Below are positions 1 through 64,000 of a stretch of DNA of 64,000 bases, piece by piece. The position numbers and the translations under genes were made by a program. This DNA is from an uncultured Candidatus Saccharibacteria bacterium. Lineage in GTDB: Bacteria > Patescibacteriota > Minisyncoccia > Phycocordibacterales > UBA918. The notes beneath the pieces were generated by a model. It made no database searches. It saw nothing but the letters and a program-made list of their open reading frames with translations, and had not been told where the DNA came from. The stretch is from NCBI GenBank assembly GCA_964350985.1, contig CAYGLK010000002.1:229406-293405 (forward strand), given 5' to 3'. How positions within the stretch are numbered: position 1 is the stretch's first letter; each line of letters begins with the position of its first letter.

Positions 1-1350
1 AAGGACTGGGATTTTACCACCAGTGCTCACCCAGACCAGATTCAAGCCTTATTTCCTGATAGTTTTTGTAATAATGACTACGGTACGGTAGGTATTAAAA
101 ATGACGACGAGGAAGATTTGCGATTACAAGTAGTAGAAGTTACACCTTACCGCAGTGAAAGCGGCTACAGTGACTCTAGGAGGCCAGACAAGGTTACCTT
201 TGGAGTAAGCTTGGAAGAAGATTTGGCAAGACGTGATTTTACCGTTAACGCCATTGCATTTAGCATATCAAGCGGAGATATTGTAGACCTATATGATGGA
301 ATGTTAGATTTAAAGAACAAAAGCCTTAAGGCTGTTGGAGATGCTGACCAGCGTTTTAGTGAAGACGCCCTTAGAATGATGCGCGCAGTCAGGCTAGCAG
401 CTGAATTAGAATTTTCGATAGAGAACAAGACAATGGAAGCTATCTTAAATAACGCTTCGAAGTTAGAAAACATTGCTATTGAAAGAATTAGTGCTGAATT
501 CATTAGACTGATTGACTCTAAGACACCTATGCCAGGTATTGTTCTGCTGGAAAAGCTTGATTTGCTTCCTTTCTTGATACCAGAGCTAAAAGACTGTATT
601 GGGTGCGAACAGGGTGGTATTCACACATACGACGTGTACGAACACAACCTCCGTACCCTTCAGGCGGCTGCAGATAAAGGTTTTTCAACCGAAATGCGTC
701 TAGCGGCTCTTCTTCATGATATTGGAAAACCACCAACCAGGAGAACAGGGGGCAAGAATAAGCATTACACTTTCTTTGGACATGAGGTTATTGGTGCCAG
801 AATGACTAAAAAAATACTGGAACGCTTAAAATACCCGCGAGAAGAGTCAGCTATTATAGAAAATCTTGTACGTTGGCACATGTTTTTCTCTGATCCAGAC
901 GAAATTACCTTAGCTGCTGTCAGAAGAACTATTGTCAGAGTAGGGGAGGATCAAATAGAAAACCTTTTAAATCTAAGGGTTTGCGACAGGATTGGGACCG
1001 GAAGACCTAAAGAACAGCCATTCCGCTTCCGTAAATATAAAGCGATGGTTGACGAAGCCCTACGAGACCCTATCTCAGTTAAGTTATTAAAAATGAACGG
1101 GGATAAGATCATGGAAATAACTGGGGAAAAGCCGGGGAAAAAGCTTGGATATGTACTGCATAGTCTACTAGAAGAAGTCTTGGTGGATCCTAGTTTGAAC
1201 ACAGAAGAATACCTAACAACAAGGGTTTTGGAGCTATATAAGCTACCGGAAGCTGAACTACAGACTTTAGCTGAAGCTGGGAAAAAGAAACAAGCAGAAG
1301 AGGAGGAGGCCGCCTTGAAAGAAATAGCCAGAGAACACAAGGTAGGATAG
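1..1350 (+). CDS. cca: CCA-adding tRNA nucleotidyltransferase (HD-domain type); 5' end lies upstream of window
   Basis: Frame stays open back to nt 1. It carries the nucleotidyltransferase head motif 'RDFTVNA' and the HD motif 'LLHDIGKP'. The track start at 118 is an internal TTG. Confidence 0.8.
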   Translation, partial: KDWDFTTSAHPDQIQALFPDSFCNNDYGTVGIKNDDEEDLRLQVVEVTPYRSESGYSDSRRPDKVTFGVSLEEDLARRDFTVNAIAFSISSGDIVDLYDGMLDLKNKSLKAVGDADQRFSEDALRMMRAVRLAAELEFSIENKTMEAILNNASKLENIAIERISAEFIRLIDSKTPMPGIVLLEKLDLLPFLIPELKDCIGCEQGGIHTYDVYEHNLRTLQAAADKGFSTEMRLAALLHDIGKPPTRRTGGKNKHYTFFGHEVIGARMTKKILERLKYPREESAIIENLVRWHMFFSDPDEITLAAVRRTIVRVGEDQIENLLNLRVCDRIGTGRPKEQPFRFRKYKAMVDEALRDPISVKLLKMNGDKIMEITGEKPGKKLGYVLHSLLEEVLVDPSLNTEEYLTTRVLELYKLPEAELQTLAEAGKKKQAEEEEAALKEIAREHKVG

Positions 1351-1352
1351 CA

Positions 1353-1379
1353 AAAAACAGCTCAATTGAGCTGTTTTTT
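1353..1379 (+). terminator. Rho-independent terminator after cca
   Basis: Perfect hairpin aaaaaacagctc-aatt-gagctgtttttt with a T-run. Confidence 0.65.
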
Positions 1380-2049
1380 GCTATCCATTAAAAAATGGAT
1401 CCCTAATTTAAGTATTATTATTCTTAATAAAGAAAAAAGGCCTGAGGGGATTGAGAGTGAAATGTTTCACTGCCAATCTCCTCAGACCTTTTAAATTTTG
1501 AGCTTATATTTAGATGGATATAATAATCCAGTAGGCGCCTTTATAATAAAATGGCTAACCTGATCCAAAGCTCTACGTTGTTGCTGAGATACATAGAGAA
1601 ATCAATTTCACTTACACTAGTCTTGAACCAACCTTCTGTTCCTTCTAAAGTGTGAGGAGACTTCTCATGCTCTCAATGTGGGTGGGTTGTTATGAACTTT
1701 GTTTTGATTTGAGTTTTTGGAGGTAATACTCAATTTTTTTAAATGAACTCTTTAAGGGGTCACCTCCAGAATTCTTTGCTGAAACTTATTCAGTAGAGAA
1801 CTCTGGAGATGCCTGCTCGCCCTCTCTGGGCCTGCACATATAGTATGTCCTTTACAATATTTGGTAAAGGACATTGTGGTGGTTAGTTGTGCATAACTTA
1901 TTTCTTAATGTCCTTTATAACTTTTTTACCTAAGAAATTATTTTTTAAAGTAAGATTAAGCCTTATTTTTGAACCTATACTAGGCATGACTTTCTTAACA
2001 TTGACAAAATTGAAATTCGTGTGTTTCTGTTGAGAGTATCTATGCAAAC

Positions 2050-2853
2050 TTAGTCTTCGTTTGTGATCGCTAACTCAATAGATACTGGACAGTGATCTGA
2101 ACCAAAAACATCGTCGTGAATCCGTGCATTTTTTACTAATGAAACAATCGACTCACTTGTGAAAACGTAGTCAATTCTCCAGCCAACATTTCGTTCCCGA
2201 GCCTGAGCAAAGTGTGACCACCAAGTGTAATGACCATTGTCTTTTTCAAATATTCTAAAAGTGTCAATGAAACCTGCTTTCACAAAATTATCCAAGCCGG
2301 ATCTTTCTTCTTCGGTAAAACCCTTCTTGCCTTTATTTTCTTTTGGACGAGCTAAGTCTAACTCTGTATGAGCAACGTTTAAGTCACCACAAAAAACTAC
2401 TGGTTTCTCAGATTCTAGTTCTTTCATGAACTCTAAGTAGGCCGGATCCCAATTTTGGCGCATCGGCACTCTAGATAGATCGTCTTTGGCATTGGGTGTA
2501 TAAACAGTACTTAGGTAAAAGTGCTCAAATTCAAGAGTTAGGATCCTACCTTCTTTTGTTGTATCGCCATAGGTATCAGTTAGCTTGTATTTTGTGGCTA
2601 TATGTTCTGGAAGACCTAAAATAACGTCCAATGGGGAGTGTTTGGTAAAAATAGCGGTTCCAGAGTAGCCTTTTTTGTCAGCAGAGTGCCAAAAAGCTTC
2701 ATATTCTGGTAAATCTAAGTCCACCTGCTCTTGATTGGCTTTTGTTTCTTGCAGACAAAGAATGTCAGGGTTGTTTTTTTTAAGAAAACTTTGTAATTCA
2801 CCCTTTTTTAGCACTGCTCTAATGCCATTTACGTTCCATGAGTATATCTTCAT
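2050..2853 (-). CDS. xth: exodeoxyribonuclease III (AP endonuclease)
   Basis: 'MKIYSWNVNGIRA' start and the Xth/EEP fold end motif 'SDHCPV'. Start moved to the internal Met at 2853 (cat on + strand). Confidence 0.85.
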   Translation of the reverse strand: MKIYSWNVNGIRAVLKKGELQSFLKKNNPDILCLQETKANQEQVDLDLPEYEAFWHSADKKGYSGTAIFTKHSPLDVILGLPEHIATKYKLTDTYGDTTKEGRILTLEFEHFYLSTVYTPNAKDDLSRVPMRQNWDPAYLEFMKELESEKPVVFCGDLNVAHTELDLARPKENKGKKGFTEEERSGLDNFVKAGFIDTFRIFEKDNGHYTWWSHFAQARERNVGWRIDYVFTSESIVSLVKNARIHDDVFGSDHCPVSIELAITNED

Positions 2854-2997
2854 AGAAAGTATTATACCTATATAGGTAAAAACAACCACTAACTTTACTT
2901 GGGTTTCTGAACAAAAGAACATACAATTAACCTACAACTCTCATTAGTCCTAACGAGAGAAATATTACAGAGGTTAATTTTCAAAAATTAAATTAAT

Positions 2998-3405
2998 ATG
3001 GATACAAATACAAATACTGACCAAAATACTACTCCGGTTGAAAGAGTCGCTACCGAACAAGCAGGAGAGGCAAAGACAGAAGATACAAATACACAGATTC
3101 CAACAGTTGAGCAGAATCCAGTAATGGCAGCGCTCTCTTATATAGGACCTTTAGTACTGATTCCTTTTCTAACCAGTCGAGATAACGCTTTTGTGTTATT
3201 CCATATTAAACAAGGGTTGGTTCTATTCTTAGCTTTTCTTCTTGTTCATGTTGCCAGTAAATTCTTGTGGTTCTTTTTTCCAATCTTTTGGCTATTAAAC
3301 TTCGCTTTATTTATCCTATCGATAGTTGGTATCATCAATTCACTACAAAAAAAGGAGAAAGAACTACCGGTTATTGGAAAATTTGCTTCTCATATTAAAA
3401 TCTAA
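2998..3405 (+). CDS. small integral membrane protein (DUF4870-like)
   Basis: 135 aa with a T/Q-rich N-terminus followed by 3 hydrophobic helices. Confidence 0.5.
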   Translation: MDTNTNTDQNTTPVERVATEQAGEAKTEDTNTQIPTVEQNPVMAALSYIGPLVLIPFLTSRDNAFVLFHIKQGLVLFLAFLLVHVASKFLWFFFPIFWLLNFALFILSIVGIINSLQKKEKELPVIGKFASHIKI

Positions 3406-3548
3406 AGGTTGACCTAAAGCAAAAAAGCTTGTGTTTATTTGTGGCTGTGCTTTAATACATGCAGCGAAACAAACTCCTCTGAAGCAAGGTGAAAGCTATT
3501 GATCAGGTGAAGTGACGTTTTGTGTTAATAAAGTATAAATAAAATAAA

Positions 3549-3746
3549 ATGACAGGATCAATTGTACGAAAGCGAGATAATGGTTACGGATTTATCAAGC
3601 CAGATAACGACGAGAAAGATGTATTCTTTCACGCTCAATCACTAGTAGACGTTGCATTTGACGATCTACAAGAAGGCGATAAAGTAACTTTTGATGTAGA
3701 ACAAGGACCGAAAGGACCTGCTGCAGCAAACGTACGTCGAGCATAA
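3549..3746 (+). CDS. cold-shock domain protein
   Basis: 65 aa with 'DNGYGFIKP' and 'VFFHAQSL' RNP motifs. It has a long AT-rich 5' leader. Confidence 0.85.
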   Translation: MTGSIVRKRDNGYGFIKPDNDEKDVFFHAQSLVDVAFDDLQEGDKVTFDVEQGPKGPAAANVRRA

Positions 3747-3766
3747 TTACCGCAAGGTAAATAATA

Positions 3767-3798
3767 AAAGCCCCAGGTTTTACCTGGGGCTTTTATTA
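3767..3798 (+). terminator. Rho-independent terminator after csp
   Basis: aaagccccagg-tttta-cctggggcttttatt. Confidence 0.7.
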
Positions 3799-3863
3799 TT
3801 GCTAGACAAAAAGTTATTTTTGTTTTAAAGTATTCTCTGGCCGATCCTTGGGAGGGGAAGAAG

Positions 3864-4151
3864 ATGGATATCCAAATTACGGACCCAAAGCTGCAAGACA
3901 GCCTGGACGCAATTCGTTCAGAGCTGCTTGGATTTCTGGAAGATGCTCGCTCAGAAATCCTCTGGCTTTCACTAGTGAGAGCCTGCGTGGTAGAAAAGAC
4001 AACCGAAGACCACGATGGACTCAGTAATGGGTTCTACAACGTGCATTTCAAGGGAACGTCTTTTAACCCCCCTGAAAAGATCTTGTTGTTTGTTTCGGCT
4101 GGAAGCATTTCCGTCATCGGAATCTGCCAGAACGCGAAGAGCCTGCACTGA
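3864..4151 (+). CDS. hypothetical protein in a GC-rich patch
   Basis: Strong RBS gggaggggaag precedes the ORF and a GC hairpin agcgcccgg...ccgggcgct follows it. Local GC is about 50% against about 38% around it. No recognisable domain. Confidence 0.35.
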   Translation: MDIQITDPKLQDSLDAIRSELLGFLEDARSEILWLSLVRACVVEKTTEDHDGLSNGFYNVHFKGTSFNPPEKILLFVSAGSISVIGICQNAKSLH

Positions 4152-4337
4152 CCACCCGCCGAGCGCCCGGACTCTCCTTGTGAGGGCCGGGCGCTAACAT
4201 TTATAGAAATTAAACCTTTTAATTTAGTCTTCGGTATACATAAGTAGTATGTATACTATTTTTATTTTAAATAGGGCATTGGGCTATTATTTGCCTGATA
4301 ATTAGCCAAGGCCGTCTATCTGACATACAATATATGT

Positions 4338-5270
4338 ATGTCTACAAAAAATATTTTATCGTTGGTGGTTATTTTACTCATAATTATTGGAGGAGCTTAT
4401 TATTTCTTAAGTGGTGGGGAAGATAGTAATTACAATAAAGATAATACGCCTGTAGTGATCGATGAAACTATTAATACTGATACCGAAAATGAAATCGATC
4501 CAACGGACGAAATAACAGACAACGATGAGCCAGTGGAAAATATTGGTCAATCAGCTGGTGGTAAAGTTATTACTGCTTATCACTTTGGAGAAGGTGATAC
4601 GGAGGTACTATTTATCGGTGGTATTCACGGAGGCTACTCTTGGAACACTGCCTTGCTTGGATATGAGTTGGTGGAATGGTTCACAAAAAATGCTGACAAA
4701 GTTCCAGACAATGTAAGAGTAACTGTGATTCCAGTACTTAACCCAGACGGTCTAGAAAAAGTAACTGGTAAGCTTGGTCTCTTCACAGCTAGTGACGTTA
4801 ACAAAACAGAGTCAGTTAGAGTTGCTGGTCGCTTCAACGACAACAACGTTGATCTAAACCGAAACTTTAATTGCGAATGGCAAGCTGTTGGAAAGTGGCA
4901 AAACAAAGATGTTAGTGGTGGAACAGCTGCTTTCTCAGAACCAGAAGCGCAAGCAATCCAATCATACGTAGGAGCTAACAAGCCAGCCGCTGTTGTTACT
5001 TGGTACAGCGCAGCCGGTGGAGTTTATGCTTCAGATTGTAAAAAGGGTGTATCAGAAGATACTCTTGCTTTAACAAATCTTTTTGCTAAAGCTTCTGGTT
5101 ATACAGCTTACGAAGAATTTGATTACTACGAAATTACCGGAGACATGGTTAACTGGTTAGCTGGTCAAGGAATTCCAGCTATTAGTGTTCTACTTACAAA
5201 CCACGAACAAACAGAATTTAGTAAGAACATTGCTGGAGTAGAAGCAGTACTAGAATTCTACGCAGAATAA
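4338..5270 (+). CDS. M14-family zinc carboxypeptidase, membrane-anchored
   Basis: N-terminal TM helix. Motifs 'GGIHGGYSW', 'VIPVLNPDGL', 'NNVDLNRNFNCEW' and 'SAFSEPEA'. Confidence 0.7.
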   Translation: MSTKNILSLVVILLIIIGGAYYFLSGGEDSNYNKDNTPVVIDETINTDTENEIDPTDEITDNDEPVENIGQSAGGKVITAYHFGEGDTEVLFIGGIHGGYSWNTALLGYELVEWFTKNADKVPDNVRVTVIPVLNPDGLEKVTGKLGLFTASDVNKTESVRVAGRFNDNNVDLNRNFNCEWQAVGKWQNKDVSGGTAAFSEPEAQAIQSYVGANKPAAVVTWYSAAGGVYASDCKKGVSEDTLALTNLFAKASGYTAYEEFDYYEITGDMVNWLAGQGIPAISVLLTNHEQTEFSKNIAGVEAVLEFYAE

Positions 5271-5272
5271 TT

Positions 5273-6160
5273 ATGGATCGTCGAAAAATTGTTGGTCTAG
5301 TTGTTGGAGTTGTTCTAGTTCTAGTAGCAGTTTGGTTACTCACTAGTAACCAACCAGAAGTAGTTCCAGAAATTGTTCCTGAAGAAGTTATCGAAGAAGA
5401 ACCAGAGGTAACCGCAAATAAAATCATTGGTCAATCAGTGGAAGGTCGGTCAATCGAAAGTTACACTTACGGGACTGGAAGTACTACTCTACTTTTTGTT
5501 GGAGGAGTACACGGCGGCTACGAATGGAACAGTGTTATCTTGGCTTACGAATTCATTGATTTACTAGAGGATGAAACTTACACCCTACCTCCAGATCTAA
5601 AAGTCGTAGTGATACCAGTTTTGAACCCTGATGGACTTTTCTCAGTCGTTAAAAAAGAAGGTAGGTTTACTGCAGCTGAGATTCCGGAAAATGACGCACA
5701 CACAACAGGTCAAGGTCGCTTCAACGCAAACAATGTTGACCTGAATCGAAACTTTGACTGCAAGTGGCAACCAGAAAGTAGTTGGCGAGGGAAGACTGTT
5801 GATGCTGGAAGCAGCGCTTTCTCTGAACCAGAAGCACGGACTCTTAAGAATCTTGTCGATGAAATTAATCCAGCAGCGGCAATTTTCTGGCACAGCCAAG
5901 CAAATACTGTTTACGCTTCAGAGTGTAACGCGGGGGTTTTGCCAGAGACTTTAACTCTGATGAACACTTATGCTAACGCTGCTAGTTATAAAAAAGTTGC
6001 TAGCTTTGATGCTTACCCAGTCTCAGGTGACGCTGAAGGTTGGCTCGCCTCAATTGGTATTCCAGCTGTGACAGTTGAACTAGAAACAAGACTAAGTTCT
6101 GAATGGGCGAGAAATCAAAAAGGGATAGAAGCGGTCTTGGAACTTTATAGCACTGAGTAA
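5273..6160 (+). CDS. M14-family zinc carboxypeptidase paralog, membrane-anchored
   Basis: Same motif set as the upstream gene: 'GGVHGGYEW', 'VIPVLNPDGL', 'NNVDLNRNFDCKW', 'SAFSEPEA'. It is a tandem duplicate. Confidence 0.7.
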   Translation: MDRRKIVGLVVGVVLVLVAVWLLTSNQPEVVPEIVPEEVIEEEPEVTANKIIGQSVEGRSIESYTYGTGSTTLLFVGGVHGGYEWNSVILAYEFIDLLEDETYTLPPDLKVVVIPVLNPDGLFSVVKKEGRFTAAEIPENDAHTTGQGRFNANNVDLNRNFDCKWQPESSWRGKTVDAGSSAFSEPEARTLKNLVDEINPAAAIFWHSQANTVYASECNAGVLPETLTLMNTYANAASYKKVASFDAYPVSGDAEGWLASIGIPAVTVELETRLSSEWARNQKGIEAVLELYSTE

Positions 6161-6175
6161 ATAAAGAGAGAAATA

Positions 6176-6208
6176 AAAACAGCGCAGCCTTTGGCCGCGC
6201 TGTTTTTA
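6176..6208. terminator. bidirectional terminator between carboxypeptidase and xer (convergent)
   Basis: aaaaacagcgcagcc-tttg-gccgcgctgttttt, flanked by A/T runs on both strands. Confidence 0.7.
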
Positions 6209-6210
6209 TT

Positions 6211-7134
6211 TTACTTTCTTTTACCATGGAATTTTTTGTGGACTTCGCGGAGGTGGGAGTCAGTGACGTGGGTATAGATTTGGGTGGTGCCGATATTTGC
6301 GTGCCCAAGGAGAGCTTGGACTGAACGTAAGTCAGCGCCATTACTCAAAAGGTCAGTAGCAAAACTGTGACGAATAACGTGCGGAGTAACCTTGCGAGTG
6401 ATACCGGCTTTAGTGGCGTATTGTTTTAAAACTCTTTGCACTGTTCGTGGAGTGATCCGCGAGTCCTCTCCAACATGAGCTTTTTTGCCGTAGCGGACAA
6501 AGAGCGCGTCACTCATATCTTTACGTCCGGCCAAATAATTTTTGATCGCTGCTTTCGCGTCATCTGAAAGAAAGACAACTCGCACTTTGTCGCCCTTACC
6601 GCGGACAGAAAATTCATCTCGAGTGAGGTCTACATCATCAATTGAAAGGGAACAGAGTTCAGAGACACGAAGACCAGTTGAAAACAAAAGCTCAAGAATT
6701 GCTAAGTCACGCTTGCCTTGAAGTGAGTCTGTTTTAGGAGCAGCCATCAAGCGCTTTAGTTCACTATCAGAAATGAGATCAAGTGATCGCTCTGGAACTT
6801 TAGCTAGTTCGATTCTCTCTGGAGAGAGGGAAGCAATGCCACGCTTACGTAAAAACTTAAGGAACGCCCTGAGTGCAATCAGGTAATAATTCTGGGTACG
6901 GCGTTTCATTGGTTCACGCCGGCCACCTACCTTACTTCCAGCTTGGCGGTTTAGATACAAACGAAACTCACGCACCTGTTCCTCAGTCAAATCAGCTGGG
7001 TCTGTGATCTTAGCAAAATTGAAAAACCGATCTAAATAACGCTCGTAATTAAGGACAGTCTTAACACTACGCCCTCTTTCGATTTCGAGGTACTCAAAGA
7101 ATTGTCGTTTCAGCTCTAAAACATTCATGTTCAT
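6211..7134 (-). CDS. tyrosine recombinase XerC/XerD
   Basis: C-terminal 'HVIRHSFATDLLSNGADLRSVQALLGHANIGTTQIYTHV' with the R-H-R-Y catalytic pattern. Confidence 0.8.
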   Translation of the reverse strand: MNMNVLELKRQFFEYLEIERGRSVKTVLNYERYLDRFFNFAKITDPADLTEEQVREFRLYLNRQAGSKVGGRREPMKRRTQNYYLIALRAFLKFLRKRGIASLSPERIELAKVPERSLDLISDSELKRLMAAPKTDSLQGKRDLAILELLFSTGLRVSELCSLSIDDVDLTRDEFSVRGKGDKVRVVFLSDDAKAAIKNYLAGRKDMSDALFVRYGKKAHVGEDSRITPRTVQRVLKQYATKAGITRKVTPHVIRHSFATDLLSNGADLRSVQALLGHANIGTTQIYTHVTDSHLREVHKKFHGKRK

Positions 7135-7191
7135 ATATTATACAGATATTTTAAGCACATTTTTGACAAACAGATAAAAGAAATGTCTGAC

Positions 7192-7220
7192 TTGCATTAA
7201 TTTAAATTCTATGCTATAGT
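7192..7220 (+). promoter_or_regulatory. sigma70-like promoter of rpsO (TTGCAT-17-TATAGT)
   Basis: Hexamers with 17-nt spacing about 90 nt upstream of the rpsO start. Confidence 0.45.
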
Positions 7221-7306
7221 GTTTGGAACCTTCGCGGTTATCACTGCGAGCTACTTATAAGCACTTCGGTGCGTATCTATATAAGCCAGCCGCTTCACAC
7301 ATATTT

Positions 7307-7573
7307 ATGTTAACAAAAAGAGTAAAAGAAAATGTACTAAAAGAAACTAAGCGTCACGTTAGTGATACTGGTTCTCCGGAAGCACAAATCGCCCTACTGA
7401 CTCGTCAGATTGAAGAGCTTTCTAATCACTTGCGCAAGCATAAGAAAGATTTTCACTCACGACGTGGTTTGCTACAAATGGTAGCTGACCGAAGAAAGCA
7501 CTTGAAGTATTTAGAGAGAAAAGATGAGAAATCATACAACTCTCTAATCAAGAAGCTTGGTCTAAAGCGATAA
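7307..7573 (+). CDS. rpsO: 30S ribosomal protein S15
   Basis: '[13 protein letters not shown]...[19 protein letters not shown]' is the classic S15 sequence. Start moved to the internal ATG at 7307. Confidence 0.9.
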
Positions 7574-7578
7574 TACTG

Positions 7579-7609
7579 ATGCTCCACTATGGAGCATTTT
7601 TATTTTTTC
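7579..7609 (+). terminator. Rho-independent terminator after rpsO
   Basis: atgctccactatggagcat hairpin followed by a T-run. Confidence 0.7.
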
Positions 7610-7741
7610 AGTTATAGTTAAACCATCTTCAACAATCCGTCCCGACCAAGTTTCACAACTTTTCGGAAGACCTTAGTTGGAGATAGTGTAAGTCGCGAAG
7701 TGTTTTTATAAAAAAGTTTTTAATATTATTTTAATAAAATT

Positions 7742-8338
7742 ATGAGTGTTATACGTCACCCAGAACAAAGGGTTGCCATTTTGATAGATACCCAAAATCT
7801 CTATCACAGTGCAAAAAATTTATACAAATCAAAAGTGAATTTTGGAGCAGTAGTTAAAGCTGCCTTAGGAGGTCGAAAATTAATTCGTGCTGTTTCTTAT
7901 GTAGTGAATACTGAGAGTGGAGAAGAGTCAGCCTTTTTCGAAGCTTTAGAAAAAATTGGTATCGAAATCAAAACCAAAGACTTACAAATATTTTATGGCG
8001 GCGCAAAAAAAGCTGACTGGGATGTTGGTCTTGCTATTGATGCTATCAAGTTAGCTAACAAAGTTGACGCTGTTATTTTGGCAACTGGCGATGGAGATTT
8101 TATTCCACTAGTTGAGTACGTCAAAAACCAAGGTTGTCAGTTTGAAGTAATTACTTTTGGCCGATCCGCTTCTTCTAAACTACGAGAAGTAGTTGATGAC
8201 TTTATCGATATGGATAAAAATCCAAGTGAGTTTTTGATTGGTTATAAGACCAATAAAAAGAGAAACAATAACAACAATAGTAACAATCTTCGAAAACAGA
8301 TTAAGAAAATTGTTGGCACTGATACTGACGATATTTAG
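7742..8338 (+). CDS. NYN/LabA-like domain protein
   Basis: 'VAILIDTQNLYHSAKN' and 'ATGDGDFIPLVEY' are PIN-like NYN motifs. The tail is N-rich. Confidence 0.6.
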   Translation: MSVIRHPEQRVAILIDTQNLYHSAKNLYKSKVNFGAVVKAALGGRKLIRAVSYVVNTESGEESAFFEALEKIGIEIKTKDLQIFYGGAKKADWDVGLAIDAIKLANKVDAVILATGDGDFIPLVEYVKNQGCQFEVITFGRSASSKLREVVDDFIDMDKNPSEFLIGYKTNKKRNNNNNSNNLRKQIKKIVGTDTDDI

Positions 8339-8494
8339 GATCTAAATATCAGAGAACAAAAACTGCTGCGGCGTACTTGTACGCCGTGGCAGTTTTGCTA
8401 TGCTCTAACTATTAGTTGTGACTTTGGTATGTAGGTAGGTTTCAAATTATGAAATATAAAACATACCCGAGTTACTTCATTAAGTTAACTTCAA

Positions 8495-10624
8495 ATGCAA
8501 AGAAAAATTTTTAAAACTGAATTTGGTAACAAAACTTTAACAGCTGAATTCAATGACTTGGCTACTCACACCAATGGATCCGTGATGCTAAGTTATGGAG
8601 AAACAGTTGTGTTAGTCACTGCTGTCATGGGGAAGTCAGAAACCAACCTACCTTACTTTCCACTGTCTGTAGAATTTGAAGAAAAGTTTTATGCAGCTGG
8701 AGAAATTTTAGGCAGTCGCTTTATGCGTCGGGAGGGGAGACCGAGTGACGAGGCGGTACTTTCAGCTAGAATTGTTGATCGAACTATCCGGCCACTTTTT
8801 CCAACTCACTTAAAAATTGATGTACAAATTGTAGTATCAGTATTAGCTATTGGCGAAGACGATCCTGATCTCCTTGGCGTCATTGGTGCTTCGTTAGCGT
8901 TAGGTGTTTCAGACATACCTTGGGACGCACCTGTCAGTGCTGTAAGACTGGCTAAGAAAATTGGTGACTCGGAAATTTTAATCAATCCAAATTATGCCAC
9001 TCGCCCGGCAGATGGTCTTGATATCGAAATCCTAGCTTGTGGTAAAGATGGGAAAATTAACATGATCGAAACTGCTTCAAAAGAAGTAGCTGAAGCTGAT
9101 GTGATGGAGCTACTCCAGAAAGCCACCGAACTACATGCTGCCTTACAAGATTTTCAAGAAAAAATAATTAAAGAGCTTGGTAAGCCAAAAAGAGAGTTCG
9201 TCATTCCTGTAGCATCACCAAGCCTACTAGACTTCTACCAAACAACCTTTGCAGCCAGATTGCGTGAAACCTTATTTTCAAAGACTGCCGGTAAAGATCA
9301 TATCTATGAACTCAAAAATGTATTTTTAGCTGAGGTAAGTGTGTTAGCTGAAACAGATTCAACTATCGATAAAAAGCTAGCTGCTGATTTTTACGAAGAA
9401 ATGGTTGATCAGGAGTTGCATAAAGGGGCGGTGGAAGAAAATTTGAGGGCTGACGGCCGAAAACTAGACGAGGTTCGCCCTCTTTATGCTCAGGCAGGTG
9501 GTATCTCACCGGTGTTACACGGTTCTGGTATTTTCTATCGTGGAGGAACGCGTATATTTTCAGCCTTAACTCTTGGTGGACCAGAAGCTGCCTTACTGGT
9601 TGATACGATTGAGGAACATAATACAAAAAAACGCTTTATGCACCACTACAACTTTCCACCATTTTCTGTTGGGGAGACTGGGCGCGTTGGAGGTTTTAAC
9701 CGACGGATGATCGGCCATGGAACTTTGGCTGAAAAAGCTTTAGCTCCGGTTATTCCACAAACGACTGACTTTCCATACACAATTCGTTTAGTGTCAGAAA
9801 CAATGTCTAGTAACGGATCAAGTTCAATGGGTTCTGTTTGCGCTTCTTCTCTTGCCCTAATGGACGGAGGAGTTCCAATCACTCGAGCTGTCGCCGGTAT
9901 CGCTTCTGGAGTAATGATCGTGGAAGATAAATATGCACTTTTAACTGACATCCAAGGACCAGAAGATGAGTTTGGTGATATGGATTTTAAAGTTGCTGGA
10001 ACAAAAGAGGGAATCACTGCTATCCAAATGGACGTAAAGGTTAGTGGTATTGATCTAAATATTTTAAAGGAAGCTTTAGACAAAGCAAAAGCAGCACGTC
10101 TGGAGATCCTCGAAGTGATGAACAAAGAGATTAGTGTTTCACGGGCAGATATCTCACCGAGGGCTCCAGAAATTATTTCTCTTAAAATCCTACCTGAGCA
10201 GATTGGATTAGTTATCGGTGGAGGAGGTAAGATGATCAAGAGTATTAAAGAAGAAACTGGTGTGGAAGAAATTACTATTGAAGACGACGGAAGTGTTTTT
10301 ATCTCTGGTAAGAACGGTACGGCCAAAGCTGCTTTTGATAAAATCAGCGGTATCACAAGAACTTATAGCGTTGGTGAGAAGGTAATGGCTACTATTACAA
10401 AAGTTGCTGCCTTCGGAGCTTTTGCCAAACTAGACCCATACAATGAGGGATTAATTCATATTTCTGAAATCGCTCCCTTTCATCTTGAAAGTCTAGACGG
10501 TGTTTTCACTATCGGTGAAACAATACCTGTCGTAGTTAGTAAAATTGAAATGGGTAAGATCGGTTTATCAATTAAAAAAGCTGACCCAGAATTTGCCACT
10601 AAAAGAAACCTATTAAAGCCTTAA
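8495..10624 (+). CDS. pnp: polynucleotide phosphorylase
   Basis: 709 aa with two RNase PH-like domains, a KH domain and a C-terminal S1 domain ('GLIHISEIA'). Lies in rpsO-pnp synteny. Confidence 0.95.
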   Translation: MQRKIFKTEFGNKTLTAEFNDLATHTNGSVMLSYGETVVLVTAVMGKSETNLPYFPLSVEFEEKFYAAGEILGSRFMRREGRPSDEAVLSARIVDRTIRPLFPTHLKIDVQIVVSVLAIGEDDPDLLGVIGASLALGVSDIPWDAPVSAVRLAKKIGDSEILINPNYATRPADGLDIEILACGKDGKINMIETASKEVAEADVMELLQKATELHAALQDFQEKIIKELGKPKREFVIPVASPSLLDFYQTTFAARLRETLFSKTAGKDHIYELKNVFLAEVSVLAETDSTIDKKLAADFYEEMVDQELHKGAVEENLRADGRKLDEVRPLYAQAGGISPVLHGSGIFYRGGTRIFSALTLGGPEAALLVDTIEEHNTKKRFMHHYNFPPFSVGETGRVGGFNRRMIGHGTLAEKALAPVIPQTTDFPYTIRLVSETMSSNGSSSMGSVCASSLALMDGGVPITRAVAGIASGVMIVEDKYALLTDIQGPEDEFGDMDFKVAGTKEGITAIQMDVKVSGIDLNILKEALDKAKAARLEILEVMNKEISVSRADISPRAPEIISLKILPEQIGLVIGGGGKMIKSIKEETGVEEITIEDDGSVFISGKNGTAKAAFDKISGITRTYSVGEKVMATITKVAAFGAFAKLDPYNEGLIHISEIAPFHLESLDGVFTIGETIPVVVSKIEMGKIGLSIKKADPEFATKRNLLKP

Positions 10625-10676
10625 AAGCCACAGTAAGAGGGTCACAAACAGCTGAATTCGTGCGATACTATTAGGA

Positions 10677-12335
10677 ATGGATACTCAGGATCCGGCAGTT
10701 AAAAAAATACCGGCGCTTCGTACTTACGCAAAAGATTTAGAGTATACCCGCACCGAGAAAAAATTACCTCTTCACCATCAGAGTGAAGTTAATGTCGAAA
10801 GATCTAGCGCTCCTAAAAAACCACCGATAAGAAAGGTGATAGAAAATATCACCGAAGAAAAGGCCAGAGATCTAAAGTCAGAGGTTTCTTCCCCAATTAA
10901 ACAACTGAAGAAAAACGATCCGATAAAAATCTCAGCCATCGAGACAAAGAATACTGCTTTTATTGCAAACAATGATGACGCGGGTTCGGCGACAATTATT
11001 ACCGATACAAAGAAGGATCGTTTCAAACTATTCCCAGCGATCCTTAGTTCGCTTACCAGCTGGTTTAGCACTAAGAAAAAAGACCGAAAGAGAAAAGCAG
11101 TTCCTAAGTATAGTGTTCCTGACAGCAGTCACCGGAAGGGAGTGATTCAAAGAGCTACTTCGACAACCGGCAAATCTGTCTCTTCTGATTTTTCATCAAT
11201 ACACGAAAGAATCAGACAGAGAGCTGAGCCTGAAGAAAAACATGAACTACATAAGATTTGGACTCCTGATACTGAGCCGGGATATTTGCTATTGGAAGAA
11301 CCAGAAATTTACTCAGAATCAAATGTCGGTAACGTTCAAATAACTCCGCGTAAGAGTGTCTTGACTGAAATAGAATATGAGCCAGAGGAAGAAGAAGTAG
11401 AAGTATGGGGAGAGCCGGAAGCTTCTCCAGAAACAAAACCAGAAGTGCAAAACTATCCGGTCGCAGAACAAGAAGTAACTCCAGTTACAGAACAACCTGA
11501 TGCTGTCACCCAAGTTAATGTTAAGTCTGCTAAAGAAAAAATAACTCAGTCTCCAGCTCAAGAAAAGGTAGTAACTAAGGAGCCAATAATTGCTCCACCT
11601 GATCGACAGATAATTCCACCAATAAGAAAACGCGTAAGTAGACCTGGCTTTTTGGAGCAAGTTAAAATACTAGCTCTTGATACCAATACTTTGGCTGTAT
11701 TTATTTCATCATTTATTTTGGTGTTAATAATTATTGTGTTTGCTGTAAATTATTTCCTTGATCCTAATCGTGCAGCTGTAGCAACAGTTGCAGATCCTGA
11801 AACAATCTCACTCTTACAAAATACAAGAGTCGAATTGGTAGCAGCTAATAATCCTAACGTTGATATCTTAAGGACCCTACAAAGTCCTGAAATACAAACT
11901 TCAGGTTTTAGACAAATAGTCTTTGTTGAAAACTTAATCACAAATCAACTCTTATCACCAAGTATTATATTTAATAGTCTTGATGTACCGCTGGAGGCAA
12001 ATTTATTACAGTCAATCAGAGATGTCCGTTTTGGTTTTACAAAAGACAACCAGCCTTATATCCTGCTTAGAATTAGCGACTTTGAAGTGGCGAAAGGGGG
12101 ACTGTTACTCTGGGAAGAATCTATTTACGAAAATATAAATAATATTTTTGGACTAACAGCTGCGCCACTTAGCAACTTAGCTAAGTTCTCAGATTCAGCT
12201 TTCAGTGGAAGAGATGTTCGTATATTAAAAAATGACAATAACAATGAACTACTACTTTACGGAATCGTAGACCAAACCGTTATTATTACGAAGAACAGTA
12301 TCGGTTTCAGAGAGTTATCAATTTTAATTAAATAA
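10677..12335 (+). CDS. hypothetical membrane-anchored protein
   Basis: 552 aa. The N-terminal half is low-complexity with E/P-rich stretches. One central TM helix. No known domain. Confidence 0.4.
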   Translation: MDTQDPAVKKIPALRTYAKDLEYTRTEKKLPLHHQSEVNVERSSAPKKPPIRKVIENITEEKARDLKSEVSSPIKQLKKNDPIKISAIETKNTAFIANNDDAGSATIITDTKKDRFKLFPAILSSLTSWFSTKKKDRKRKAVPKYSVPDSSHRKGVIQRATSTTGKSVSSDFSSIHERIRQRAEPEEKHELHKIWTPDTEPGYLLLEEPEIYSESNVGNVQITPRKSVLTEIEYEPEEEEVEVWGEPEASPETKPEVQNYPVAEQEVTPVTEQPDAVTQVNVKSAKEKITQSPAQEKVVTKEPIIAPPDRQIIPPIRKRVSRPGFLEQVKILALDTNTLAVFISSFILVLIIIVFAVNYFLDPNRAAVATVADPETISLLQNTRVELVAANNPNVDILRTLQSPEIQTSGFRQIVFVENLITNQLLSPSIIFNSLDVPLEANLLQSIRDVRFGFTKDNQPYILLRISDFEVAKGGLLLWEESIYENINNIFGLTAAPLSNLAKFSDSAFSGRDVRILKNDNNNELLLYGIVDQTVIITKNSIGFRELSILIK

Positions 12336-12337
12336 TT

Positions 12338-12715
12338 ATGTTAGATACAAAATTTTACAAAGAAAAATTAGAAGCACGTTTAGTTGAACTAGTAGCGGAA
12401 TTAAAAACGATTGGACATTACGATACTGAGGGAGATAACTGGGAAGCTGTTCCTGATTTAGAATTTAATGCCGCTGAGGCAGATGACAACAGTAACGCAG
12501 ACAACGTTGAAGAATGGAATGAAAGACGGGCGACCCTTGAAGCTTTAGAAAAAGATTATCACAATGTCAAAAGGGCTTTGCAAAAAATCGAAATAGGTAA
12601 TTATGGCATCTGCGAAATTGCTGGAGAACCAATTGAGGAAAGTCGCCTAAATTTTATACCCGAAGCTAGAACTTGCATAAAGCATAAAGACGAGGAGGGA
12701 ACCTTGGCTTTATAA
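12338..12715 (+). CDS. DksA/TraR-family-like protein
   Basis: Coiled-coil N-terminus and a C-terminal 'CEIAGEPIEESRLNFIPEARTC' zinc-finger-like tail. Confidence 0.45.
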   Translation: MLDTKFYKEKLEARLVELVAELKTIGHYDTEGDNWEAVPDLEFNAAEADDNSNADNVEEWNERRATLEALEKDYHNVKRALQKIEIGNYGICEIAGEPIEESRLNFIPEARTCIKHKDEEGTLAL

Positions 12716-12717
12716 AC

Positions 12718-13659
12718 ATGAGCATCGCTTTAGTCTACACAATCCAACCCCATGTACTATCCGGAAGTGTTGTCAGAATTGAAGCTGATTTATCTAGAGG
12801 GCTCCATTCTTTTTCTATTGTTGGCTTAGCTGGTAAAGCTATAGAGGAATCCAAAGATCGTATCAGTAGTGCTATCAAACATTCTGGTTTTGAGTCACCA
12901 AAAAGTAAAAACCAAAAGATCACCATCTCTCTTTCTCCGGCTGATTTGAAGAAAGAGGGTCCACTTTTTGATCTACCGATTGCTCTAGCCTATCTAGATG
13001 CAGCCGGAGAAATTTCAATTCCTGAAGATACAATTTTTGTTGGGGAACTAGGCCTAGACGGAGACCTAAGGGCAGTTAGAGGAGTTTTAAATATTGTGAC
13101 AGCCGCCAAAGAAAGTGGTTACTCAAAAATAATAGTTCCAGGAGCAAACGCAGCCGAAGCAGCCTTGGTTGAAGGAATTGACGTCTATGCTGCTAAAAAT
13201 CTAAATGAAGTTATTTGTCACTTAAGTCCTTCCAGACCAGATTTTAAATTACTCACTATTGAGCCATTAACTCAAGTTGATGAAAATAACTGGACTGAAG
13301 GTACTGTAGTTCTTGAGGATATCAAAGGACAGGAAAGTGCTAAGCGAGCACTAGTTATTGCTGCCGCTGGTAGACATAATGTTATCTTGGTTGGTCCGCC
13401 AGGAACAGGGAAGACGATGTTGGCTAGAGCTTTCCAGGGCATTCTGCCACCCTTATCGAGAAGTGATACTTTGGCCGTCACTGCGATTCACTCAATCAGT
13501 GGGCAAGAAATATCTCTAAGTACCAAGCCACCTTTTCGTACTCCGCACCACACTGCTTCACACACCGCTTTAGTCGGAGGTGGAACTAACCCTAAACCAG
13601 GAGAGGTCACTTTGGCACATAAAGGAGTCTTGTTTATAAAGTGTGTCCCACAAAACTAA
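12718..13659 (+). pseudogene. comM: comM/yifB Mg-chelatase-like AAA ATPase, N-terminal part, interrupted by the integrated element
   Basis: Lon-like N-domain plus AAA Walker A 'GPPGTGKT'. It ends '...GEVTLAHKGVLFIKCVPQN*' just before the conserved LDELPEF block. Confidence 0.85.
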
Positions 13660-13660
13660 T
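13621..13660. repeat. attL-like junction (comM side TCTTGTTTAT / element arm AAAGTGTGTCCCACAAAAC)
   Basis: The comM frame diverges here. The element-side arm is the inverted complement of the arm at the right junction. Confidence 0.6.
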
Positions 13661-13661
13661 T

Positions 13662-14036
13662 TTACGGATTACAGTTTAAATACCTGTATGCACGAGGACC
13701 ATCGCCAAAAGCCATTGTGATTTTCTTGTTCATATACTTATCTCGCACCTCTTTAGGTGCAATTTTGCCTTCGAATTCCCATTTTGTAGGTTCAAACTTA
13801 TTTTTTTTCCAGCTATCTATAATAAATACACCCTTGACTCTATTCTGGTAAATAGCCAGTGCGTATTCTGCCAAATCTCTTGACTCCCAATTATTGCCGA
13901 CATCCCATGCTTGTTTGGCTATATCATAAATAGTATTCTCATCTCCGTCCATATATGGCTTATAGGTTTGAGCGATACTCACCAGAATCACCCTATCTTC
14001 TATGTCTTCCATCCTAATTTCTGTGAGAGCTTCCAT
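13662..14036 (-). CDS. hypothetical protein (element cargo)
   Basis: 124 aa, no recognisable motif. Its stop lies 2 nt from the comM' stop. Confidence 0.45.
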   Translation of the reverse strand: MEALTEIRMEDIEDRVILVSIAQTYKPYMDGDENTIYDIAKQAWDVGNNWESRDLAEYALAIYQNRVKGVFIIDSWKKNKFEPTKWEFEGKIAPKEVRDKYMNKKITMAFGDGPRAYRYLNCNP

Positions 14037-14223
14037 ATTTTCATTGTAGCAATCATCTAGAACAAAGTCATTTAAGAATACGCTACAATCATTAGAATGG
14101 TTTCAAAACTAAGAGCATCAATAATTATAGTAATTGTAGGTATAGTGTCTTTCTGGCTAGGAATGCAGGCTGTGATTCAAGTTCCTTGTGATTGTATTTC
14201 TAGGTTTGCACTGCTATAGAGTT

Positions 14224-14895
14224 TTAGTCGACCCTTTCTTTTTCGACGAAGTGTAAATAGTCCATAATGCCGTATCCCTTCAGATGTTCATAAGGGTTAC
14301 AGAATCTGTACCACGGTTCAGAGTGATGCCATACACCATCTTCACGCTCCTCTTTTACCGATTGTGAATCAGTTAATTTCTTCGGAGGAAGAAACTTCTT
14401 ATTATCTTTTACTAGAAATATATAATAGTGCACTTTTCCATTTTCTGTTGGTACGATCCGTGCATTTAAAATTCCTTCTTTAACCCACTTAGTTTGAGTA
14501 GCTTTCTTTATCCCGAATCTACTTTCTAACTCGTAAGGACTATAACGATTGTCACTTGTCTTAGCAATTGAACCAGGAATTTTTCGTTTATCTATAGCTT
14601 TCTGGCATGTAATACACTTGATGCCCCATTTGTCATACCAGTTAGTATCCTCTCTTGTTGCAGAACCACATACTGCACAGTTACGACCATTGCCGGGTAG
14701 AGCAAAACCCTTTGGTTCTTTTTCTAATCTTCTGTCCCATCCGTCTTTATCCATCTGACCCTTCATAACAATCTCAAAGAGACCAACGAGTCTACGTCCA
14801 GATTCTGCTGCTTCTTCCCATGACACTTCTTTACCACTTTCTTTTTCCATCAAGTCTTTGAACTCCTGAATACTTTTATCAGATAGTTGAGCCAT
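14224..14895 (-). CDS. hypothetical zinc-ribbon protein (element cargo)
   Basis: 223 aa with 'CAVCGS...(17)...CITCQ' CxxC-CxxC. Confidence 0.5.
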   Translation of the reverse strand: MAQLSDKSIQEFKDLMEKESGKEVSWEEAAESGRRLVGLFEIVMKGQMDKDGWDRRLEKEPKGFALPGNGRNCAVCGSATREDTNWYDKWGIKCITCQKAIDKRKIPGSIAKTSDNRYSPYELESRFGIKKATQTKWVKEGILNARIVPTENGKVHYYIFLVKDNKKFLPPKKLTDSQSVKEEREDGVWHHSEPWYRFCNPYEHLKGYGIMDYLHFVEKERVD

Positions 14896-15129
14896 AGCAT
14901 TTATTTAAAACTTTTAAATAAACTCCACGTTGTTACTAATAGTATAACCTTATTGATGTGGGACATTATCTACAAAACATGTCTCTCTAAAACGATAATC
15001 AAGTATTAATCTTCTTGTTAACCTCTAATAACCTTTTTAAAAAAGGTACGGAGTGAATAAATAGAAACCTTTTCTAGGACAGGTACTAAAACACCTGTCT
15101 TACTAAATGTCCCTAAAAGCAAATATGCT

Positions 15130-16710
15130 TTACTCTGTAATGTTATTTTCAACATGTAACACTTTCTTTAATGTTACATTATATCCATATCCAACAAGTC
15201 TTCGCTTTGCATTACGTAAACTAACCTTACTAAAAAACGGTAAACTTAAGTCTTCGGTACTGTTGCTAATAATCGCATACACTATTTCATACTCGGGTGT
15301 AATTGGACGAGCTTTTGAGTCAGCCAGTTTATGACTATCTGGTAGTTTAGTATTTAATTTTTCTCTAAATGCTTCGTCACTAACAAAGAGTTCCCCAGAA
15401 ACAACACCTTGAGTAAACAGATGGCTAAGAACACTAGAGCCACCATATCTTTTTACATGAATTAGTTTTTTGTCAGCAGTTAATACGTCACAGAATTCAA
15501 TACTGCTATGACCTCCACCGTAGGTGACTAGTTGTCCATCCATACAACATGAACCTGTAAGGGTAGCTACTGCATGCGAATTGTAGTCACCCTCGTTTTT
15601 AAATTCACAGTCTGGCATGGTAACAGAAGATTCAGTCATGTTCTGAAAGTCAATTTCAACTGCTTGAGAAAAGCTATCTGCTATTTCATACCACTTACTA
15701 TTATTTAGGATGTAGAGCTTATTGTTTAATCTGCACTCAGCATATAGACACTGATATGCAGACCATGAATGCAATGTGTCATCTGTAGAAGCTGAAATTG
15801 CAAAAATACGAGAATGTTTTAATTCATCTAAACTTGGACTCCTTTCTAGTTCCGATAGATATGTTGGCACATCCAAGTCATCATGTAGCTCAGCCTGCTT
15901 TGCTCTAAGATATTTAAAACCACTAATGTCAGTCCAATCTACAACTTCTGGTACAGCCATCCAAATATTGTCTATTTCTTCGTTGCCAATTTTGACTACT
16001 AGCTCATCATTTAACTGGCTCTGAATTGCCTTGTCCCGAACTTCGGCAATTTGGTCAATCCAATCAAAGTCACGTTTATAGTCCTCACTCTTATAACGAG
16101 TGTAGCTGTGCTTTAAAAAATCTTGTATATCGTTTACGTCTGTCTTAACAGAAGCATATAAGGCATCTTTTCCAGATACAGTTTTTCCAAAATGTACGTC
16201 ACGTGATTTCCCAGTAACAGAACTAATTAAGTCTTGTTCAATATCAATGCCAAATTCAAAAGGACTTACATCCTTACTCATTTGTTCTCGACTATGTTTT
16301 GGTATTGACCCAAGAGTTGTTTTATCAATACTTCTGAAACCACTTATATCAACTGAATTCAAAACTATTTTTAAACCAAACCGTTCTTCTATTACACCCT
16401 CTTTAATCATATGCCGACCAAACCCGAATGTCACAACAAAGAATCGGACACCATCTATTGTTTCGATAGATGTTACAAAAATACCTCGTGCACTCGATGT
16501 AAATATATTTTGATTATCTAGAGTTTGTCCAAAGAAGTTTTCTATCCAGTCAGGTCTACTTGGGTGTGACTCTTCAAACACAAAAAACCCTTGGTCGTTT
16601 ATCGCGACAGGTTGTTGTGTGCTTTCAACTATATCTTCCAAGTCTGTAATGCCCGCTTTTACTAGGTACACACTTAGTCGATTAGTCTTTGGTTCTACAC
16701 TGGTGGGCAT
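15130..16710 (-). CDS. large hypothetical protein (element cargo)
   Basis: 526 aa with no Walker or nuclease motifs seen. The size and N-terminus 'LSVYLVKAGITDLEDIV' vaguely recall the sporadically distributed TIGR04141/DUF6119 family. This is unverified. Confidence 0.5.
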   Translation of the reverse strand: MPTSVEPKTNRLSVYLVKAGITDLEDIVESTQQPVAINDQGFFVFEESHPSRPDWIENFFGQTLDNQNIFTSSARGIFVTSIETIDGVRFFVVTFGFGRHMIKEGVIEERFGLKIVLNSVDISGFRSIDKTTLGSIPKHSREQMSKDVSPFEFGIDIEQDLISSVTGKSRDVHFGKTVSGKDALYASVKTDVNDIQDFLKHSYTRYKSEDYKRDFDWIDQIAEVRDKAIQSQLNDELVVKIGNEEIDNIWMAVPEVVDWTDISGFKYLRAKQAELHDDLDVPTYLSELERSPSLDELKHSRIFAISASTDDTLHSWSAYQCLYAECRLNNKLYILNNSKWYEIADSFSQAVEIDFQNMTESSVTMPDCEFKNEGDYNSHAVATLTGSCCMDGQLVTYGGGHSSIEFCDVLTADKKLIHVKRYGGSSVLSHLFTQGVVSGELFVSDEAFREKLNTKLPDSHKLADSKARPITPEYEIVYAIISNSTEDLSLPFFSKVSLRNAKRRLVGYGYNVTLKKVLHVENNITE

Positions 16711-16837
16711 GTAATTAAACTACTCCTATTTCGAGTTCAATTCAAGCAGTTCAGTTTAGGCTTTACTTTATTGTTGTAGTGCGAGCTGGCTAGCCATGTC
16801 ATTGCTAGCTTTTATATTACTAATAAACATGAGGATT

Positions 16838-18613
16838 TTATTTTTTGTTGTACATACCAGGATTGTTTCTTAGTAAGTGAGCACTCCGTTGTTTCTCACT
16901 CAGTGTTTTAACGTGCAATATTAGTCTCATTTGACCGTTATTTGAGACTTCTGCTGGAGCTTCAGTAGGTACACTAGTTTTAGTTGGGAACTTAAATACC
17001 ACTTCTGCAAAGTTACTTTTGTGATGAAGTGTAATTCGTTCAATAAACAATCGGAGTATGTATTGCTTTTGCTCGTACGCGACATTGTCTAACTTACCAC
17101 TCAGTGTCTTAAACATTTCAGAGATAACCACGTCTCTATTCTTTTGTTCCTTTTTCTTTAAAAGAGTCTGGGATAGCTTTTGCTTTTGTATTTCCAGTTC
17201 TTTTTGTCGAGTGCGTTTTTCTTTCATCATTGACTCATAATCAGCCTGGCTTATGCCCATGTCAGTGAATGCTTTGACGATTCGTTGTTGTTGCTCTTTG
17301 TTTGTTTTGATTTGAGTATCAAGCCCAGTTATCTTCTTTACGGTTTTAGCTTCATTAGAATTTTTGAATGTATACTCTTCTAACTGAGGAATGGTGTTTG
17401 TTGGGTCCTTAAGGATTGAGACTAGCGTATCCCATATAGGTAATAACCTAGTTTCAGCACATTGCCCATGAACGTCATTCTGTTGACACTCGTCATTGGT
17501 TCTGTCGAGCGGTGCAACGTACGCATGATAGTACTTACCTAATGTTGGTGTTTTTAAGTCCTTCTTTGGTTTTTGATAACCACTTTGTAATTTACGACCA
17601 GTGTACCCAGAGTAAAGTAGTCCAGAAAAAAGATAAATTCTTTTTGCATTCCGTTTCTGCATGACTCGATTTTGTGTCAGTTGTTCAATGGCTTTTTCAA
17701 ACATATCACGAGTAATGATTGACGGTACATGTAACTCAATATGTTCACTTTTAGGTCGCTGGTGCTCTTTGTTTTCAATAGCATCGAGATACTTGAACGG
17801 TCGTTTATACTTGTTGTAGTAAAATGTGCCCGTGTACACCTCGTTTACTAAGAAACGATTAATTGTTCGTTTGTACCATTTTCCATTACGGATTTCATCT
17901 TTTGGTTCTTTGCCCTTTTCAGACTTGTGTGCGGGAGTGGGTAAGTTTAGTTCTATCGCTTTTCGAGTGATTTCACGAAGTGAACATTTTTCATAAACTA
18001 GCCACTCGTAGAACTGCTTGATTACCTCGGCTTCTTCTGGATGAAGAACTAATGTTTTAGTTTTTTTATCTATTCTATATCCATACGGTGGTACACCCGT
18101 TACCCACTTACCCTCACTAGCGGCACGTAATTTTCCACCCATCATTCTTTCTGCTATGAGTCTTCTTTCGTGATGGGCAAATGAAGCAATCATATGAAAC
18201 ATCAATTCACCATTTGAAGTTTCAGTTTCAAAATTTTCGGTAGCTGATTTAAAAGCAATACCATATTCTTTTAGTTGTTCTACTGCACCAATGACTTGTT
18301 TAAGATTGCGTGAAAATCTATCTAATCTGTAAACTAGCACGAGTTCAAATTCCTTTTTTTTAGCGGCTTCAAATAATTCATTCAGAGCAGGTCTACTTTT
18401 AATCGGCAGATTCCCAGAAAACCCACCGTCACAGTAAACATGGTTTTTATCCAGTTTAAAAGAGTGTGCCTCACACAAACGAGTAAGCATTTCCTCTTGT
18501 GATTTCAAGCTGTTACCGTGCTTAGCTTGCTCATCAGTAGAAACACGCAAATAGATTGCGACTTGTTTATTATTTACTATCGTTGGATAGGTTGTTTCAG
18601 TCAGTGTATTCAT
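16838..18613 (-). CDS. large serine recombinase (integrase)
   Basis: N-terminal resolvase catalytic motif 'VAIYLRVSTDEQ' with the Ser nucleophile. 591 aa with a recombinase domain, a Cys-containing zinc-ribbon region and a coiled-coil C-terminus. Confidence 0.85.
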   Translation of the reverse strand: MNTLTETTYPTIVNNKQVAIYLRVSTDEQAKHGNSLKSQEEMLTRLCEAHSFKLDKNHVYCDGGFSGNLPIKSRPALNELFEAAKKKEFELVLVYRLDRFSRNLKQVIGAVEQLKEYGIAFKSATENFETETSNGELMFHMIASFAHHERRLIAERMMGGKLRAASEGKWVTGVPPYGYRIDKKTKTLVLHPEEAEVIKQFYEWLVYEKCSLREITRKAIELNLPTPAHKSEKGKEPKDEIRNGKWYKRTINRFLVNEVYTGTFYYNKYKRPFKYLDAIENKEHQRPKSEHIELHVPSIITRDMFEKAIEQLTQNRVMQKRNAKRIYLFSGLLYSGYTGRKLQSGYQKPKKDLKTPTLGKYYHAYVAPLDRTNDECQQNDVHGQCAETRLLPIWDTLVSILKDPTNTIPQLEEYTFKNSNEAKTVKKITGLDTQIKTNKEQQQRIVKAFTDMGISQADYESMMKEKRTRQKELEIQKQKLSQTLLKKKEQKNRDVVISEMFKTLSGKLDNVAYEQKQYILRLFIERITLHHKSNFAEVVFKFPTKTSVPTEAPAEVSNNGQMRLILHVKTLSEKQRSAHLLRNNPGMYNKK

Positions 18614-18770
18614 TGTTAATTTTCCCTAAAGTGATTTTAACCATTCCCTCAGAATCATCAGTTGTGAACTCAGTACCCTCAGGCAATTCCATTTCGCTAA
18701 GGATTCTATGGGGCTGGTCACTATCGTGAACAGCTTCTTTTAATTTTTTAAGTGTGTGTCTTTTATTCAT
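18597..18770 (-). CDS. small ORF (57 aa) overlapping the integrase start; possible directionality factor or regulator
   Basis: ATG at 18770 (cat on + strand). 'MNKRHTLKKLKEAVHD...' ends with TGA overlapping the int start. Below the ORF-track size cutoff. Confidence 0.25.
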   Translation of the reverse strand: MNKRHTLKKLKEAVHDSDQPHRILSEMELPEGTEFTTDDSEGMVKITLGKINNEYTD

Positions 18771-18833
18771 AAGCCAAATAATTGTTACTCTATTGGCTAT
18801 TGAATATGGTGCGTCAGCTATGTAAAGGTAGTT

Positions 18834-20648
18834 CTATACATTGCCACCTTCTCCGACTTCAGTAAGTTTATATTTTTTCTTACGTTCGATAATTTCAGAA
18901 GTGATGAAGTCTTCATTTTCAAGCTCAATCAGTGCACTGGCAACGTTTCTTGCACCGATGTCCTCTTCCTCTTTGATAGCTTCAATCAGCTCTTCTCGAT
19001 ACAGAGATTCATTAGCTAGTAACTCAAGTGCAAATTCTTTCGCACGTAGTTTCTTAATTGTTGTACTAGGTGCATTGCCACCATATAACAACTGTATTTG
19101 TGGATGTTCATCAGCATTCTCAATCAACACTACTTGTGCAGGTTCAGCACTCTTACCTCTACGTGACTTAGCGTGTCTGATAGTGATATTCACCGGGCCT
19201 TCTGCGCTTGTTTTCTCTACAACAACTAGTGAATCTAGGCGTCCAAGAATTGCTGATGAACCACGAAGGCTCTGAGCTTGTCCACCAAGACCCCCTTTTC
19301 TATTGTGGTGAATAAAGGCCACCGACACGCTAATCTCATTAAATTTCTGCATAGCTGTCATCACGACCTGCATTTCCTCAGCATTGTTTTCTACTTTGTT
19401 GTGTAATGCAGCGAATGGGTCAAAGATTATTAATCCAATCTCATGCTTTTCACACAATTTAATTAAGCGGCTCACGCTCTCTGGCTTGTCTAGCTTAAAC
19501 TCTCTCTGGCAACAAAAGTAAATATCAAGCTCATCAGTATAGCCAAGCAACTCCAGTCTGCGTCGCATCTCCCATTTTCCACTTTCCTCATCTACAATTA
19601 AGACTTTCTTTTTTATACTCTTAAACTCATTGAGAAATTTATCTCCAATCGCTACAGCTCTGGCCATCTCTAACATTAACCAGCTTTTACCACATCCCGG
19701 GTGTCCTGACATTGCAGTAATTCCGTTTTCAGGCACAAGGCCTTCAATCAGAAATTTAGGTCTCTCCGATTCAGGCATTTTTAATAACTCACCTACAGAC
19801 AGTGGAGGTTCGTAATTTTTTGTTAAATCAACAACCCCTTTATCTTTTCTTTGTTGTTTCTGTTTTGCACTAAGCGAGCTATAAATGCTATTTAACTCTG
19901 AGTTGGGGAGAGGTGGATCGCACATAGCATCATTCCAACTTGCTAATGATGTATATACCACTTCACTCCAATCTTTTTCTGGTATATGTGCTAGTAGTTT
20001 ACCCGCTAGCCGTACTGCCGTGTTGTGGCGGTTACCTTCACTTACTGGCTCGGACAAGACTCCGTCCCATTCTTCTTTTTCAAGTTTAGTACTTGTAAGT
20101 GTTTCGATTAGCCACTCAGGTGCAGTCTGTAAGTCACTTGTGCCCAGTGGCTTTATCCATTCATATTCTTTTCCAGTGTCAGGATGTATTGAAGGTGGTG
20201 CAACGATGTACTGTCTATTTCCCTTAACATCACCCTCAATCCCGTGCTTCTTTAGACTTGTAGATGTGAATTCCCAACTGTCCTCACCTATGCCTGAAAA
20301 GTAATAATGGATGCCGTCCCGACCGCTCTTTGAACGAACGCAATTTGTTGGTAGGTCTAGCTTTGATAAATCTTGCTCTGCTTCTAAATCTAGTACAAAC
20401 ATATTTTCAAAGTAACCAGTTCTCAGACCAACGCCTGTGATACTTTTACCAAACTGTTCAAACCATCTTTTTACGTCGGAATGATTGGGTTCATACTCTT
20501 CTTCACTCCACCCTTTGACTAAAGGTCGCTTTCCATTAAGTGGTATTATAACCTTGTCTTGCTCAATGTATTCAAGCATTGCCTCCTCTATTTTTTGCTG
20601 ATTACTAGTATGTGACTTCATCGGAGTCTTGCTTACGTTTGGTATCAA
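18834..20648 (-). CDS. bifunctional primase-polymerase (PrimPol) N-domain fused to a RepA/DnaB-like AAA_25 ATPase
   Basis: N-terminal 'IPLNGKRPLVKGW' Prim-Pol motif. Walker A 'MSGHPGCGKS' and Walker B 'VLIVDE'. A winged-helix tail follows. Confidence 0.7.
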   Translation of the reverse strand: MIPNVSKTPMKSHTSNQQKIEEAMLEYIEQDKVIIPLNGKRPLVKGWSEEEYEPNHSDVKRWFEQFGKSITGVGLRTGYFENMFVLDLEAEQDLSKLDLPTNCVRSKSGRDGIHYYFSGIGEDSWEFTSTSLKKHGIEGDVKGNRQYIVAPPSIHPDTGKEYEWIKPLGTSDLQTAPEWLIETLTSTKLEKEEWDGVLSEPVSEGNRHNTAVRLAGKLLAHIPEKDWSEVVYTSLASWNDAMCDPPLPNSELNSIYSSLSAKQKQQRKDKGVVDLTKNYEPPLSVGELLKMPESERPKFLIEGLVPENGITAMSGHPGCGKSWLMLEMARAVAIGDKFLNEFKSIKKKVLIVDEESGKWEMRRRLELLGYTDELDIYFCCQREFKLDKPESVSRLIKLCEKHEIGLIIFDPFAALHNKVENNAEEMQVVMTAMQKFNEISVSVAFIHHNRKGGLGGQAQSLRGSSAILGRLDSLVVVEKTSAEGPVNITIRHAKSRRGKSAEPAQVVLIENADEHPQIQLLYGGNAPSTTIKKLRAKEFALELLANESLYREELIEAIKEEEDIGARNVASALIELENEDFITSEIIERKKKYKLTEVGEGGNV

Positions 20649-21024
20649 CTTTTTCCTTTGTTAATGGAGGTTTGTATCCCTCATCATTAGCTTGTTTCAC
20701 AAAGTGTGAGATAAGTTTATGAACGTCAATGTGAAATATACTCATACCGTTTCTGTTTTGCTCTGGCTGGTAGTCTGCTTCGTTGAAGGTCCAGAACGAT
20801 GCAATTGGCGTGTTCCTACCGACTGGAAATGAGTAATTGATCGTGTAACCAAAAATGTCTCTAAAGCTTCGGTTGTGCGATGCATCTTTGGTTGGGTAGT
20901 AGAATCCGTCCGTCTGGTAGTTGTGGTCAACACGTGTGACAAATTGTTTGATAAGTTGTTCCTCAGTTAGCTCTGTTTGTTGCAGTGCAGTGTATTCTTC
21001 AGTTGTAATTTTGCTTGGATTCAT
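20605..21024 (-). CDS. hypothetical protein
   Basis: Probable start 'MNPSKITTEEY' at 21024. No known domain. Confidence 0.4.
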   Translation of the reverse strand: MNPSKITTEEYTALQQTELTEEQLIKQFVTRVDHNYQTDGFYYPTKDASHNRSFRDIFGYTINYSFPVGRNTPIASFWTFNEADYQPEQNRNGMSIFHIDVHKLISHFVKQANDEGYKPPLTKEKVDTKRKQDSDEVTY

Positions 21025-21275
21025 ATTCTTCTTATTATTGATTAAGCATGAGTATGTCGAAGAGTGCCTCGTAGGCACATTCCAGCTCTTTTGTTTCGAT
21101 GCTGTTTAATTCCTTAGTACTCATGCGAGTAGTCTAATAAACACAGCATTTTTTACTTTTTTTAAAATTTTGCTCCTTTTTTACAAGTGGATACACTCAA
21201 AAGAACCTTGTTTTTACAAGTTTTTTTGAAGATGTTATTAAAAATATTTAATTGGAGTGTAAAACTTTACTCTTC

Positions 21276-22010
21276 TTAATTCAGCTCCACTAATACAAAA
21301 CCTTTTTTCGTATTACCATTTATCTCAACTGGCACACCTTTCCTTTTTAAGTATGCTCGAGAATCTTTTACTATCTTAATGAGTGCATCTTGGTTCTTAG
21401 TTAAACCTAATTTAGATACTAGTTCGTTATGGCTCACTCGCAGTACTTTAGTAAGTTTATTTTTCTTACAACGTGTTGGCCATAAAATTTTGAACATTTG
21501 TTGTTTCTTTTTTCCTGAGACCGTGTAAAAGTTGGTACCACCCCAAACGAACTTATTTTCATACTTACTATAGTGCAGTGAATCTACTGAACTCTTTTTT
21601 TGCCTTCCAGTAAGAACAGATACCAACAGTTGATATTCGATTGCAGTATCTGTCATTAAGTTTGTCAGGGTGCTACTTTCTGAATTTAAAAGCTCGTCGT
21701 CATGTTCGATGAACTTAGCTATGCCGCTCGTTGTAACGAAGTTATTTTCCAGAAACTCACGTAATAGTGAGAAGTTTGATTCAAATGAATTAAATTGCTC
21801 CTTCAACTGTTCCTCCAAAAAAACAAAAGAAGGTCTACTCAATAGTTGTATATATTGATCCAACACATTTAGTCGTTTTGCTGAAAAACGTCCAGTGCTT
21901 TCAATTTCATAAAACCATTCGTCAATAAATATTTCTGGTAGAGCAAGAAAAAATGCTTCTCTTCTGTCTCTATCATCCAGTAAAGGCATTGTTAGTGGTG
22001 AAATATTCAT
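21276..22010 (-). CDS. hypothetical protein (possible wHTH regulator or replication accessory)
   Basis: 244 aa with a basic C-terminal tail 'LTKVLRVSHNELVSKLGLTKNQ' resembling an HTH. Confidence 0.4.
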   Translation of the reverse strand: MNISPLTMPLLDDRDRREAFFLALPEIFIDEWFYEIESTGRFSAKRLNVLDQYIQLLSRPSFVFLEEQLKEQFNSFESNFSLLREFLENNFVTTSGIAKFIEHDDELLNSESSTLTNLMTDTAIEYQLLVSVLTGRQKKSSVDSLHYSKYENKFVWGGTNFYTVSGKKKQQMFKILWPTRCKKNKLTKVLRVSHNELVSKLGLTKNQDALIKIVKDSRAYLKRKGVPVEINGNTKKGFVLVELN

Positions 22011-22155
22011 TTTTAAATACTATTTTGAATCAAAGCAAAATGCAACACTATATAGGTGTTGCACATTGCAAAGGTGACTAATGGTAATTACCTAATACAT
22101 CACCAATCCAGTGTCTCTCGTAGGACTCTAGGGTTCATCGTGGGTACTCTATTGG

Positions 22156-22656
22156 CTAAATAGACACACATTTCCTTGATTCATCATATCCATCACTAGA
22201 CATGACAATTCCCCTACTTACTCCCTCACCAAGTAAAGTAGTAGTTGTAATATCTGGCCAGTCAGAAAACTCTACTGCAACAGCATCAACTGAAAGTGTC
22301 AGACCTGTATAGTCCAACTTGTTTGTTGCATAAGTAGCAATATCACCAGCACCTTCAAGACCTGTACCTTGCAAGTCACCACTGATGAAATAAACACTTG
22401 AGAAATCGTTTGATTTAACAGCTTTTACATTCCGTATAGACCCACCTCCATTTATATTCAAACCACTGTTAAGTCTTTCTACGAGTGTGTCTGGTACCTC
22501 AAGACATCGTGAGGTAACAGTGCTAGTGCTCCCTACTCCTGCTGGCTCCGCATCTGATGCTGTATCTATTACAACCGCAACTATTATTACAAATACAATC
22601 AGTACTAACCACGTCACTGGTGAAGTTTTCTTCTTTTCAACTTTATCTTGCTCCAT
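22156..22656 (-). CDS. membrane-anchored hypothetical protein
   Basis: N-terminal TM 'WLVLIVFVIIVAVVI' followed by a Gly/Thr-rich extracellular domain. Confidence 0.45.
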   Translation of the reverse strand: MEQDKVEKKKTSPVTWLVLIVFVIIVAVVIDTASDAEPAGVGSTSTVTSRCLEVPDTLVERLNSGLNINGGGSIRNVKAVKSNDFSSVYFISGDLQGTGLEGAGDIATYATNKLDYTGLTLSVDAVAVEFSDWPDITTTTLLGEGVSRGIVMSSDGYDESRKCVSI

Positions 22657-22906
22657 AAATTTTGGTATTACCTAGTAAACCCCAGAGCAGAACATACAAA
22701 AAGCCCACTACCAGGTGGACCGAAGTCCTACTAAGGTTTCCCCTAATAACGTTGAAGACGCAACCTGATAATGGGTTGTTTGTCTTCAACGATTTTCGAC
22801 CATACCTCTGTCTCACGACAAAGGGTTAGGTCATTGATATTCAGTTGTCATCCAATAGTATTTCTTTTGATCGTTAATGTAAACCTTGCCGTTAACTAGA
22901 TTGTGG

Positions 22907-22948
22907 AAAAGGATCATTTTTAAGATAAATGTATATTAAAATGATCCT
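22907..22948 (+). promoter_or_regulatory. palindromic operator-like inverted repeat (AAGGATCATTTT-16 nt-AAAATGATCCT) overlapping a -10-like TATATT just upstream of the HTH-methyltransferase start
   Basis: Perfect 11-bp inverted-repeat arms. Each arm contains GGATC. Confidence 0.5.
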
Positions 22949-23944
22949 ATGATAAGTTCAGCTTTAATCACTGTGGAAGAGGCTGCTGATTTGCTCAAAG
23001 TAAACACGATAACAGTGTACAGGAATATTAAAAACGGCACATTAAAAGCTAAGAAAAATGGCAAGACCTACTCTATTGTTCTAGAAGATTTAGTTAATTT
23101 TATTAACGTTAAAAATATGAAATCTTCTCAAACTACTTCAAGGAAAGCAAAACCATTCTTAAAGTGGGCGGGTGGAAAAAGACAACAGGTTGATCTTCTG
23201 TCAGAGCAGATACCAGTTGTAATAAATGGAACTTACCACGAACCATTCCTAGGAGGTGGTGCGTTGTTTTTCCATTTGCAACCACAAAAGGCGAAACTAT
23301 CTGATTCAAACTCAGAGTTGATTAATGCTTACACAGTAGTGAGGGATAGTGTGGATGACCTGATTGATTCACTATCTATACATAAGAATAATGAAGACTA
23401 CTATTACGAAACCAGAAGTATAAACCCTCTTGATCTAGACCCTATCAAGCGTGCAAGTAGAACAATTTACTTAAATAAAACCTGCTTCAATGGCCTCTAT
23501 AGGGTAAACAAGAAAGGTATTTTTAACGTACCTTTTGGAAAGAAGAAGGGAGAATTTACATACGATACTGCCAACTTGAGACTAGCAAGCGAAGCTCTTA
23601 AAAATGTTGAATTGACTGTTAGTGATTATAAAGAATCCCTAAAGGGTATAAAAAAACAGGATGTTGTTTACATAGACCCCCCGTATTATCCAGTAGGTGG
23701 CTTTGCCGACTTTCAAAGATATACAAAAGAGTGCTTCTCAGAACATGATCACGATCAGTTGTTTAATCTTTTTAAAAAGATTTCTGACAGAGGGGTGACA
23801 ATAATCCAATCTAATTCGAATTCAAAATACATACTTGATAAATACTCAGAATTTCACATGGATATTATTGATGCCAAACGATTAATTAGTAGCAACTCTG
23901 CAACCAGAAATAGTAAGGATGTAATTATTTACAGAAAAAAATAG
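22949..23944 (+). CDS. N6-adenine DNA methyltransferase (Dam/D12 class) with N-terminal excisionase/MerR-type HTH
   Basis: 'FLKWAGGKRQQVDLL', 'EPFLGGGALFF' and 'VYIDPPY' are Dam motifs. The first ~50 aa, 'VEEAADLLKVNTITVYRNIKNGTLKA', form an HTH. Confidence 0.8.
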   Translation: MISSALITVEEAADLLKVNTITVYRNIKNGTLKAKKNGKTYSIVLEDLVNFINVKNMKSSQTTSRKAKPFLKWAGGKRQQVDLLSEQIPVVINGTYHEPFLGGGALFFHLQPQKAKLSDSNSELINAYTVVRDSVDDLIDSLSIHKNNEDYYYETRSINPLDLDPIKRASRTIYLNKTCFNGLYRVNKKGIFNVPFGKKKGEFTYDTANLRLASEALKNVELTVSDYKESLKGIKKQDVVYIDPPYYPVGGFADFQRYTKECFSEHDHDQLFNLFKKISDRGVTIIQSNSNSKYILDKYSEFHMDIIDAKRLISSNSATRNSKDVIIYRKK

Positions 23945-23945
23945 T

Positions 23946-24989
23946 ATGACTCCAGATACACAAAAGCAGTTAAAAAAATATCCAGGCACCCGTTTTATGG
24001 GTAGTAAATATAAAGTACTACCAGAAATAGAGAAAGTATTAGCTGACTTGGAATTTGATACAGTACTCGATGCTTTTTCTGGAAGTGGTTGTGTCTCATA
24101 TCTGTTCAAAACGATGGGAAAAGAGGTTCATAGCAATGACTTTATGAAGTACTCGCACAGCACATCTAAGTCTCTCATTGAAAATAGCGATTTTCTCTTA
24201 AAAAAAAGTGACATTGAGTATATTACTGCTATAAACAGCAAGAGTAATTTCATTTCAAAGAAGTTTAAAGACTTATATTTTAGTGACGAAGATAATAAAT
24301 TTCTAGATTCTGCTTTTAGTAATATACACAGCATTAGAAACCCTTATAAAAAATCAATGGCTTTAGCTTCAATCTCAAGAGCTATGATTAAACGTAGACC
24401 AAGAGGTGTGTTTACATACGTAGGTAATAAATTTGATGACGGTAGAAAGGATTTAAATCAAAGTCTTGAACAACACTTCATCGATAATGTCGCTATTTTT
24501 AATAACGCAGTTTTTGATAATGGCAAAGAAAATTACTCATATCATGGAGATATTTTCAGTCTTGAATTAGAAAAACAAATGGACCTTGTTTACATGGATC
24601 CTCCATATCTATCAAAAAGTTCTGATAATGATTATGTGCGTCGATATCATTTTGTAGAAGGTTTTGTTGATGGGTGGAAAAATGTTGAAATTGACGAAGC
24701 TACAAAAACAAAAAAGTTTCCTTCGTACAAATCCAGATTTGGTTCAAAAAAGACAATAGACTTAGCTTTCTTTGACATCTTTAAAAAGTTTGAGAAAAGT
24801 AATATCTTGTTATCCTATTCATCAAATTCAATACCAGACAAAGATACTTTGATCGAGATGCTGGCAAAAACTCACAAAACAGTTAATGTATATGAGATAG
24901 ACCATGTCTACTCTTTTGGTACTCATAGTCACAAGAAAAATAACACCACAAACAGAGTCAAAGAATACTTCTTCTTAGCAAAACCTTAA
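23946..24989 (+). CDS. second N6-adenine DNA methyltransferase (D12-class-like)
   Basis: 'FMGSKYKVLPEI', motif I 'DAFSGSGCV' and motif IV 'VYMDPPY'. Confidence 0.7.
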   Translation: MTPDTQKQLKKYPGTRFMGSKYKVLPEIEKVLADLEFDTVLDAFSGSGCVSYLFKTMGKEVHSNDFMKYSHSTSKSLIENSDFLLKKSDIEYITAINSKSNFISKKFKDLYFSDEDNKFLDSAFSNIHSIRNPYKKSMALASISRAMIKRRPRGVFTYVGNKFDDGRKDLNQSLEQHFIDNVAIFNNAVFDNGKENYSYHGDIFSLELEKQMDLVYMDPPYLSKSSDNDYVRRYHFVEGFVDGWKNVEIDEATKTKKFPSYKSRFGSKKTIDLAFFDIFKKFEKSNILLSYSSNSIPDKDTLIEMLAKTHKTVNVYEIDHVYSFGTHSHKKNNTTNRVKEYFFLAKP

Positions 24990-24991
24990 AT

Positions 24992-26713
24992 ATGTCAAAA
25001 GTCTGGAATATTGGAAATACAACAGTTAGAAATCCTAAAAGGATTGAAATGGGTCTGAGAGTCATGAACGAGCAGAACCTTTTTGGTTGTATGGAGGGAG
25101 CTGAAAATGAAGAAGCGTTAACAAAGGCATTAGTAGATTCTGGAGTTGTAGATTCTAAATCTGAGGGTAAAAGTGCAGCATGGTTAGGTAGAAAATGGAG
25201 GAGTGTAATGGTCAAACTTGGCTTCTTAACTAGCAATAAATATAGGATTCAAGGAAAGACATTTAAAGTAGAAGATCTGGAGGGTTACACTAGTTTTTCA
25301 AAATCTCCATATGTATTGACGCCAGCAGGTCAACGCATGGTTAGCTCTACTACACAGGGTGAGGTTAGTGACGTATTTCTTAAGCAAATGATTAAGCATG
25401 CAGTTCCTAACCCTTCAGAAACAGCTAGGGATTTTGACTCGCACATAAAACCGTTCATACTTTTCTTATCTGTATTGAGATCGATTCAAAATGAAGGTAA
25501 GGGTCTAAACCAAAAGGAGATTGCTATTTTTATACAAAAGATTCAGCCTCACAAAGAAGGTTTGTCAGAAGTAATAGTGAAAGAAATTTTAGATTATCGA
25601 GAGAAAAGAGATGCACTTGATTCCAAAAGAACTAAGAGAGAATTTGACCAAAGTTTACTAGAAAAAAATGCAGAAGAAATGTCTATTAAGTCTACTACTC
25701 CATTAGACTATGCTGACACTACAATCAGGTACTTCTCGATGACAGGTCTGTTCGAAATGATTGGAAGCAGAGTAAATATTAAAGAAGAAAAGAAAGATTT
25801 GGTTGATGATATATTGGAATCAACTAGCATTGAAAATATATTAACCGGTGTTGATTACCTAAATGCTTTTTACGGAAATATACCTGTTGTTAAAAATGAG
25901 GAAGTTTCTGCCAGAAAAGAGTACTCCAGTCTTCTTAGAAAAGCCAAAGCATTTGATTTAAAGTTACCTACTATTGAAGTTGATCCAACTTTGGAGGAAC
26001 TAAAGACCGTAACTTTTAATCTGGAAGAACAAATACTATTAGCGGTTGAAGATAAATTTGCCTTAGAACAGCAAACAGATATTGAGATAGAAAAAATTAA
26101 ATACCATATATCAAAAATAGCTAATAAAGACAGGGATTACTTTAGATCAATCGTAGATATGCCAGCAAACTTGGAGTGGGTGGTATGGAGAGGGTTTCTT
26201 TCGATTGACCACATTACTTGTCCCATTCAGGAAACAAGAGGATTTCCTGTAGATGCAGATCTTAAACCTCGATATCCAGCACCTGGAGGAAGAGCAGATA
26301 TGCTCTTTGAATTTGAAGATCATTATCTTGTAGTTGAGGTTACCTTGACTACATCAACGAGACAATATATTGCTGAGTGTGAACCAGTTAGGAGACATGT
26401 TGCTGAAGAGAGAGGAGGTAAGCCAGTATATGGACTATTTATTGCTCCTAGTTTGGATAATAATTTCCTACACGGGTTAAGAGAGTACTATAAAGGTGAC
26501 GATCTAGTTCAACTGAAAATTCTTCCTTTGACCCTAAACGATTTTGAAACCATTATTGATCTTCATAAGACCAGTAAACTGAATCCTTCAGATATTAAAG
26601 AGTTAGTATTAAAGGGGTCTGATGAGAAAATTACAAATGCTATTGAATGGAGGCAACACATTCAGGATACACTTGCTGGTTGGGTATCTGAAAGAACAAA
26701 AGAAGTTGTATAA
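24992..26713 (+). CDS. putative Type IIS restriction endonuclease, AlwI/BstNBI/PleI family
   Basis: 573 aa lying directly after two m6A methyltransferases. Blocks 'TTIRYFSMTGLF', 'LEWVVWRGF', 'GGRADMLFEFEDHYLVVEVTLTTS', 'EPVRRHV' and 'LFIAPS' match recalled conserved blocks of the AlwI family. This rests on memory, not a search. Confidence 0.55.
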   Translation: MSKVWNIGNTTVRNPKRIEMGLRVMNEQNLFGCMEGAENEEALTKALVDSGVVDSKSEGKSAAWLGRKWRSVMVKLGFLTSNKYRIQGKTFKVEDLEGYTSFSKSPYVLTPAGQRMVSSTTQGEVSDVFLKQMIKHAVPNPSETARDFDSHIKPFILFLSVLRSIQNEGKGLNQKEIAIFIQKIQPHKEGLSEVIVKEILDYREKRDALDSKRTKREFDQSLLEKNAEEMSIKSTTPLDYADTTIRYFSMTGLFEMIGSRVNIKEEKKDLVDDILESTSIENILTGVDYLNAFYGNIPVVKNEEVSARKEYSSLLRKAKAFDLKLPTIEVDPTLEELKTVTFNLEEQILLAVEDKFALEQQTDIEIEKIKYHISKIANKDRDYFRSIVDMPANLEWVVWRGFLSIDHITCPIQETRGFPVDADLKPRYPAPGGRADMLFEFEDHYLVVEVTLTTSTRQYIAECEPVRRHVAEERGGKPVYGLFIAPSLDNNFLHGLREYYKGDDLVQLKILPLTLNDFETIIDLHKTSKLNPSDIKELVLKGSDEKITNAIEWRQHIQDTLAGWVSERTKEVV

Positions 26714-26745
26714 GTTTGTGGGACTCTTCTTATGGATGAGTTTCC
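26700..26745. repeat. attR-like junction (element arm AAGTTTGTGGGACTCTTCTTAT / comM side GGATGAG)
   Basis: The comM frame resumes at ATG 26732 ('MDEFPEF'). TTTGTGGGAC is the inverse of GTCCCACAAA at the left junction. Confidence 0.6.
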
Positions 26746-27328
26746 TGAATTTGACAGACGCTCTCTTGATGCCCTACGTCAACCACTGGAGGACAGGATG
26801 GTAAGTATTTCTCGCATTCAAGGTACCGCACTTTTCCCAGCTGATTTTATTTTAGTAGCAGCTATGAATCCTTATCGTGGGCAAGAAGATGGTACGACCA
26901 ATCTCGCTCGGGCTATGCAAGAAACTTACAAAGGAAAAATATCAGGACCGATTTTAGACAGAATTGATTTGTGGATTGAGGTACCTCATGTTGATTATGA
27001 AACTCTCACAAACCTCAACCGAAAAAGTGACGAGACGAGGTATGCTCGTGACCAGATTAAAAAAGCCCGCAGCTTACAAGAAGAGAGACTCCGAGATAGA
27101 GGAGTTGTTACTAATGCCGAGATGACTAGTCGCGACATCGACTACTGCATTAAACTGAGTCCGGAAGTATCTGAGCTACTAAAAATGTCGTCAGAAAAAT
27201 TAAACCTCTCTCCCCGCAGTTACCATAGACTAATTAAAGTCGCCCGCACTATTGCTGACCTAGATGACCAGGAAGAGATCGAAACAAAACATGTACTTGA
27301 GGCCCTTCAGTATAGAATAACAATATAA
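26732..27328 (+). pseudogene. comM: comM/yifB C-terminal part (Mg-chelatase ChlI C-terminal domain)
   Basis: 'DEFPEFDRRSLDALRQPLED...VAAMNP' continues the ComM sequence exactly where the N-fragment stops. Confidence 0.85.
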
Positions 27329-27334
27329 TGAAAT

Positions 27335-28087
27335 ATGAAAAAAATACTTTACTTACTGATTATTATTTTAGGTATAGTGACAACAGTTACCTATCTAAAT
27401 ATATCTAAGAACGAAAAGCTTAATGAGCTCAAATTTTCAAACACCCAAGAGTGGGACCAATTTTATCTTCAAGCTCTAACAAAGCCTGTATTGTTGGTGT
27501 CGGATGCATTGGAGGTAATAAAATTAGATAAATCTCCACTAAACACTTCGCAAAAAACAATTGAGGAATTGGATTACTTACATCTTCTTGTTGCAGAAAG
27601 AACTGAAAGTAAAGAAGAAGAAATAAAAGCAGAACAAGAATTAACTACTACTATTTATAATGGTTTAACTTTCGAAGAAATTATTAAAGACAAACCTCGT
27701 ACTGAAAAACTTCTCAACTCTTCTCTCTCTGAAATTCTAACTGTAATACTTCATTTCAAAAATCAATTTGATAGAGTTAGGCCTAATATTTTAGACACCA
27801 GCCTGACAACTTCTATATCAGTACCTGGACACCCGGCATATCCAAGTGGCCACGCTACGCAGTCTTACCTAATCTACTTAATCTTATCTGACTTAGATCC
27901 TAAAAATCAAGAATCCTACAAGGAAGATGCTTATCGAATTGCTCACAATCGTGAGATTGGTGGCCTGCATTATCCAACTGATTCAGAAGCTGGCAGAGAT
28001 TTGGCAACGCAGTACTTTAATCTATTAAGGAAATCGACCTGGTACGAATTAAATATTAGTTTAGCCAGAAGTGAATGGGAAAAGTAA
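27335..28087 (+). CDS. PAP2-superfamily phosphatase, secreted or membrane-anchored
   Basis: Signal/TM N-terminus and 'PGHPAYPSGHATQ' PAP2 signature. Confidence 0.7.
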   Translation: MKKILYLLIIILGIVTTVTYLNISKNEKLNELKFSNTQEWDQFYLQALTKPVLLVSDALEVIKLDKSPLNTSQKTIEELDYLHLLVAERTESKEEEIKAEQELTTTIYNGLTFEEIIKDKPRTEKLLNSSLSEILTVILHFKNQFDRVRPNILDTSLTTSISVPGHPAYPSGHATQSYLIYLILSDLDPKNQESYKEDAYRIAHNREIGGLHYPTDSEAGRDLATQYFNLLRKSTWYELNISLARSEWEK

Positions 28088-28137
28088 AAAGTCATAATAA
28101 AAAACTCCCACTGGGGTTTTTTATTATGACTTTTTTA

Positions 28138-29109
28138 TTAGAAAGGATTACTTGCTCCTCGAACTTCAAAGTGTAGGTGAGAACCAGTTGATCTTCCTGA
28201 ATTACCAACTCCACCGATCACTTGACCCTGGCTAACATAAGCTCCGACTCCAACACTGTTACTAGAAAGGTGAGCGTATAGAGTTTGCGCTCCATTTGAG
28301 TGTTTAACTACTATGTATTGTCCGTACCCACCATTCCAACCAAGACTCTTTGAAACAATAACTTCTCCTGAGGCTGCTGCTCTAACTGCAGTCCCAGCTG
28401 CCGCGGCTAAGTCGACAGCGTTGTAACCGTGCAATCCTTGTGTCTTTATACTTCCAGGAGCTGGATGAGATAGCCAGCTTGAGCCACTATTTGAACCTGA
28501 TGATTTAGTTGGAGAAGCATAAGCCTTAGCCACTGGAGCGGTATGAATAGCTCCACCAGGAATAACTAAAGTGGTCCCAACTACCAAAGCATCGTCCGCT
28601 AATAGTTGATTATAAGAAAGAATTTCGTCTACGTCTCCATCATATTTCTTAGCTAGTGATTTAATCGTGTCACCCTTTTTGACTGTATGTCTAACTCCGG
28701 CAACTGGTAAAATGACCAACGTCTGACCAGCTCTAATACCTGTTGCTCGAGGAATATCATTTGCCCACAAGATAGTATTTGTAGTAACTCCATACATTTC
28801 AGCAATGTGAGAAAGGGTATCTCCTTCTCTAACAGTATATACACTAATCTCTCCAGTTGGATTCTTTGCTGTAGCAATAACATCTGGCCCAATCGGTCCA
28901 GGAGAAACTAAAGTGTCCTCATTTACAAAAACATCTGCTCCACCACGTCCATTAAGAGGGTTTGGATTTTGTTGTGCGGATAGAATAGAAACATCTAAAG
29001 CTGATTCTAGTCTAGGATCAATGCTTGTAAAATAATCTCTAGTCAAAGCGCTATTATCGTTATTAAAAATAACCGCTTGAACGGATATAGGTATAATAAT
29101 TACTGCCAT
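28138..29109 (-). CDS. LysM-domain M23 peptidoglycan endopeptidase
   Basis: Two LysM repeats ('GDTLSHIAEMYGV', 'GDTIKSLAKKYDG') plus M23 'HLHFEV'. Confidence 0.85.
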   Translation of the reverse strand: MAVIIIPISVQAVIFNNDNSALTRDYFTSIDPRLESALDVSILSAQQNPNPLNGRGGADVFVNEDTLVSPGPIGPDVIATAKNPTGEISVYTVREGDTLSHIAEMYGVTTNTILWANDIPRATGIRAGQTLVILPVAGVRHTVKKGDTIKSLAKKYDGDVDEILSYNQLLADDALVVGTTLVIPGGAIHTAPVAKAYASPTKSSGSNSGSSWLSHPAPGSIKTQGLHGYNAVDLAAAAGTAVRAAASGEVIVSKSLGWNGGYGQYIVVKHSNGAQTLYAHLSSNSVGVGAYVSQGQVIGGVGNSGRSTGSHLHFEVRGASNPF

Positions 29110-29512
29110 TAATAGGGCGCCTTCAATGAAGTAGCTACTCTTTGGAGAAATTACTCTATTTATTATATTCTGATTCGCCTCTTCTTTTAAACTTGAATCA
29201 GAATTTTGGTCAGTGGGTTTTATATAAGATTAATTATGGACTCGCCGCGATGCAACCGTTACGGAAAATTCAGAAATAAAAAGAGGTCTTGCGACTCTCT
29301 TTTTATTAGATCAGTACACCTTTTTTGGTATGTCGTTAATTCTACTAGAAGAGAAGTTAGGCGCAATTGACGAAAGCTACTTTTTCTTAACAATTAAATA
29401 TTAGTCAAACTAGCATTATTTAAAGCCAGATAAATGCTATTGACAACAAACTTTATATATTGCTAATTGTAAAACTAGTTTTCAATCGGCGCTCTTTAGC
29501 CTCCATGTTATA

Positions 29513-31486
29513 GTGTCACTAAATTTCTATATGCTTAATTTCCCCTACCTTGAAGGACTAAACGCCCCACAACGTGAAGCGGTTATGCAAACTGAAGGGC
29601 CTTTATTAGTCTTAGCTGGAGCTGGTTCAGGAAAAACCCGTGTAATTACTCATCGAATTGTCCATATTATTCATCAAGGAACAGCTCCTTATAATGTCTT
29701 AGCTCTCACCTTCACCAACAAAGCAGCCAAAGAGATGCGTGAACGAGTAGAACACTTGGTCAAAAAATACCCCCCTTCAGAGAGAGCGGCTTTAGACTCT
29801 CTGCCTTTAGTGACTACTTTCCACGCCTTAGGAGTCAGACTACTCCGAGAATTTCATGATCAATTAGGTTTGCCTAGGCACTTCACTATATATGACAGAG
29901 CTGACAGCGTTAGAGCAGTTAAGCAGGCGGTCGAAAAGGCTGACTACAATCCAAAAGAATTTGAACCGAAAAAAATTCTGGGAAAGATATCAAGAGCTAA
30001 AGGAGACGCGCAAAGCTTGGAAGATTTTAAACTATCAGCTTCAACCTTTCCTGACCAAGTCGCAGCTACTGTATGGGGATACTATGAAGAGATCCTTAAA
30101 GCAGAGAGCGCTCTTGATTTTGATGATCTCTTGATAAAGACTTTGAACCTCATTAAAAATAATCCTGGAGTTAGAGAGAGACTACAGTCTCGTTTTAAGT
30201 ACATACATATAGATGAGTACCAAGACACGAACGCGGTTCAGTTTTCTTTAGCTAAGCTGCTCGCTGGCACAAAGCAAAATATTTGTGTTGTTGGAGATAT
30301 CGACCAAAATATTTATTCTTGGCGTGGAGCTGACATAAAAAACGTACTTCAGTTTGAACGAGAGTTCCCAGGAGCTAAAACTATTTTACTTGAAGAAAAC
30401 TATCGCTCGACAAAAACAATCATTGCTGCCTCAAACGAAATAATTGAAAAAAATAAAAACCGGGTAGCTAAAGAAGTATTCACTAGTAACGAAGAGGGAG
30501 AGAAAATTACACTTTACGCCGCTATGACTGGTCAGGATGAAGCGGAATATGTTGCCTTGAAAGCTAAAGAGCTAATTGAAGCTGGTCAGAACCCAACCGA
30601 CATCGCTGTCTTGTATCGTACCAACTTTCAATCCAGAGCCCTGGAAGAAGCATTTTTGAATTACCAGGTTTCCTACCAGCTACTTGGAACAAAATTTTAT
30701 GAAAGAAAAGAAGTAAAAGATGTTTTGTCATATCTTCGTCTTTCTTTAAATCCAAGTAGTAATGCGGACATCGCCAGAATAATTAACGAACCAGCTCGCG
30801 GGATCGGTAAAGTAACCATGCTAAAGGTGATAGAAGGGAGACGCTCTGAACTCAAGGGAGCTATCTTAGAAAAAGTTAGTCGCTTTGATCAAATGATGTC
30901 AGATATTGGGGACGAGGCGCGGACAAAACCACTTTCTGAGACCTTAAAATTTATTATAAAAAGAACTGGTATTGAAACAGAGCTAAAAAAGAACGGAACT
31001 GAGGACGATCTCTCTCGACTAGAAAACCTACAAGAACTTGTGACACTTGGTCGCAGGTATGACGATATGTCTCCTGAAGAAGCGATCGAAGCCTTGATCG
31101 AAACAGCAGCTCTACAAAGCGACCAAGACGAACTAAAAGATAAAGAAGAACAAGACGCTGTCAGACTGATGACGATACACTCGGCCAAGGGACTGGAGTT
31201 TCCCTATGTCTTTATTTGCGGCCTAGAAGAAGGCTTATTTCCTCACGAGAGGCTAGACGATACTGGGATTGACCACGAAGAAGAGCGTCGCTTATTCTAT
31301 GTCGCCATCACTCGCGCTGCTAAAAAACTCTTTTTAACCTACGCCCACTTACGTACTATTTATGGTAGCCAAAGGGTAAATTTACCCTCATCTTTCTTAA
31401 ACGACATTAGTACTAAATACGTTGAAGGAGGCAACCCGGCTGACGCAGCTTCATCTGGATACGAGACAACTATTTTTCTTGATTAA
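29513..31486 (+). CDS. UvrD/PcrA-type ATP-dependent DNA helicase
   Basis: 'LAGAGSGKTRVITHRI' Walker A and the SF1 helicase motif series 'TFHALG' and 'VGDIDQNIYSWRGA'. Confidence 0.9.
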   Translation: MSLNFYMLNFPYLEGLNAPQREAVMQTEGPLLVLAGAGSGKTRVITHRIVHIIHQGTAPYNVLALTFTNKAAKEMRERVEHLVKKYPPSERAALDSLPLVTTFHALGVRLLREFHDQLGLPRHFTIYDRADSVRAVKQAVEKADYNPKEFEPKKILGKISRAKGDAQSLEDFKLSASTFPDQVAATVWGYYEEILKAESALDFDDLLIKTLNLIKNNPGVRERLQSRFKYIHIDEYQDTNAVQFSLAKLLAGTKQNICVVGDIDQNIYSWRGADIKNVLQFEREFPGAKTILLEENYRSTKTIIAASNEIIEKNKNRVAKEVFTSNEEGEKITLYAAMTGQDEAEYVALKAKELIEAGQNPTDIAVLYRTNFQSRALEEAFLNYQVSYQLLGTKFYERKEVKDVLSYLRLSLNPSSNADIARIINEPARGIGKVTMLKVIEGRRSELKGAILEKVSRFDQMMSDIGDEARTKPLSETLKFIIKRTGIETELKKNGTEDDLSRLENLQELVTLGRRYDDMSPEEAIEALIETAALQSDQDELKDKEEQDAVRLMTIHSAKGLEFPYVFICGLEEGLFPHERLDDTGIDHEEERRLFYVAITRAAKKLFLTYAHLRTIYGSQRVNLPSSFLNDISTKYVEGGNPADAASSGYETTIFLD

Positions 31487-31573
31487 GGAGTTCGTTTAAA
31501 CTGTTTCTTGAATTTCATTTATTAAACCTAATAATGCCTTGCTCTTTTGTCTGCATCTTAGTATGCTCGCTAG

Positions 31574-32425
31574 ATGAAAAGAAGGTTTCCAAAAAAAGAA
31601 TCTGACAGCAGGCCTAACCCGGAGGGGGAGGGTAAGTTTGTGCACAAGCGTTCTTTGGGACAAAATTTCTTAACTAGTGACATTGTCCCAGGCTGGATGG
31701 TAGATGCAGCTAAAGTTGCATCAACAGATACTGTTCTTGAAATTGGGCCGGGTACCGGGAGACTAACAACAGCTTTACTTAAAACTGGAGCAAAAGTGCT
31801 CGCCGTTGAGGCTGATGGTAGAGCTATTGGTGAGTTAAATAAAACTTTTGAGAAAGAGATTGAAAGCAGGCAGCTAACTATTCATCATGGGGATGCTCGC
31901 GAGATCACTCCGACAACTCTAGGTCTAAAAGATAAAGGTTTTAAAGTAGTGGCAAACATCCCTTATTACTTGTCTGGTTTTTTACTAAGGTCACTACTGG
32001 AAAATGAGATCCAGCCAAGTAATTTAACGTTTTTAATTCAGAAGGAACTAGCGGTACGAATTGCTCGCGATAAAAAAGAATCCATTTTGGCTTTATCTGT
32101 AAAGGTTTTTGGTGAACCACACCTTTTTAAAAACGTCAGTCCCGGACATTTTCATCCTATGCCTAAGGTAGATTCCGCTATTTTAGCTATTGCAAATATC
32201 AATCGGGAAAATTTTAAACAAATCACTCCAACACAATTTTTTGAAGTGATTCATCTTGGTCTCGGTAAAAAAAGAAAGCAATTACTGGCTAATCTGAGTG
32301 AAAAATACGCCAGATCAAAGCTAGAAGGGAGCTTTGCTGAATTAAATTTATCACCCACCATACGGGGGGAAGATGTCTCTTTAGCAGACTGGCTCAAGCT
32401 CACAGAAATTTTAGAAAAAAGGTAA
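31574..32425 (+). CDS. rsmA: 16S rRNA (adenine1518/1519-N6)-dimethyltransferase
   Basis: 'SLGQNFLTS' and 'VLEIGPGTGRLT' are KsgA motifs. Confidence 0.85.
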   Translation: MKRRFPKKESDSRPNPEGEGKFVHKRSLGQNFLTSDIVPGWMVDAAKVASTDTVLEIGPGTGRLTTALLKTGAKVLAVEADGRAIGELNKTFEKEIESRQLTIHHGDAREITPTTLGLKDKGFKVVANIPYYLSGFLLRSLLENEIQPSNLTFLIQKELAVRIARDKKESILALSVKVFGEPHLFKNVSPGHFHPMPKVDSAILAIANINRENFKQITPTQFFEVIHLGLGKKRKQLLANLSEKYARSKLEGSFAELNLSPTIRGEDVSLADWLKLTEILEKR

Positions 32426-32503
32426 AGTTTGAAAGTGGTTTTAAGAGGTAAACTATGAACACTCTTAGGGAAAAAGGGCTTTCATTACTGCTATAATAAA
32501 CAC

Positions 32504-33394
32504 ATGGTAAACCAATCTAATTCAAAGGTTGTTGGCGCTTTTGTGGTGGGCTTGAGCCTCGTTACTGGCGCTTATGTTTTGAATAATTTTGGTCAAAACT
32601 ATTCTCCAACAACCACTCCTCAATCAATCACTACAGTTGAGGCTCCGCTTCGTATGCCTATCCCGGTTTCTGATACCAATAATGACGGCATCGAAGATTG
32701 GCAAGAGGAGTTTGTTAGCACTAATATAGTAAATGTTCAAAACGGATCAGATTCCTACCTAGCACCCGAGACTTTGACAGGAAAGATAGGAGTTTCTTTT
32801 ATTGAGGAAATTATCCTCGCTAAAGGATATGAAGAATTTGGTCCTTCAACTGAAGAAGTTATCGATAGTACTGTTAATACTATTATTAAATCGACCGAGG
32901 ATAAAATTTATGATATTAAAGAAATAACTATCATAAAAACTACCGACAGCGGGAGCGTCCGCGCATATGCTAATGCCCATGCTAGCGCTCTAATTGATAA
33001 CAACGTTCCTGATCTTCGTGACCCCCTTGTAATTTTAAAGGAAGTTGTTGATGGAAAAACTGATCCTGGATTAAAGGAACTTGAAACGCTGAGCGAAGTC
33101 TATCGTAAAATCCGTGACTCAGTTTTAAGAATCCCAGTTCCTTCTACTCTAGCCAAAGAACACTTGGACTTAATTAATATTTACAACGCTCTACATGAAG
33201 ATCTGAAGGGAATGGGCAAGTCTGGAGAAGATCCTCTTGTGGCCTTAGTCCGACTTAGACGTTATGAGGATGACACCTTGGCTTTAGGTTTGGCTTTGCA
33301 AAATTTAGGCAGAACCCTAAAAAAATATAATTTTGAATATACCGAAAGTGATCCTTCTGTTGTATTTCTAGCTTTCATCCTAAATTCACAATAA
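32504..33394 (+). CDS. hypothetical exported protein (first gene of T4SS-containing operon)
   Basis: N-terminal anchor 'VVGAFVVGLSLVTGAYVL'. No known domain. Confidence 0.45.
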   Translation: MVNQSNSKVVGAFVVGLSLVTGAYVLNNFGQNYSPTTTPQSITTVEAPLRMPIPVSDTNNDGIEDWQEEFVSTNIVNVQNGSDSYLAPETLTGKIGVSFIEEIILAKGYEEFGPSTEEVIDSTVNTIIKSTEDKIYDIKEITIIKTTDSGSVRAYANAHASALIDNNVPDLRDPLVILKEVVDGKTDPGLKELETLSEVYRKIRDSVLRIPVPSTLAKEHLDLINIYNALHEDLKGMGKSGEDPLVALVRLRRYEDDTLALGLALQNLGRTLKKYNFEYTESDPSVVFLAFILNSQ

Positions 33395-33398
33395 TTTT

Positions 33399-34841
33399 AT
33401 GAGCTTACTACACTACCTAACTCAACGATTCCTAATTTCTGGCTTTATTTTAAGTTTTGTTTTTGTCTCACTTTACACACCACTGCCGTCTAATACATTG
33501 AATACTGCCGAAGCAGCATATCCGGTCTTTGATGCTGCTGCAGAAATACAACTAACTACTGCCAATACTAACTTAGTAACGACAAATGCCGCTTTAAAGG
33601 CTGGTTTTGGTTCTTTAATAAAACTCGAAACAAGTGAAGAATCTAAAAGTCTGTTTGCTGACGGTATTGCTTGGGCTTTAGCAAAACAGGTGGTGTCAGC
33701 CATTACGTCTAGTATTGTTAGTTGGATTAATTCCGGCTTTCAAGGCAAACCCGTTTTTGTTCAGGATCTAGGTGGATTTTTAACTGGTATTGCCGATGAT
33801 ACTGCCGGTCTTTACCTACAAGAATTGGGTGGGCCTTTATCATTCCTTTGTTCTCCATTTAAGCTCGACATCCAAATTGCTCTCTCTTTCGCCTACGCCA
33901 GAGAGAGGAATGGACATCTTTATGGCTCTTGTACTTTAACTGGAGCCTTGTCCAACCTTGAAAGCTTTATTGATGGTGATTTTGCTAGTGGAGGCTGGGA
34001 TGCTTGGTTTAGTGTTACTTCCCAGCCGGAGCTCTACACTCCTTATGGAAGTATGATGGCAGCTAAAGAACAGCTGGATAGACGGGTTAGTGAAAAAACT
34101 GGCGAAGAAAGAAATCTTTTAAGTTTTGGCTCCGGTTTCTTATCAACAAAAAAATGTACCTCCCCGGATGATTCTCAGGGAGGAGGACCACCTGATTGTA
34201 GAATTGTTACCCCTGGCCAGACAATCAGCGAATCTTTAAGCTTTCAACTTTCAACAGGACAAAGGTCACTAATTAGTGCTGATGAAATTGATGAAATCAT
34301 TGGTGCTTTGATTGGAGCCTTAGCCCAGAAGGCTATAACAGAAGGTTTGAGTTCTCTTAGTGGTGGAAGTGGATCAGGCAGTGGTAGCAGCGCAGGCAGT
34401 TCTTACTTAACTGAATTACAAAGTGAGGCAGCTAACTTTGATCGCTTCCGAGAGCAAGTTTTAGACAGCATTGCTCTACTGGAACTATATATTGATGAAG
34501 CATTATTTTATAAACCTCTTCTCCTAGATTTTGCTAATAATTCAAACAATAATTCACGTCGTCGGGAGGCTGCCTTAGCTGAGGTCAATGAAATTGATTT
34601 GGACTTAATTGAAGCGGACGAGACAATTGAGGAGTTAGAAAGGCTACTAGATCAAATTGAGTTTGGACTGACACCAGAATCCGCTGGCTCAATATCTAGA
34701 ATCTATATGTCTCTTCCGCTACATTCACAAAATAGTATAGATTTTGCTATAGACGCATGGGAATCTTTAATTGCTCCAGATAATAATGACAGCGGCTCTG
34801 GCGGATCATCAAACTCAACCTCAACCTTCCCAGGAGGTTAA
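33399..34841 (+). CDS. hypothetical membrane-anchored protein with Gly/Ser linker
   Basis: N-terminal TM, 'SGGSGSGSGSSAGSS' linker and an acidic C-terminus. Confidence 0.45.
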   Translation: MSLLHYLTQRFLISGFILSFVFVSLYTPLPSNTLNTAEAAYPVFDAAAEIQLTTANTNLVTTNAALKAGFGSLIKLETSEESKSLFADGIAWALAKQVVSAITSSIVSWINSGFQGKPVFVQDLGGFLTGIADDTAGLYLQELGGPLSFLCSPFKLDIQIALSFAYARERNGHLYGSCTLTGALSNLESFIDGDFASGGWDAWFSVTSQPELYTPYGSMMAAKEQLDRRVSEKTGEERNLLSFGSGFLSTKKCTSPDDSQGGGPPDCRIVTPGQTISESLSFQLSTGQRSLISADEIDEIIGALIGALAQKAITEGLSSLSGGSGSGSGSSAGSSYLTELQSEAANFDRFREQVLDSIALLELYIDEALFYKPLLLDFANNSNNNSRRREAALAEVNEIDLDLIEADETIEELERLLDQIEFGLTPESAGSISRIYMSLPLHSQNSIDFAIDAWESLIAPDNNDSGSGGSSNSTSTFPGG

Positions 34842-34847
34842 TAATTC

Positions 34848-37025
34848 ATGAATTGGTTTAGACAAAACAAAAATAAAGTTCTCTCACTGTCTTTTTTGGT
34901 GATTATTTTTTCATTTTTACCTCAAGTTGCTGACGCCCAACTTGCTATTGTTAAAGAATATTACGTAAGCGTGGCTTGGACATTTGTTAATACCGTTTTT
35001 GGTTGGATGCTTTGGGCTGGGGGAGTCCTTATAAACTACAGTGTGACAACTTTTGTAGTAGGTTTTGGTTCTTTCTATGTAAACTCAGGAATAGGCGAAG
35101 CTGTCAATACATTATGGGGAAAGGTACGTGACATTTTTAACCTCACTTTTATCTTTGGGTTAGTCTACATTGGTTTTAAGATGATCTTAGACAGCAGCGA
35201 CAGTAGTGCCAAAAAAATGCTGGGATCTCTCTTAATCGCTGCGCTTTTGGTGAACTTTAGCCTTTTTATCACCAAGTCAGTAGTGGATTTTTCTAACATT
35301 GCCGCTAAGCAATTTGCGGAACCATTTCTGGTAGTCAACAATGCCGGCAAAGAAGAATATGAGATTTCAAGCAAATTCATGGAATTACTTGGCCTGACGA
35401 GTATCATTTCTTTTGAGTTTTTTGACGCTCCAGAGAAAGCTGGTTTTGGTTATGTCTTTGGCACAGCTTATCTTTATATTATTGGAGCCTTTGTTTTTGG
35501 CGCCGGGGGTATTTTGTTACTCATTCGTTTTATAGTACTGAATATTTATATGCTTTTGTCTCCTTTAATGTTTCTCGGGTTTGTTTTTCCGGGCTTAATG
35601 AGTATTTCCAAACAATACTGGACCGGCTTCCTAAAACGTGCTTTTTTTGCCCCCGCTTATCTTCTGATGATTTACTTTTCCGCTCAGATTCTGGCAAACT
35701 TAAGTCGTTTTGTTGGAGTTGATAATGATTACTCCGCTGCTTTTGTAGCGAGTAGTGACTTAGGTGCGACTGCAGCTGCTACTTTTGAAGGAACTATTGT
35801 TTATTTTATGATTATCTGCGGTTTTTTAATCGCTTCTTTAATTGTGGCCAATAAACTAGGTGTTCATGGTGCCAGTACAGCTATCTCACTTGGTAAAAAA
35901 GGTTCAGCCTGGGCCAGAAGAAAAACCATCACTAACGCTAGGGGTGCCGTTTTTGTGGGTGCCCGGGCAGGACTTGACGCTGCAGCCAAAGACAACGGAA
36001 AGCGTTACAGTAGTAAAACTAAAAATTTCCTTAGAGGAGGGACTAGGATGGCGGCCAGAAGTGCTACTCTACTTGGGGCTAGAGATGGACTAGACTCACT
36101 AGCTAAGCCGTATGACGAAAGTTCTGCTGATTGGAAGAAAAAAGTGGCGGGATTAAATCAACGTGACAAAGAAGCTCGCGATGAAGAAACAATTGCAGAG
36201 GGTCAACGCGGAGCAGATGAGCTTGCTGTTATTAGAGCAGCTCAAAAAGCCAAAACTTCAACTTCTGCACAAGACGCTAGACTACCAGACCTAGAGAAAG
36301 CTGAAGCAGCGATGTTGTCTGTTATTGCTGGGATGGCTACTAGTCAGCTAGAAAATATGTCAGCTAGTGACATAGCCAAGATCGCACCAAATCTTACCAG
36401 TTCACAAATCGAGAATGTCTTAAAGAGCGACAAGGTGGATCCTGCGATTAAATCAAAGCTTCTAAAGACTCGCATCGACGCTATTACTGGAAAAATTACG
36501 GCTACAAATGCTGCTGGTGTAAAAGTACTTCGCATCAAAGAATTAACTGCCCTTAGTACTGATGAAATCGAAACCTTGGGTGATGAGTGGATTAGGAAAA
36601 ACGCAGCATTATTATCAAATACACAAATGGAAGACCTGAAGAAGAGTAAGAAATTCACGGAAGGTCAAAAAAACAGCTACGCTTCTATTCGATCGACAAC
36701 ACACAAAAATTTGGTTGATTCTGGAACTACATCCGAAATAGCTGCACTATTTAGAAATAATGACGGAGTACCTTCTAAGGGAATAAAAGCTACTGACAGG
36801 AAACCTAAAGAAGTAGCTAATCTTGGGAAAGATGTTTTGACAAATGATAAGTCTCTTCCTTTCCTTACGGGCGGTATATTAAATGAAATTGCTAAAAATG
36901 AAACCCTATTGCAACCAGATCGTGCTGCTCTAAGAAAGAAAATCGAAGATACTTCATACTCTGGAGCAAACAAGACTGAATTACAGGAATACTTTAAATC
37001 TTCTCACGGACAAAGACACTGGTAA
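34848..37025 (+). CDS. polytopic membrane protein, VirB6/TrbL-like (PrgH/TcpH-like) with long hydrophilic C-terminal extension
   Basis: More than 6 predicted TM helices in the first ~330 aa, then a ~390-aa soluble tail. Sits in a T4SS context. Confidence 0.5.
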   Translation: MNWFRQNKNKVLSLSFLVIIFSFLPQVADAQLAIVKEYYVSVAWTFVNTVFGWMLWAGGVLINYSVTTFVVGFGSFYVNSGIGEAVNTLWGKVRDIFNLTFIFGLVYIGFKMILDSSDSSAKKMLGSLLIAALLVNFSLFITKSVVDFSNIAAKQFAEPFLVVNNAGKEEYEISSKFMELLGLTSIISFEFFDAPEKAGFGYVFGTAYLYIIGAFVFGAGGILLLIRFIVLNIYMLLSPLMFLGFVFPGLMSISKQYWTGFLKRAFFAPAYLLMIYFSAQILANLSRFVGVDNDYSAAFVASSDLGATAAATFEGTIVYFMIICGFLIASLIVANKLGVHGASTAISLGKKGSAWARRKTITNARGAVFVGARAGLDAAAKDNGKRYSSKTKNFLRGGTRMAARSATLLGARDGLDSLAKPYDESSADWKKKVAGLNQRDKEARDEETIAEGQRGADELAVIRAAQKAKTSTSAQDARLPDLEKAEAAMLSVIAGMATSQLENMSASDIAKIAPNLTSSQIENVLKSDKVDPAIKSKLLKTRIDAITGKITATNAAGVKVLRIKELTALSTDEIETLGDEWIRKNAALLSNTQMEDLKKSKKFTEGQKNSYASIRSTTHKNLVDSGTTSEIAALFRNNDGVPSKGIKATDRKPKEVANLGKDVLTNDKSLPFLTGGILNEIAKNETLLQPDRAALRKKIEDTSYSGANKTELQEYFKSSHGQRHW

Positions 37026-37028
37026 AAT

Positions 37029-37535
37029 ATGAAAATATCTAACGAACAATTTGATGAAGCTTACGAAAAAGCCACCCCTGCTCAGCAATACCTGTGCTCC
37101 TATTCAGGTGGTCAACTGCTAAGTATCGCAAATAAATATAATTTAAACGAAGAAGAATATAAAAATTTGGCCATAACTATTGGTGACGTGGTACTTGGTT
37201 TTTTTCCAAAAACCGAGCTACCTAACCTTTTGGTTAATGAAGTTGGTTTAAACGAAACGAACGCCTTTAAAATAACTGGAGAGTTAATGGATTTTTTCAA
37301 TCCCTTGACTGATCCAAGTTGGCAACCGCCCAAAAATAATACAGAAAATGATTTGGAGGAGGTTGGGCTGTCAGTCCAAGAAGAAATTGCTGAAGCTGAA
37401 GCTGCCTTAAAGTCACTACGAACCATGGCTGATGACGAACTAGCAGCAATAGACTCAGAAAAAGTACACCCTAGCCAGCAAGCGGACCTACTCAACAAAG
37501 AAAGCGGCCCTTCTCCTCGTTGGGGGAGCGGGTAA
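37029..37535 (+). CDS. hypothetical protein
   Basis: 168 aa, acidic, no motif. Confidence 0.4.
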   Translation: MKISNEQFDEAYEKATPAQQYLCSYSGGQLLSIANKYNLNEEEYKNLAITIGDVVLGFFPKTELPNLLVNEVGLNETNAFKITGELMDFFNPLTDPSWQPPKNNTENDLEEVGLSVQEEIAEAEAALKSLRTMADDELAAIDSEKVHPSQQADLLNKESGPSPRWGSG

Positions 37536-37536
37536 T

Positions 37537-37570
37537 AAAAAAACGAAAGCCTATGCAGCTTTCGTTTTTT
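37537..37570 (+). terminator. Rho-independent terminator
   Basis: aaaaaaacgaaagc-ctatgca-gctttcgtttttt. Confidence 0.7.
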
Positions 37571-37620
37571 ATTCCACGTCAATTAACCCTGACTACTTCT
37601 CTAACGTGTATAATGAGTAG

Positions 37621-38040
37621 ATGCAATTTGAAGTACCTCAGTTTATTGAAATTGAAGACAAAATCTTTGGGCCATTGACTTGGAGGCAATTTCTTTATAT
37701 TGGCGGCGGTGTTGGTATGGGTGTGGTTTTATTTTTTACCACCAATTTTATAATTTTCCTAATCATTGGACTACCTTTGGCACTTTTGGCTGGAGCTTTG
37801 GCTTTTTACCCAGTTAATAATCGTCCTTTTTCCTACTTCCTCGAATCTTTAATTGGCTACTTTAGAAGAAAGAAACTCTACCTTTGGAGACAAAAAAAAG
37901 CGGAAGTACATAAATATAATTTTACCCCAAGTCAAATACCTCACCAAAACCCTCTAAATGTTAGTCATCAAGCATCCCAAAAAAATGTTGCCTCAATGGC
38001 TCGCCGTCTAGAATTAGAAGCTCTACAAAAAAAAGATTAA
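37621..38040 (+). CDS. PrgI/VirB3-like small T4SS membrane protein
   Basis: 'VPQFIEIEDKIFGPLTWRQFLYIGGG' followed by two TM helices, the typical PrgI-family arrangement upstream of VirB4. Confidence 0.55.
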   Translation: MQFEVPQFIEIEDKIFGPLTWRQFLYIGGGVGMGVVLFFTTNFIIFLIIGLPLALLAGALAFYPVNNRPFSYFLESLIGYFRRKKLYLWRQKKAEVHKYNFTPSQIPHQNPLNVSHQASQKNVASMARRLELEALQKKD

Positions 38041-38041
38041 C

Positions 38042-38677
38042 ATGCCAAAAGCTACTCCAGCCTCACAAGATTTTGTTACCATCAAAGACATTAAAGATGG
38101 TGTTGTTATTCTAAAAAGTGGCCAAATGTGTTCTGTTCTTTTAGCTTCTTCCATCAACTTTGCTCTTAAATCTAGTGACGAACAACAAGCGATCTTACAC
38201 AACTTTCAGAGTTTTTTAAACACTTTAGATTTCTCACTACAGATCTATATCCAATCAAGAAGGTTAAATATTGAGCCTTACTTGTCTCTTTTGGCCACTA
38301 GAGAAGACCAACAAGACAACGACCTGATGCGGATCCAACTCCGTGAATACATAGAATTTATTCGTAGCTTTACAGAAGAAGTAGATGTGATGAGTAAAAA
38401 CTTCTTTTTAGTAATCCCTTACACACCATCTCCAGTCAATCTCACTCGAGGAATCACAAATTTTTTTACACCTGGAAAACAAAAAGCCGCCCCGGCCGAC
38501 TTACAATTTGATGTCCAACGGATCCAACTAGAGCAACGTGTCGCCATTGTCGAACAGGGCTTATCCAGAGTGGGTGTAAGAACTATTAAGCTAAAAAATG
38601 AAGACTTAGTGGAGCTTTATTACCATATCTACAACCCAACTGACCCTACAGGTTCAGCTCCAATGGGTAATAATTAA
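38042..38677 (+). CDS. hypothetical T4SS-associated protein
   Basis: 211 aa. It is separated from virB4 by two consecutive in-frame TAA stops. Confidence 0.45.
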   Translation: MPKATPASQDFVTIKDIKDGVVILKSGQMCSVLLASSINFALKSSDEQQAILHNFQSFLNTLDFSLQIYIQSRRLNIEPYLSLLATREDQQDNDLMRIQLREYIEFIRSFTEEVDVMSKNFFLVIPYTPSPVNLTRGITNFFTPGKQKAAPADLQFDVQRIQLEQRVAIVEQGLSRVGVRTIKLKNEDLVELYYHIYNPTDPTGSAPMGNN

Positions 38678-38686
38678 TAAAAACAT

Positions 38687-40492
38687 ATGGGACTTTTTGA
38701 TTTTCTAAAACCACAACCACAAAATAACTTTGGTACATCAAACACAGACCTTGGTGATCACTTAATGACACTAACTGATGTTATTGCCCCCTCAGCAATC
38801 AACATCAGTCCCCGAAACATTAATATGAGCGGCATGAATGCCCGGGTGCTATATGCGGTGGCCTACCCAAGGTTTTTAAATGATAGTTGGATGGAGCCGG
38901 TTTTAAATCTTGAAAAAGAATTAGATGTTTCTATAGTCATTCACCCAATCGACACCTCAGAAACCTTAAAAAAATTCCAAAAAAAAGTGGCTGAAGTGCA
39001 AAGTCAGATCAACATCAAAGCTGAGCGCGGGGAAGTACGTGACCCACAACTAGAAGCAGCTTACAGAAACCTGGAAGATTTACGCGATAAGCTGCAACAG
39101 TCAGAAGAAAAGCTTTTTGACGTTGGTTTTTATATTACTCTTTATGGAGAAGACGATGCTGCTTTAAACAAAGCAGAGACTGACCTCAAGGGGATATTAG
39201 ATTCACGACTTATTTATCTAAAGCCGGCTTTGTTTCAACAAGAACAAGGTATCCAGAGTGTTTTACCTCTAGCAACAGACCAGCTCTTGGTACACAGTAA
39301 ATTTAATTCTTCACCACTATCCAGCTTTTTTCCCTTTACTTCTTTTGACCTTACCTCTGACAATGGAATCTTGTACGGTATTAATCGACACAACTCATCA
39401 CTAGTACTTTTGGATCGTTTTTCACTGACCAACTATAACTCAGTAACTTTTGCCACCTCAGGAGCTGGAAAATCTTATGCTCTAAAGCTCGAAATTCTTC
39501 GTTCACTGATGTTTGGGACTGAAGTGATTGTACTTGACCCAGAAAGGGAATACGAATACTTAGCTGAAGCTACGGGTGGTCGCTTTTTCAATATCTCTCT
39601 TTCTTCTGATCACCACATCAATCCTTTTGACCTACCGCCACCGCAGCCAGACGAAAGCCCTAAAGATATTCTTCGCAGTCATGTGATTGAGTTAATCGGC
39701 CTTTTCAGACTGATGCTTGGTGGACTGAGTCCGGAAGAAGAAACTGTACTTGACTTAGCTATTCAAGAAACTTACGCCTTAAAAGATATTACTGGGGACT
39801 CAGACTTTAGTGACCAAGAATCCCCGATGCTATCAGACTTTGAGATGGTTTTGGCTGGAATGGATGGAAGCTCATCTTTGATTGCCCGCTTACAAAAGTA
39901 TACCTCTGGTACCTGGTCTGGTTTTATGAACAAACCTACCAACGTCGACATCAATCAAAAGTTTGTGGTCTTTTCACTTAGAGACATGGAAGAAGAACTG
40001 AAGACAATTGCAATGTATATTATTACCAACTTTATTTGGGGCTCTGTTAGACGACGTATAGTGAAGCGCTTGCTCGTGATTGATGAAGCTTGGTGGATGA
40101 TGAAATCTGAAGACACTGCTTCTTTCTTGTTTAGTCTGGCTAAGCGTGGACGAAAGTATTACTTAGGTATTGCCACTATCACTCAGGATGTAGACGACTT
40201 CCTACGCTCTCCTTACGGAGTTCCGATGATCACCAACTCTTCTTTGCAGTTTTTGATGAAACAATCACCAACCGCTATTGATAACATCCAAAGAACTTTC
40301 AATCTTACTGATGAGGAGAAGTTCTTACTGCTTGAATCAGGAGTTGGGGAAGGAATTTTCTTTGCTGGACTTAAACATGTGGCAGTAAAAGTCATCGCTT
40401 CATACACAGAAGATCAGATCATCACCTCAGATCCTTCACAAATTCTCCAGATTAAAAAGGCTAGAGAGGAACTGCAAGCTTCACGTTCGTAG
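38687..40492 (+). CDS. VirB4/TraE/PrgJ-family T4SS ATPase
   Basis: N-terminal 'VIAPSAINISPRNINMSGMNARVLYAVAYPRFLNDS' block of the Gram-positive VirB4 type. Walker A 'TSGAGKSYA' and Walker B 'LLVIDEAWWMM'. Confidence 0.85.
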   Translation: MGLFDFLKPQPQNNFGTSNTDLGDHLMTLTDVIAPSAINISPRNINMSGMNARVLYAVAYPRFLNDSWMEPVLNLEKELDVSIVIHPIDTSETLKKFQKKVAEVQSQINIKAERGEVRDPQLEAAYRNLEDLRDKLQQSEEKLFDVGFYITLYGEDDAALNKAETDLKGILDSRLIYLKPALFQQEQGIQSVLPLATDQLLVHSKFNSSPLSSFFPFTSFDLTSDNGILYGINRHNSSLVLLDRFSLTNYNSVTFATSGAGKSYALKLEILRSLMFGTEVIVLDPEREYEYLAEATGGRFFNISLSSDHHINPFDLPPPQPDESPKDILRSHVIELIGLFRLMLGGLSPEEETVLDLAIQETYALKDITGDSDFSDQESPMLSDFEMVLAGMDGSSSLIARLQKYTSGTWSGFMNKPTNVDINQKFVVFSLRDMEEELKTIAMYIITNFIWGSVRRRIVKRLLVIDEAWWMMKSEDTASFLFSLAKRGRKYYLGIATITQDVDDFLRSPYGVPMITNSSLQFLMKQSPTAIDNIQRTFNLTDEEKFLLLESGVGEGIFFAGLKHVAVKVIASYTEDQIITSDPSQILQIKKAREELQASRS

Positions 40493-40500
40493 TATACTGA

Positions 40501-41640
40501 TTGGATATGGCTGCTCCAGCACCACAACCAAAAAATTCTAGAGACTATAGACGGTCCAGGGGGAGATCTAAGGAAACTCTTAGATCACGCTGGGGAGGGA
40601 AAGGTCAGCGTGAAAAAATAGGAATTAATGACGACTTCCAATATCTAGAGGATCAGGAATTGACACAAAATGCTTCTAGTGACCAGATTTTTAAGGATAA
40701 TTACCGAAAGCGAGGGATTCAGGCTGGGAACTTTAATTACCGAGCTGAACAAAATGCTGCAGCTAATGATTCTGACTCAAAAGAAACCCAAAATGAACCC
40801 TACGTTATTCCTCGATCTAGAGGAATAACACAAGTTCGACGTGAAGAAAGAAGAGTCAGTAATAATTCACCATATCCCCAAGCAACTGAATCATCACCAA
40901 ACCCGTCCGTGGACGAAGTTTTTAATGCATCTTACCAAAATCAAGGTATTCAAGCACAAGATTTAGCTAGTCCAATTAAAAAAGTCGTTGATAAAACCGG
41001 GTCAGATTATCAAACAAAATATCAATCTCGAGAAAATAACGAAAGTAAAAGAAATTTTCGGGCGAAAACAAATTTTCCTAAAATTAATGATGCCAAACTA
41101 CCTAGAGAAATACCTAAAAAACCTAAATTTAAAGCTAATAGTAAGGTCAAAAAAGCTTTGGCCAAAAGTAAGGCTTCGGCCGCTAGTACTAGTATTTTTG
41201 TGTGGTATGGAAACCTTTGGTTTTGGGTACAATTGCCAATTGTTATAGTTAGTATTGTCGGTCTTGCTCTAGCTACTGGAACAGAGTCAAATGCTATTGG
41301 ATTTTTAGACACAGTATCTAGACTTGGTATTTCAGGAGATGTCTTGGCTATAACTGAATTTTTTACTGGCAGAGATTTGAGTCTTGCTGGCGCTCTTGAA
41401 GCAACTGGATTAGGTTTATTTTTCCTTTGTTACATTACTACTTTAGCGATTGGTGCTATTGCTTTCATGGCTATGTATCTACAGTACACATTCAGTCTTA
41501 GCAACTGCCTTTCTGGGAACCGACAAAGCCTAAAAACAAACTCTCTTCTAATAGTTTTTTTAGGTTATCTTACTCCAGGACTTAATATTCTACCGTGGCT
41601 ATTTGTTTGGGTTATTGTTGTCTGGATGTACCCAGAATAA
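40501..41640 (+). CDS. hypothetical membrane protein with basic, disordered N-terminus and C-terminal 4 TM
   Basis: The motif '(N/S)Y(R/Q)xxGIQA' appears twice in the N-terminal half. The C-terminus is hydrophobic. Confidence 0.45.
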   Translation: MDMAAPAPQPKNSRDYRRSRGRSKETLRSRWGGKGQREKIGINDDFQYLEDQELTQNASSDQIFKDNYRKRGIQAGNFNYRAEQNAAANDSDSKETQNEPYVIPRSRGITQVRREERRVSNNSPYPQATESSPNPSVDEVFNASYQNQGIQAQDLASPIKKVVDKTGSDYQTKYQSRENNESKRNFRAKTNFPKINDAKLPREIPKKPKFKANSKVKKALAKSKASAASTSIFVWYGNLWFWVQLPIVIVSIVGLALATGTESNAIGFLDTVSRLGISGDVLAITEFFTGRDLSLAGALEATGLGLFFLCYITTLAIGAIAFMAMYLQYTFSLSNCLSGNRQSLKTNSLLIVFLGYLTPGLNILPWLFVWVIVVWMYPE

Positions 41641-41685
41641 TCATAAATCCGCTTTCTCTAAGAATTTATTTGTTATCATATAGTA

Positions 41686-42645
41686 GTGAAGTATATTTTC
41701 TTATTCTTAGCCCTAATATTAGTATCTCCGTTTACTGCTTTAGGTCAATTTGATGGTGGAATAATCCCCTCTGGTGCCACACTTGAATTAAATCCTCAAA
41801 ATCCGGCGCCAGACAGTCCTTTTTCTGTGACTATAAACGATTACTCCGTACCTGGACAAACTAGTTCGATTATCTGGCGCGTTGATGGTCAGGTTATTGT
41901 AGAGGCTGAGAACTCTCGCCGCATTGATTTGACCAGTAAAGGTTCTGGGGAAGCGACAGTGGTTGAAGCAACCCTAGGACGGAGCGGTGGAGGTAATATC
42001 GTAATAAAGCAGACAGTAACTCCTTTATACTTAGATGTAATCATCGAAGCTCAAACTCGTTCTCCTGGTTTTTATACGGGCAGAAGTTTGCCTAGTGTCG
42101 GTAGCACTATTAACGCTACCGCTATACTTAGCAGCAACTTAGCGCCGAGCGACTTAGTATATTTATGGGAAGCCGGTGATAAAGTAATTGACGGTGGGCC
42201 ACTTCGAGGGAGAAATCGTATTTCGGCCACTGTCCCTTCTGGGCAAGTCTTCTTAATTAAAGTTGAAGTAAGAAAAACAAACGGAGATTTTGTTGCCTCT
42301 AGATTGGTTCAAGTTCGGACTTTTTCTCCTGAGATTTATTTCTATGAAAAGAGCTCTCTCTATGGAGTAAATAATAAGCCCATTAGTAGCTTTGGTCTGA
42401 TTGGGGCTAGCGCCACGATTGTTGCTGAACCATACAACCTGGACATTAAGACTTTCAATTCCCCGCCACTCTTAGTGTGGGAAGTTGACGGAAAAGAAAC
42501 TTCTACCACTTTAGGTAACCCTTACGAGATTACCTTAGCGAGACCTGAAGGAGTAGCCTCTGGAGCCTCAGCTATAAACTTCCATGTCCGTAACTTAACT
42601 AATCTACTTCAGGGGGCAAAAGGTAGCTTCCGAATTAATTTTTAA
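41686..42645 (+). CDS. hypothetical secreted protein
   Basis: Signal peptide 'MKYIFLFLALILVSPFTALG'. Confidence 0.45.
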   Translation: MKYIFLFLALILVSPFTALGQFDGGIIPSGATLELNPQNPAPDSPFSVTINDYSVPGQTSSIIWRVDGQVIVEAENSRRIDLTSKGSGEATVVEATLGRSGGGNIVIKQTVTPLYLDVIIEAQTRSPGFYTGRSLPSVGSTINATAILSSNLAPSDLVYLWEAGDKVIDGGPLRGRNRISATVPSGQVFLIKVEVRKTNGDFVASRLVQVRTFSPEIYFYEKSSLYGVNNKPISSFGLIGASATIVAEPYNLDIKTFNSPPLLVWEVDGKETSTTLGNPYEITLARPEGVASGASAINFHVRNLTNLLQGAKGSFRINF

Positions 42646-42646
42646 A

Positions 42647-43828
42647 ATGAAAAAACCTCTTCTCATAATTATTGCAGCTTCAATTGGTCTAATAGTAATT
42701 TTGATCTGGATTTACTTGATGTTTTTTAACAAAAACGTCACTCCAGAAAATATTTTCACCGGCTTCCTAAACGGGGAAGAAGACACTTCATTAGACACAA
42801 CCCCGCCGCCACAAATCATAGACAACAATCAAGTAAACCTCGAGCGACAGGCTCTTCGACAGTTAACCACAAGGCCGGTTGCGTCGTTTCGAGAGGTAAA
42901 ACAGTCAGCGAGCAGCAGCCCAGAACTCTATTATGTAGAAATGGGCACTGGTCATATTTACAGTATCAATACTGAAACTGGTGAAGAAAAACGATTGTCT
43001 GGTAGCACAGTTGCTCAAGCTAATGCGGCTGCTATTTCAACTAACGGAGACTACTTTGCCATTTCTTCTTACAATAATGATGGTAGCAAACGCTTAACAG
43101 TGGGTTGGCTTGATAGGGAAAACAATTTTCTAGAGGAACGTCTAGTTGAGGCAGTGCATGACTTCTCTATCGGAATAAGTGATGAACTCCTCTACACTAC
43201 AGCTGGCAATAACGGCCTTTTGGCATATAGCTACAACCTTGAGACAGCTGCTAAACAATTAATGTTCTCTCTACCCTTTTTTGAAGCTAAGATGCAGTGG
43301 GGAACAAGCTCTGCAGCTGCCCATTTTGTTTACCCAAAAAGCTCATTTGCTGCGACTGGTTTTTTATATGAAATTAAAAATGGAAAGTTAGTTCGTCTTC
43401 CACTTTCTGGTTACGGTTTTTCAGCTTTAACGACCAGTAAATACGTACTTTACACAAAACTACATGAAGAAAAACCAACCAGTTTCTTTTTTGATAGAGC
43501 TACTGGTATTTCTACACCTATTACAATAGATGTTCTACCAGAAAAGTGTTCCGCTATCGAAACACTTACAGTCTTTGTTTGTCCACGAGACAGGGCGACA
43601 CCACTACCATATGAAACTCCTGACGAGTGGTATAAGGGTAACCTAGGTTTTAAAGATGCTGTTTGGCAACTCAATCCAGCCAACGTTCCTGGAGGGATCA
43701 TTTTTGACACTTTAGACACTGGTCGAGAAATTGATATTATTAAACTTGATGATAATTTGGATCTTACTGCCTTTTTCTTTACCAACAAAAATGATAATAC
43801 CCTCTGGATGTATGAATTATATGAATAA
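42647..43828 (+). CDS. hypothetical membrane-anchored periplasmic protein
   Basis: N-terminal TM. The remainder is rich in beta-strand-like repeats and may form a propeller. Confidence 0.45.
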   Translation: MKKPLLIIIAASIGLIVILIWIYLMFFNKNVTPENIFTGFLNGEEDTSLDTTPPPQIIDNNQVNLERQALRQLTTRPVASFREVKQSASSSPELYYVEMGTGHIYSINTETGEEKRLSGSTVAQANAAAISTNGDYFAISSYNNDGSKRLTVGWLDRENNFLEERLVEAVHDFSIGISDELLYTTAGNNGLLAYSYNLETAAKQLMFSLPFFEAKMQWGTSSAAAHFVYPKSSFAATGFLYEIKNGKLVRLPLSGYGFSALTTSKYVLYTKLHEEKPTSFFFDRATGISTPITIDVLPEKCSAIETLTVFVCPRDRATPLPYETPDEWYKGNLGFKDAVWQLNPANVPGGIIFDTLDTGREIDIIKLDDNLDLTAFFFTNKNDNTLWMYELYE

Positions 43829-44750
43829 AACAATTTTTTCGATATTTGTTTTAGGTTTGGTTTTCATTCCTTTTATTTCCTGGGCACAAACTGCTCCAGA
43901 AACAGTTACTGAGTGTATAGGAGAGGGAGATGATGCTTTTTACTTAAATTTACGTGAATGTTCAAGGGAAATTGAAATCTGTAAATTAGGTCTTGGAACT
44001 AATCCAATTTTAGATACTTCAGTGACCCCAAATACTGTGACTTGTACTCAATCTGGTTTAGTGCCGACAAACCCTACTCCTGTAGACCCCTACAGTAATG
44101 GAAAATTTGTACCTCTAGTAGGAATTCCTGGAGTTAATGCAGACGCAAATATTAATGATTACATTAATGCACTTTACGCACTATCAATTAGTCTAGCTGC
44201 TCTTCTGGCCGTGATTAAGATCATCATTGCTGGAGTAAAGTGGATGTTATCTGATATGGTTACTACCATATCAGACGCTAAGAAAGATATTCAAGGTGCT
44301 CTACTCGGACTTTTAATTGTGATTTCAGCCGTAGTGGTTCTGAACTTTATTAACCCACAACTGACAGAAACTGATGTATTTCTAGCTCCAGTGGGACAAA
44401 GTGCTAATAATACTAGTGAAACAAATACCACCCCGGAACAACCAACTCTTTTTTGCTCTTCAGCTACGACCTGTGCAGAACTTAATGCCAGATGTCGGGT
44501 GGTTGGTGGCAATCCCACAACTCTTCCTTCTATTGAAGAAGGGGATGGAGGAACGGTCACTTGCGACAAACCCTTTGGTCCACCATTACCACCTCGGACA
44601 ACTATTGTTTTCCCTTGTAACTATACTGGTGATGACCCTTGTTTGGGTGCTATATCTGCTTGCGATAGAAAGGCCGGAAGTACCTATGTTACAAGATTGG
44701 TGGTTGAAGAAGATAAACTAGAGCTGATTTGTAGTTTTCCTGCGGAGTAA
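43812..44750 (+). CDS. secreted Cys-rich protein with VirB2/TrbC-pilin-like double hydrophobic hairpin
   Basis: Signal peptide 'MNKTIFSIFVLGLVFIPFISWAQT'. The start is approximate because the ORF track begins at 43731, overlapping the previous gene. The central segment 'ALYALSISLAALLAVIKIIIAGVKWML...ALLGLLIVISAVVVLNFI' is hydrophobic. The N-terminal domain has 6 Cys and the C-terminal domain has 9. Confidence 0.45.
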   Translation: MNYMNKTIFSIFVLGLVFIPFISWAQTAPETVTECIGEGDDAFYLNLRECSREIEICKLGLGTNPILDTSVTPNTVTCTQSGLVPTNPTPVDPYSNGKFVPLVGIPGVNADANINDYINALYALSISLAALLAVIKIIIAGVKWMLSDMVTTISDAKKDIQGALLGLLIVISAVVVLNFINPQLTETDVFLAPVGQSANNTSETNTTPEQPTLFCSSATTCAELNARCRVVGGNPTTLPSIEEGDGGTVTCDKPFGPPLPPRTTIVFPCNYTGDDPCLGAISACDRKAGSTYVTRLVVEEDKLELICSFPAE

Positions 44751-44758
44751 CGAAACTT

Positions 44759-44796
44759 AAAAAACAGGCACTTCCGGAAGGAAGTGCCTGTTTTTT
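44759..44796. terminator. bidirectional terminator (operon end / yidC)
   Basis: aaaaaacaggcacttccggaaggaagtgcctgtttttt. Confidence 0.75.
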
Positions 44797-44814
44797 AAGT
44801 TTTAAATTTTACTC

Positions 44815-45543
44815 TTATCTATGTTTTTTAACGTAGATCTCTTGAGCAATAGCAACTAAGTTACTAACGAAGAAGTAGAGGGCGATAGCAGAAGAAATAG
44901 TGTAGGCCACAACAAAAATAATTATTGGCATCACGTAGCGCATTTGCATTTGCATATTGCGACCAAAATCCGCCTTGAAGTCTGGCGCAGCATTTGGGTC
45001 TCGTGGCGCTAGCGCAGGCATGGCTAGCTTTACCTGGTAGTACTGGGTGATTCCAGCTAAAGCAGCCAAAAGTAGACTCCTGCCAGTAATATCAATCAGT
45101 CCTAAGAAGTTCATATTCACAATCTCTGGTGCTGCAATAAAAGCATAGAGCACATCGAGATTGATAGCCGGTAAGGCAACACCGCCACCACTATAGACAG
45201 AGAAGTAGAGGGCAATTAGAATTGGGATTTGGAGGAAAATTAAAAAGATACTGGCAAAAGGATTCATTCCAGCATCTCGATAAATCTTCATCATCGCCAC
45301 CGCTTGCTCTTCACGCTTATCTTTCAGGGTTTCTTTAATCTCTTTTAGCTTAGGTTCGATCTCACGCATGATCCGCTGGGTCTTTGCAGCTTTGATTGAA
45401 AGGGGAAGTAAGATTGTCTTTACCACAATAACAATTGCGATAATCGCTAGTCCAACGTCACCTCCAGGAATTATGTCAATAAAAAAGACCAGTCCGTTGT
45501 AAACTGGATCAAAAAAGAATGTGTGCCAAATATAATTAAACAT
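44815..45543 (-). CDS. yidC: membrane protein insertase YidC (short form)
   Basis: 242 aa with multiple TM helices and the YidC/Oxa1 block 'LPLSIKAAKTQRIMREIEPKLKEIKE'. Lies in rpmH-rnpA-yidC synteny. Confidence 0.85.
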   Translation of the reverse strand: MFNYIWHTFFFDPVYNGLVFFIDIIPGGDVGLAIIAIVIVVKTILLPLSIKAAKTQRIMREIEPKLKEIKETLKDKREEQAVAMMKIYRDAGMNPFASIFLIFLQIPILIALYFSVYSGGGVALPAINLDVLYAFIAAPEIVNMNFLGLIDITGRSLLLAALAGITQYYQVKLAMPALAPRDPNAAPDFKADFGRNMQMQMRYVMPIIIFVVAYTISSAIALYFFVSNLVAIAQEIYVKKHR

Positions 45544-45559
45544 AGAAGCTATTTTACCT

Positions 45560-45886
45560 TTAATTCAGCGCCCGTCCAATTTCCTTAGTCATATTTTCAG
45601 TAAAAAGCTTTTTACTTAACTTAGAAACCTCTGGTTTTGCAATAATAATATAGACCCCTTTTAACTCTTTCTCTACTCGTAAGATATCCAAGATCCCATA
45701 AATACGCCTACGAATAGAGTTTCTTTTAACCGCACTTTTAGACACTTTCTTACCCACAACAACAGACCCAAACAAGGTTGGGGCAGGGTAGTTAATTATA
45801 GTGGCGTAAGTTCCATTGATTCTTTTACCTTTTTTAAAGTAGTTAGAGAAACTAGAACGGTCTAAACGTTCGGTCTTTTTAAGCAT
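45560..45886 (-). CDS. rnpA: ribonuclease P protein component
   Basis: 108 aa, basic, 'LKKTERLDRSSFSNYFKKGKR'. Confidence 0.85.
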   Translation of the reverse strand: MLKKTERLDRSSFSNYFKKGKRINGTYATIINYPAPTLFGSVVVGKKVSKSAVKRNSIRRRIYGILDILRVEKELKGVYIIIAKPEVSKLSKKLFTENMTKEIGRALN

Positions 45887-45940
45887 AACTTATGTATTAT
45901 ACTGCATCCTGCTCTTCGAAAAGAGATACAAAAAAAGCTC

Positions 45941-46090
45941 TTATCGAGCTTTTTTCACCGTTAGTTGTGCGCGTCCTTTCCTTCGTCTTGCTTGCAATAC
46001 TTTTGATCCAGCAGTTGTAGCACTCCGCACCAAAAAGCCGTGCGTAGTGGCTCGTTTTTGTTTACTTGGCTGGTAGGTTCTTTTACTCAT
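45941..46090 (-). CDS. rpmH: 50S ribosomal protein L34
   Basis: Manual translation of the minus strand gives [49 protein letters not shown]. It is below the ORF-track size cutoff. Confidence 0.85.
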
Positions 46091-46339
46091 ATGGCAACTA
46101 CTATACATGAACCCTGTAATAATTCAATAGGGGACCAGGTCTAGGATGACCCAAACCTCAAGCTGATAGTGGGGGTCCTTCCTTAGACAAGACCTCAAGA
46201 TAGTTTATTCACAGTTTATACACAGTTGCATTTTTTGGAGAAGAAAAGAGGGTACCAATAGTAGGATTTTTACGAAATATTTTACAGCTGAGTTTATGAG
46301 AGTATAATGCTATTTACTGTTTAGATTTTTTGAATCGTT
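46091..46339. promoter_or_regulatory. rpmH-dnaA intergenic region with DnaA-box-like 9-mers (origin region, with the dnaA-dnaN spacer)
   Basis: TTATTCACA (46205..46213) and TTATACACA (46216..46224) lie 2 bp apart, each one mismatch from TTATCCACA. They sit between the divergent rpmH and dnaA genes. Confidence 0.5.
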
Positions 46340-47725
46340 ATGAACCCAATATCACATCCTTCTTCAACAAATAGTATCGTTCGCACAGAACATATTGACG
46401 TTAAAAAGTTGTGGGATGACGCCTTGGTAAAAATCGAACTTTCAATTACTCCAGCCAACTTCAAAACCTGGTTCCGAGACACTTATATTTTGACTCTTGA
46501 AGACGGAACCGCTACCTTAGCTGTACCTAGTGTTTTTGTTCGTGACTGGCTACAAGACAAATTCCAATCTATGATCCTAAAGACACTAAGAGACCTTTCT
46601 CCTTATATACGGAGTGTTGAATATGAGGTTGTCCAAAGAAACGACCGTCGCAGCGAAACAAATAAAACTCAAACCGTAAATGCAGCACTGCCACTAGAGG
46701 AATACTACATCAATAAAAACGATAATCTTAATCCAAAGTATTCTTTTGAGAACTTTGTTATCGGACCCTATAACGCCCTAGCACACGCCGCTGCAAAAAC
46801 CGTTAGTGAGAAGCCTGGAATCGCTTATAACCCACTATTTATTTACGGAAAGACTGGTCACGGAAAGACTCACTTGATCCAGGCAGTAGGGAACCAAATT
46901 AAAAAAACTGGAAAGAAAGTATTTTATGTTACCAGTGAACGTTTTGCAGTTGATTACTTCAACTCCCTCCAGAGCGGTAGTGCTAACAGCTTTAAAGATA
47001 AGTACCGACAGTACGATGTCTTGATCATGGACGATGTTCAGTTTTTGGCCAGTAAAGAAAAAACTCAAGAGGAACTTTTCCATCTTTTTAATGCTTTGCA
47101 TGACACCAATAAACAAATTGTTTTCTCCAGTGATATTCATCCAGCTCTTCTCTCTGGTCTAGAAGAAAGACTACAGTCTAGATTTGCTCAAGGAATGATT
47201 GTTGATATTCCAGCCCCTGACCTAGAGTCTAGAGCCGCTATCCTGAAAGCAAAAGCAGCTCAAAACAGTATTGTTTTAGCTGATGATGTAGTAGACCACC
47301 TGGCTCAAACAATCGAAGGTAACATTCGCGAACTGGAAGGGGCTTTAAACACCATTATGTGTCAGTCTCAACTCCTGGGACGTACTTTGGTACTAGACGA
47401 AGTTAAAACTATTATCAAAAACAGCTCTCGACCTCGTAAAACTCTAGCTGTTTCAGATGTAGTAGATAAGGTGGCTCGTTACTTTGATATTGACCAAGCT
47501 AGTATCTATGAAAAAACCAGGCGTAAGGAAATTGTCCGCCCGAGACAGATCATTATGTATATCTTAAGAGAGGACTTCGCTGTTTCATATCCTTCAATTG
47601 GTAAAAAACTAGGGGGAAGAGATCATACGACAGTAATTCACTCGTGTGAGAAGATAAAAAACGAACTAAAGTCAAACACCGAGCTTGAGGAAGAGATCAC
47701 CCAGATAAGAATGCTCCTAAAATAA
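46340..47725 (+). CDS. dnaA: chromosomal replication initiator DnaA
   Basis: AAA+ 'GKTGHGKTHL' and the C-terminal DNA-binding domain 'IGKKLGGRDHTTVIHSCEKI'. Confidence 0.95.
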   Translation: MNPISHPSSTNSIVRTEHIDVKKLWDDALVKIELSITPANFKTWFRDTYILTLEDGTATLAVPSVFVRDWLQDKFQSMILKTLRDLSPYIRSVEYEVVQRNDRRSETNKTQTVNAALPLEEYYINKNDNLNPKYSFENFVIGPYNALAHAAAKTVSEKPGIAYNPLFIYGKTGHGKTHLIQAVGNQIKKTGKKVFYVTSERFAVDYFNSLQSGSANSFKDKYRQYDVLIMDDVQFLASKEKTQEELFHLFNALHDTNKQIVFSSDIHPALLSGLEERLQSRFAQGMIVDIPAPDLESRAAILKAKAAQNSIVLADDVVDHLAQTIEGNIRELEGALNTIMCQSQLLGRTLVLDEVKTIIKNSSRPRKTLAVSDVVDKVARYFDIDQASIYEKTRRKEIVRPRQIIMYILREDFAVSYPSIGKKLGGRDHTTVIHSCEKIKNELKSNTELEEEITQIRMLLK

Positions 47726-47748
47726 AACACCTTCGGGTGTTTTATTTT
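47724..47748 (+). terminator. terminator after dnaA
   Basis: aaaacacc-ttcg-ggtgtttt followed by a T-run. Confidence 0.65.
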
Positions 47749-48039
47749 AACCAAACCAAGGAATATCTAAGCTGGGGTAAATTATGCTAAACTATGTTTA
47801 CAACAAAGAAAAAACTGTTGGTAAGTGTAAAATTTTTGCTAATTTTTATAGAGACCCTGAGGATAAAAAACAGAAGAAAATTAAGATTGGTCACTTGTCC
47901 CCGAGTTGTTAGCGACTAAACCCAACCAACCAACAGGTAGCTGTTAATTAAAGTACTCAAACAAACCAACTAATACAACATACTATTTAGATATGCACAC
48001 TTCCACAACCCTAATAGTAGAGAGTAAAATAGTTTAAAT

Positions 48040-49134
48040 ATGGAAATAATAATCCCTTATACACAACTTGTTAAAGCTCTAGAACTGATCACTAAAATCA
48101 GTATCAAGCATGTGACCTTGCCAGTACTCCAATGTGCCTTGATTACAGTAACTGACAAAATCACTATCAAAGCAACGAACCTGGAATTAAGTATTGAAGT
48201 TGAAGTAAAAGGTGAAATTAAAGAAACAGGAACTATTGCAGTACCTGCAACAACACTACTTCAAAGTATCCAGTACATTAACCAAAGTGATGTGGTGCTC
48301 AGAGTTGAAGATAACGTTCTTTTGATCGAAACAACTCAAACCAATACTTCCATTAAATCAATCAGTGCTGAAGAGTTTCCAAACATCCGTCACTTATCAG
48401 GAGAAAGTGTTAAGTTGAACCGATCATTGTTTGCTTTAGGTATAAAGACTACTGCTTTTGCTGCTTCTCAATCATCTATCAAGCCAGAGCTTGGTAGTGT
48501 TTATATTCAACAAAAAAAAGAACACTCACTTACTTTTGTTTCTACGGACTCTTTCCGTTTGATGGAAAAAACCGTTCCACAAAAAGGGGTTATTTTAAAC
48601 CAGTCGTTTCTAGTTCCTCAAAAAAACGCCATCGAACTTGCTCGTATCTGTGACCTACTTGAAACTGAACCAATGCTGATTGTTACCGAGAATCAGTGCT
48701 CACTAGATTTTACTGAAGAAGGAGTTTATGTGACTTCACGATTGGTTTCTGGTTCTTTCCCTGACTATGAACAAATTATCCCTAAGGAATACGTCACCAA
48801 AGTAACCTTACTTAAAAATGATTTACAGAGCGCTTTTAAGAAAACTTCTATATTCTTAAATAAGTTTATGCAGGTATCACTTACTTTGACCAACAAGGCT
48901 TTGACTGTCTCTTCACAAAATAATGACGTAGGACACATTACAGACACGATCAAGGCTGTTACTAGTGGTGAAGAGCTTTCGTTAAACTTTAATCAACAAT
49001 ATGTTATTGAACCACTCTCACACATTTCAGACGATAGTCTTGTTTTAAATTTTGCTGGAATTGGTCGACCTTTAGTTATTACAGGAGTTTCCGATAATTC
49101 ACTAAGATATTTAGTGATGCCAATGAATCGTTAG
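48040..49134 (+). CDS. dnaN: DNA polymerase III beta sliding clamp
   Basis: 364 aa with three-domain clamp architecture. Lies directly after dnaA. Confidence 0.85.
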   Translation: MEIIIPYTQLVKALELITKISIKHVTLPVLQCALITVTDKITIKATNLELSIEVEVKGEIKETGTIAVPATTLLQSIQYINQSDVVLRVEDNVLLIETTQTNTSIKSISAEEFPNIRHLSGESVKLNRSLFALGIKTTAFAASQSSIKPELGSVYIQQKKEHSLTFVSTDSFRLMEKTVPQKGVILNQSFLVPQKNAIELARICDLLETEPMLIVTENQCSLDFTEEGVYVTSRLVSGSFPDYEQIIPKEYVTKVTLLKNDLQSAFKKTSIFLNKFMQVSLTLTNKALTVSSQNNDVGHITDTIKAVTSGEELSLNFNQQYVIEPLSHISDDSLVLNFAGIGRPLVITGVSDNSLRYLVMPMNR

Positions 49135-49135
49135 T

Positions 49136-49432
49136 ATGTTTAAACGTCGAGGAGAGAAGGGGGTGGTGGCTGTAAAAGACTTATTTGCAAAATATAAACT
49201 AACTCTTCAAGCTCCACAGAAAACTGTCGAGCTAGAGTCACTTAAAGTTATTGGTGAAATCACCTCAATCAAACTCACAGAAGATCAGGTGGAGTACACT
49301 GTTTCCTCAAGGACTCTTTTTATAAAAGCGCCAAGTTTAATAAAGCAGGAATTAAAAATAAAAAATAAGCTGATTTTGGAACAGTTAAAAAAAAGCCTTG
49401 GGGCTAAGAGTAGTCCCAAGACAATTTTGTAG
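49136..49432 (+). CDS. DUF721/DciA-like small protein
   Basis: 98 aa placed immediately after dnaN, the typical DUF721 context. Confidence 0.4.
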   Translation: MFKRRGEKGVVAVKDLFAKYKLTLQAPQKTVELESLKVIGEITSIKLTEDQVEYTVSSRTLFIKAPSLIKQELKIKNKLILEQLKKSLGAKSSPKTIL

Positions 49433-49435
49433 TTT

Positions 49436-51649
49436 TTATTCCTCGTCTTCGTCTCTGTCCTCCTCTTCCTCCTGGGCTTCTTCTAGGATCTCTGCTATGC
49501 CGTAGGTGGCGTTTTTCCACTCTTGGACGGCATATTCCCAGTTGGCGTACTGACCATCACTGTTGGGGTTTACAGGGTCTGGACCAAGAGGGTTGCTCTT
49601 GTCTACATAATGAAGAATAGAGTGGGTGTTTTGGAAAACAGAAGGAAGGTTTATTAAGTCGTTGTTTTCAAGTAATTGCATTAAAGCTTGGGTATCTACA
49701 TATTCCCCGCGAAGAATTGGCTTTACGCCAACTCGATTTATAGTGGGTTGAGTAAATTTATCGTCTGGTAGTTTTGCTAGGGCAATATCCATAAATTCTC
49801 GCCACATAGGAGTTACTATAAGTCCAGATAAGCCACCACCCATTGGAGAGTTGTCGTTGTTACCTACCCAGGTACCAACAGCAATGTTTGGAGAGTACCC
49901 CATTAACCAAGCGTCTCGAAGGTTGTTGGTACTACCAGTTTTTGAAGCGACAGATTTTCCTGGAAAATTTACCAATGAGTTTGCCCCCCATAGTGGCGTT
50001 CTGGCAACGTTGTCTGACAAAATATCACTAATCATCAAAGCTGCGTTTTTATCCAAGACTTTTTTAGTTTCAACCTGGCTTTCCTCAATAATATTTCCTC
50101 GGTTGTCTTCGATCTTTAAGATGCTTCGTGGGGTAGCTCTCACTCCTTCGTTAGCAAATACACCATAGGCGTACGTCATATCCAGTAATTTTACTTCACC
50201 ACCACCTAGAACTAAAGTAAGTCCGTAGCGATCAGGGTCAGTAAGAGAAGTTATTCCCATATCAGAGGCTAGTTTAAGAGAATCTCTCATTCCAGCTAGG
50301 TACAAGGTTTTAACAGCGGGAATGTTGAGCGACTGAGCTAAGGCGTTACGTAAACTAATCGGACCAAGGAATTTATTGTTGTAGTTGTTTGGAGAGTAAC
50401 AAGGTGATTCAGAACTGTTGCTGGTCGCTGGACACTGAGGTGAGAATTGAGTCCTAACGTCAAAGACTACTGTGTCAGGTAGGTATCCTTTACTAAAAGC
50501 AGTAGCGTAAATAAAAGGTTTGATAGAAGATCCTGGTTGTCGTTCCGCTAGGGCAATGTTGAAATTCCCGTCAATTTCTTCACTAAAATAGTCACGAGAC
50601 CCAACCATAACTAGCAAGTCACCATTCCTAGGATCAACAGCAGTCATTCCAGCATTAGTAGCTTTGAAGCGGTCGACATTTGTTGCTCCTCTCTCAAATA
50701 AGATTCTCTCAGCTTCTTTTTGAAGCTCCCAGTCTAGTGTGGTAGTTACCTTCATTCCTCTTTCCATCAAGGCTTCTTCTCCATATTTCTCCGCTAAGTA
50801 TTCTCGGATGTACATGACAAAGTGAGGTGCTCGGATCCCTGTCACTGCTTGGGGTTCAAATTCAACCTCTTCTTCTTTAGCGGCATTATATTCTTCTTCA
50901 GTAATAAATTCTTTTGCTAGCATTCTATCTAGAACTAAAGCCTGTCTTTGGTTTAGAGAGTCACGGTTGTTTCCATAAGGGGAGTAGAAGGTTGGTAGCT
51001 GTGGTAGAGAGGCTAAATAAGCGGCTTCAGCTAAAGTTACTTCAGAAGCTTTTTTACCAAAGAATGATTGTGAAGCTTCTTCAACTCCGTAAATAGTTCC
51101 TCCGTACGGAGATTCGTTTAAGTAAATTGAAAGGATTTCATCTTTAGATAAAATTCTTTCAATCTTAATTGATAGGATCCATTCTTTTACTTTTCGAGTC
51201 AATGTCTTTTCTCTTTGTAGGATAGAGTTTTTGATCACTTGTTGCGTGATAGTAGAACCACCTTGTCCTCCAAGAAGATCTCCTTGTTGCAGGTTTGCTA
51301 AAACTGCTCGAACGATCGATAAGGGCTCAATACCGTGGTGGTTGTAAAACTGATCGTCTTCAATGGCGATGGTGGCGTTTTTTAAATGTCTAGAAATCTC
51401 TTCAAAAGGAACAATAGTTCGCCTGACATCCTGGTGTAGGTCATAAAGCATAATTTCTCCGGTACGATCATAAATTTTTGTGGACTGAAGAATTCTTCTT
51501 TCTTCAAAAGTAGACAAGTCAGGAATTTCTAAAGTTGAAACCCAAAACAAAACAATTGCAGACAGGACTAGTCCAGCAGCAATTACTACAATTGAAACGT
51601 CGATTAAGATGTCTTTTGAGTATTTTTTAAACCAGGATTTTTTAATCAT
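49436..51649 (-). CDS. class A penicillin-binding protein (transglycosylase + transpeptidase)
   Basis: N-terminal TM, GT51 'EDDQFYNHHGIEP' and transpeptidase 'SSIKPF' and 'KTGST'. Acidic C-terminal tail. Confidence 0.9.
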   Translation of the reverse strand: MIKKSWFKKYSKDILIDVSIVVIAAGLVLSAIVLFWVSTLEIPDLSTFEERRILQSTKIYDRTGEIMLYDLHQDVRRTIVPFEEISRHLKNATIAIEDDQFYNHHGIEPLSIVRAVLANLQQGDLLGGQGGSTITQQVIKNSILQREKTLTRKVKEWILSIKIERILSKDEILSIYLNESPYGGTIYGVEEASQSFFGKKASEVTLAEAAYLASLPQLPTFYSPYGNNRDSLNQRQALVLDRMLAKEFITEEEYNAAKEEEVEFEPQAVTGIRAPHFVMYIREYLAEKYGEEALMERGMKVTTTLDWELQKEAERILFERGATNVDRFKATNAGMTAVDPRNGDLLVMVGSRDYFSEEIDGNFNIALAERQPGSSIKPFIYATAFSKGYLPDTVVFDVRTQFSPQCPATSNSSESPCYSPNNYNNKFLGPISLRNALAQSLNIPAVKTLYLAGMRDSLKLASDMGITSLTDPDRYGLTLVLGGGEVKLLDMTYAYGVFANEGVRATPRSILKIEDNRGNIIEESQVETKKVLDKNAALMISDILSDNVARTPLWGANSLVNFPGKSVASKTGSTNNLRDAWLMGYSPNIAVGTWVGNNDNSPMGGGLSGLIVTPMWREFMDIALAKLPDDKFTQPTINRVGVKPILRGEYVDTQALMQLLENNDLINLPSVFQNTHSILHYVDKSNPLGPDPVNPNSDGQYANWEYAVQEWKNATYGIAEILEEAQEEEEDRDEDEE

Positions 51650-51723
51650 ATTGTGTTGTATATAGCCAATAGTACCATGACTTGTCTAGACAATTTAGAG
51701 CAGATTCATGGTAAAGTTATTTA

Positions 51724-52965
51724 ATGAAATTGTCTGAAGAGTTACAAACTAGAGGTTTTATTAACCAGGTTTCAGGGGACTCATTGTCAGTAGTCCTTGA
51801 TGCTGAAAAACGAGTTATTTATCACGGAATTGACCCAAGCGCTGATTCTGCTCATGCCGGAAACTTTGTCATTTGGATGTTGCTCAAGCACTTGGTTAAT
51901 GATGGGCATAGTCTGATTTTTCTAGTCGGAGGGGGCACTGGGATGATTGGGGACCCAAAACCAGACTCGGAGAGAGTTTTAAGTGAAAGAGACGAAGTTG
52001 ACTCTCGGGTGCAAAAAATAAAAACCCAGGCTCATAATTTTTTTGGTTCAGACAAAGTGACTTTTGTAGACAACTATGATTGGTTAGGGTCTTTAAACCT
52101 GATCACCTTCCTTAGAGATATTGGTAAAAAATTTACCATCAACGAACTAATAAAAAAAGACGCTATTTCCAAAAGACTAAATTCTGAAAATGGTATTTCT
52201 TATACAGAATTTGCTTACCCATTGTTACAAGCTTACGACTACCTGAAGCTCTATAAGGAAAACGGTGTCACTCTCCAGGTCGGAGGTTCAGACCAGTGGG
52301 GGAATGTTGTTTCTGGAGTGGATCTAGTAAGAAGGACAGAGCAACAAACTGTTTATGGACTGACAGTGCCTTTGATTATTGATAAAACTACAGGTAAGAA
52401 GTTTGGTAAAAGTGAAGGCAATGCAGTTTGGTTGGATGCGGAAAAAACTTCACCTTATGATTTCTACCAATTCTGGCTAAACTCTAGTGACGAAAGTGTG
52501 GTTGATTATTTGAAACTATTTACCTTCTTGCCACTTATAGAGATTGCTGCATTAGAAGAGGAAGTGAGAAATAATCCTCAAGAAAGAAAGGCGCAAAAAG
52601 TTTTAGCTAGTGAAGTGACTACTTTGGTACACGGAGCTGATTTGAGTAAAAAAATAGAACGAGTTACAGAATGTTTGTTTAGTGAAACTAATCTAACTAC
52701 GTTAAGTTCTGAAGACATTGCTTTACTCAAAGAAAACGCCCCATTAACAAATGTTACTGAAGGAAGTGAATTGGTAGACGTCCTAGTTTTGTCAGGACTA
52801 GCTTCAAGTAAACGAGAAGCAAGAACGTTTATCGAAAGTAGCGCTGTGTTGGTTGGAGGAAATAAAATTACCGAGGTCAATTTTCTCTTAACAAAATCTA
52901 CTCAAGGTGAATTAGTTCACCTTAAGCGCGGGAAGAAAAATATTGCTTTGGTCTTGCTTGATTAG
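51724..52965 (+). CDS. tyrS: tyrosine-tRNA ligase
   Basis: HIGH-like 'PSADSAHAGN', KMSKS-like 'KFGKS' and a C-terminal S4-like domain. Confidence 0.9.
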   Translation: MKLSEELQTRGFINQVSGDSLSVVLDAEKRVIYHGIDPSADSAHAGNFVIWMLLKHLVNDGHSLIFLVGGGTGMIGDPKPDSERVLSERDEVDSRVQKIKTQAHNFFGSDKVTFVDNYDWLGSLNLITFLRDIGKKFTINELIKKDAISKRLNSENGISYTEFAYPLLQAYDYLKLYKENGVTLQVGGSDQWGNVVSGVDLVRRTEQQTVYGLTVPLIIDKTTGKKFGKSEGNAVWLDAEKTSPYDFYQFWLNSSDESVVDYLKLFTFLPLIEIAALEEEVRNNPQERKAQKVLASEVTTLVHGADLSKKIERVTECLFSETNLTTLSSEDIALLKENAPLTNVTEGSELVDVLVLSGLASSKREARTFIESSAVLVGGNKITEVNFLLTKSTQGELVHLKRGKKNIALVLLD

Positions 52966-52983
52966 AGTAGTTAGTCTTAAATA

Positions 52984-53017
52984 AAAACAGCGCGGCCAAT
53001 GGCTGCGCTGTTTTTTA
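52984..53017. terminator. bidirectional terminator, an inverted copy of the hairpin at 6176
   Basis: aaaaacagcgcggccaatggctgcgctgtttttt. Confidence 0.7.
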
Positions 53018-53030
53018 TTTTGATTGTCTA

Positions 53031-53324
53031 CTACATCTCGTCGATATCATCGAAGGTGTCAAAATCAACATCCTCAGCATCTTCGTCCAAAGTCGCTTCT
53101 TCCTCGTCGTCATCTTCTTTTTCTTCCTCTTCATCTTTGTCGTCCTTCTCGTCTTCAGTAATCAAACCAAAACCTTCCAAGTCGTCGCTCGCGTCTTCTT
53201 CACCAACCTCATCTAATAAATCATCAGCTAAAGTAGCCTCTTCATCATCTGGGTTCTCTGATTCTTCCTCGTCTGATTTATTGAAAAATATCATACATTC
53301 TTTTATTACGATATGTTGTATCAA
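53031..53324 (-). CDS. highly acidic small protein (hypothetical)
   Basis: 97 aa, about 50% D/E. Co-oriented directly downstream of ruvC. Its antisense ORF 52999..53436 is a Ser-rich shadow. Confidence 0.4.
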   Translation of the reverse strand: MIQHIVIKECMIFFNKSDEEESENPDDEEATLADDLLDEVGEEDASDDLEGFGLITEDEKDDKDEEEEKEDDDEEEATLDEDAEDVDFDTFDDIDEM

Positions 53325-53367
53325 AGTTAAGGAAAAAATTCAAATTTTTTACCCCAAGGTCTATGGG

Positions 53368-53847
53368 TTAATACTTGATTCGGTTGTGGGCCAAACAGGT
53401 AACTCCCACAGCAATGGCATCGTATTCATCGTCTAAGGCATTTTCAGGTAGGTTTTTCAATAGTTTTTTTAACATTAGAATAACGGCGTTCTTATCACTC
53501 TTGCCGTAGCCCGTAACCGCAACTTTAATCTCTTGAGGTCCGTATTCATAAACGGCGCAACCAGCTTTCTTTGCCAGGTATAAGATGACCCCTCTGGCTT
53601 GAGCCACCAAAATAGCAGTTTTTACATTTTTATTAAAAAATAAAGTTTCAATTGCCACTGCATCAGGTTTATATTTTTGGAGCAAGTTATCAATCTCATT
53701 CCCGAGCAACATTATTCTTTCAGGAAATTCTTTCACCTTGCTAGTCTCAAAACAATTAGAATATAAAACAATCTCACCCTCAGGACCGTTTTCAACTAGG
53801 GCTATTCCTAAGCGATCGTAGCCGGGATCGATTGCAAGTACTCGCAT
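53368..53847 (-). CDS. ruvC: Holliday junction resolvase RuvC
   Basis: 'MRVLAIDPGYDRLGIALV'. Confidence 0.9.
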   Translation of the reverse strand: MRVLAIDPGYDRLGIALVENGPEGEIVLYSNCFETSKVKEFPERIMLLGNEIDNLLQKYKPDAVAIETLFFNKNVKTAILVAQARGVILYLAKKAGCAVYEYGPQEIKVAVTGYGKSDKNAVILMLKKLLKNLPENALDDEYDAIAVGVTCLAHNRIKY

Positions 53848-53849
53848 AG

Positions 53850-54398
53850 TTAGTTGGGGTCGCCCAAGCTATCAGCGCTAGTAAAAACCTCTTGAACATC
53901 AGCGTGGTTTTCAATTGCTTCAATTAGGTTAGCTAATTTTTCTCCGTCTTCGTCAGACAGCTCAAGCGGTGTCGTTGGTACATAGACACCATCTTTTTTT
54001 TCAAAAGCCCATGAAGCAGAACCAGGAGTAGCGATTTCAAAACCGCTTTTATGTAAGAGATGTTTGATCTCTGGAGCGGTACGGTTGTTATTGTCGGTAA
54101 TAGCAGTAATAAGTAATGCCGCTCCACCTGGACCATAGGCTTCAAAAAGAACCTCTTCTAGCTTAGTGGTATTACTTCCTTTACCTTTTTCAACAGCGCG
54201 ATCAATATTATCTTTCGGCATTGAGTCTTTTTTAGCTCGTTCAATAACTGCCGCCAGACTAGGGGAAGAGATGTCGCCATTAACTTTAATAGACTCTAAA
54301 GTAATTAACTGCGAGTATTTAGAAAAGACCTTACTTTTTTGTGAGTCAGCTGCCGCTTTTTTGTGTTTTATTTTTGACCACTTATTGTGTCCAGACAT
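53850..54398 (-). CDS. yebC: YebC/PmpR-family DNA-binding protein (short)
   Basis: 'MSGHNKWSKIKHKKAA' is the canonical YebC N-terminus. Confidence 0.85.
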   Translation of the reverse strand: MSGHNKWSKIKHKKAAADSQKSKVFSKYSQLITLESIKVNGDISSPSLAAVIERAKKDSMPKDNIDRAVEKGKGSNTTKLEEVLFEAYGPGGAALLITAITDNNNRTAPEIKHLLHKSGFEIATPGSASWAFEKKDGVYVPTTPLELSDEDGEKLANLIEAIENHADVQEVFTSADSLGDPN

Positions 54399-54406
54399 AA
54401 TATTAT

Positions 54407-55411
54407 TTAAACCCCGTCTTTGTATTGATCTAGGTGATTATTAGCTTCCGCATTAGTTACTCTACCTCGAGGAGTTCGCTCAAGTAAGCCGAGTCTAATT
54501 AGATAAGGTTCAAGTACGTCTTCAATAGTTGACTGCTCCTCTCCAGTTGCGGCAGCAATAGTATTTAGTCCAACCGGGCCGCCGCCAAACTTATAAATAA
54601 TAGATTCCAAAACCGCTCTATCTGGTTTTCCTAGACCGAGGTTATCTATCTCAAGTAATGAAAAGGTTTTATTGACCACATCTAATCCCATTTTTCCATT
54701 ATCTAACTGGGCCATATCTCGGCAGCGCTTCAGTAAGTAGTTAGCTGTACGAGGCGTAGCCCGACACCGCTTGGCGATGGCGAGCATAATGTCTTCCTGG
54801 TGTTCGATTTCAAGAATTTTAGCTGAGTGAGTTAGGATTTGAGCAATTTCTTCATCACTATAAAACTCTAACCTAAAAGTTCCTCCAGAAAAACGAGATC
54901 GGAGCGGTGCAGAAAGCATGGAGATTCTGGTAGTGGCCGCAACTAGGGTAAAAGGAGGGAGGTCTAGTTGTACGGTTCTGGCAGAAGGACCTTTGCCGAT
55001 GATAATATCCAAAACTCCAGACTCCATTGCTGGGTAAAGTACTTCCTCGATTGTTTTTGAAAGTCGGTGAATCTCATCAATAAAAAGAACATCTCCAGGA
55101 GAGAGGTTGGTTAGGATAGCGGCCAAGTCACCAATCTTTTCAATTGCCGGACCTGAGGTGCTACGCATATTTGTACCCAAGGTCTTAGCTATCAGGTGAG
55201 CTAGGGTCGTTTTTCCAAGTCCTGGAGGACCATAAAGTAGCACGTGTTCAGCAGCGTGTCCGCGCTCTTTGGCAGCAGTAAGTAAAATACGTAAATTCTC
55301 CTTAATTTTTGTTTGACCAATATAATCTTCCCAAGTTTGAGGGCGTAAAGTTTGGTCTAAATTACCGCTCAAATCACGAGCGATTGGTTTTTTTGTAGCA
55401 GCATTTTCCAT
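54407..55411 (-). CDS. ruvB: Holliday junction branch migration ATPase RuvB
   Basis: AAA+ '[11 protein letters not shown]' and the RuvB C-terminal wing. Confidence 0.95.
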
Positions 55412-55483
55412 TTGTTCATTCTAGCAAATTTATCAATAATTTACCTATGCGAGACAATAAAATACCAAGGAAAGGCCTAGGTG

Positions 55484-55512
55484 TTGACAAAAAAATATAT
55501 CTGTGCTAGTAT
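55484..55512 (+). promoter_or_regulatory. consensus sigma70 promoter TTGACA-17-TAGTAT
   Basis: Perfect -35 hexamer with 17-nt spacing. No protein-coding gene lies downstream on this strand. Confidence 0.6.
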
Positions 55513-55518
55513 AGCGAA

Positions 55519-55790
55519 GTAACTCGTTCTCCAGCGCCAATAAAACGGCGCGCCACTACTGATCTTAATATTCCAGAGGATAACTCTCTAAGCAACCTGA
55601 GCACGTTGCGAGGGTTTTGTGGCGTTCACCGTTGAGTGAGAGTGCGGCAAAATTCCTTAGCGCGGTGTTCACTTTCAATGCGGAAGCTTGCTTAGAGAGT
55701 TATATTCTGGAAGCGGATCTGTAAGGAACGATTTATAATTTGACTATATCATACTAAAGTTAAAAACAAGCTTGACCCAAGCTTGTTTTT
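55519..55790 (+). ncRNA. candidate structured small RNA (6S-like long interrupted closing helix); identity unresolved
   Basis: Sits downstream of the consensus promoter. CCAGAGGATAACTCTCTAAGCAA (55573..55595) pairs with TTGCTTAGAGAGTTATATTCTGG (55688..55710) as a 23-bp helix with one G-U and one mismatch. It ends at the intrinsic terminator 55762..55790. No ORF. Confidence 0.35.
55762..55790. terminator. bidirectional terminator (sRNA / pilB)
   Basis: aaaaacaagcttg-accca-caagcttgttttt. Confidence 0.7.
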
Positions 55791-55816
55791 ATATCTCAGA
55801 ACAATAGCGGCTTTAA

Positions 55817-57544
55817 CTAGACGATGTGTGACAAAAATAAATCCGCATCATCATCTTTTTTAACTTCTGGAGTATCTTTAAAATTTGGGATCTCGATCAT
55901 TCTTTCTAGTTCTGCCATGGAAGTATCTCCGTTTACTACTTTTTCAATTCCGTCTTCAAGCATGGTCGGGATACCCTGGTTTTCTGCTGCTTCCAAAATA
56001 ACGTGCTCTCTTGGGTCGCTGATGACTGCTTCTTCAACTGCCTGGTCCATTAGGATCGCTTCAAAGATTGCCGCCCGTCCTTTGTATCCAGTGTCACCAC
56101 ACTTCGGACAACCAACAGCTTTGTATAAATTTAACGGACTGGTAACTTGGATGTTCCCCGGGTGTTTTTTTAGTACTTCAGTAATAGTATGAAATTCTTC
56201 TGCGCTAGCTTCATAAGAAACCTTACACTCCTGACAAAGTTTTCTAACTAAGCGCTGCCCCAAGACAGCATTAACAGATGTTCCTAAAACTCGAGAATCT
56301 ACCCCAAGGTCAATCAAGCGAGCGAACGCCGCCGCCGCATTATTAGCGTGAAGAGTAGAGAATACTAAGTGTCCGGTTTGAGCAGCGTGAAGAGCGGTTG
56401 AAGCTACTTCACCATCACGGATTTCTCCGATGAGAATAATGTCAGGGTCTTGCCGGAGGATGGCTCTAAGTCCAGAAGAAAAAGTATAGTCCTCACTAGT
56501 TTGAGTTTGAACAATTCCTTCTATTTTATACTCAACTGGGTTTTCGATAGTGATTATCTTTACTCCTTCCTGGTGAGTGGCTCTGAGGAAAGCATAGAGC
56601 ACGGTAGTCTTACCTGAACCAGTTGGACCCGTAGTAAGAATCAAGCCGTTTGGTTTCTTCAATTCCTTTTCCATTATTGAAAGCAGAGTTGCGTTCATTT
56701 GAATTTTATCCAAAGTGTAACTAGCTACTCCAGAGTCCAAAAGACGCATTACCATTGATTCACCAGCCGCCCCGGGGATAATCGAAGATCGAACATCGAT
56801 CTCTTGTTCTCCGATTGTAAAAGTAAAACGACCATCCTGGGCTTCTTTTCTTTGATTCAATGTCATTCCCGAGAGTAGTTTTAAACGAGACATTAACCTT
56901 TCATAAATATAGTGATCAATATCAAAAACATCTTGAAGTACACCGTCTAAACGGTAACGAAGACGGACGACGTTTTTTTCTGGTTCGATGTGGATGTCAG
57001 AGGCTTTTAGTCTCAGAGCTCCGGCTAACATTAGTTCTAAGGTTTCGGTAATTCTCCTAGAGTTATTTAGAGTGCCAACTTTTTGCATTAGGGCACCAAC
57101 GTCGTCTTTTTTACTGATGCTTTTTGAGAAATTAGTGATTTCGTCCGCACTAATATCAAAAACACCAATTTTAGAACTGGTAGATTTTTCAATATCTGCA
57201 TAACGTTTCCAAGCGTGCTCTAGACTGGCAGAAGAGCACATGTAAACCTGTATTCCTTGTCGGTTATTTTGTAGTTCCTCAAGAGCTTGTTTAGTAGTTG
57301 GGCTGGTAGGGGTTTGTGCGGCTACTGAAAGGGAGTCGTGTTTAAAATCAAAAACCACTAATCTTGCTGCACGGGCTTTTTTTTCTGGATATAGTCCAAT
57401 GGCTTCTGGGTTAAGAGTGTAGCCTTTGAGATCGATATATTCAAAACCATACTGCGGAGCCAGTGTCATTACCAGTTTTTCTTCTTCACCACGACGGAGT
57501 TCGTCTAAGCGAGTGTTGGCAAATTTATCATTAAAATTAAGCAT
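55817..57544 (-). CDS. pilB: type IV pilus assembly ATPase PilB/GspE family
   Basis: 'LILTTGPTGSGKTT' Walker A and the tetra-Cys motif 'CQECK...CPKCGDTGY'. Confidence 0.9.
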   Translation of the reverse strand: MLNFNDKFANTRLDELRRGEEEKLVMTLAPQYGFEYIDLKGYTLNPEAIGLYPEKKARAARLVVFDFKHDSLSVAAQTPTSPTTKQALEELQNNRQGIQVYMCSSASLEHAWKRYADIEKSTSSKIGVFDISADEITNFSKSISKKDDVGALMQKVGTLNNSRRITETLELMLAGALRLKASDIHIEPEKNVVRLRYRLDGVLQDVFDIDHYIYERLMSRLKLLSGMTLNQRKEAQDGRFTFTIGEQEIDVRSSIIPGAAGESMVMRLLDSGVASYTLDKIQMNATLLSIMEKELKKPNGLILTTGPTGSGKTTVLYAFLRATHQEGVKIITIENPVEYKIEGIVQTQTSEDYTFSSGLRAILRQDPDIILIGEIRDGEVASTALHAAQTGHLVFSTLHANNAAAAFARLIDLGVDSRVLGTSVNAVLGQRLVRKLCQECKVSYEASAEEFHTITEVLKKHPGNIQVTSPLNLYKAVGCPKCGDTGYKGRAAIFEAILMDQAVEEAVISDPREHVILEAAENQGIPTMLEDGIEKVVNGDTSMAELERMIEIPNFKDTPEVKKDDDADLFLSHIV

Positions 57545-57623
57545 GCTTAAAAAATTATACCACGATGAATTTATTTTAAATCAAGAATGGTTTAATTTTT
57601 AATTAGTAGGTACAATAAAATAT

Positions 57624-58076
57624 ATGCCTGAAACCACGATCATTAAAGATTTAGTAGAACTCGGTGCTTTTGCTAAAAATCTCCTTACTTACTTAAGTGA
57701 AAATCAAGACAAATATCATGTTATTGCCCTCTCAGGAGACCTTGGCGCTGGCAAGACAGCTTTTGTGCAGCAGCTAGCAAAAGAATTGGGTATTGATGAA
57801 GTGGTCACTAGTCCGACATTTACGATCATGAAGCAATATCAAGTGCCGCAGCCAAATCAGTTTAAACAGCTGTTTCATATGGATGCTTATAGATTGGATT
57901 CATTAGACGAAGTCCGTCCACTAGGGATTAGTGAATTAATGAAATCTAAAACAAACTTACTTTGTATTGAATGGGCAGAAAAAATAGAGGAAGTATTGCC
58001 GGAGGGTACTATTTATTTAAGTTTTAAAATAAGTAATGAAGATAATAGAGAGGTGGTTTTAAAGCTAAAAACATAG
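57624..58076 (+). CDS. tsaE: tRNA t6A biosynthesis protein TsaE
   Basis: 'ALSGDLGAGKTAFV' and 'SPTFTIM'. Confidence 0.8.
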   Translation: MPETTIIKDLVELGAFAKNLLTYLSENQDKYHVIALSGDLGAGKTAFVQQLAKELGIDEVVTSPTFTIMKQYQVPQPNQFKQLFHMDAYRLDSLDEVRPLGISELMKSKTNLLCIEWAEKIEEVLPEGTIYLSFKISNEDNREVVLKLKT

Positions 58077-58116
58077 ATTTTAGTCAGTTTAGAGAAAAAA
58101 CAGTATACTGAATAAA

Positions 58117-60504
58117 GTGACTACTAAGAAAACAAAACCAAGACTTATTTTACTCGACGCTCATGCTATTTTGCATCGGGCTTATCATGCTCTCCCTGAC
58201 TTTACCGCTCCTGACGGCTCTCCAACAGGTGCTCTTTATGGAGTAGTTAGTATGGTTTTAAAAATCGTTGAAGATTTTAAGCCAGATTATATTGTGGCCT
58301 GTTTTGATTTGCCGGAAGCGACTTATCGTCATGATGCTTTTGAAGGGTACAAAGCCAAACGAGTAAAAACTGATGATACTTTAGTGTCACAGATTATCCG
58401 TTCGCGAGATATTTTTGCCGCCTTCGGAATTCCAATTTACGAACAGGTGGGATTTGAGGCAGATGATCTCTTGGGAACAATCTCTCATCAAACTAAAAAC
58501 AACAAAGACCTAGAAGTCATCATCGCTTCTGGAGATATGGATACGATGCAGTGTGTTGATGGTGTTAGAGTCCGTGTTTATACTCTCAAGAAGGGAATTA
58601 AGGATACGGTTATTTATGACGAAAAAGCAGTAAAGGAACGTTTTGGTTTTGGTCCAAAGTTAGTGCCTGACTACAAGGGGCTTCGTGGAGATACTTCAGA
58701 TAATATTCCAGGTATTGCAGGTATTGGTGAAAAAACCGCCACTGAACTAATCACTAACTTTGGCGACCTTGATTCTATTTATAAAAAATTAAAGAAAGAC
58801 GAACAGCAGTTTTTGGACGCAAAAATCAAACCACGCATCATAAACATACTGAAAGAAGGAGAGGAAGAAGCGCGGTTTTCAAAGATGCTGGCTACTATCA
58901 GAATCGACGTGCCGGTGGAGTTTTCTTTACCAAAGACTAGTTGGCGAGATGGGGCTGACCCCGAAAAGATCAGTGTACTATTTGCTGAGTTAGGTTTTAG
59001 AACTTTAGGTGCTCGGGTACGAACAGCTCTAGAACTTGATCCAGAAGTTTCTGTTGGAGTATCTAGCCAGAATGTCTCAGCAGAAGAAGTGGCGCATACT
59101 GGTATTTTACTTTGGCTCTTGGAGAGTGAGCGAACAAATCCTTCTTTGGAAGACATTGTTGACTATGGCCAAGCTTATTTGAATACCAGCGACTTCAAAG
59201 AGATCACTAAAACCTTACTTGAGAAAGTGGTTAGTGATCCGGACTTAAAAGAAGTTTACGAAAATATTGAAAAACCACTGCAGGAAGCTGTGAGTAGTAT
59301 CAACTCCACTGGGATCAAACTTAATGTTGACTACCTAAAAAAGTTGGCCGTAAAAATGCATAAAGAGTTGGAGACTCTCAGACAAAATATATATCATCAC
59401 GCTGGCACTGAATTTAATATTAATTCACCAAAACAACTAGGAGAAGTTTTGTTTGATGCTTTAGCCTTAAAACCTAAAAATCAAAAGAAAACAGCCGGAG
59501 GGCAGCGTTCAACCAAAGAATCAGAACTAGAAAAGCTGAAAGATTATCATCCAATTATCCCAGAAATTTTACGCTATCGAGAATTACAAAAACTGGTCTC
59601 CACTTACGCTGATACACTGCCAACTCAAGTAAGTGATGATGGTCGAATCAGAACTACTTTCTTGCAAACAGGTACCACTACTGGGCGAATGGGTTCAAAG
59701 GACCCAAACCTGCAAAACATTCCAGTCAGGACAGAAGAAAGTAGGGCTATCAGACGAGCTTTTGTGGCTGACGAAGGATACACAATGGTCGGTATCGACT
59801 ACTCCCAAATTGAATTGCGAATTGCGGCTATCTTGTCCGAAGATAAAAAACTAATTGATATCTTTAGTGCCGGAGAAGATGTTCATACTGGAGTAGCTAT
59901 CCGTGTCTTTGGTGTAAAAGCAGAAGAAGTAACAAGTGAAATGCGTCGCAAAGCTAAAGTGATCAACTTCGGTATTCTTTATGGAATGGGAGTAAATGCA
60001 CTTAGGACAAACTTGGGGGACGATACTCCGAGAGAAGAAGCTCAAGAGTTTTTAAATGCTTATTTCAATACCTTTACTAGATTGGCAGAGTACTTGGAGG
60101 AAACAAAACAATTCGCTCGAGATCACGGTTATACCAAAACACTTTTTGGTCGGCAACGGCATTTCCCTGGAATAAAATCCAACGCTCCATTTATTAGAGC
60201 GCAGGCAGAACGAATGGCGATCAATGCACCAATTCAAGGAACAGCGGCCGACATCATGCGAGTAGCCATGAATCGAGTTTATGACTACTTGAATAAAGCC
60301 AAAAAACTAGGTGATGTGAGAATCCTGCTACAAGTACATGATGAGTTGGTCTTTGAAATAAAAAACGAAATTCTAGAAAAAGAAATTCCCAAGTTAACTG
60401 CTCTGATGGAAGGGGTTTTGGAAGGGAAGGAAACTTTCGGAGTGCCGGTTAAGGTCGATGTTGCTGTTGGAGATAACTGGGCTGATCTAGTAGATCGTAA
60501 ATAA
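58117..60504 (+). CDS. polA: DNA polymerase I (5'-3' exonuclease + polymerase; 3'-5' exo domain reduced)
   Basis: 795 aa with the FEN-like N-terminus 'LLDAHAILHRAYHA' and polymerase motifs 'DYSQIELR' and 'LQVHDELVFE'. Confidence 0.9.
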   Translation: MTTKKTKPRLILLDAHAILHRAYHALPDFTAPDGSPTGALYGVVSMVLKIVEDFKPDYIVACFDLPEATYRHDAFEGYKAKRVKTDDTLVSQIIRSRDIFAAFGIPIYEQVGFEADDLLGTISHQTKNNKDLEVIIASGDMDTMQCVDGVRVRVYTLKKGIKDTVIYDEKAVKERFGFGPKLVPDYKGLRGDTSDNIPGIAGIGEKTATELITNFGDLDSIYKKLKKDEQQFLDAKIKPRIINILKEGEEEARFSKMLATIRIDVPVEFSLPKTSWRDGADPEKISVLFAELGFRTLGARVRTALELDPEVSVGVSSQNVSAEEVAHTGILLWLLESERTNPSLEDIVDYGQAYLNTSDFKEITKTLLEKVVSDPDLKEVYENIEKPLQEAVSSINSTGIKLNVDYLKKLAVKMHKELETLRQNIYHHAGTEFNINSPKQLGEVLFDALALKPKNQKKTAGGQRSTKESELEKLKDYHPIIPEILRYRELQKLVSTYADTLPTQVSDDGRIRTTFLQTGTTTGRMGSKDPNLQNIPVRTEESRAIRRAFVADEGYTMVGIDYSQIELRIAAILSEDKKLIDIFSAGEDVHTGVAIRVFGVKAEEVTSEMRRKAKVINFGILYGMGVNALRTNLGDDTPREEAQEFLNAYFNTFTRLAEYLEETKQFARDHGYTKTLFGRQRHFPGIKSNAPFIRAQAERMAINAPIQGTAADIMRVAMNRVYDYLNKAKKLGDVRILLQVHDELVFEIKNEILEKEIPKLTALMEGVLEGKETFGVPVKVDVAVGDNWADLVDRK

Positions 60505-60507
60505 AAT

Positions 60508-61209
60508 ATGTTAGAAGTTTTTTATGGAACTGATGGCCTTAAGGCCAGACAAAAAGCACAACTATCGATCTTGGCTAAGATAGCTCCAGATCAAGAAGTT
60601 ATTTCACTAGAGGCAGATAAGTACACCCCCGGAACTTTGCTTGGCGTGAGTACTACCAGCTCTTTGTTTGGCAGCAACTCCATTTATCTAGTGGATGCTA
60701 CCGATAGTCCCAGTGTAATTTTTAGTGAACTGATTGAAAATGCAGAAGCGTTGGCTGGGTCACAAAATCTTTTTGTTTGTGTAGTCGGCGCGTTGCTGGC
60801 AGCTGATAAAAAGAAAGTATCTAAGCATACCTCTTTGGTTGAGGAATATAAAAAAGATCCCGAAGCTCGGTTTAACGCTTTTCAAATGGCTGATGCTTTG
60901 GCTTTAAAAGATAAGCGGTCACTCTGGCTTTTACTCCAAGAAGCAAAAAGAAACAATATGTCAGCGGAAGAAATAATCGGGACCCTGTGGTGGCAACTTA
61001 AAGCTCTAAGATTAGCGTCTGTTACTAAAACTGCCGCGGAAGCTGGGATGAAAGATTTTCCATATCAAAAAGCGAAGAAAGCTTTACGTAATTTCAAAGA
61101 AGGAGAACTAGAACTAAAATCAAGGCAGCTTTTAAAGTCATATCATGAAGGACACAGAGGGGAGACTGGCTTGGACTTAGCGTTAGAGGCGTGGGTGTTA
61201 ACTATTTAG
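60508..61209 (+). CDS. possible DNA polymerase III delta subunit-like protein (short)
   Basis: The N-terminal pattern 'VFYGTDGL...SLFGSNSIYLV' resembles HolA. At 233 aa it is shorter than typical. Confidence 0.35.
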   Translation: MLEVFYGTDGLKARQKAQLSILAKIAPDQEVISLEADKYTPGTLLGVSTTSSLFGSNSIYLVDATDSPSVIFSELIENAEALAGSQNLFVCVVGALLAADKKKVSKHTSLVEEYKKDPEARFNAFQMADALALKDKRSLWLLLQEAKRNNMSAEEIIGTLWWQLKALRLASVTKTAAEAGMKDFPYQKAKKALRNFKEGELELKSRQLLKSYHEGHRGETGLDLALEAWVLTI

Positions 61210-61918
61210 TTTTTCTACCCAAGATCCACTGATTGAACAGTTTACTTATCATTCCAACCATTAATCCAAAGAGAGCCATTCCACAAAATTTTGTAATAAT
61301 GAAAATTACTTTACCAAGAGTGCCTTCTGGTATTGGGGCAGGTAAGCCACCTAGAAATACTGAGAAAGCCCAAAACATTCCAGCGGGGATACTCCAGTAG
61401 ATGTCATCATTTGAAATAAAGAGGTGGAGAGCAACTCCTAGGATAAGCATTATAAAAATTAGAGTAGTGGCGTAGAGAGCAATATTAAATCCAAATACAC
61501 CAAAAGATTCTTCAATGTCAGCAGTATCTGTCCGGGATATTTTTGCTAGTCTAGCTAGTCTTAGAAAACGAATGATACGAACAACTCTAGCGGACTTTAG
61601 GAAGCTTAAATTACCTAGACCAAGGAAAGTCGGCACAATAGCTGCTAGGTCAATTATCCCAAAAGGACTGAGGACGTAATCAGAACGTTTCTTTGTTGAC
61701 CAAAATCGAAAAATATATTCAAGAGAAAATAAGGCAACGGCTCCCCATTCAATAATTTGAAAAATTATTCCATATTTATCAAATGAGACCACCGTCTCCA
61801 TGACAATTGAAAGTATCGAAATAAGGGTCGCTAAAGATAGGGTGTCATTAACAAGCGAAAAGTATGGTGATTTTGGATCATCAAATATTTTTCTAACAGA
61901 TTGCTTTGAAAATGACAT
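61202..61918 (-). CDS. 6-TM voltage-sensor-containing ion channel homolog
   Basis: S4 helix 'RVVRIIRFLRLARLAKISR' with Arg at every third residue. The pore region 'IPAGMFWAFSVFLGGLP' lacks a GYG filter. Confidence 0.6.
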   Translation of the reverse strand: MSFSKQSVRKIFDDPKSPYFSLVNDTLSLATLISILSIVMETVVSFDKYGIIFQIIEWGAVALFSLEYIFRFWSTKKRSDYVLSPFGIIDLAAIVPTFLGLGNLSFLKSARVVRIIRFLRLARLAKISRTDTADIEESFGVFGFNIALYATTLIFIMLILGVALHLFISNDDIYWSIPAGMFWAFSVFLGGLPAPIPEGTLGKVIFIITKFCGMALFGLMVGMISKLFNQWILGRKTK

Positions 61919-62080
61919 TAGGTTAAGTATATCCTAAGGGGTTATTTTAAGGAGGGTGGGGTGTGGTAAAGAGGGTAAATTGTCTAAAGGTTCGTCCTGA
62001 TGCATCAGTGGTCACGAGTTACTAACTATAAAATATGCACATTTCTTCAATTATTTACCCTTAGTTTTTCAATATATAAA

Positions 62081-62106
62081 AAGCCTCTGCAACTGCAGAG
62101 GCTTGA
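62081..62106 (-). terminator. terminator after radical-SAM gene
   Basis: gcctctgc-aact-gcagaggc with a T-run on the minus strand. Confidence 0.6.
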
Positions 62107-62125
62107 GGGGAAGAGAAGAAAGCAT

Positions 62126-63019
62126 TTATTTTTTTTGAATCTCTTTTCCAGTCTCCGCAAGAATTCGTTCTAGAAATCTGACCGGATCCTCGCACTGATC
62201 CCAAACAGGTGCGTGGATTGCTTCATGTAGTGCTTCCGTGCCGCGCGAGCAGGTGCCGTCTGGTGAAAGACGAACGATGTAATCCGTGTCTTCAAGAGAT
62301 TTCACGTTCATCGTGTTGAAGAGCTCATTGCTTGTTACGTGTCGAAGCTCGTCACTTAAATAAAGGTGAACTCCCTCTTTACTCGCACTCTCGTCAAGCA
62401 GGATGAGTGAGTCGTGTACTTCTTCACGACAAACGAGTTGAACGCCGTTCGAAAAATTCAGCACTGGCGCGACTACCCATTCGCTCACACCAAGTTTTCG
62501 CAAAAGTGCAGGCATCTCGACGAGATCAGTTGCGCCACCCGGAAAAAGGACGGAGGCAACTTGTAGATCTTTATTGAAATACTGTGCTGCTTCTTTTATT
62601 CCATCGGTCGTTTTCTTCCAAGCTCCTTTAACTCCACGTAGTTCGTCATGCCTTTCTGGCCTGAAGCTATCAAGCGAGACAGTTAGTACATCCACGAGAC
62701 CGGAAAGCTCCTTGGACTTTGCTCTGAGCTGGATGCCGTTGGTCACCAAGGCGGTTCCAAGATCAGAATGATCGGCAAGTGTGAGAAGCCTCTTTGTAAG
62801 TGGCCAGCTCTGAGGGAGTAGTGGCTCATAGCCTTGGATTGCAAAACGACTCACGACAAACTTTGCTGACACTTCTAAAAGAAAGAGACAGTAGGACTCG
62901 TCGAGGAGTTTAATTGTCTGTGCCTCTTTACGATGTGCAATGGCACAGAAAGGACACTTAAGGTTACAGCCAAATGGTGCCGGAAGGACCATTGTGAGAT
63001 ACAAGCGGACCAAATCCAT
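62126..63019 (-). CDS. radical SAM enzyme (unknown substrate) in GC-rich patch
   Basis: 'GCNLKCPFC' CxxxCxxC cluster and 'QGYEPLL' SAM-binding motif. Local GC is visibly higher than the genome background. Confidence 0.7.
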   Translation of the reverse strand: MDLVRLYLTMVLPAPFGCNLKCPFCAIAHRKEAQTIKLLDESYCLFLLEVSAKFVVSRFAIQGYEPLLPQSWPLTKRLLTLADHSDLGTALVTNGIQLRAKSKELSGLVDVLTVSLDSFRPERHDELRGVKGAWKKTTDGIKEAAQYFNKDLQVASVLFPGGATDLVEMPALLRKLGVSEWVVAPVLNFSNGVQLVCREEVHDSLILLDESASKEGVHLYLSDELRHVTSNELFNTMNVKSLEDTDYIVRLSPDGTCSRGTEALHEAIHAPVWDQCEDPVRFLERILAETGKEIQKK

Positions 63020-63380
63020 TGATGTCTCCTCGGGAAGGGAAGTAAAGAACTAAAGCTCTACAAACTCATAATGCATTTCTATGAGCTTGATAAAGCTCCC
63101 ATCGCGTCCAAAAAAGCTTTGACCGTGATGGGAGAAAGGCTACTTCTTCGTGTTTTGGTACGCCGGACGGTCACGCCGTTTCAGAGTCGACTGGAACGTC
63201 AACCCAGAAGCTACCGCAACATAAAGAACTTTTTCTGCAAACATACATCACCTTCTTGTTGCAATGAACCAGGCGGAATGCCTAGTTTCATATTAAGAAT
63301 ACTTAGTATGTGAGCCTATTGATAGAAATATAGTCAAGGTAAATAAAAGCTTTATAAATAAACCTAAATTGAAGAAATTT

Positions 63381-63409
63381 TTGACGCAAATTGCATCAAA
63401 GAGTATAAT
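63381..63409 (+). promoter_or_regulatory. sigma70 promoter TTGACG-17-TATAAT; the ATG lies 7 nt after the -10, implying a leaderless mRNA
   Basis: Hexamers with 17-nt spacing. The start codon at 63416 has no RBS. Confidence 0.5.
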
Positions 63410-63415
63410 TTTTGT

Positions 63416-64000
63416 ATGAGAGAAATTACAAAACGGTCAAAAGTGTTGGGGTTTTCAAAGCTTGAAGACACGCTTATAAAAGTGCTTACTGAGAAACCTC
63501 AGACCATTGCTTGTCTTGCTGATAAAATAAATGCGCCGCGGACATCGTTATATCGGCCACTCAAAGCCCTCAGTATTAGAGGATTTATAGAAAAGGTGAC
63601 GCTAAATAAGAGAGTAAGGTGGAGATTAGTGAGTCAGGAATCATTAGTTGCTTCGCTCAGCCCTATTCTTTTCATAGGCATTGAAGCACCACTTCATCCA
63701 GAATTTTTCCTGCATACCGGAAAAGAAACACTGATGCAATTGTATGAAAAGTTAGCAGAACGTCCGGGAGTACGAGTCTACGCGATTCAGCCAAATAGAT
63801 CTGCCGAGTCGGTGTTAAATATATTTCCATTTAGCCGACTAGTTCGTTTGACTGAACGTATTAAAGAAAACAAAGTAATCGTCGAAGCCCTATTGCAGGA
63901 AGACTTCATACCATTTTATACTGATTTAATTCGTCGACGAGGGCTTTCGATCAAAAAAATACTTACAGCTTTTGGGGGTCGTTCTGCAGATACTAGTTAT
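63416..64000 (+). CDS. winged-helix (TrmB/MarR-like) transcriptional regulator, 3' end beyond window
   Basis: Open frame to the window end. The N-terminal 'LEDTLIKVLTEKPQTIACLADKINAPRTSLYRPLKALSIRGFIEK' is an HTH. It is absent from the ORF track because it runs off the end. Confidence 0.5.
   Translation, partial: MREITKRSKVLGFSKLEDTLIKVLTEKPQTIACLADKINAPRTSLYRPLKALSIRGFIEKVTLNKRVRWRLVSQESLVASLSPILFIGIEAPLHPEFFLHTGKETLMQLYEKLAERPGVRVYAIQPNRSAESVLNIFPFSRLVRLTERIKENKVIVEALLQEDFIPFYTDLIRRRGLSIKKILTAFGGRSADTSY

Follow-up and report, generated by a model that had tools for sequence, protein, structure and literature searches.

Bacteria of the CPR/Patescibacteria account for a large part of bacterial diversity and have tiny genomes, of about 1 Mb in those of the Paceibacteria type, and to our knowledge almost none of their non-coding RNAs have been experimentally characterised. 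Among the described RNAs that a stand-alone structured RNA from such a genome brings to mind, RNase P RNA is about 330 to 400 nt long, and 6S RNA has irregular closing stems with periodic bulges. The 6S molecule mimics an open promoter by means of a large single-stranded central bubble set between its closing stem and its terminal stem (PMC3847290). The DNA analysed here, a stretch of 64,000 nucleotides referred to throughout as the window, contains a locus between ruvB and pilB that an earlier note had likened to this architecture, with an unclassified sRNA as the fallback. The resemblance to 6S RNA did not hold: no 6S model matches the locus, the large central bubble is absent, and the RNA has instead a compact junction with covarying side hairpins. 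The fallback proved correct, in that the locus is a promoter-to-terminator unit without an ORF and without a match in Rfam. Literature searches on 6S RNA, non-coding RNAs, RNA motifs and ruvB in CPR/Patescibacteria/Parcubacteria returned no description of a ruvB-linked RNA, and the main text of Weinberg 2017 mentions neither ruvB nor an RNA linked to it.

A non-coding RNA gene between ruvB and pilB

The gap between ruvB and pilB in the window measures 405 bp (55412-55816) and contains no ORF longer than 37 aa; the earlier observation that the promoter is followed by a region without a coding sequence was therefore borne out. The gap holds a real structured non-coding RNA gene, a self-contained promoter-to-terminator unit on the plus strand. 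On one side stands ruvB, in the operon order ruvB-yebC-ruvC, and on the other side pilB, with which the RNA gene converges. The features of the locus, in window coordinates, are as follows.

54407-55411, minus strand: RuvB (Pfam RuvB_N, AAA_lid and RuvB_C).
55412..55483, minus strand: upstream region of ruvB, back to back with the RNA promoter; contains TGCTAGAAT, the reverse complement of 55418-55426.
55484..55489, plus strand: -35 hexamer TTGACA, read from the sequence and kept in homologues.
55504..55512, plus strand: extended -10 element TGcTAGTAT, at a 17-nt spacer from the -35 hexamer (TG at 55504-55505, TAGTAT at 55507-55512).
55519..55795, plus strand: predicted primary transcript of about 272 to 277 nt, as deduced from the positions of promoter and terminator.
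55519..55565, plus strand: clade-specific 5' leader (MFE fold).
55571..55595, plus strand: 5' arm of P1, containing CUCUAAGCAA; pairs with 55688-55712 in 24 pairs.
55598..55671, plus strand: long arm P3, with an outer helix (55598-55604/55665-55671), a middle part (55607-55624/55643-55662) and an apical hairpin (55625-55629/55636-55640).
55672..55686, plus strand: short hairpin P4, CUUUC-AAUGC-GGAAG, directly 5' of the 3' arm of P1.
55688..55712, plus strand: 3' arm of P1, beginning UUGCUUAGAG, on the same evidence as the 5' arm.
55713..55760, plus strand: 3' trailer, which pairs with the 5' leader; its opposite strand has the extended -10-like TGATATAGT.
55761..55795, both strands: bidirectional intrinsic terminator, AAAAACAAGCUUG-ACC-CAAGCUUGUUUUU, common to the RNA and the convergent pilB.
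55817-57544, minus strand: PilB-type T2SSE ATPase, convergent with the RNA gene, with its stop codon at 55817.

The promoter had been described as a perfect sigma70 promoter. TTGACA, the 17-nt spacer and the extended TG all stand, whereas the word perfect does not, since the -10 hexamer TAGTAT matches the consensus at only four of six positions. The combined pattern TTGACA-N17-TGnTAnnnT occurs at a single site in the 64-kb window, compared with 0.19 sites expected by chance; the RNA promoter is, by its sequence, of near-consensus sigma70 type and would be the strongest in the window. The strong bidirectional terminator that had been placed at the transcript end is also present: an 8-bp GC-containing palindromic stem lies within 55761-55791, and because an A-run flanks it on one side and a T-run on the other, it can be read as a terminator in both directions.

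With its start placed about 7 nt past the -10 element and its end at the U-tract of the terminator, the transcript would run from about 55519 to 55795. On the plus strand, the region from 55519 to 55790 folds at -107.4 kcal/mol, compared with -67 +/- 4.7 kcal/mol in dinucleotide shuffles (z = -8.65). The minus strand folds more weakly (-87.1 kcal/mol, z = -5.4). The orphan structured transcript of about 270 nt that had been proposed is thus upheld by a length of about 272 nt, the missing ORF, the stability of the fold and the conservation with covariation described below.

The closing element of the fold is P1, which had been reported as a near-perfect long-range helix of 23 bp. Between 55573-55595 and 55688-55710 it does comprise 21 Watson-Crick pairs, one G-U pair and one mismatch, and in the MFE fold it reaches 24 pairs. 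Outside P1, the clade-specific leader and trailer (55519-55565 and 55715-55736) lengthen the rod, with 55519-55530 paired to 55725-55736 and 55557-55565 paired to 55715-55723 in the MFE fold. The leader also carries the GC hairpin seen earlier, confirmed in both sequence and fold (gcgcc at 55534-55538, ggcgc at 55547-55551); in the homologous locus L001, a different hairpin sequence occupies the same place and the ends pair in a similar way. Inside P1, the window RNA has a three-way junction with 2+0+1 unpaired nucleotides and no P2, and a G-C-containing 7-bp helix runs straight from P1 into P3. In the middle part of P3, AGG (55611-55613) is paired with CCU (55655-55657), and a U-G wobble lies beside the invariant G-C of UGG/CUG.

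The locus was compared with known families, including the 6S, SRP_bact, tmRNA and RNase P models that had been suggested as a check, and none matches even at E<=10. At this threshold, Rfam 15 returned no match for any of ten members, namely the window RNA, eight diverse homologous loci and L007; at the gathering threshold, a scan of the whole 64-kb window returned none at the RNA locus. The chance matches that did appear, to STnc370 over the terminator and to models of microRNAs and snoRNAs, all lay away from the RNA. The family LOOT (RF03000) is also present in the window. ARAGORN detected no tRNA and no tmRNA in 55300-55900, and with Rfam and ARAGORN both empty, the earlier failure to find signatures of tmRNA, RNase P RNA or SRP RNA was borne out. 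Each of these three was rejected on further grounds as well. A tmRNA would be far longer and would have a tRNA-like domain and a tag ORF, neither of which is present, and it has no ARAGORN or Rfam match. For RNase P RNA there is no Rfam match at E<=10, the core measures only about 140 to 180 nt, and CR-I to CR-V are lacking. For SRP RNA there is no Rfam match, the apex of P3 varies in both sequence and length, and GNAR or helix-8 motifs are absent.

Homologues, covariation and consensus fold

Homologues of the RNA adjoin ruvB in 22 CPR genomes and 75 metagenome contigs (about 100 genomes or loci), in a sample made up of loci that were either centred on ruvB or retrieved by pattern. The best genome matches to the window RuvB were to MAGs of Kaiser-, Nomura-, Zambryski-, Ryan- and Sungii-bacteria; judged by this protein, the host is of the CPR/Patescibacteria, Parcubacteria/Paceibacteria (Minisyncoccia) type. 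In relatives, the DNA upstream of ruvB contains a consensus promoter facing away from the gene, followed by a long inverted repeat around about 100 nt. A covariance model trained on 20 cores (R1) recovered all 20 and two new members, L062 and L074, both of which lie upstream of ruvB in the same orientation. The window RNA scores 102.7 bits against R1 (E = 3e-26), a high score that is expected because the window is among the 20 training sequences. R1 detected no second copy of the RNA in the 64-kb window.

The metagenomes were scanned with a context-blind DNA pattern composed of the two P1 arms only. Of the 80 loci returned, 75 match R1, 74 of them at 71 to 121 bits and one, L137, at 37.5 bits. 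As a control for specificity, the same kind of pattern gave 28 chance matches in viral contigs; R1 rejected all 28, so that these viral contigs give no sign of carriage by phages. No match to R1 was found in about 55 ruvB loci from Firmicutes, Chloroflexi and other non-CPR bacteria. As far as sampled, the family is confined to CPR of the Parcubacteria/Paceibacteria type (Minisyncoccia), and RuvB identity among the lineages that carry the RNA goes down to about 57%.

Both promoter elements recur across the family. Of 94 homologues, 92 have a -35 element of the form TTGAC(A/T/C) upstream of the core, which in five of them is TTGACT or TTGACC, and 92 likewise have a TGn-TAnnnT -10 element at a spacer of 16 to 17 nt; the two without a visible promoter are cut by contig ends. 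The distance from promoter to core varies from 10 to 180 nt, as does the length of the leader, and in homologues with a short distance transcription would begin at the base of P1. Each homologue examined has a terminator past the core, in one of two forms. In many homologues, P1 is followed directly by a U-run and serves as the terminator, with a purine-rich 5' end that pairs with the U-tail; other homologues, like the window, have a separate hairpin and U-run.

The relatives show compensatory changes that mark this as a real structured RNA. An independent RNAalifold analysis of 94 aligned sequences recovered P1, the outer and inner pairs of P3 and pairs in the region of P4, and it showed compensatory changes in 30 of 37 pairs; this alignment was fitted to R1 and is dominated by one subclade, and because the metagenome pattern is specific to one subclade, the alignment overstates the sequence conservation of P1. 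The same structure emerged from the 20 diverse cores (MAFFT/RNAalifold), in which 28 of 36 pairs have compensatory double changes. In the set of 92 distinct sequences, standard pairs fill 93.8% of pair cells (82.7% when shuffled) and double changes occupy 334 cells (90 in shuffles), values that none of 500 shuffles reached. When the 3' partners were slid by 1 to 3 columns, pairing collapsed to 39 to 55%. Considered helix by helix, P1 has 19 of 22 pairs with compensatory changes and 97% of its cells paired in the 92 distinct sequences, and P4 has four of five. One further pair supports P2, and P2, the outer helix of P3 and P4 all covary.

The pairs also reveal the strand. G-U or U-G cells number 533 and A-C or C-A cells 78, an excess that places the RNA on the plus strand, divergent from ruvB. 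Selection thus acts on RNA structure, and on that of the plus strand. A leader on the minus strand, in the sense of ruvB, was rejected on the same 533:78 bias and on the weaker minus-strand fold.

The same counts bear on a further explanation, in which the locus would be a very divergent copy of SRP RNA, RNase P RNA or tmRNA, or an inverted repeat or mobile element at the DNA level. Such origins would accommodate the long inverted repeat and the housekeeping-style promoter. The G-U bias, which reflects strand-specific selection at the RNA level, rules out a repeat at the DNA level; moreover, the RNA is single copy in the window and always occupies the same genomic site. With regard to the universal RNAs, neither Rfam nor ARAGORN gives a match, RNase P RNA and tmRNA are both far longer, and the apical loop of P3 is variable, without GNAR or SRP helix-8 motifs. 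We regard this explanation as effectively refuted.

The family core measures 137 to 180 nt. Its closing helix, P1, has 20 to 25 bp, is nearly free of bulges and joins the 5' and 3' ends; most lineages carry AAUCUCUAAGCAAU paired with AUUGYUUAGAGAUU, and in L005, L011, L016, L019, L062 and L072 the helix has been replaced wholesale, with compensation. P2, an optional hairpin, varies in length, often carries a UUCG cap and is absent from the window, L001, L002, L011 and L017. The 60- to 80-nt arm P3 begins with a variable outer helix, passes through an invariant GG/CC within AGGA/UCCU into a small C / NA internal loop, and continues as a helix that ends in UGG/CUG (the conserved U-G wobble followed by the invariant G-C) below a variable apex. 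The resulting family motif can be written AGGAC...UGG / CUG...UAUCCU, an internal loop plus a tandem wobble. P3 covaries in its outer and inner helices, and two of its pairs, G69-C150 and G70-C149, are invariant. P4 is a hairpin of consensus (U)ACUUU...AAAG(G). These helices meet in a four-way junction in 74 of the 92 members, most with linkers of 0, 2, 2 and 0 nt and typically with 4 unpaired nucleotides. Of the family features, the window RNA lacks only the optional P2; in its clade, the loop of P3 reads AGGGU where the family consensus is AGGAC.

The P3 motif is, from these comparisons, the best candidate for the functional core, and it is kept in L062 although the P1 sequence of that member is entirely different. 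Its small internal loop could be the active or binding site, with its tandem wobbles, of a ribozyme or of an RNA that binds a ligand in trans: the few invariant nucleotides cluster there, beside the U-G wobble and the invariant G-C, and such RNAs typically have a compact junction of several helices. However, conserved unpaired nucleotides are very few, the window clade alters the loop sequence, and no ribozyme or riboswitch model matches. Nor did a mutual-information scan give any signal of a pseudoknot or of tertiary covariation, returning only the known helices and clade-correlated noise. A catalytic or ligand-binding role is therefore, in our judgement, very improbable.

The junction, in turn, bears on whether the RNA could be a divergent 6S-like RNA that binds sigma70-RNA polymerase as an open-promoter mimic. 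Its rod shape, formed by a closing stem and a second, long stem distal to it, its sealed ends, its very strong promoter and its core of 137 to 180 nt would all suit this role. In the commonest subclade, P2 has only 3 to 4 bp, and the 5' strand of the junction (about 15 nt) could open, opposite a 3' strand with a hairpin; furthermore, a canonical 6S RNA was not seen in the 64-kb window, which is a small part of the genome. What is missing is the central bubble. At its position, the window RNA has a junction of only 2+0+1 nt and a 7-bp helix containing G-C pairs, and most relatives have linkers of 0, 2, 2 and 0 nt. In several lineages P2 is stable, being UUCG-capped or 9 to 11 bp long, and P1 is a bulge-free A-form duplex of at least 22 bp. 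Ten members were without a match to 6S or 6S-Flavo at E<=10. We consider a 6S-like function improbable.

The link to ruvB

In all contigs that were retrieved by the RNA pattern and have enough flank (100%), ruvB lies upstream of the RNA and divergent from it, with 56 to 316 nt to the RuvB match. In 56 of about 79 loci (about 70%), the ATG of ruvB is located inside the -35 element of the RNA promoter, the sequence TTGACAT being the reverse complement of ATGTCAA. In about 50 loci, an extended -10 element on the ruvB strand, TGCTATAAT, lies within the RNA leader, 46 to 135 nt upstream of the ATG; in these loci the RNA promoter and the predicted ruvB promoter would point towards one another across a few tens of base pairs. 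The start codon within the -35 element and the interlocked promoters offer a reason why ruvB and the RNA are never separated. Given this interlock, mutual interference is probable between transcription of the RNA and that of ruvB-yebC-ruvC.

In the window itself, the ruvB ATG (55411) and the -35 hexamer (55484) are 72 nt apart, and the promoters do not overlap. Here TGCTAGAAT ends 6 nt ahead of the ruvB ATG, and L001 has the same arrangement (TGGTAGAAT, 6 nt, ATG); because of this spacing, the ruvB mRNA may be leaderless. Beyond the RNA core, the ruvB strand carries TGATATAGT, the reverse complement of 55745-55753, and TG(C/A)TATAGT is found at the equivalent place in L001 and L002. This element is a putative promoter of ruvB or of an antisense transcript. 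Mapping of the ruvB promoter by sequence gave several plausible extended -10 sites, none of them decisive.

Neighbouring genes were also compared. In loci of Firmicutes, Chloroflexi and Saccharibacteria, ruvA occupies the position of the RNA gene, and in loci that bear the RNA, ruvA is not adjacent to ruvB. A replacement of RuvA by the RNA was rejected, since the L091 contig has ruvA 11 kb away and RuvA is therefore not generally lost. The gene downstream of the RNA is a convergent pilB in most of the 75 loci. A riboswitch or other cis leader of the downstream gene was rejected on this arrangement, the window RNA ending in a terminator that is followed by convergent pilB.

The genomic address raises a further explanation, namely that the locus regulates ruvB-yebC-ruvC in cis. 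The opposing promoter would act by occlusion, by collision or by antisense overlap with the ruvB 5' UTR, and the RNA would mainly serve to terminate this opposing transcription, to insulate it and to stabilise it. With ruvB directly upstream and divergent in every locus, the invariant linkage could mean a cis function, and it is joined by the ATG embedded in the -35 element in 56 of about 79 loci and by the face-to-face promoters that TGCTATAAT creates within the RNA leader in about 50. In addition, TG(A/C)TATAGT past the core in the window, L001 and L002 would give a transcript antisense to the whole RNA. However, interference needs no four-helix RNA, yet strong selection at the RNA level acts on P3, P4 and the junction and has conserved internal motifs; the ruvB promoters are sequence predictions, and those of the window, at 72 nt, lie clear of each other. 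By itself, regulation in cis leaves the elaborate conserved fold unexplained; we regard it as a serious competitor or an added role, though rather unlikely to be the main explanation. Cis and trans functions could coexist.

A candidate protein-binding RNA and its described counterparts

We favour the reading that this is an abundant, stable, trans-acting protein-binding RNA of Paceibacteria, either a component of an RNP or a regulator that titrates a protein, and we give this reading somewhat more credence than doubt. Sequence conservation falls on helices and small internal loops and spares exposed loops, and the apical regions vary. This distribution, together with the sealed ends and the strongest promoter of the window, suggests a role in binding protein in trans. 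As proposed, a strong sigma70 promoter would drive a stable structured RNA from the plus strand, ended by an intrinsic terminator. P1 would seal the ends and open into a compact junction with P2, P3 and P4, three-way in the window and four-way in most relatives. One or more proteins would recognise the P3 motif and the junction, and the RNA would act in trans, in an RNP or by titration, while firing of its promoter would interfere with transcription of ruvB-yebC-ruvC. We consider it less likely that the RNA is a base-pairing sRNA or a cis leader, the latter because the downstream pilB is convergent in most loci.

The window clade is without P2 and carries AGGGU instead of AGGAC in the P3 loop, and both departures count against the favoured reading, since they blur which features of the RNA are essential.

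A more specific form of the favoured reading is that the RNA is a new "housekeeping" RNA of the RNP type in Parcubacteria/Paceibacteria, with a dedicated P3-binding protein and an output coupled reciprocally to ruvB-yebC-ruvC. This is a tentative proposal, quite possible and somewhat short of probable. That the four-way-junction RNA acts as a decoy on the recombination machinery is unlikely, because members with a three-way junction exist, the window RNA among them.

An RNA that is kept with a promoter of top strength over many Paceibacteria lineages likely matters to their biology. The covariance model can be used at once to annotate CPR genomes, and as a marker the RNA helps to place orphan metagenomic RNAs and contigs in the Paceibacteria lineage. 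The ruvB-divergent RNA is also a candidate for a new RNA-protein complex, and it provides a clean natural case in which the promoter of a structured RNA is joined to the start codon of a gene for DNA repair, an arrangement open to testing as a transcription-interference switch.

Several described systems share features with this RNA. With 6S RNA (ssrS; RF00013, and 6S-Flavo, RF01685) it has in common (i) a stand-alone, ORF-less gene with a strong promoter; (ii) a rod-like, mostly double-stranded form with a core of about 150 to 200 nt; and (iii) a long closing stem that pairs the two ends of the molecule, together with a long distal stem. In size, the core of 137 to 180 nt and the window transcript of about 272 nt compare with about 180 to 200 nt for 6S RNA. 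It differs in having a compact three- or four-way junction with covarying side hairpins in place of the central bubble, in a closing helix that is a near-perfect duplex, and in giving no covariance-model match at E<=10. With 4.5S/SRP RNA, RNase P RNA, tmRNA and Y RNA it shares a terminal helix that seals the ends, a strong promoter, and conserved internal-loop motifs in a long arm that suggest recognition by protein; in contrast, it has none of their signature motifs and matches none of their models.

Pairs of divergent or face-to-face promoters with interference offer a second kind of likeness, as in most relatives the RNA promoter shares a few tens of base pairs, on opposite strands, with the predicted promoter and the start codon of ruvB. 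Here, however, the partner is a conserved structured RNA and not a short antisense RNA, and in the window the two promoters are adjacent and non-overlapping. The raiA motif and LOOT (RF03000), both orphan structured non-coding RNAs, are like this RNA in being defined by conservation and covariation, in having several helices, in being restricted to particular lineages and in not being cis leaders. The RNA described here differs from them in sequence and fold, in having no Rfam match, and in its rigid address, always divergent from ruvB with a promoter that overlaps the ruvB start codon. The ruvB-divergent RNA is thus an uncatalogued new family or class without an assignable relative in Rfam 15, and as an orphan structured non-coding RNA it joins a situation that is itself familiar.

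Predicted promoters on the ruvB strand

Two candidate promoter elements were predicted from sequence on the strand that carries ruvB, opposite the structured RNA gene:

Window 55418-55426, minus strand: TGCTAGAAT, predicted extended -10, ending 6 nt before the ruvB ATG
Window 55745-55753, minus strand (that of ruvB): TG(A/C)TATAGT, extended -10-like, just inside the terminator of the RNA gene

Because TGCTAGAAT ends 6 nt before the ATG and no Shine-Dalgarno sequence precedes that codon, the window sequence suggests that the ruvB mRNA is leaderless. The counterpart in the compared locus L001 reads TGGTAGAAT, followed by 6 nt and the ATG. TG(A/C)TATAGT also occurs on the ruvB strand at equivalent sites in L001 and L002, and a transcript from the 55745-55753 candidate would be antisense to the whole RNA gene.

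The ruvB start codon within the RNA promoter

In L006, L007, L008, L009, L012, L013, L015, L017 and about 48 other loci (the window is not among them), the -35 hexamer of the RNA promoter contains the ruvB start codon, TTGACAT being the reverse complement of ATGTCAA:

L006, around 2857-2863: overlap of the -35 and the ruvB start

With this arrangement, the N terminus of RuvB is Met-Ser, and the opposite-strand promoter constrains the first RuvB codons.

Rfam families in the window

The only Rfam family in the 64-kb window was LOOT (RF03000), present at full length at 22717-22832 on the minus strand (70 bits; gathering score, 46.4), with a 166-aa open reading frame (22156-22656, minus strand) about 60 nt downstream. 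This orphan RNA is hereby located in a Paceibacteria-type CPR genome. Across positions 1-64000, Rfam detected no tRNA, rRNA, RNase P, SRP, tmRNA or 6S genes.

The ruv operon

The operon of the window has the following structure:

Window 53368-55411, minus strand: ruvB-yebC-ruvC, without ruvA

The YebC/TACO1 homologue (53850-54398, minus strand) is only 182 aa long and may be a shortened form: in the stretch that scores best against the Pfam second/third-domain profile, no more than the first third of that profile is covered. A second stretch was also reported. Among RNA-bearing contigs, ruvA was seen only in L091, 11 kb away. When the window was compared with loci L020-L080, ruvA lay immediately before ruvB in the Firmicutes, Chloroflexi and Saccharibacteria loci.
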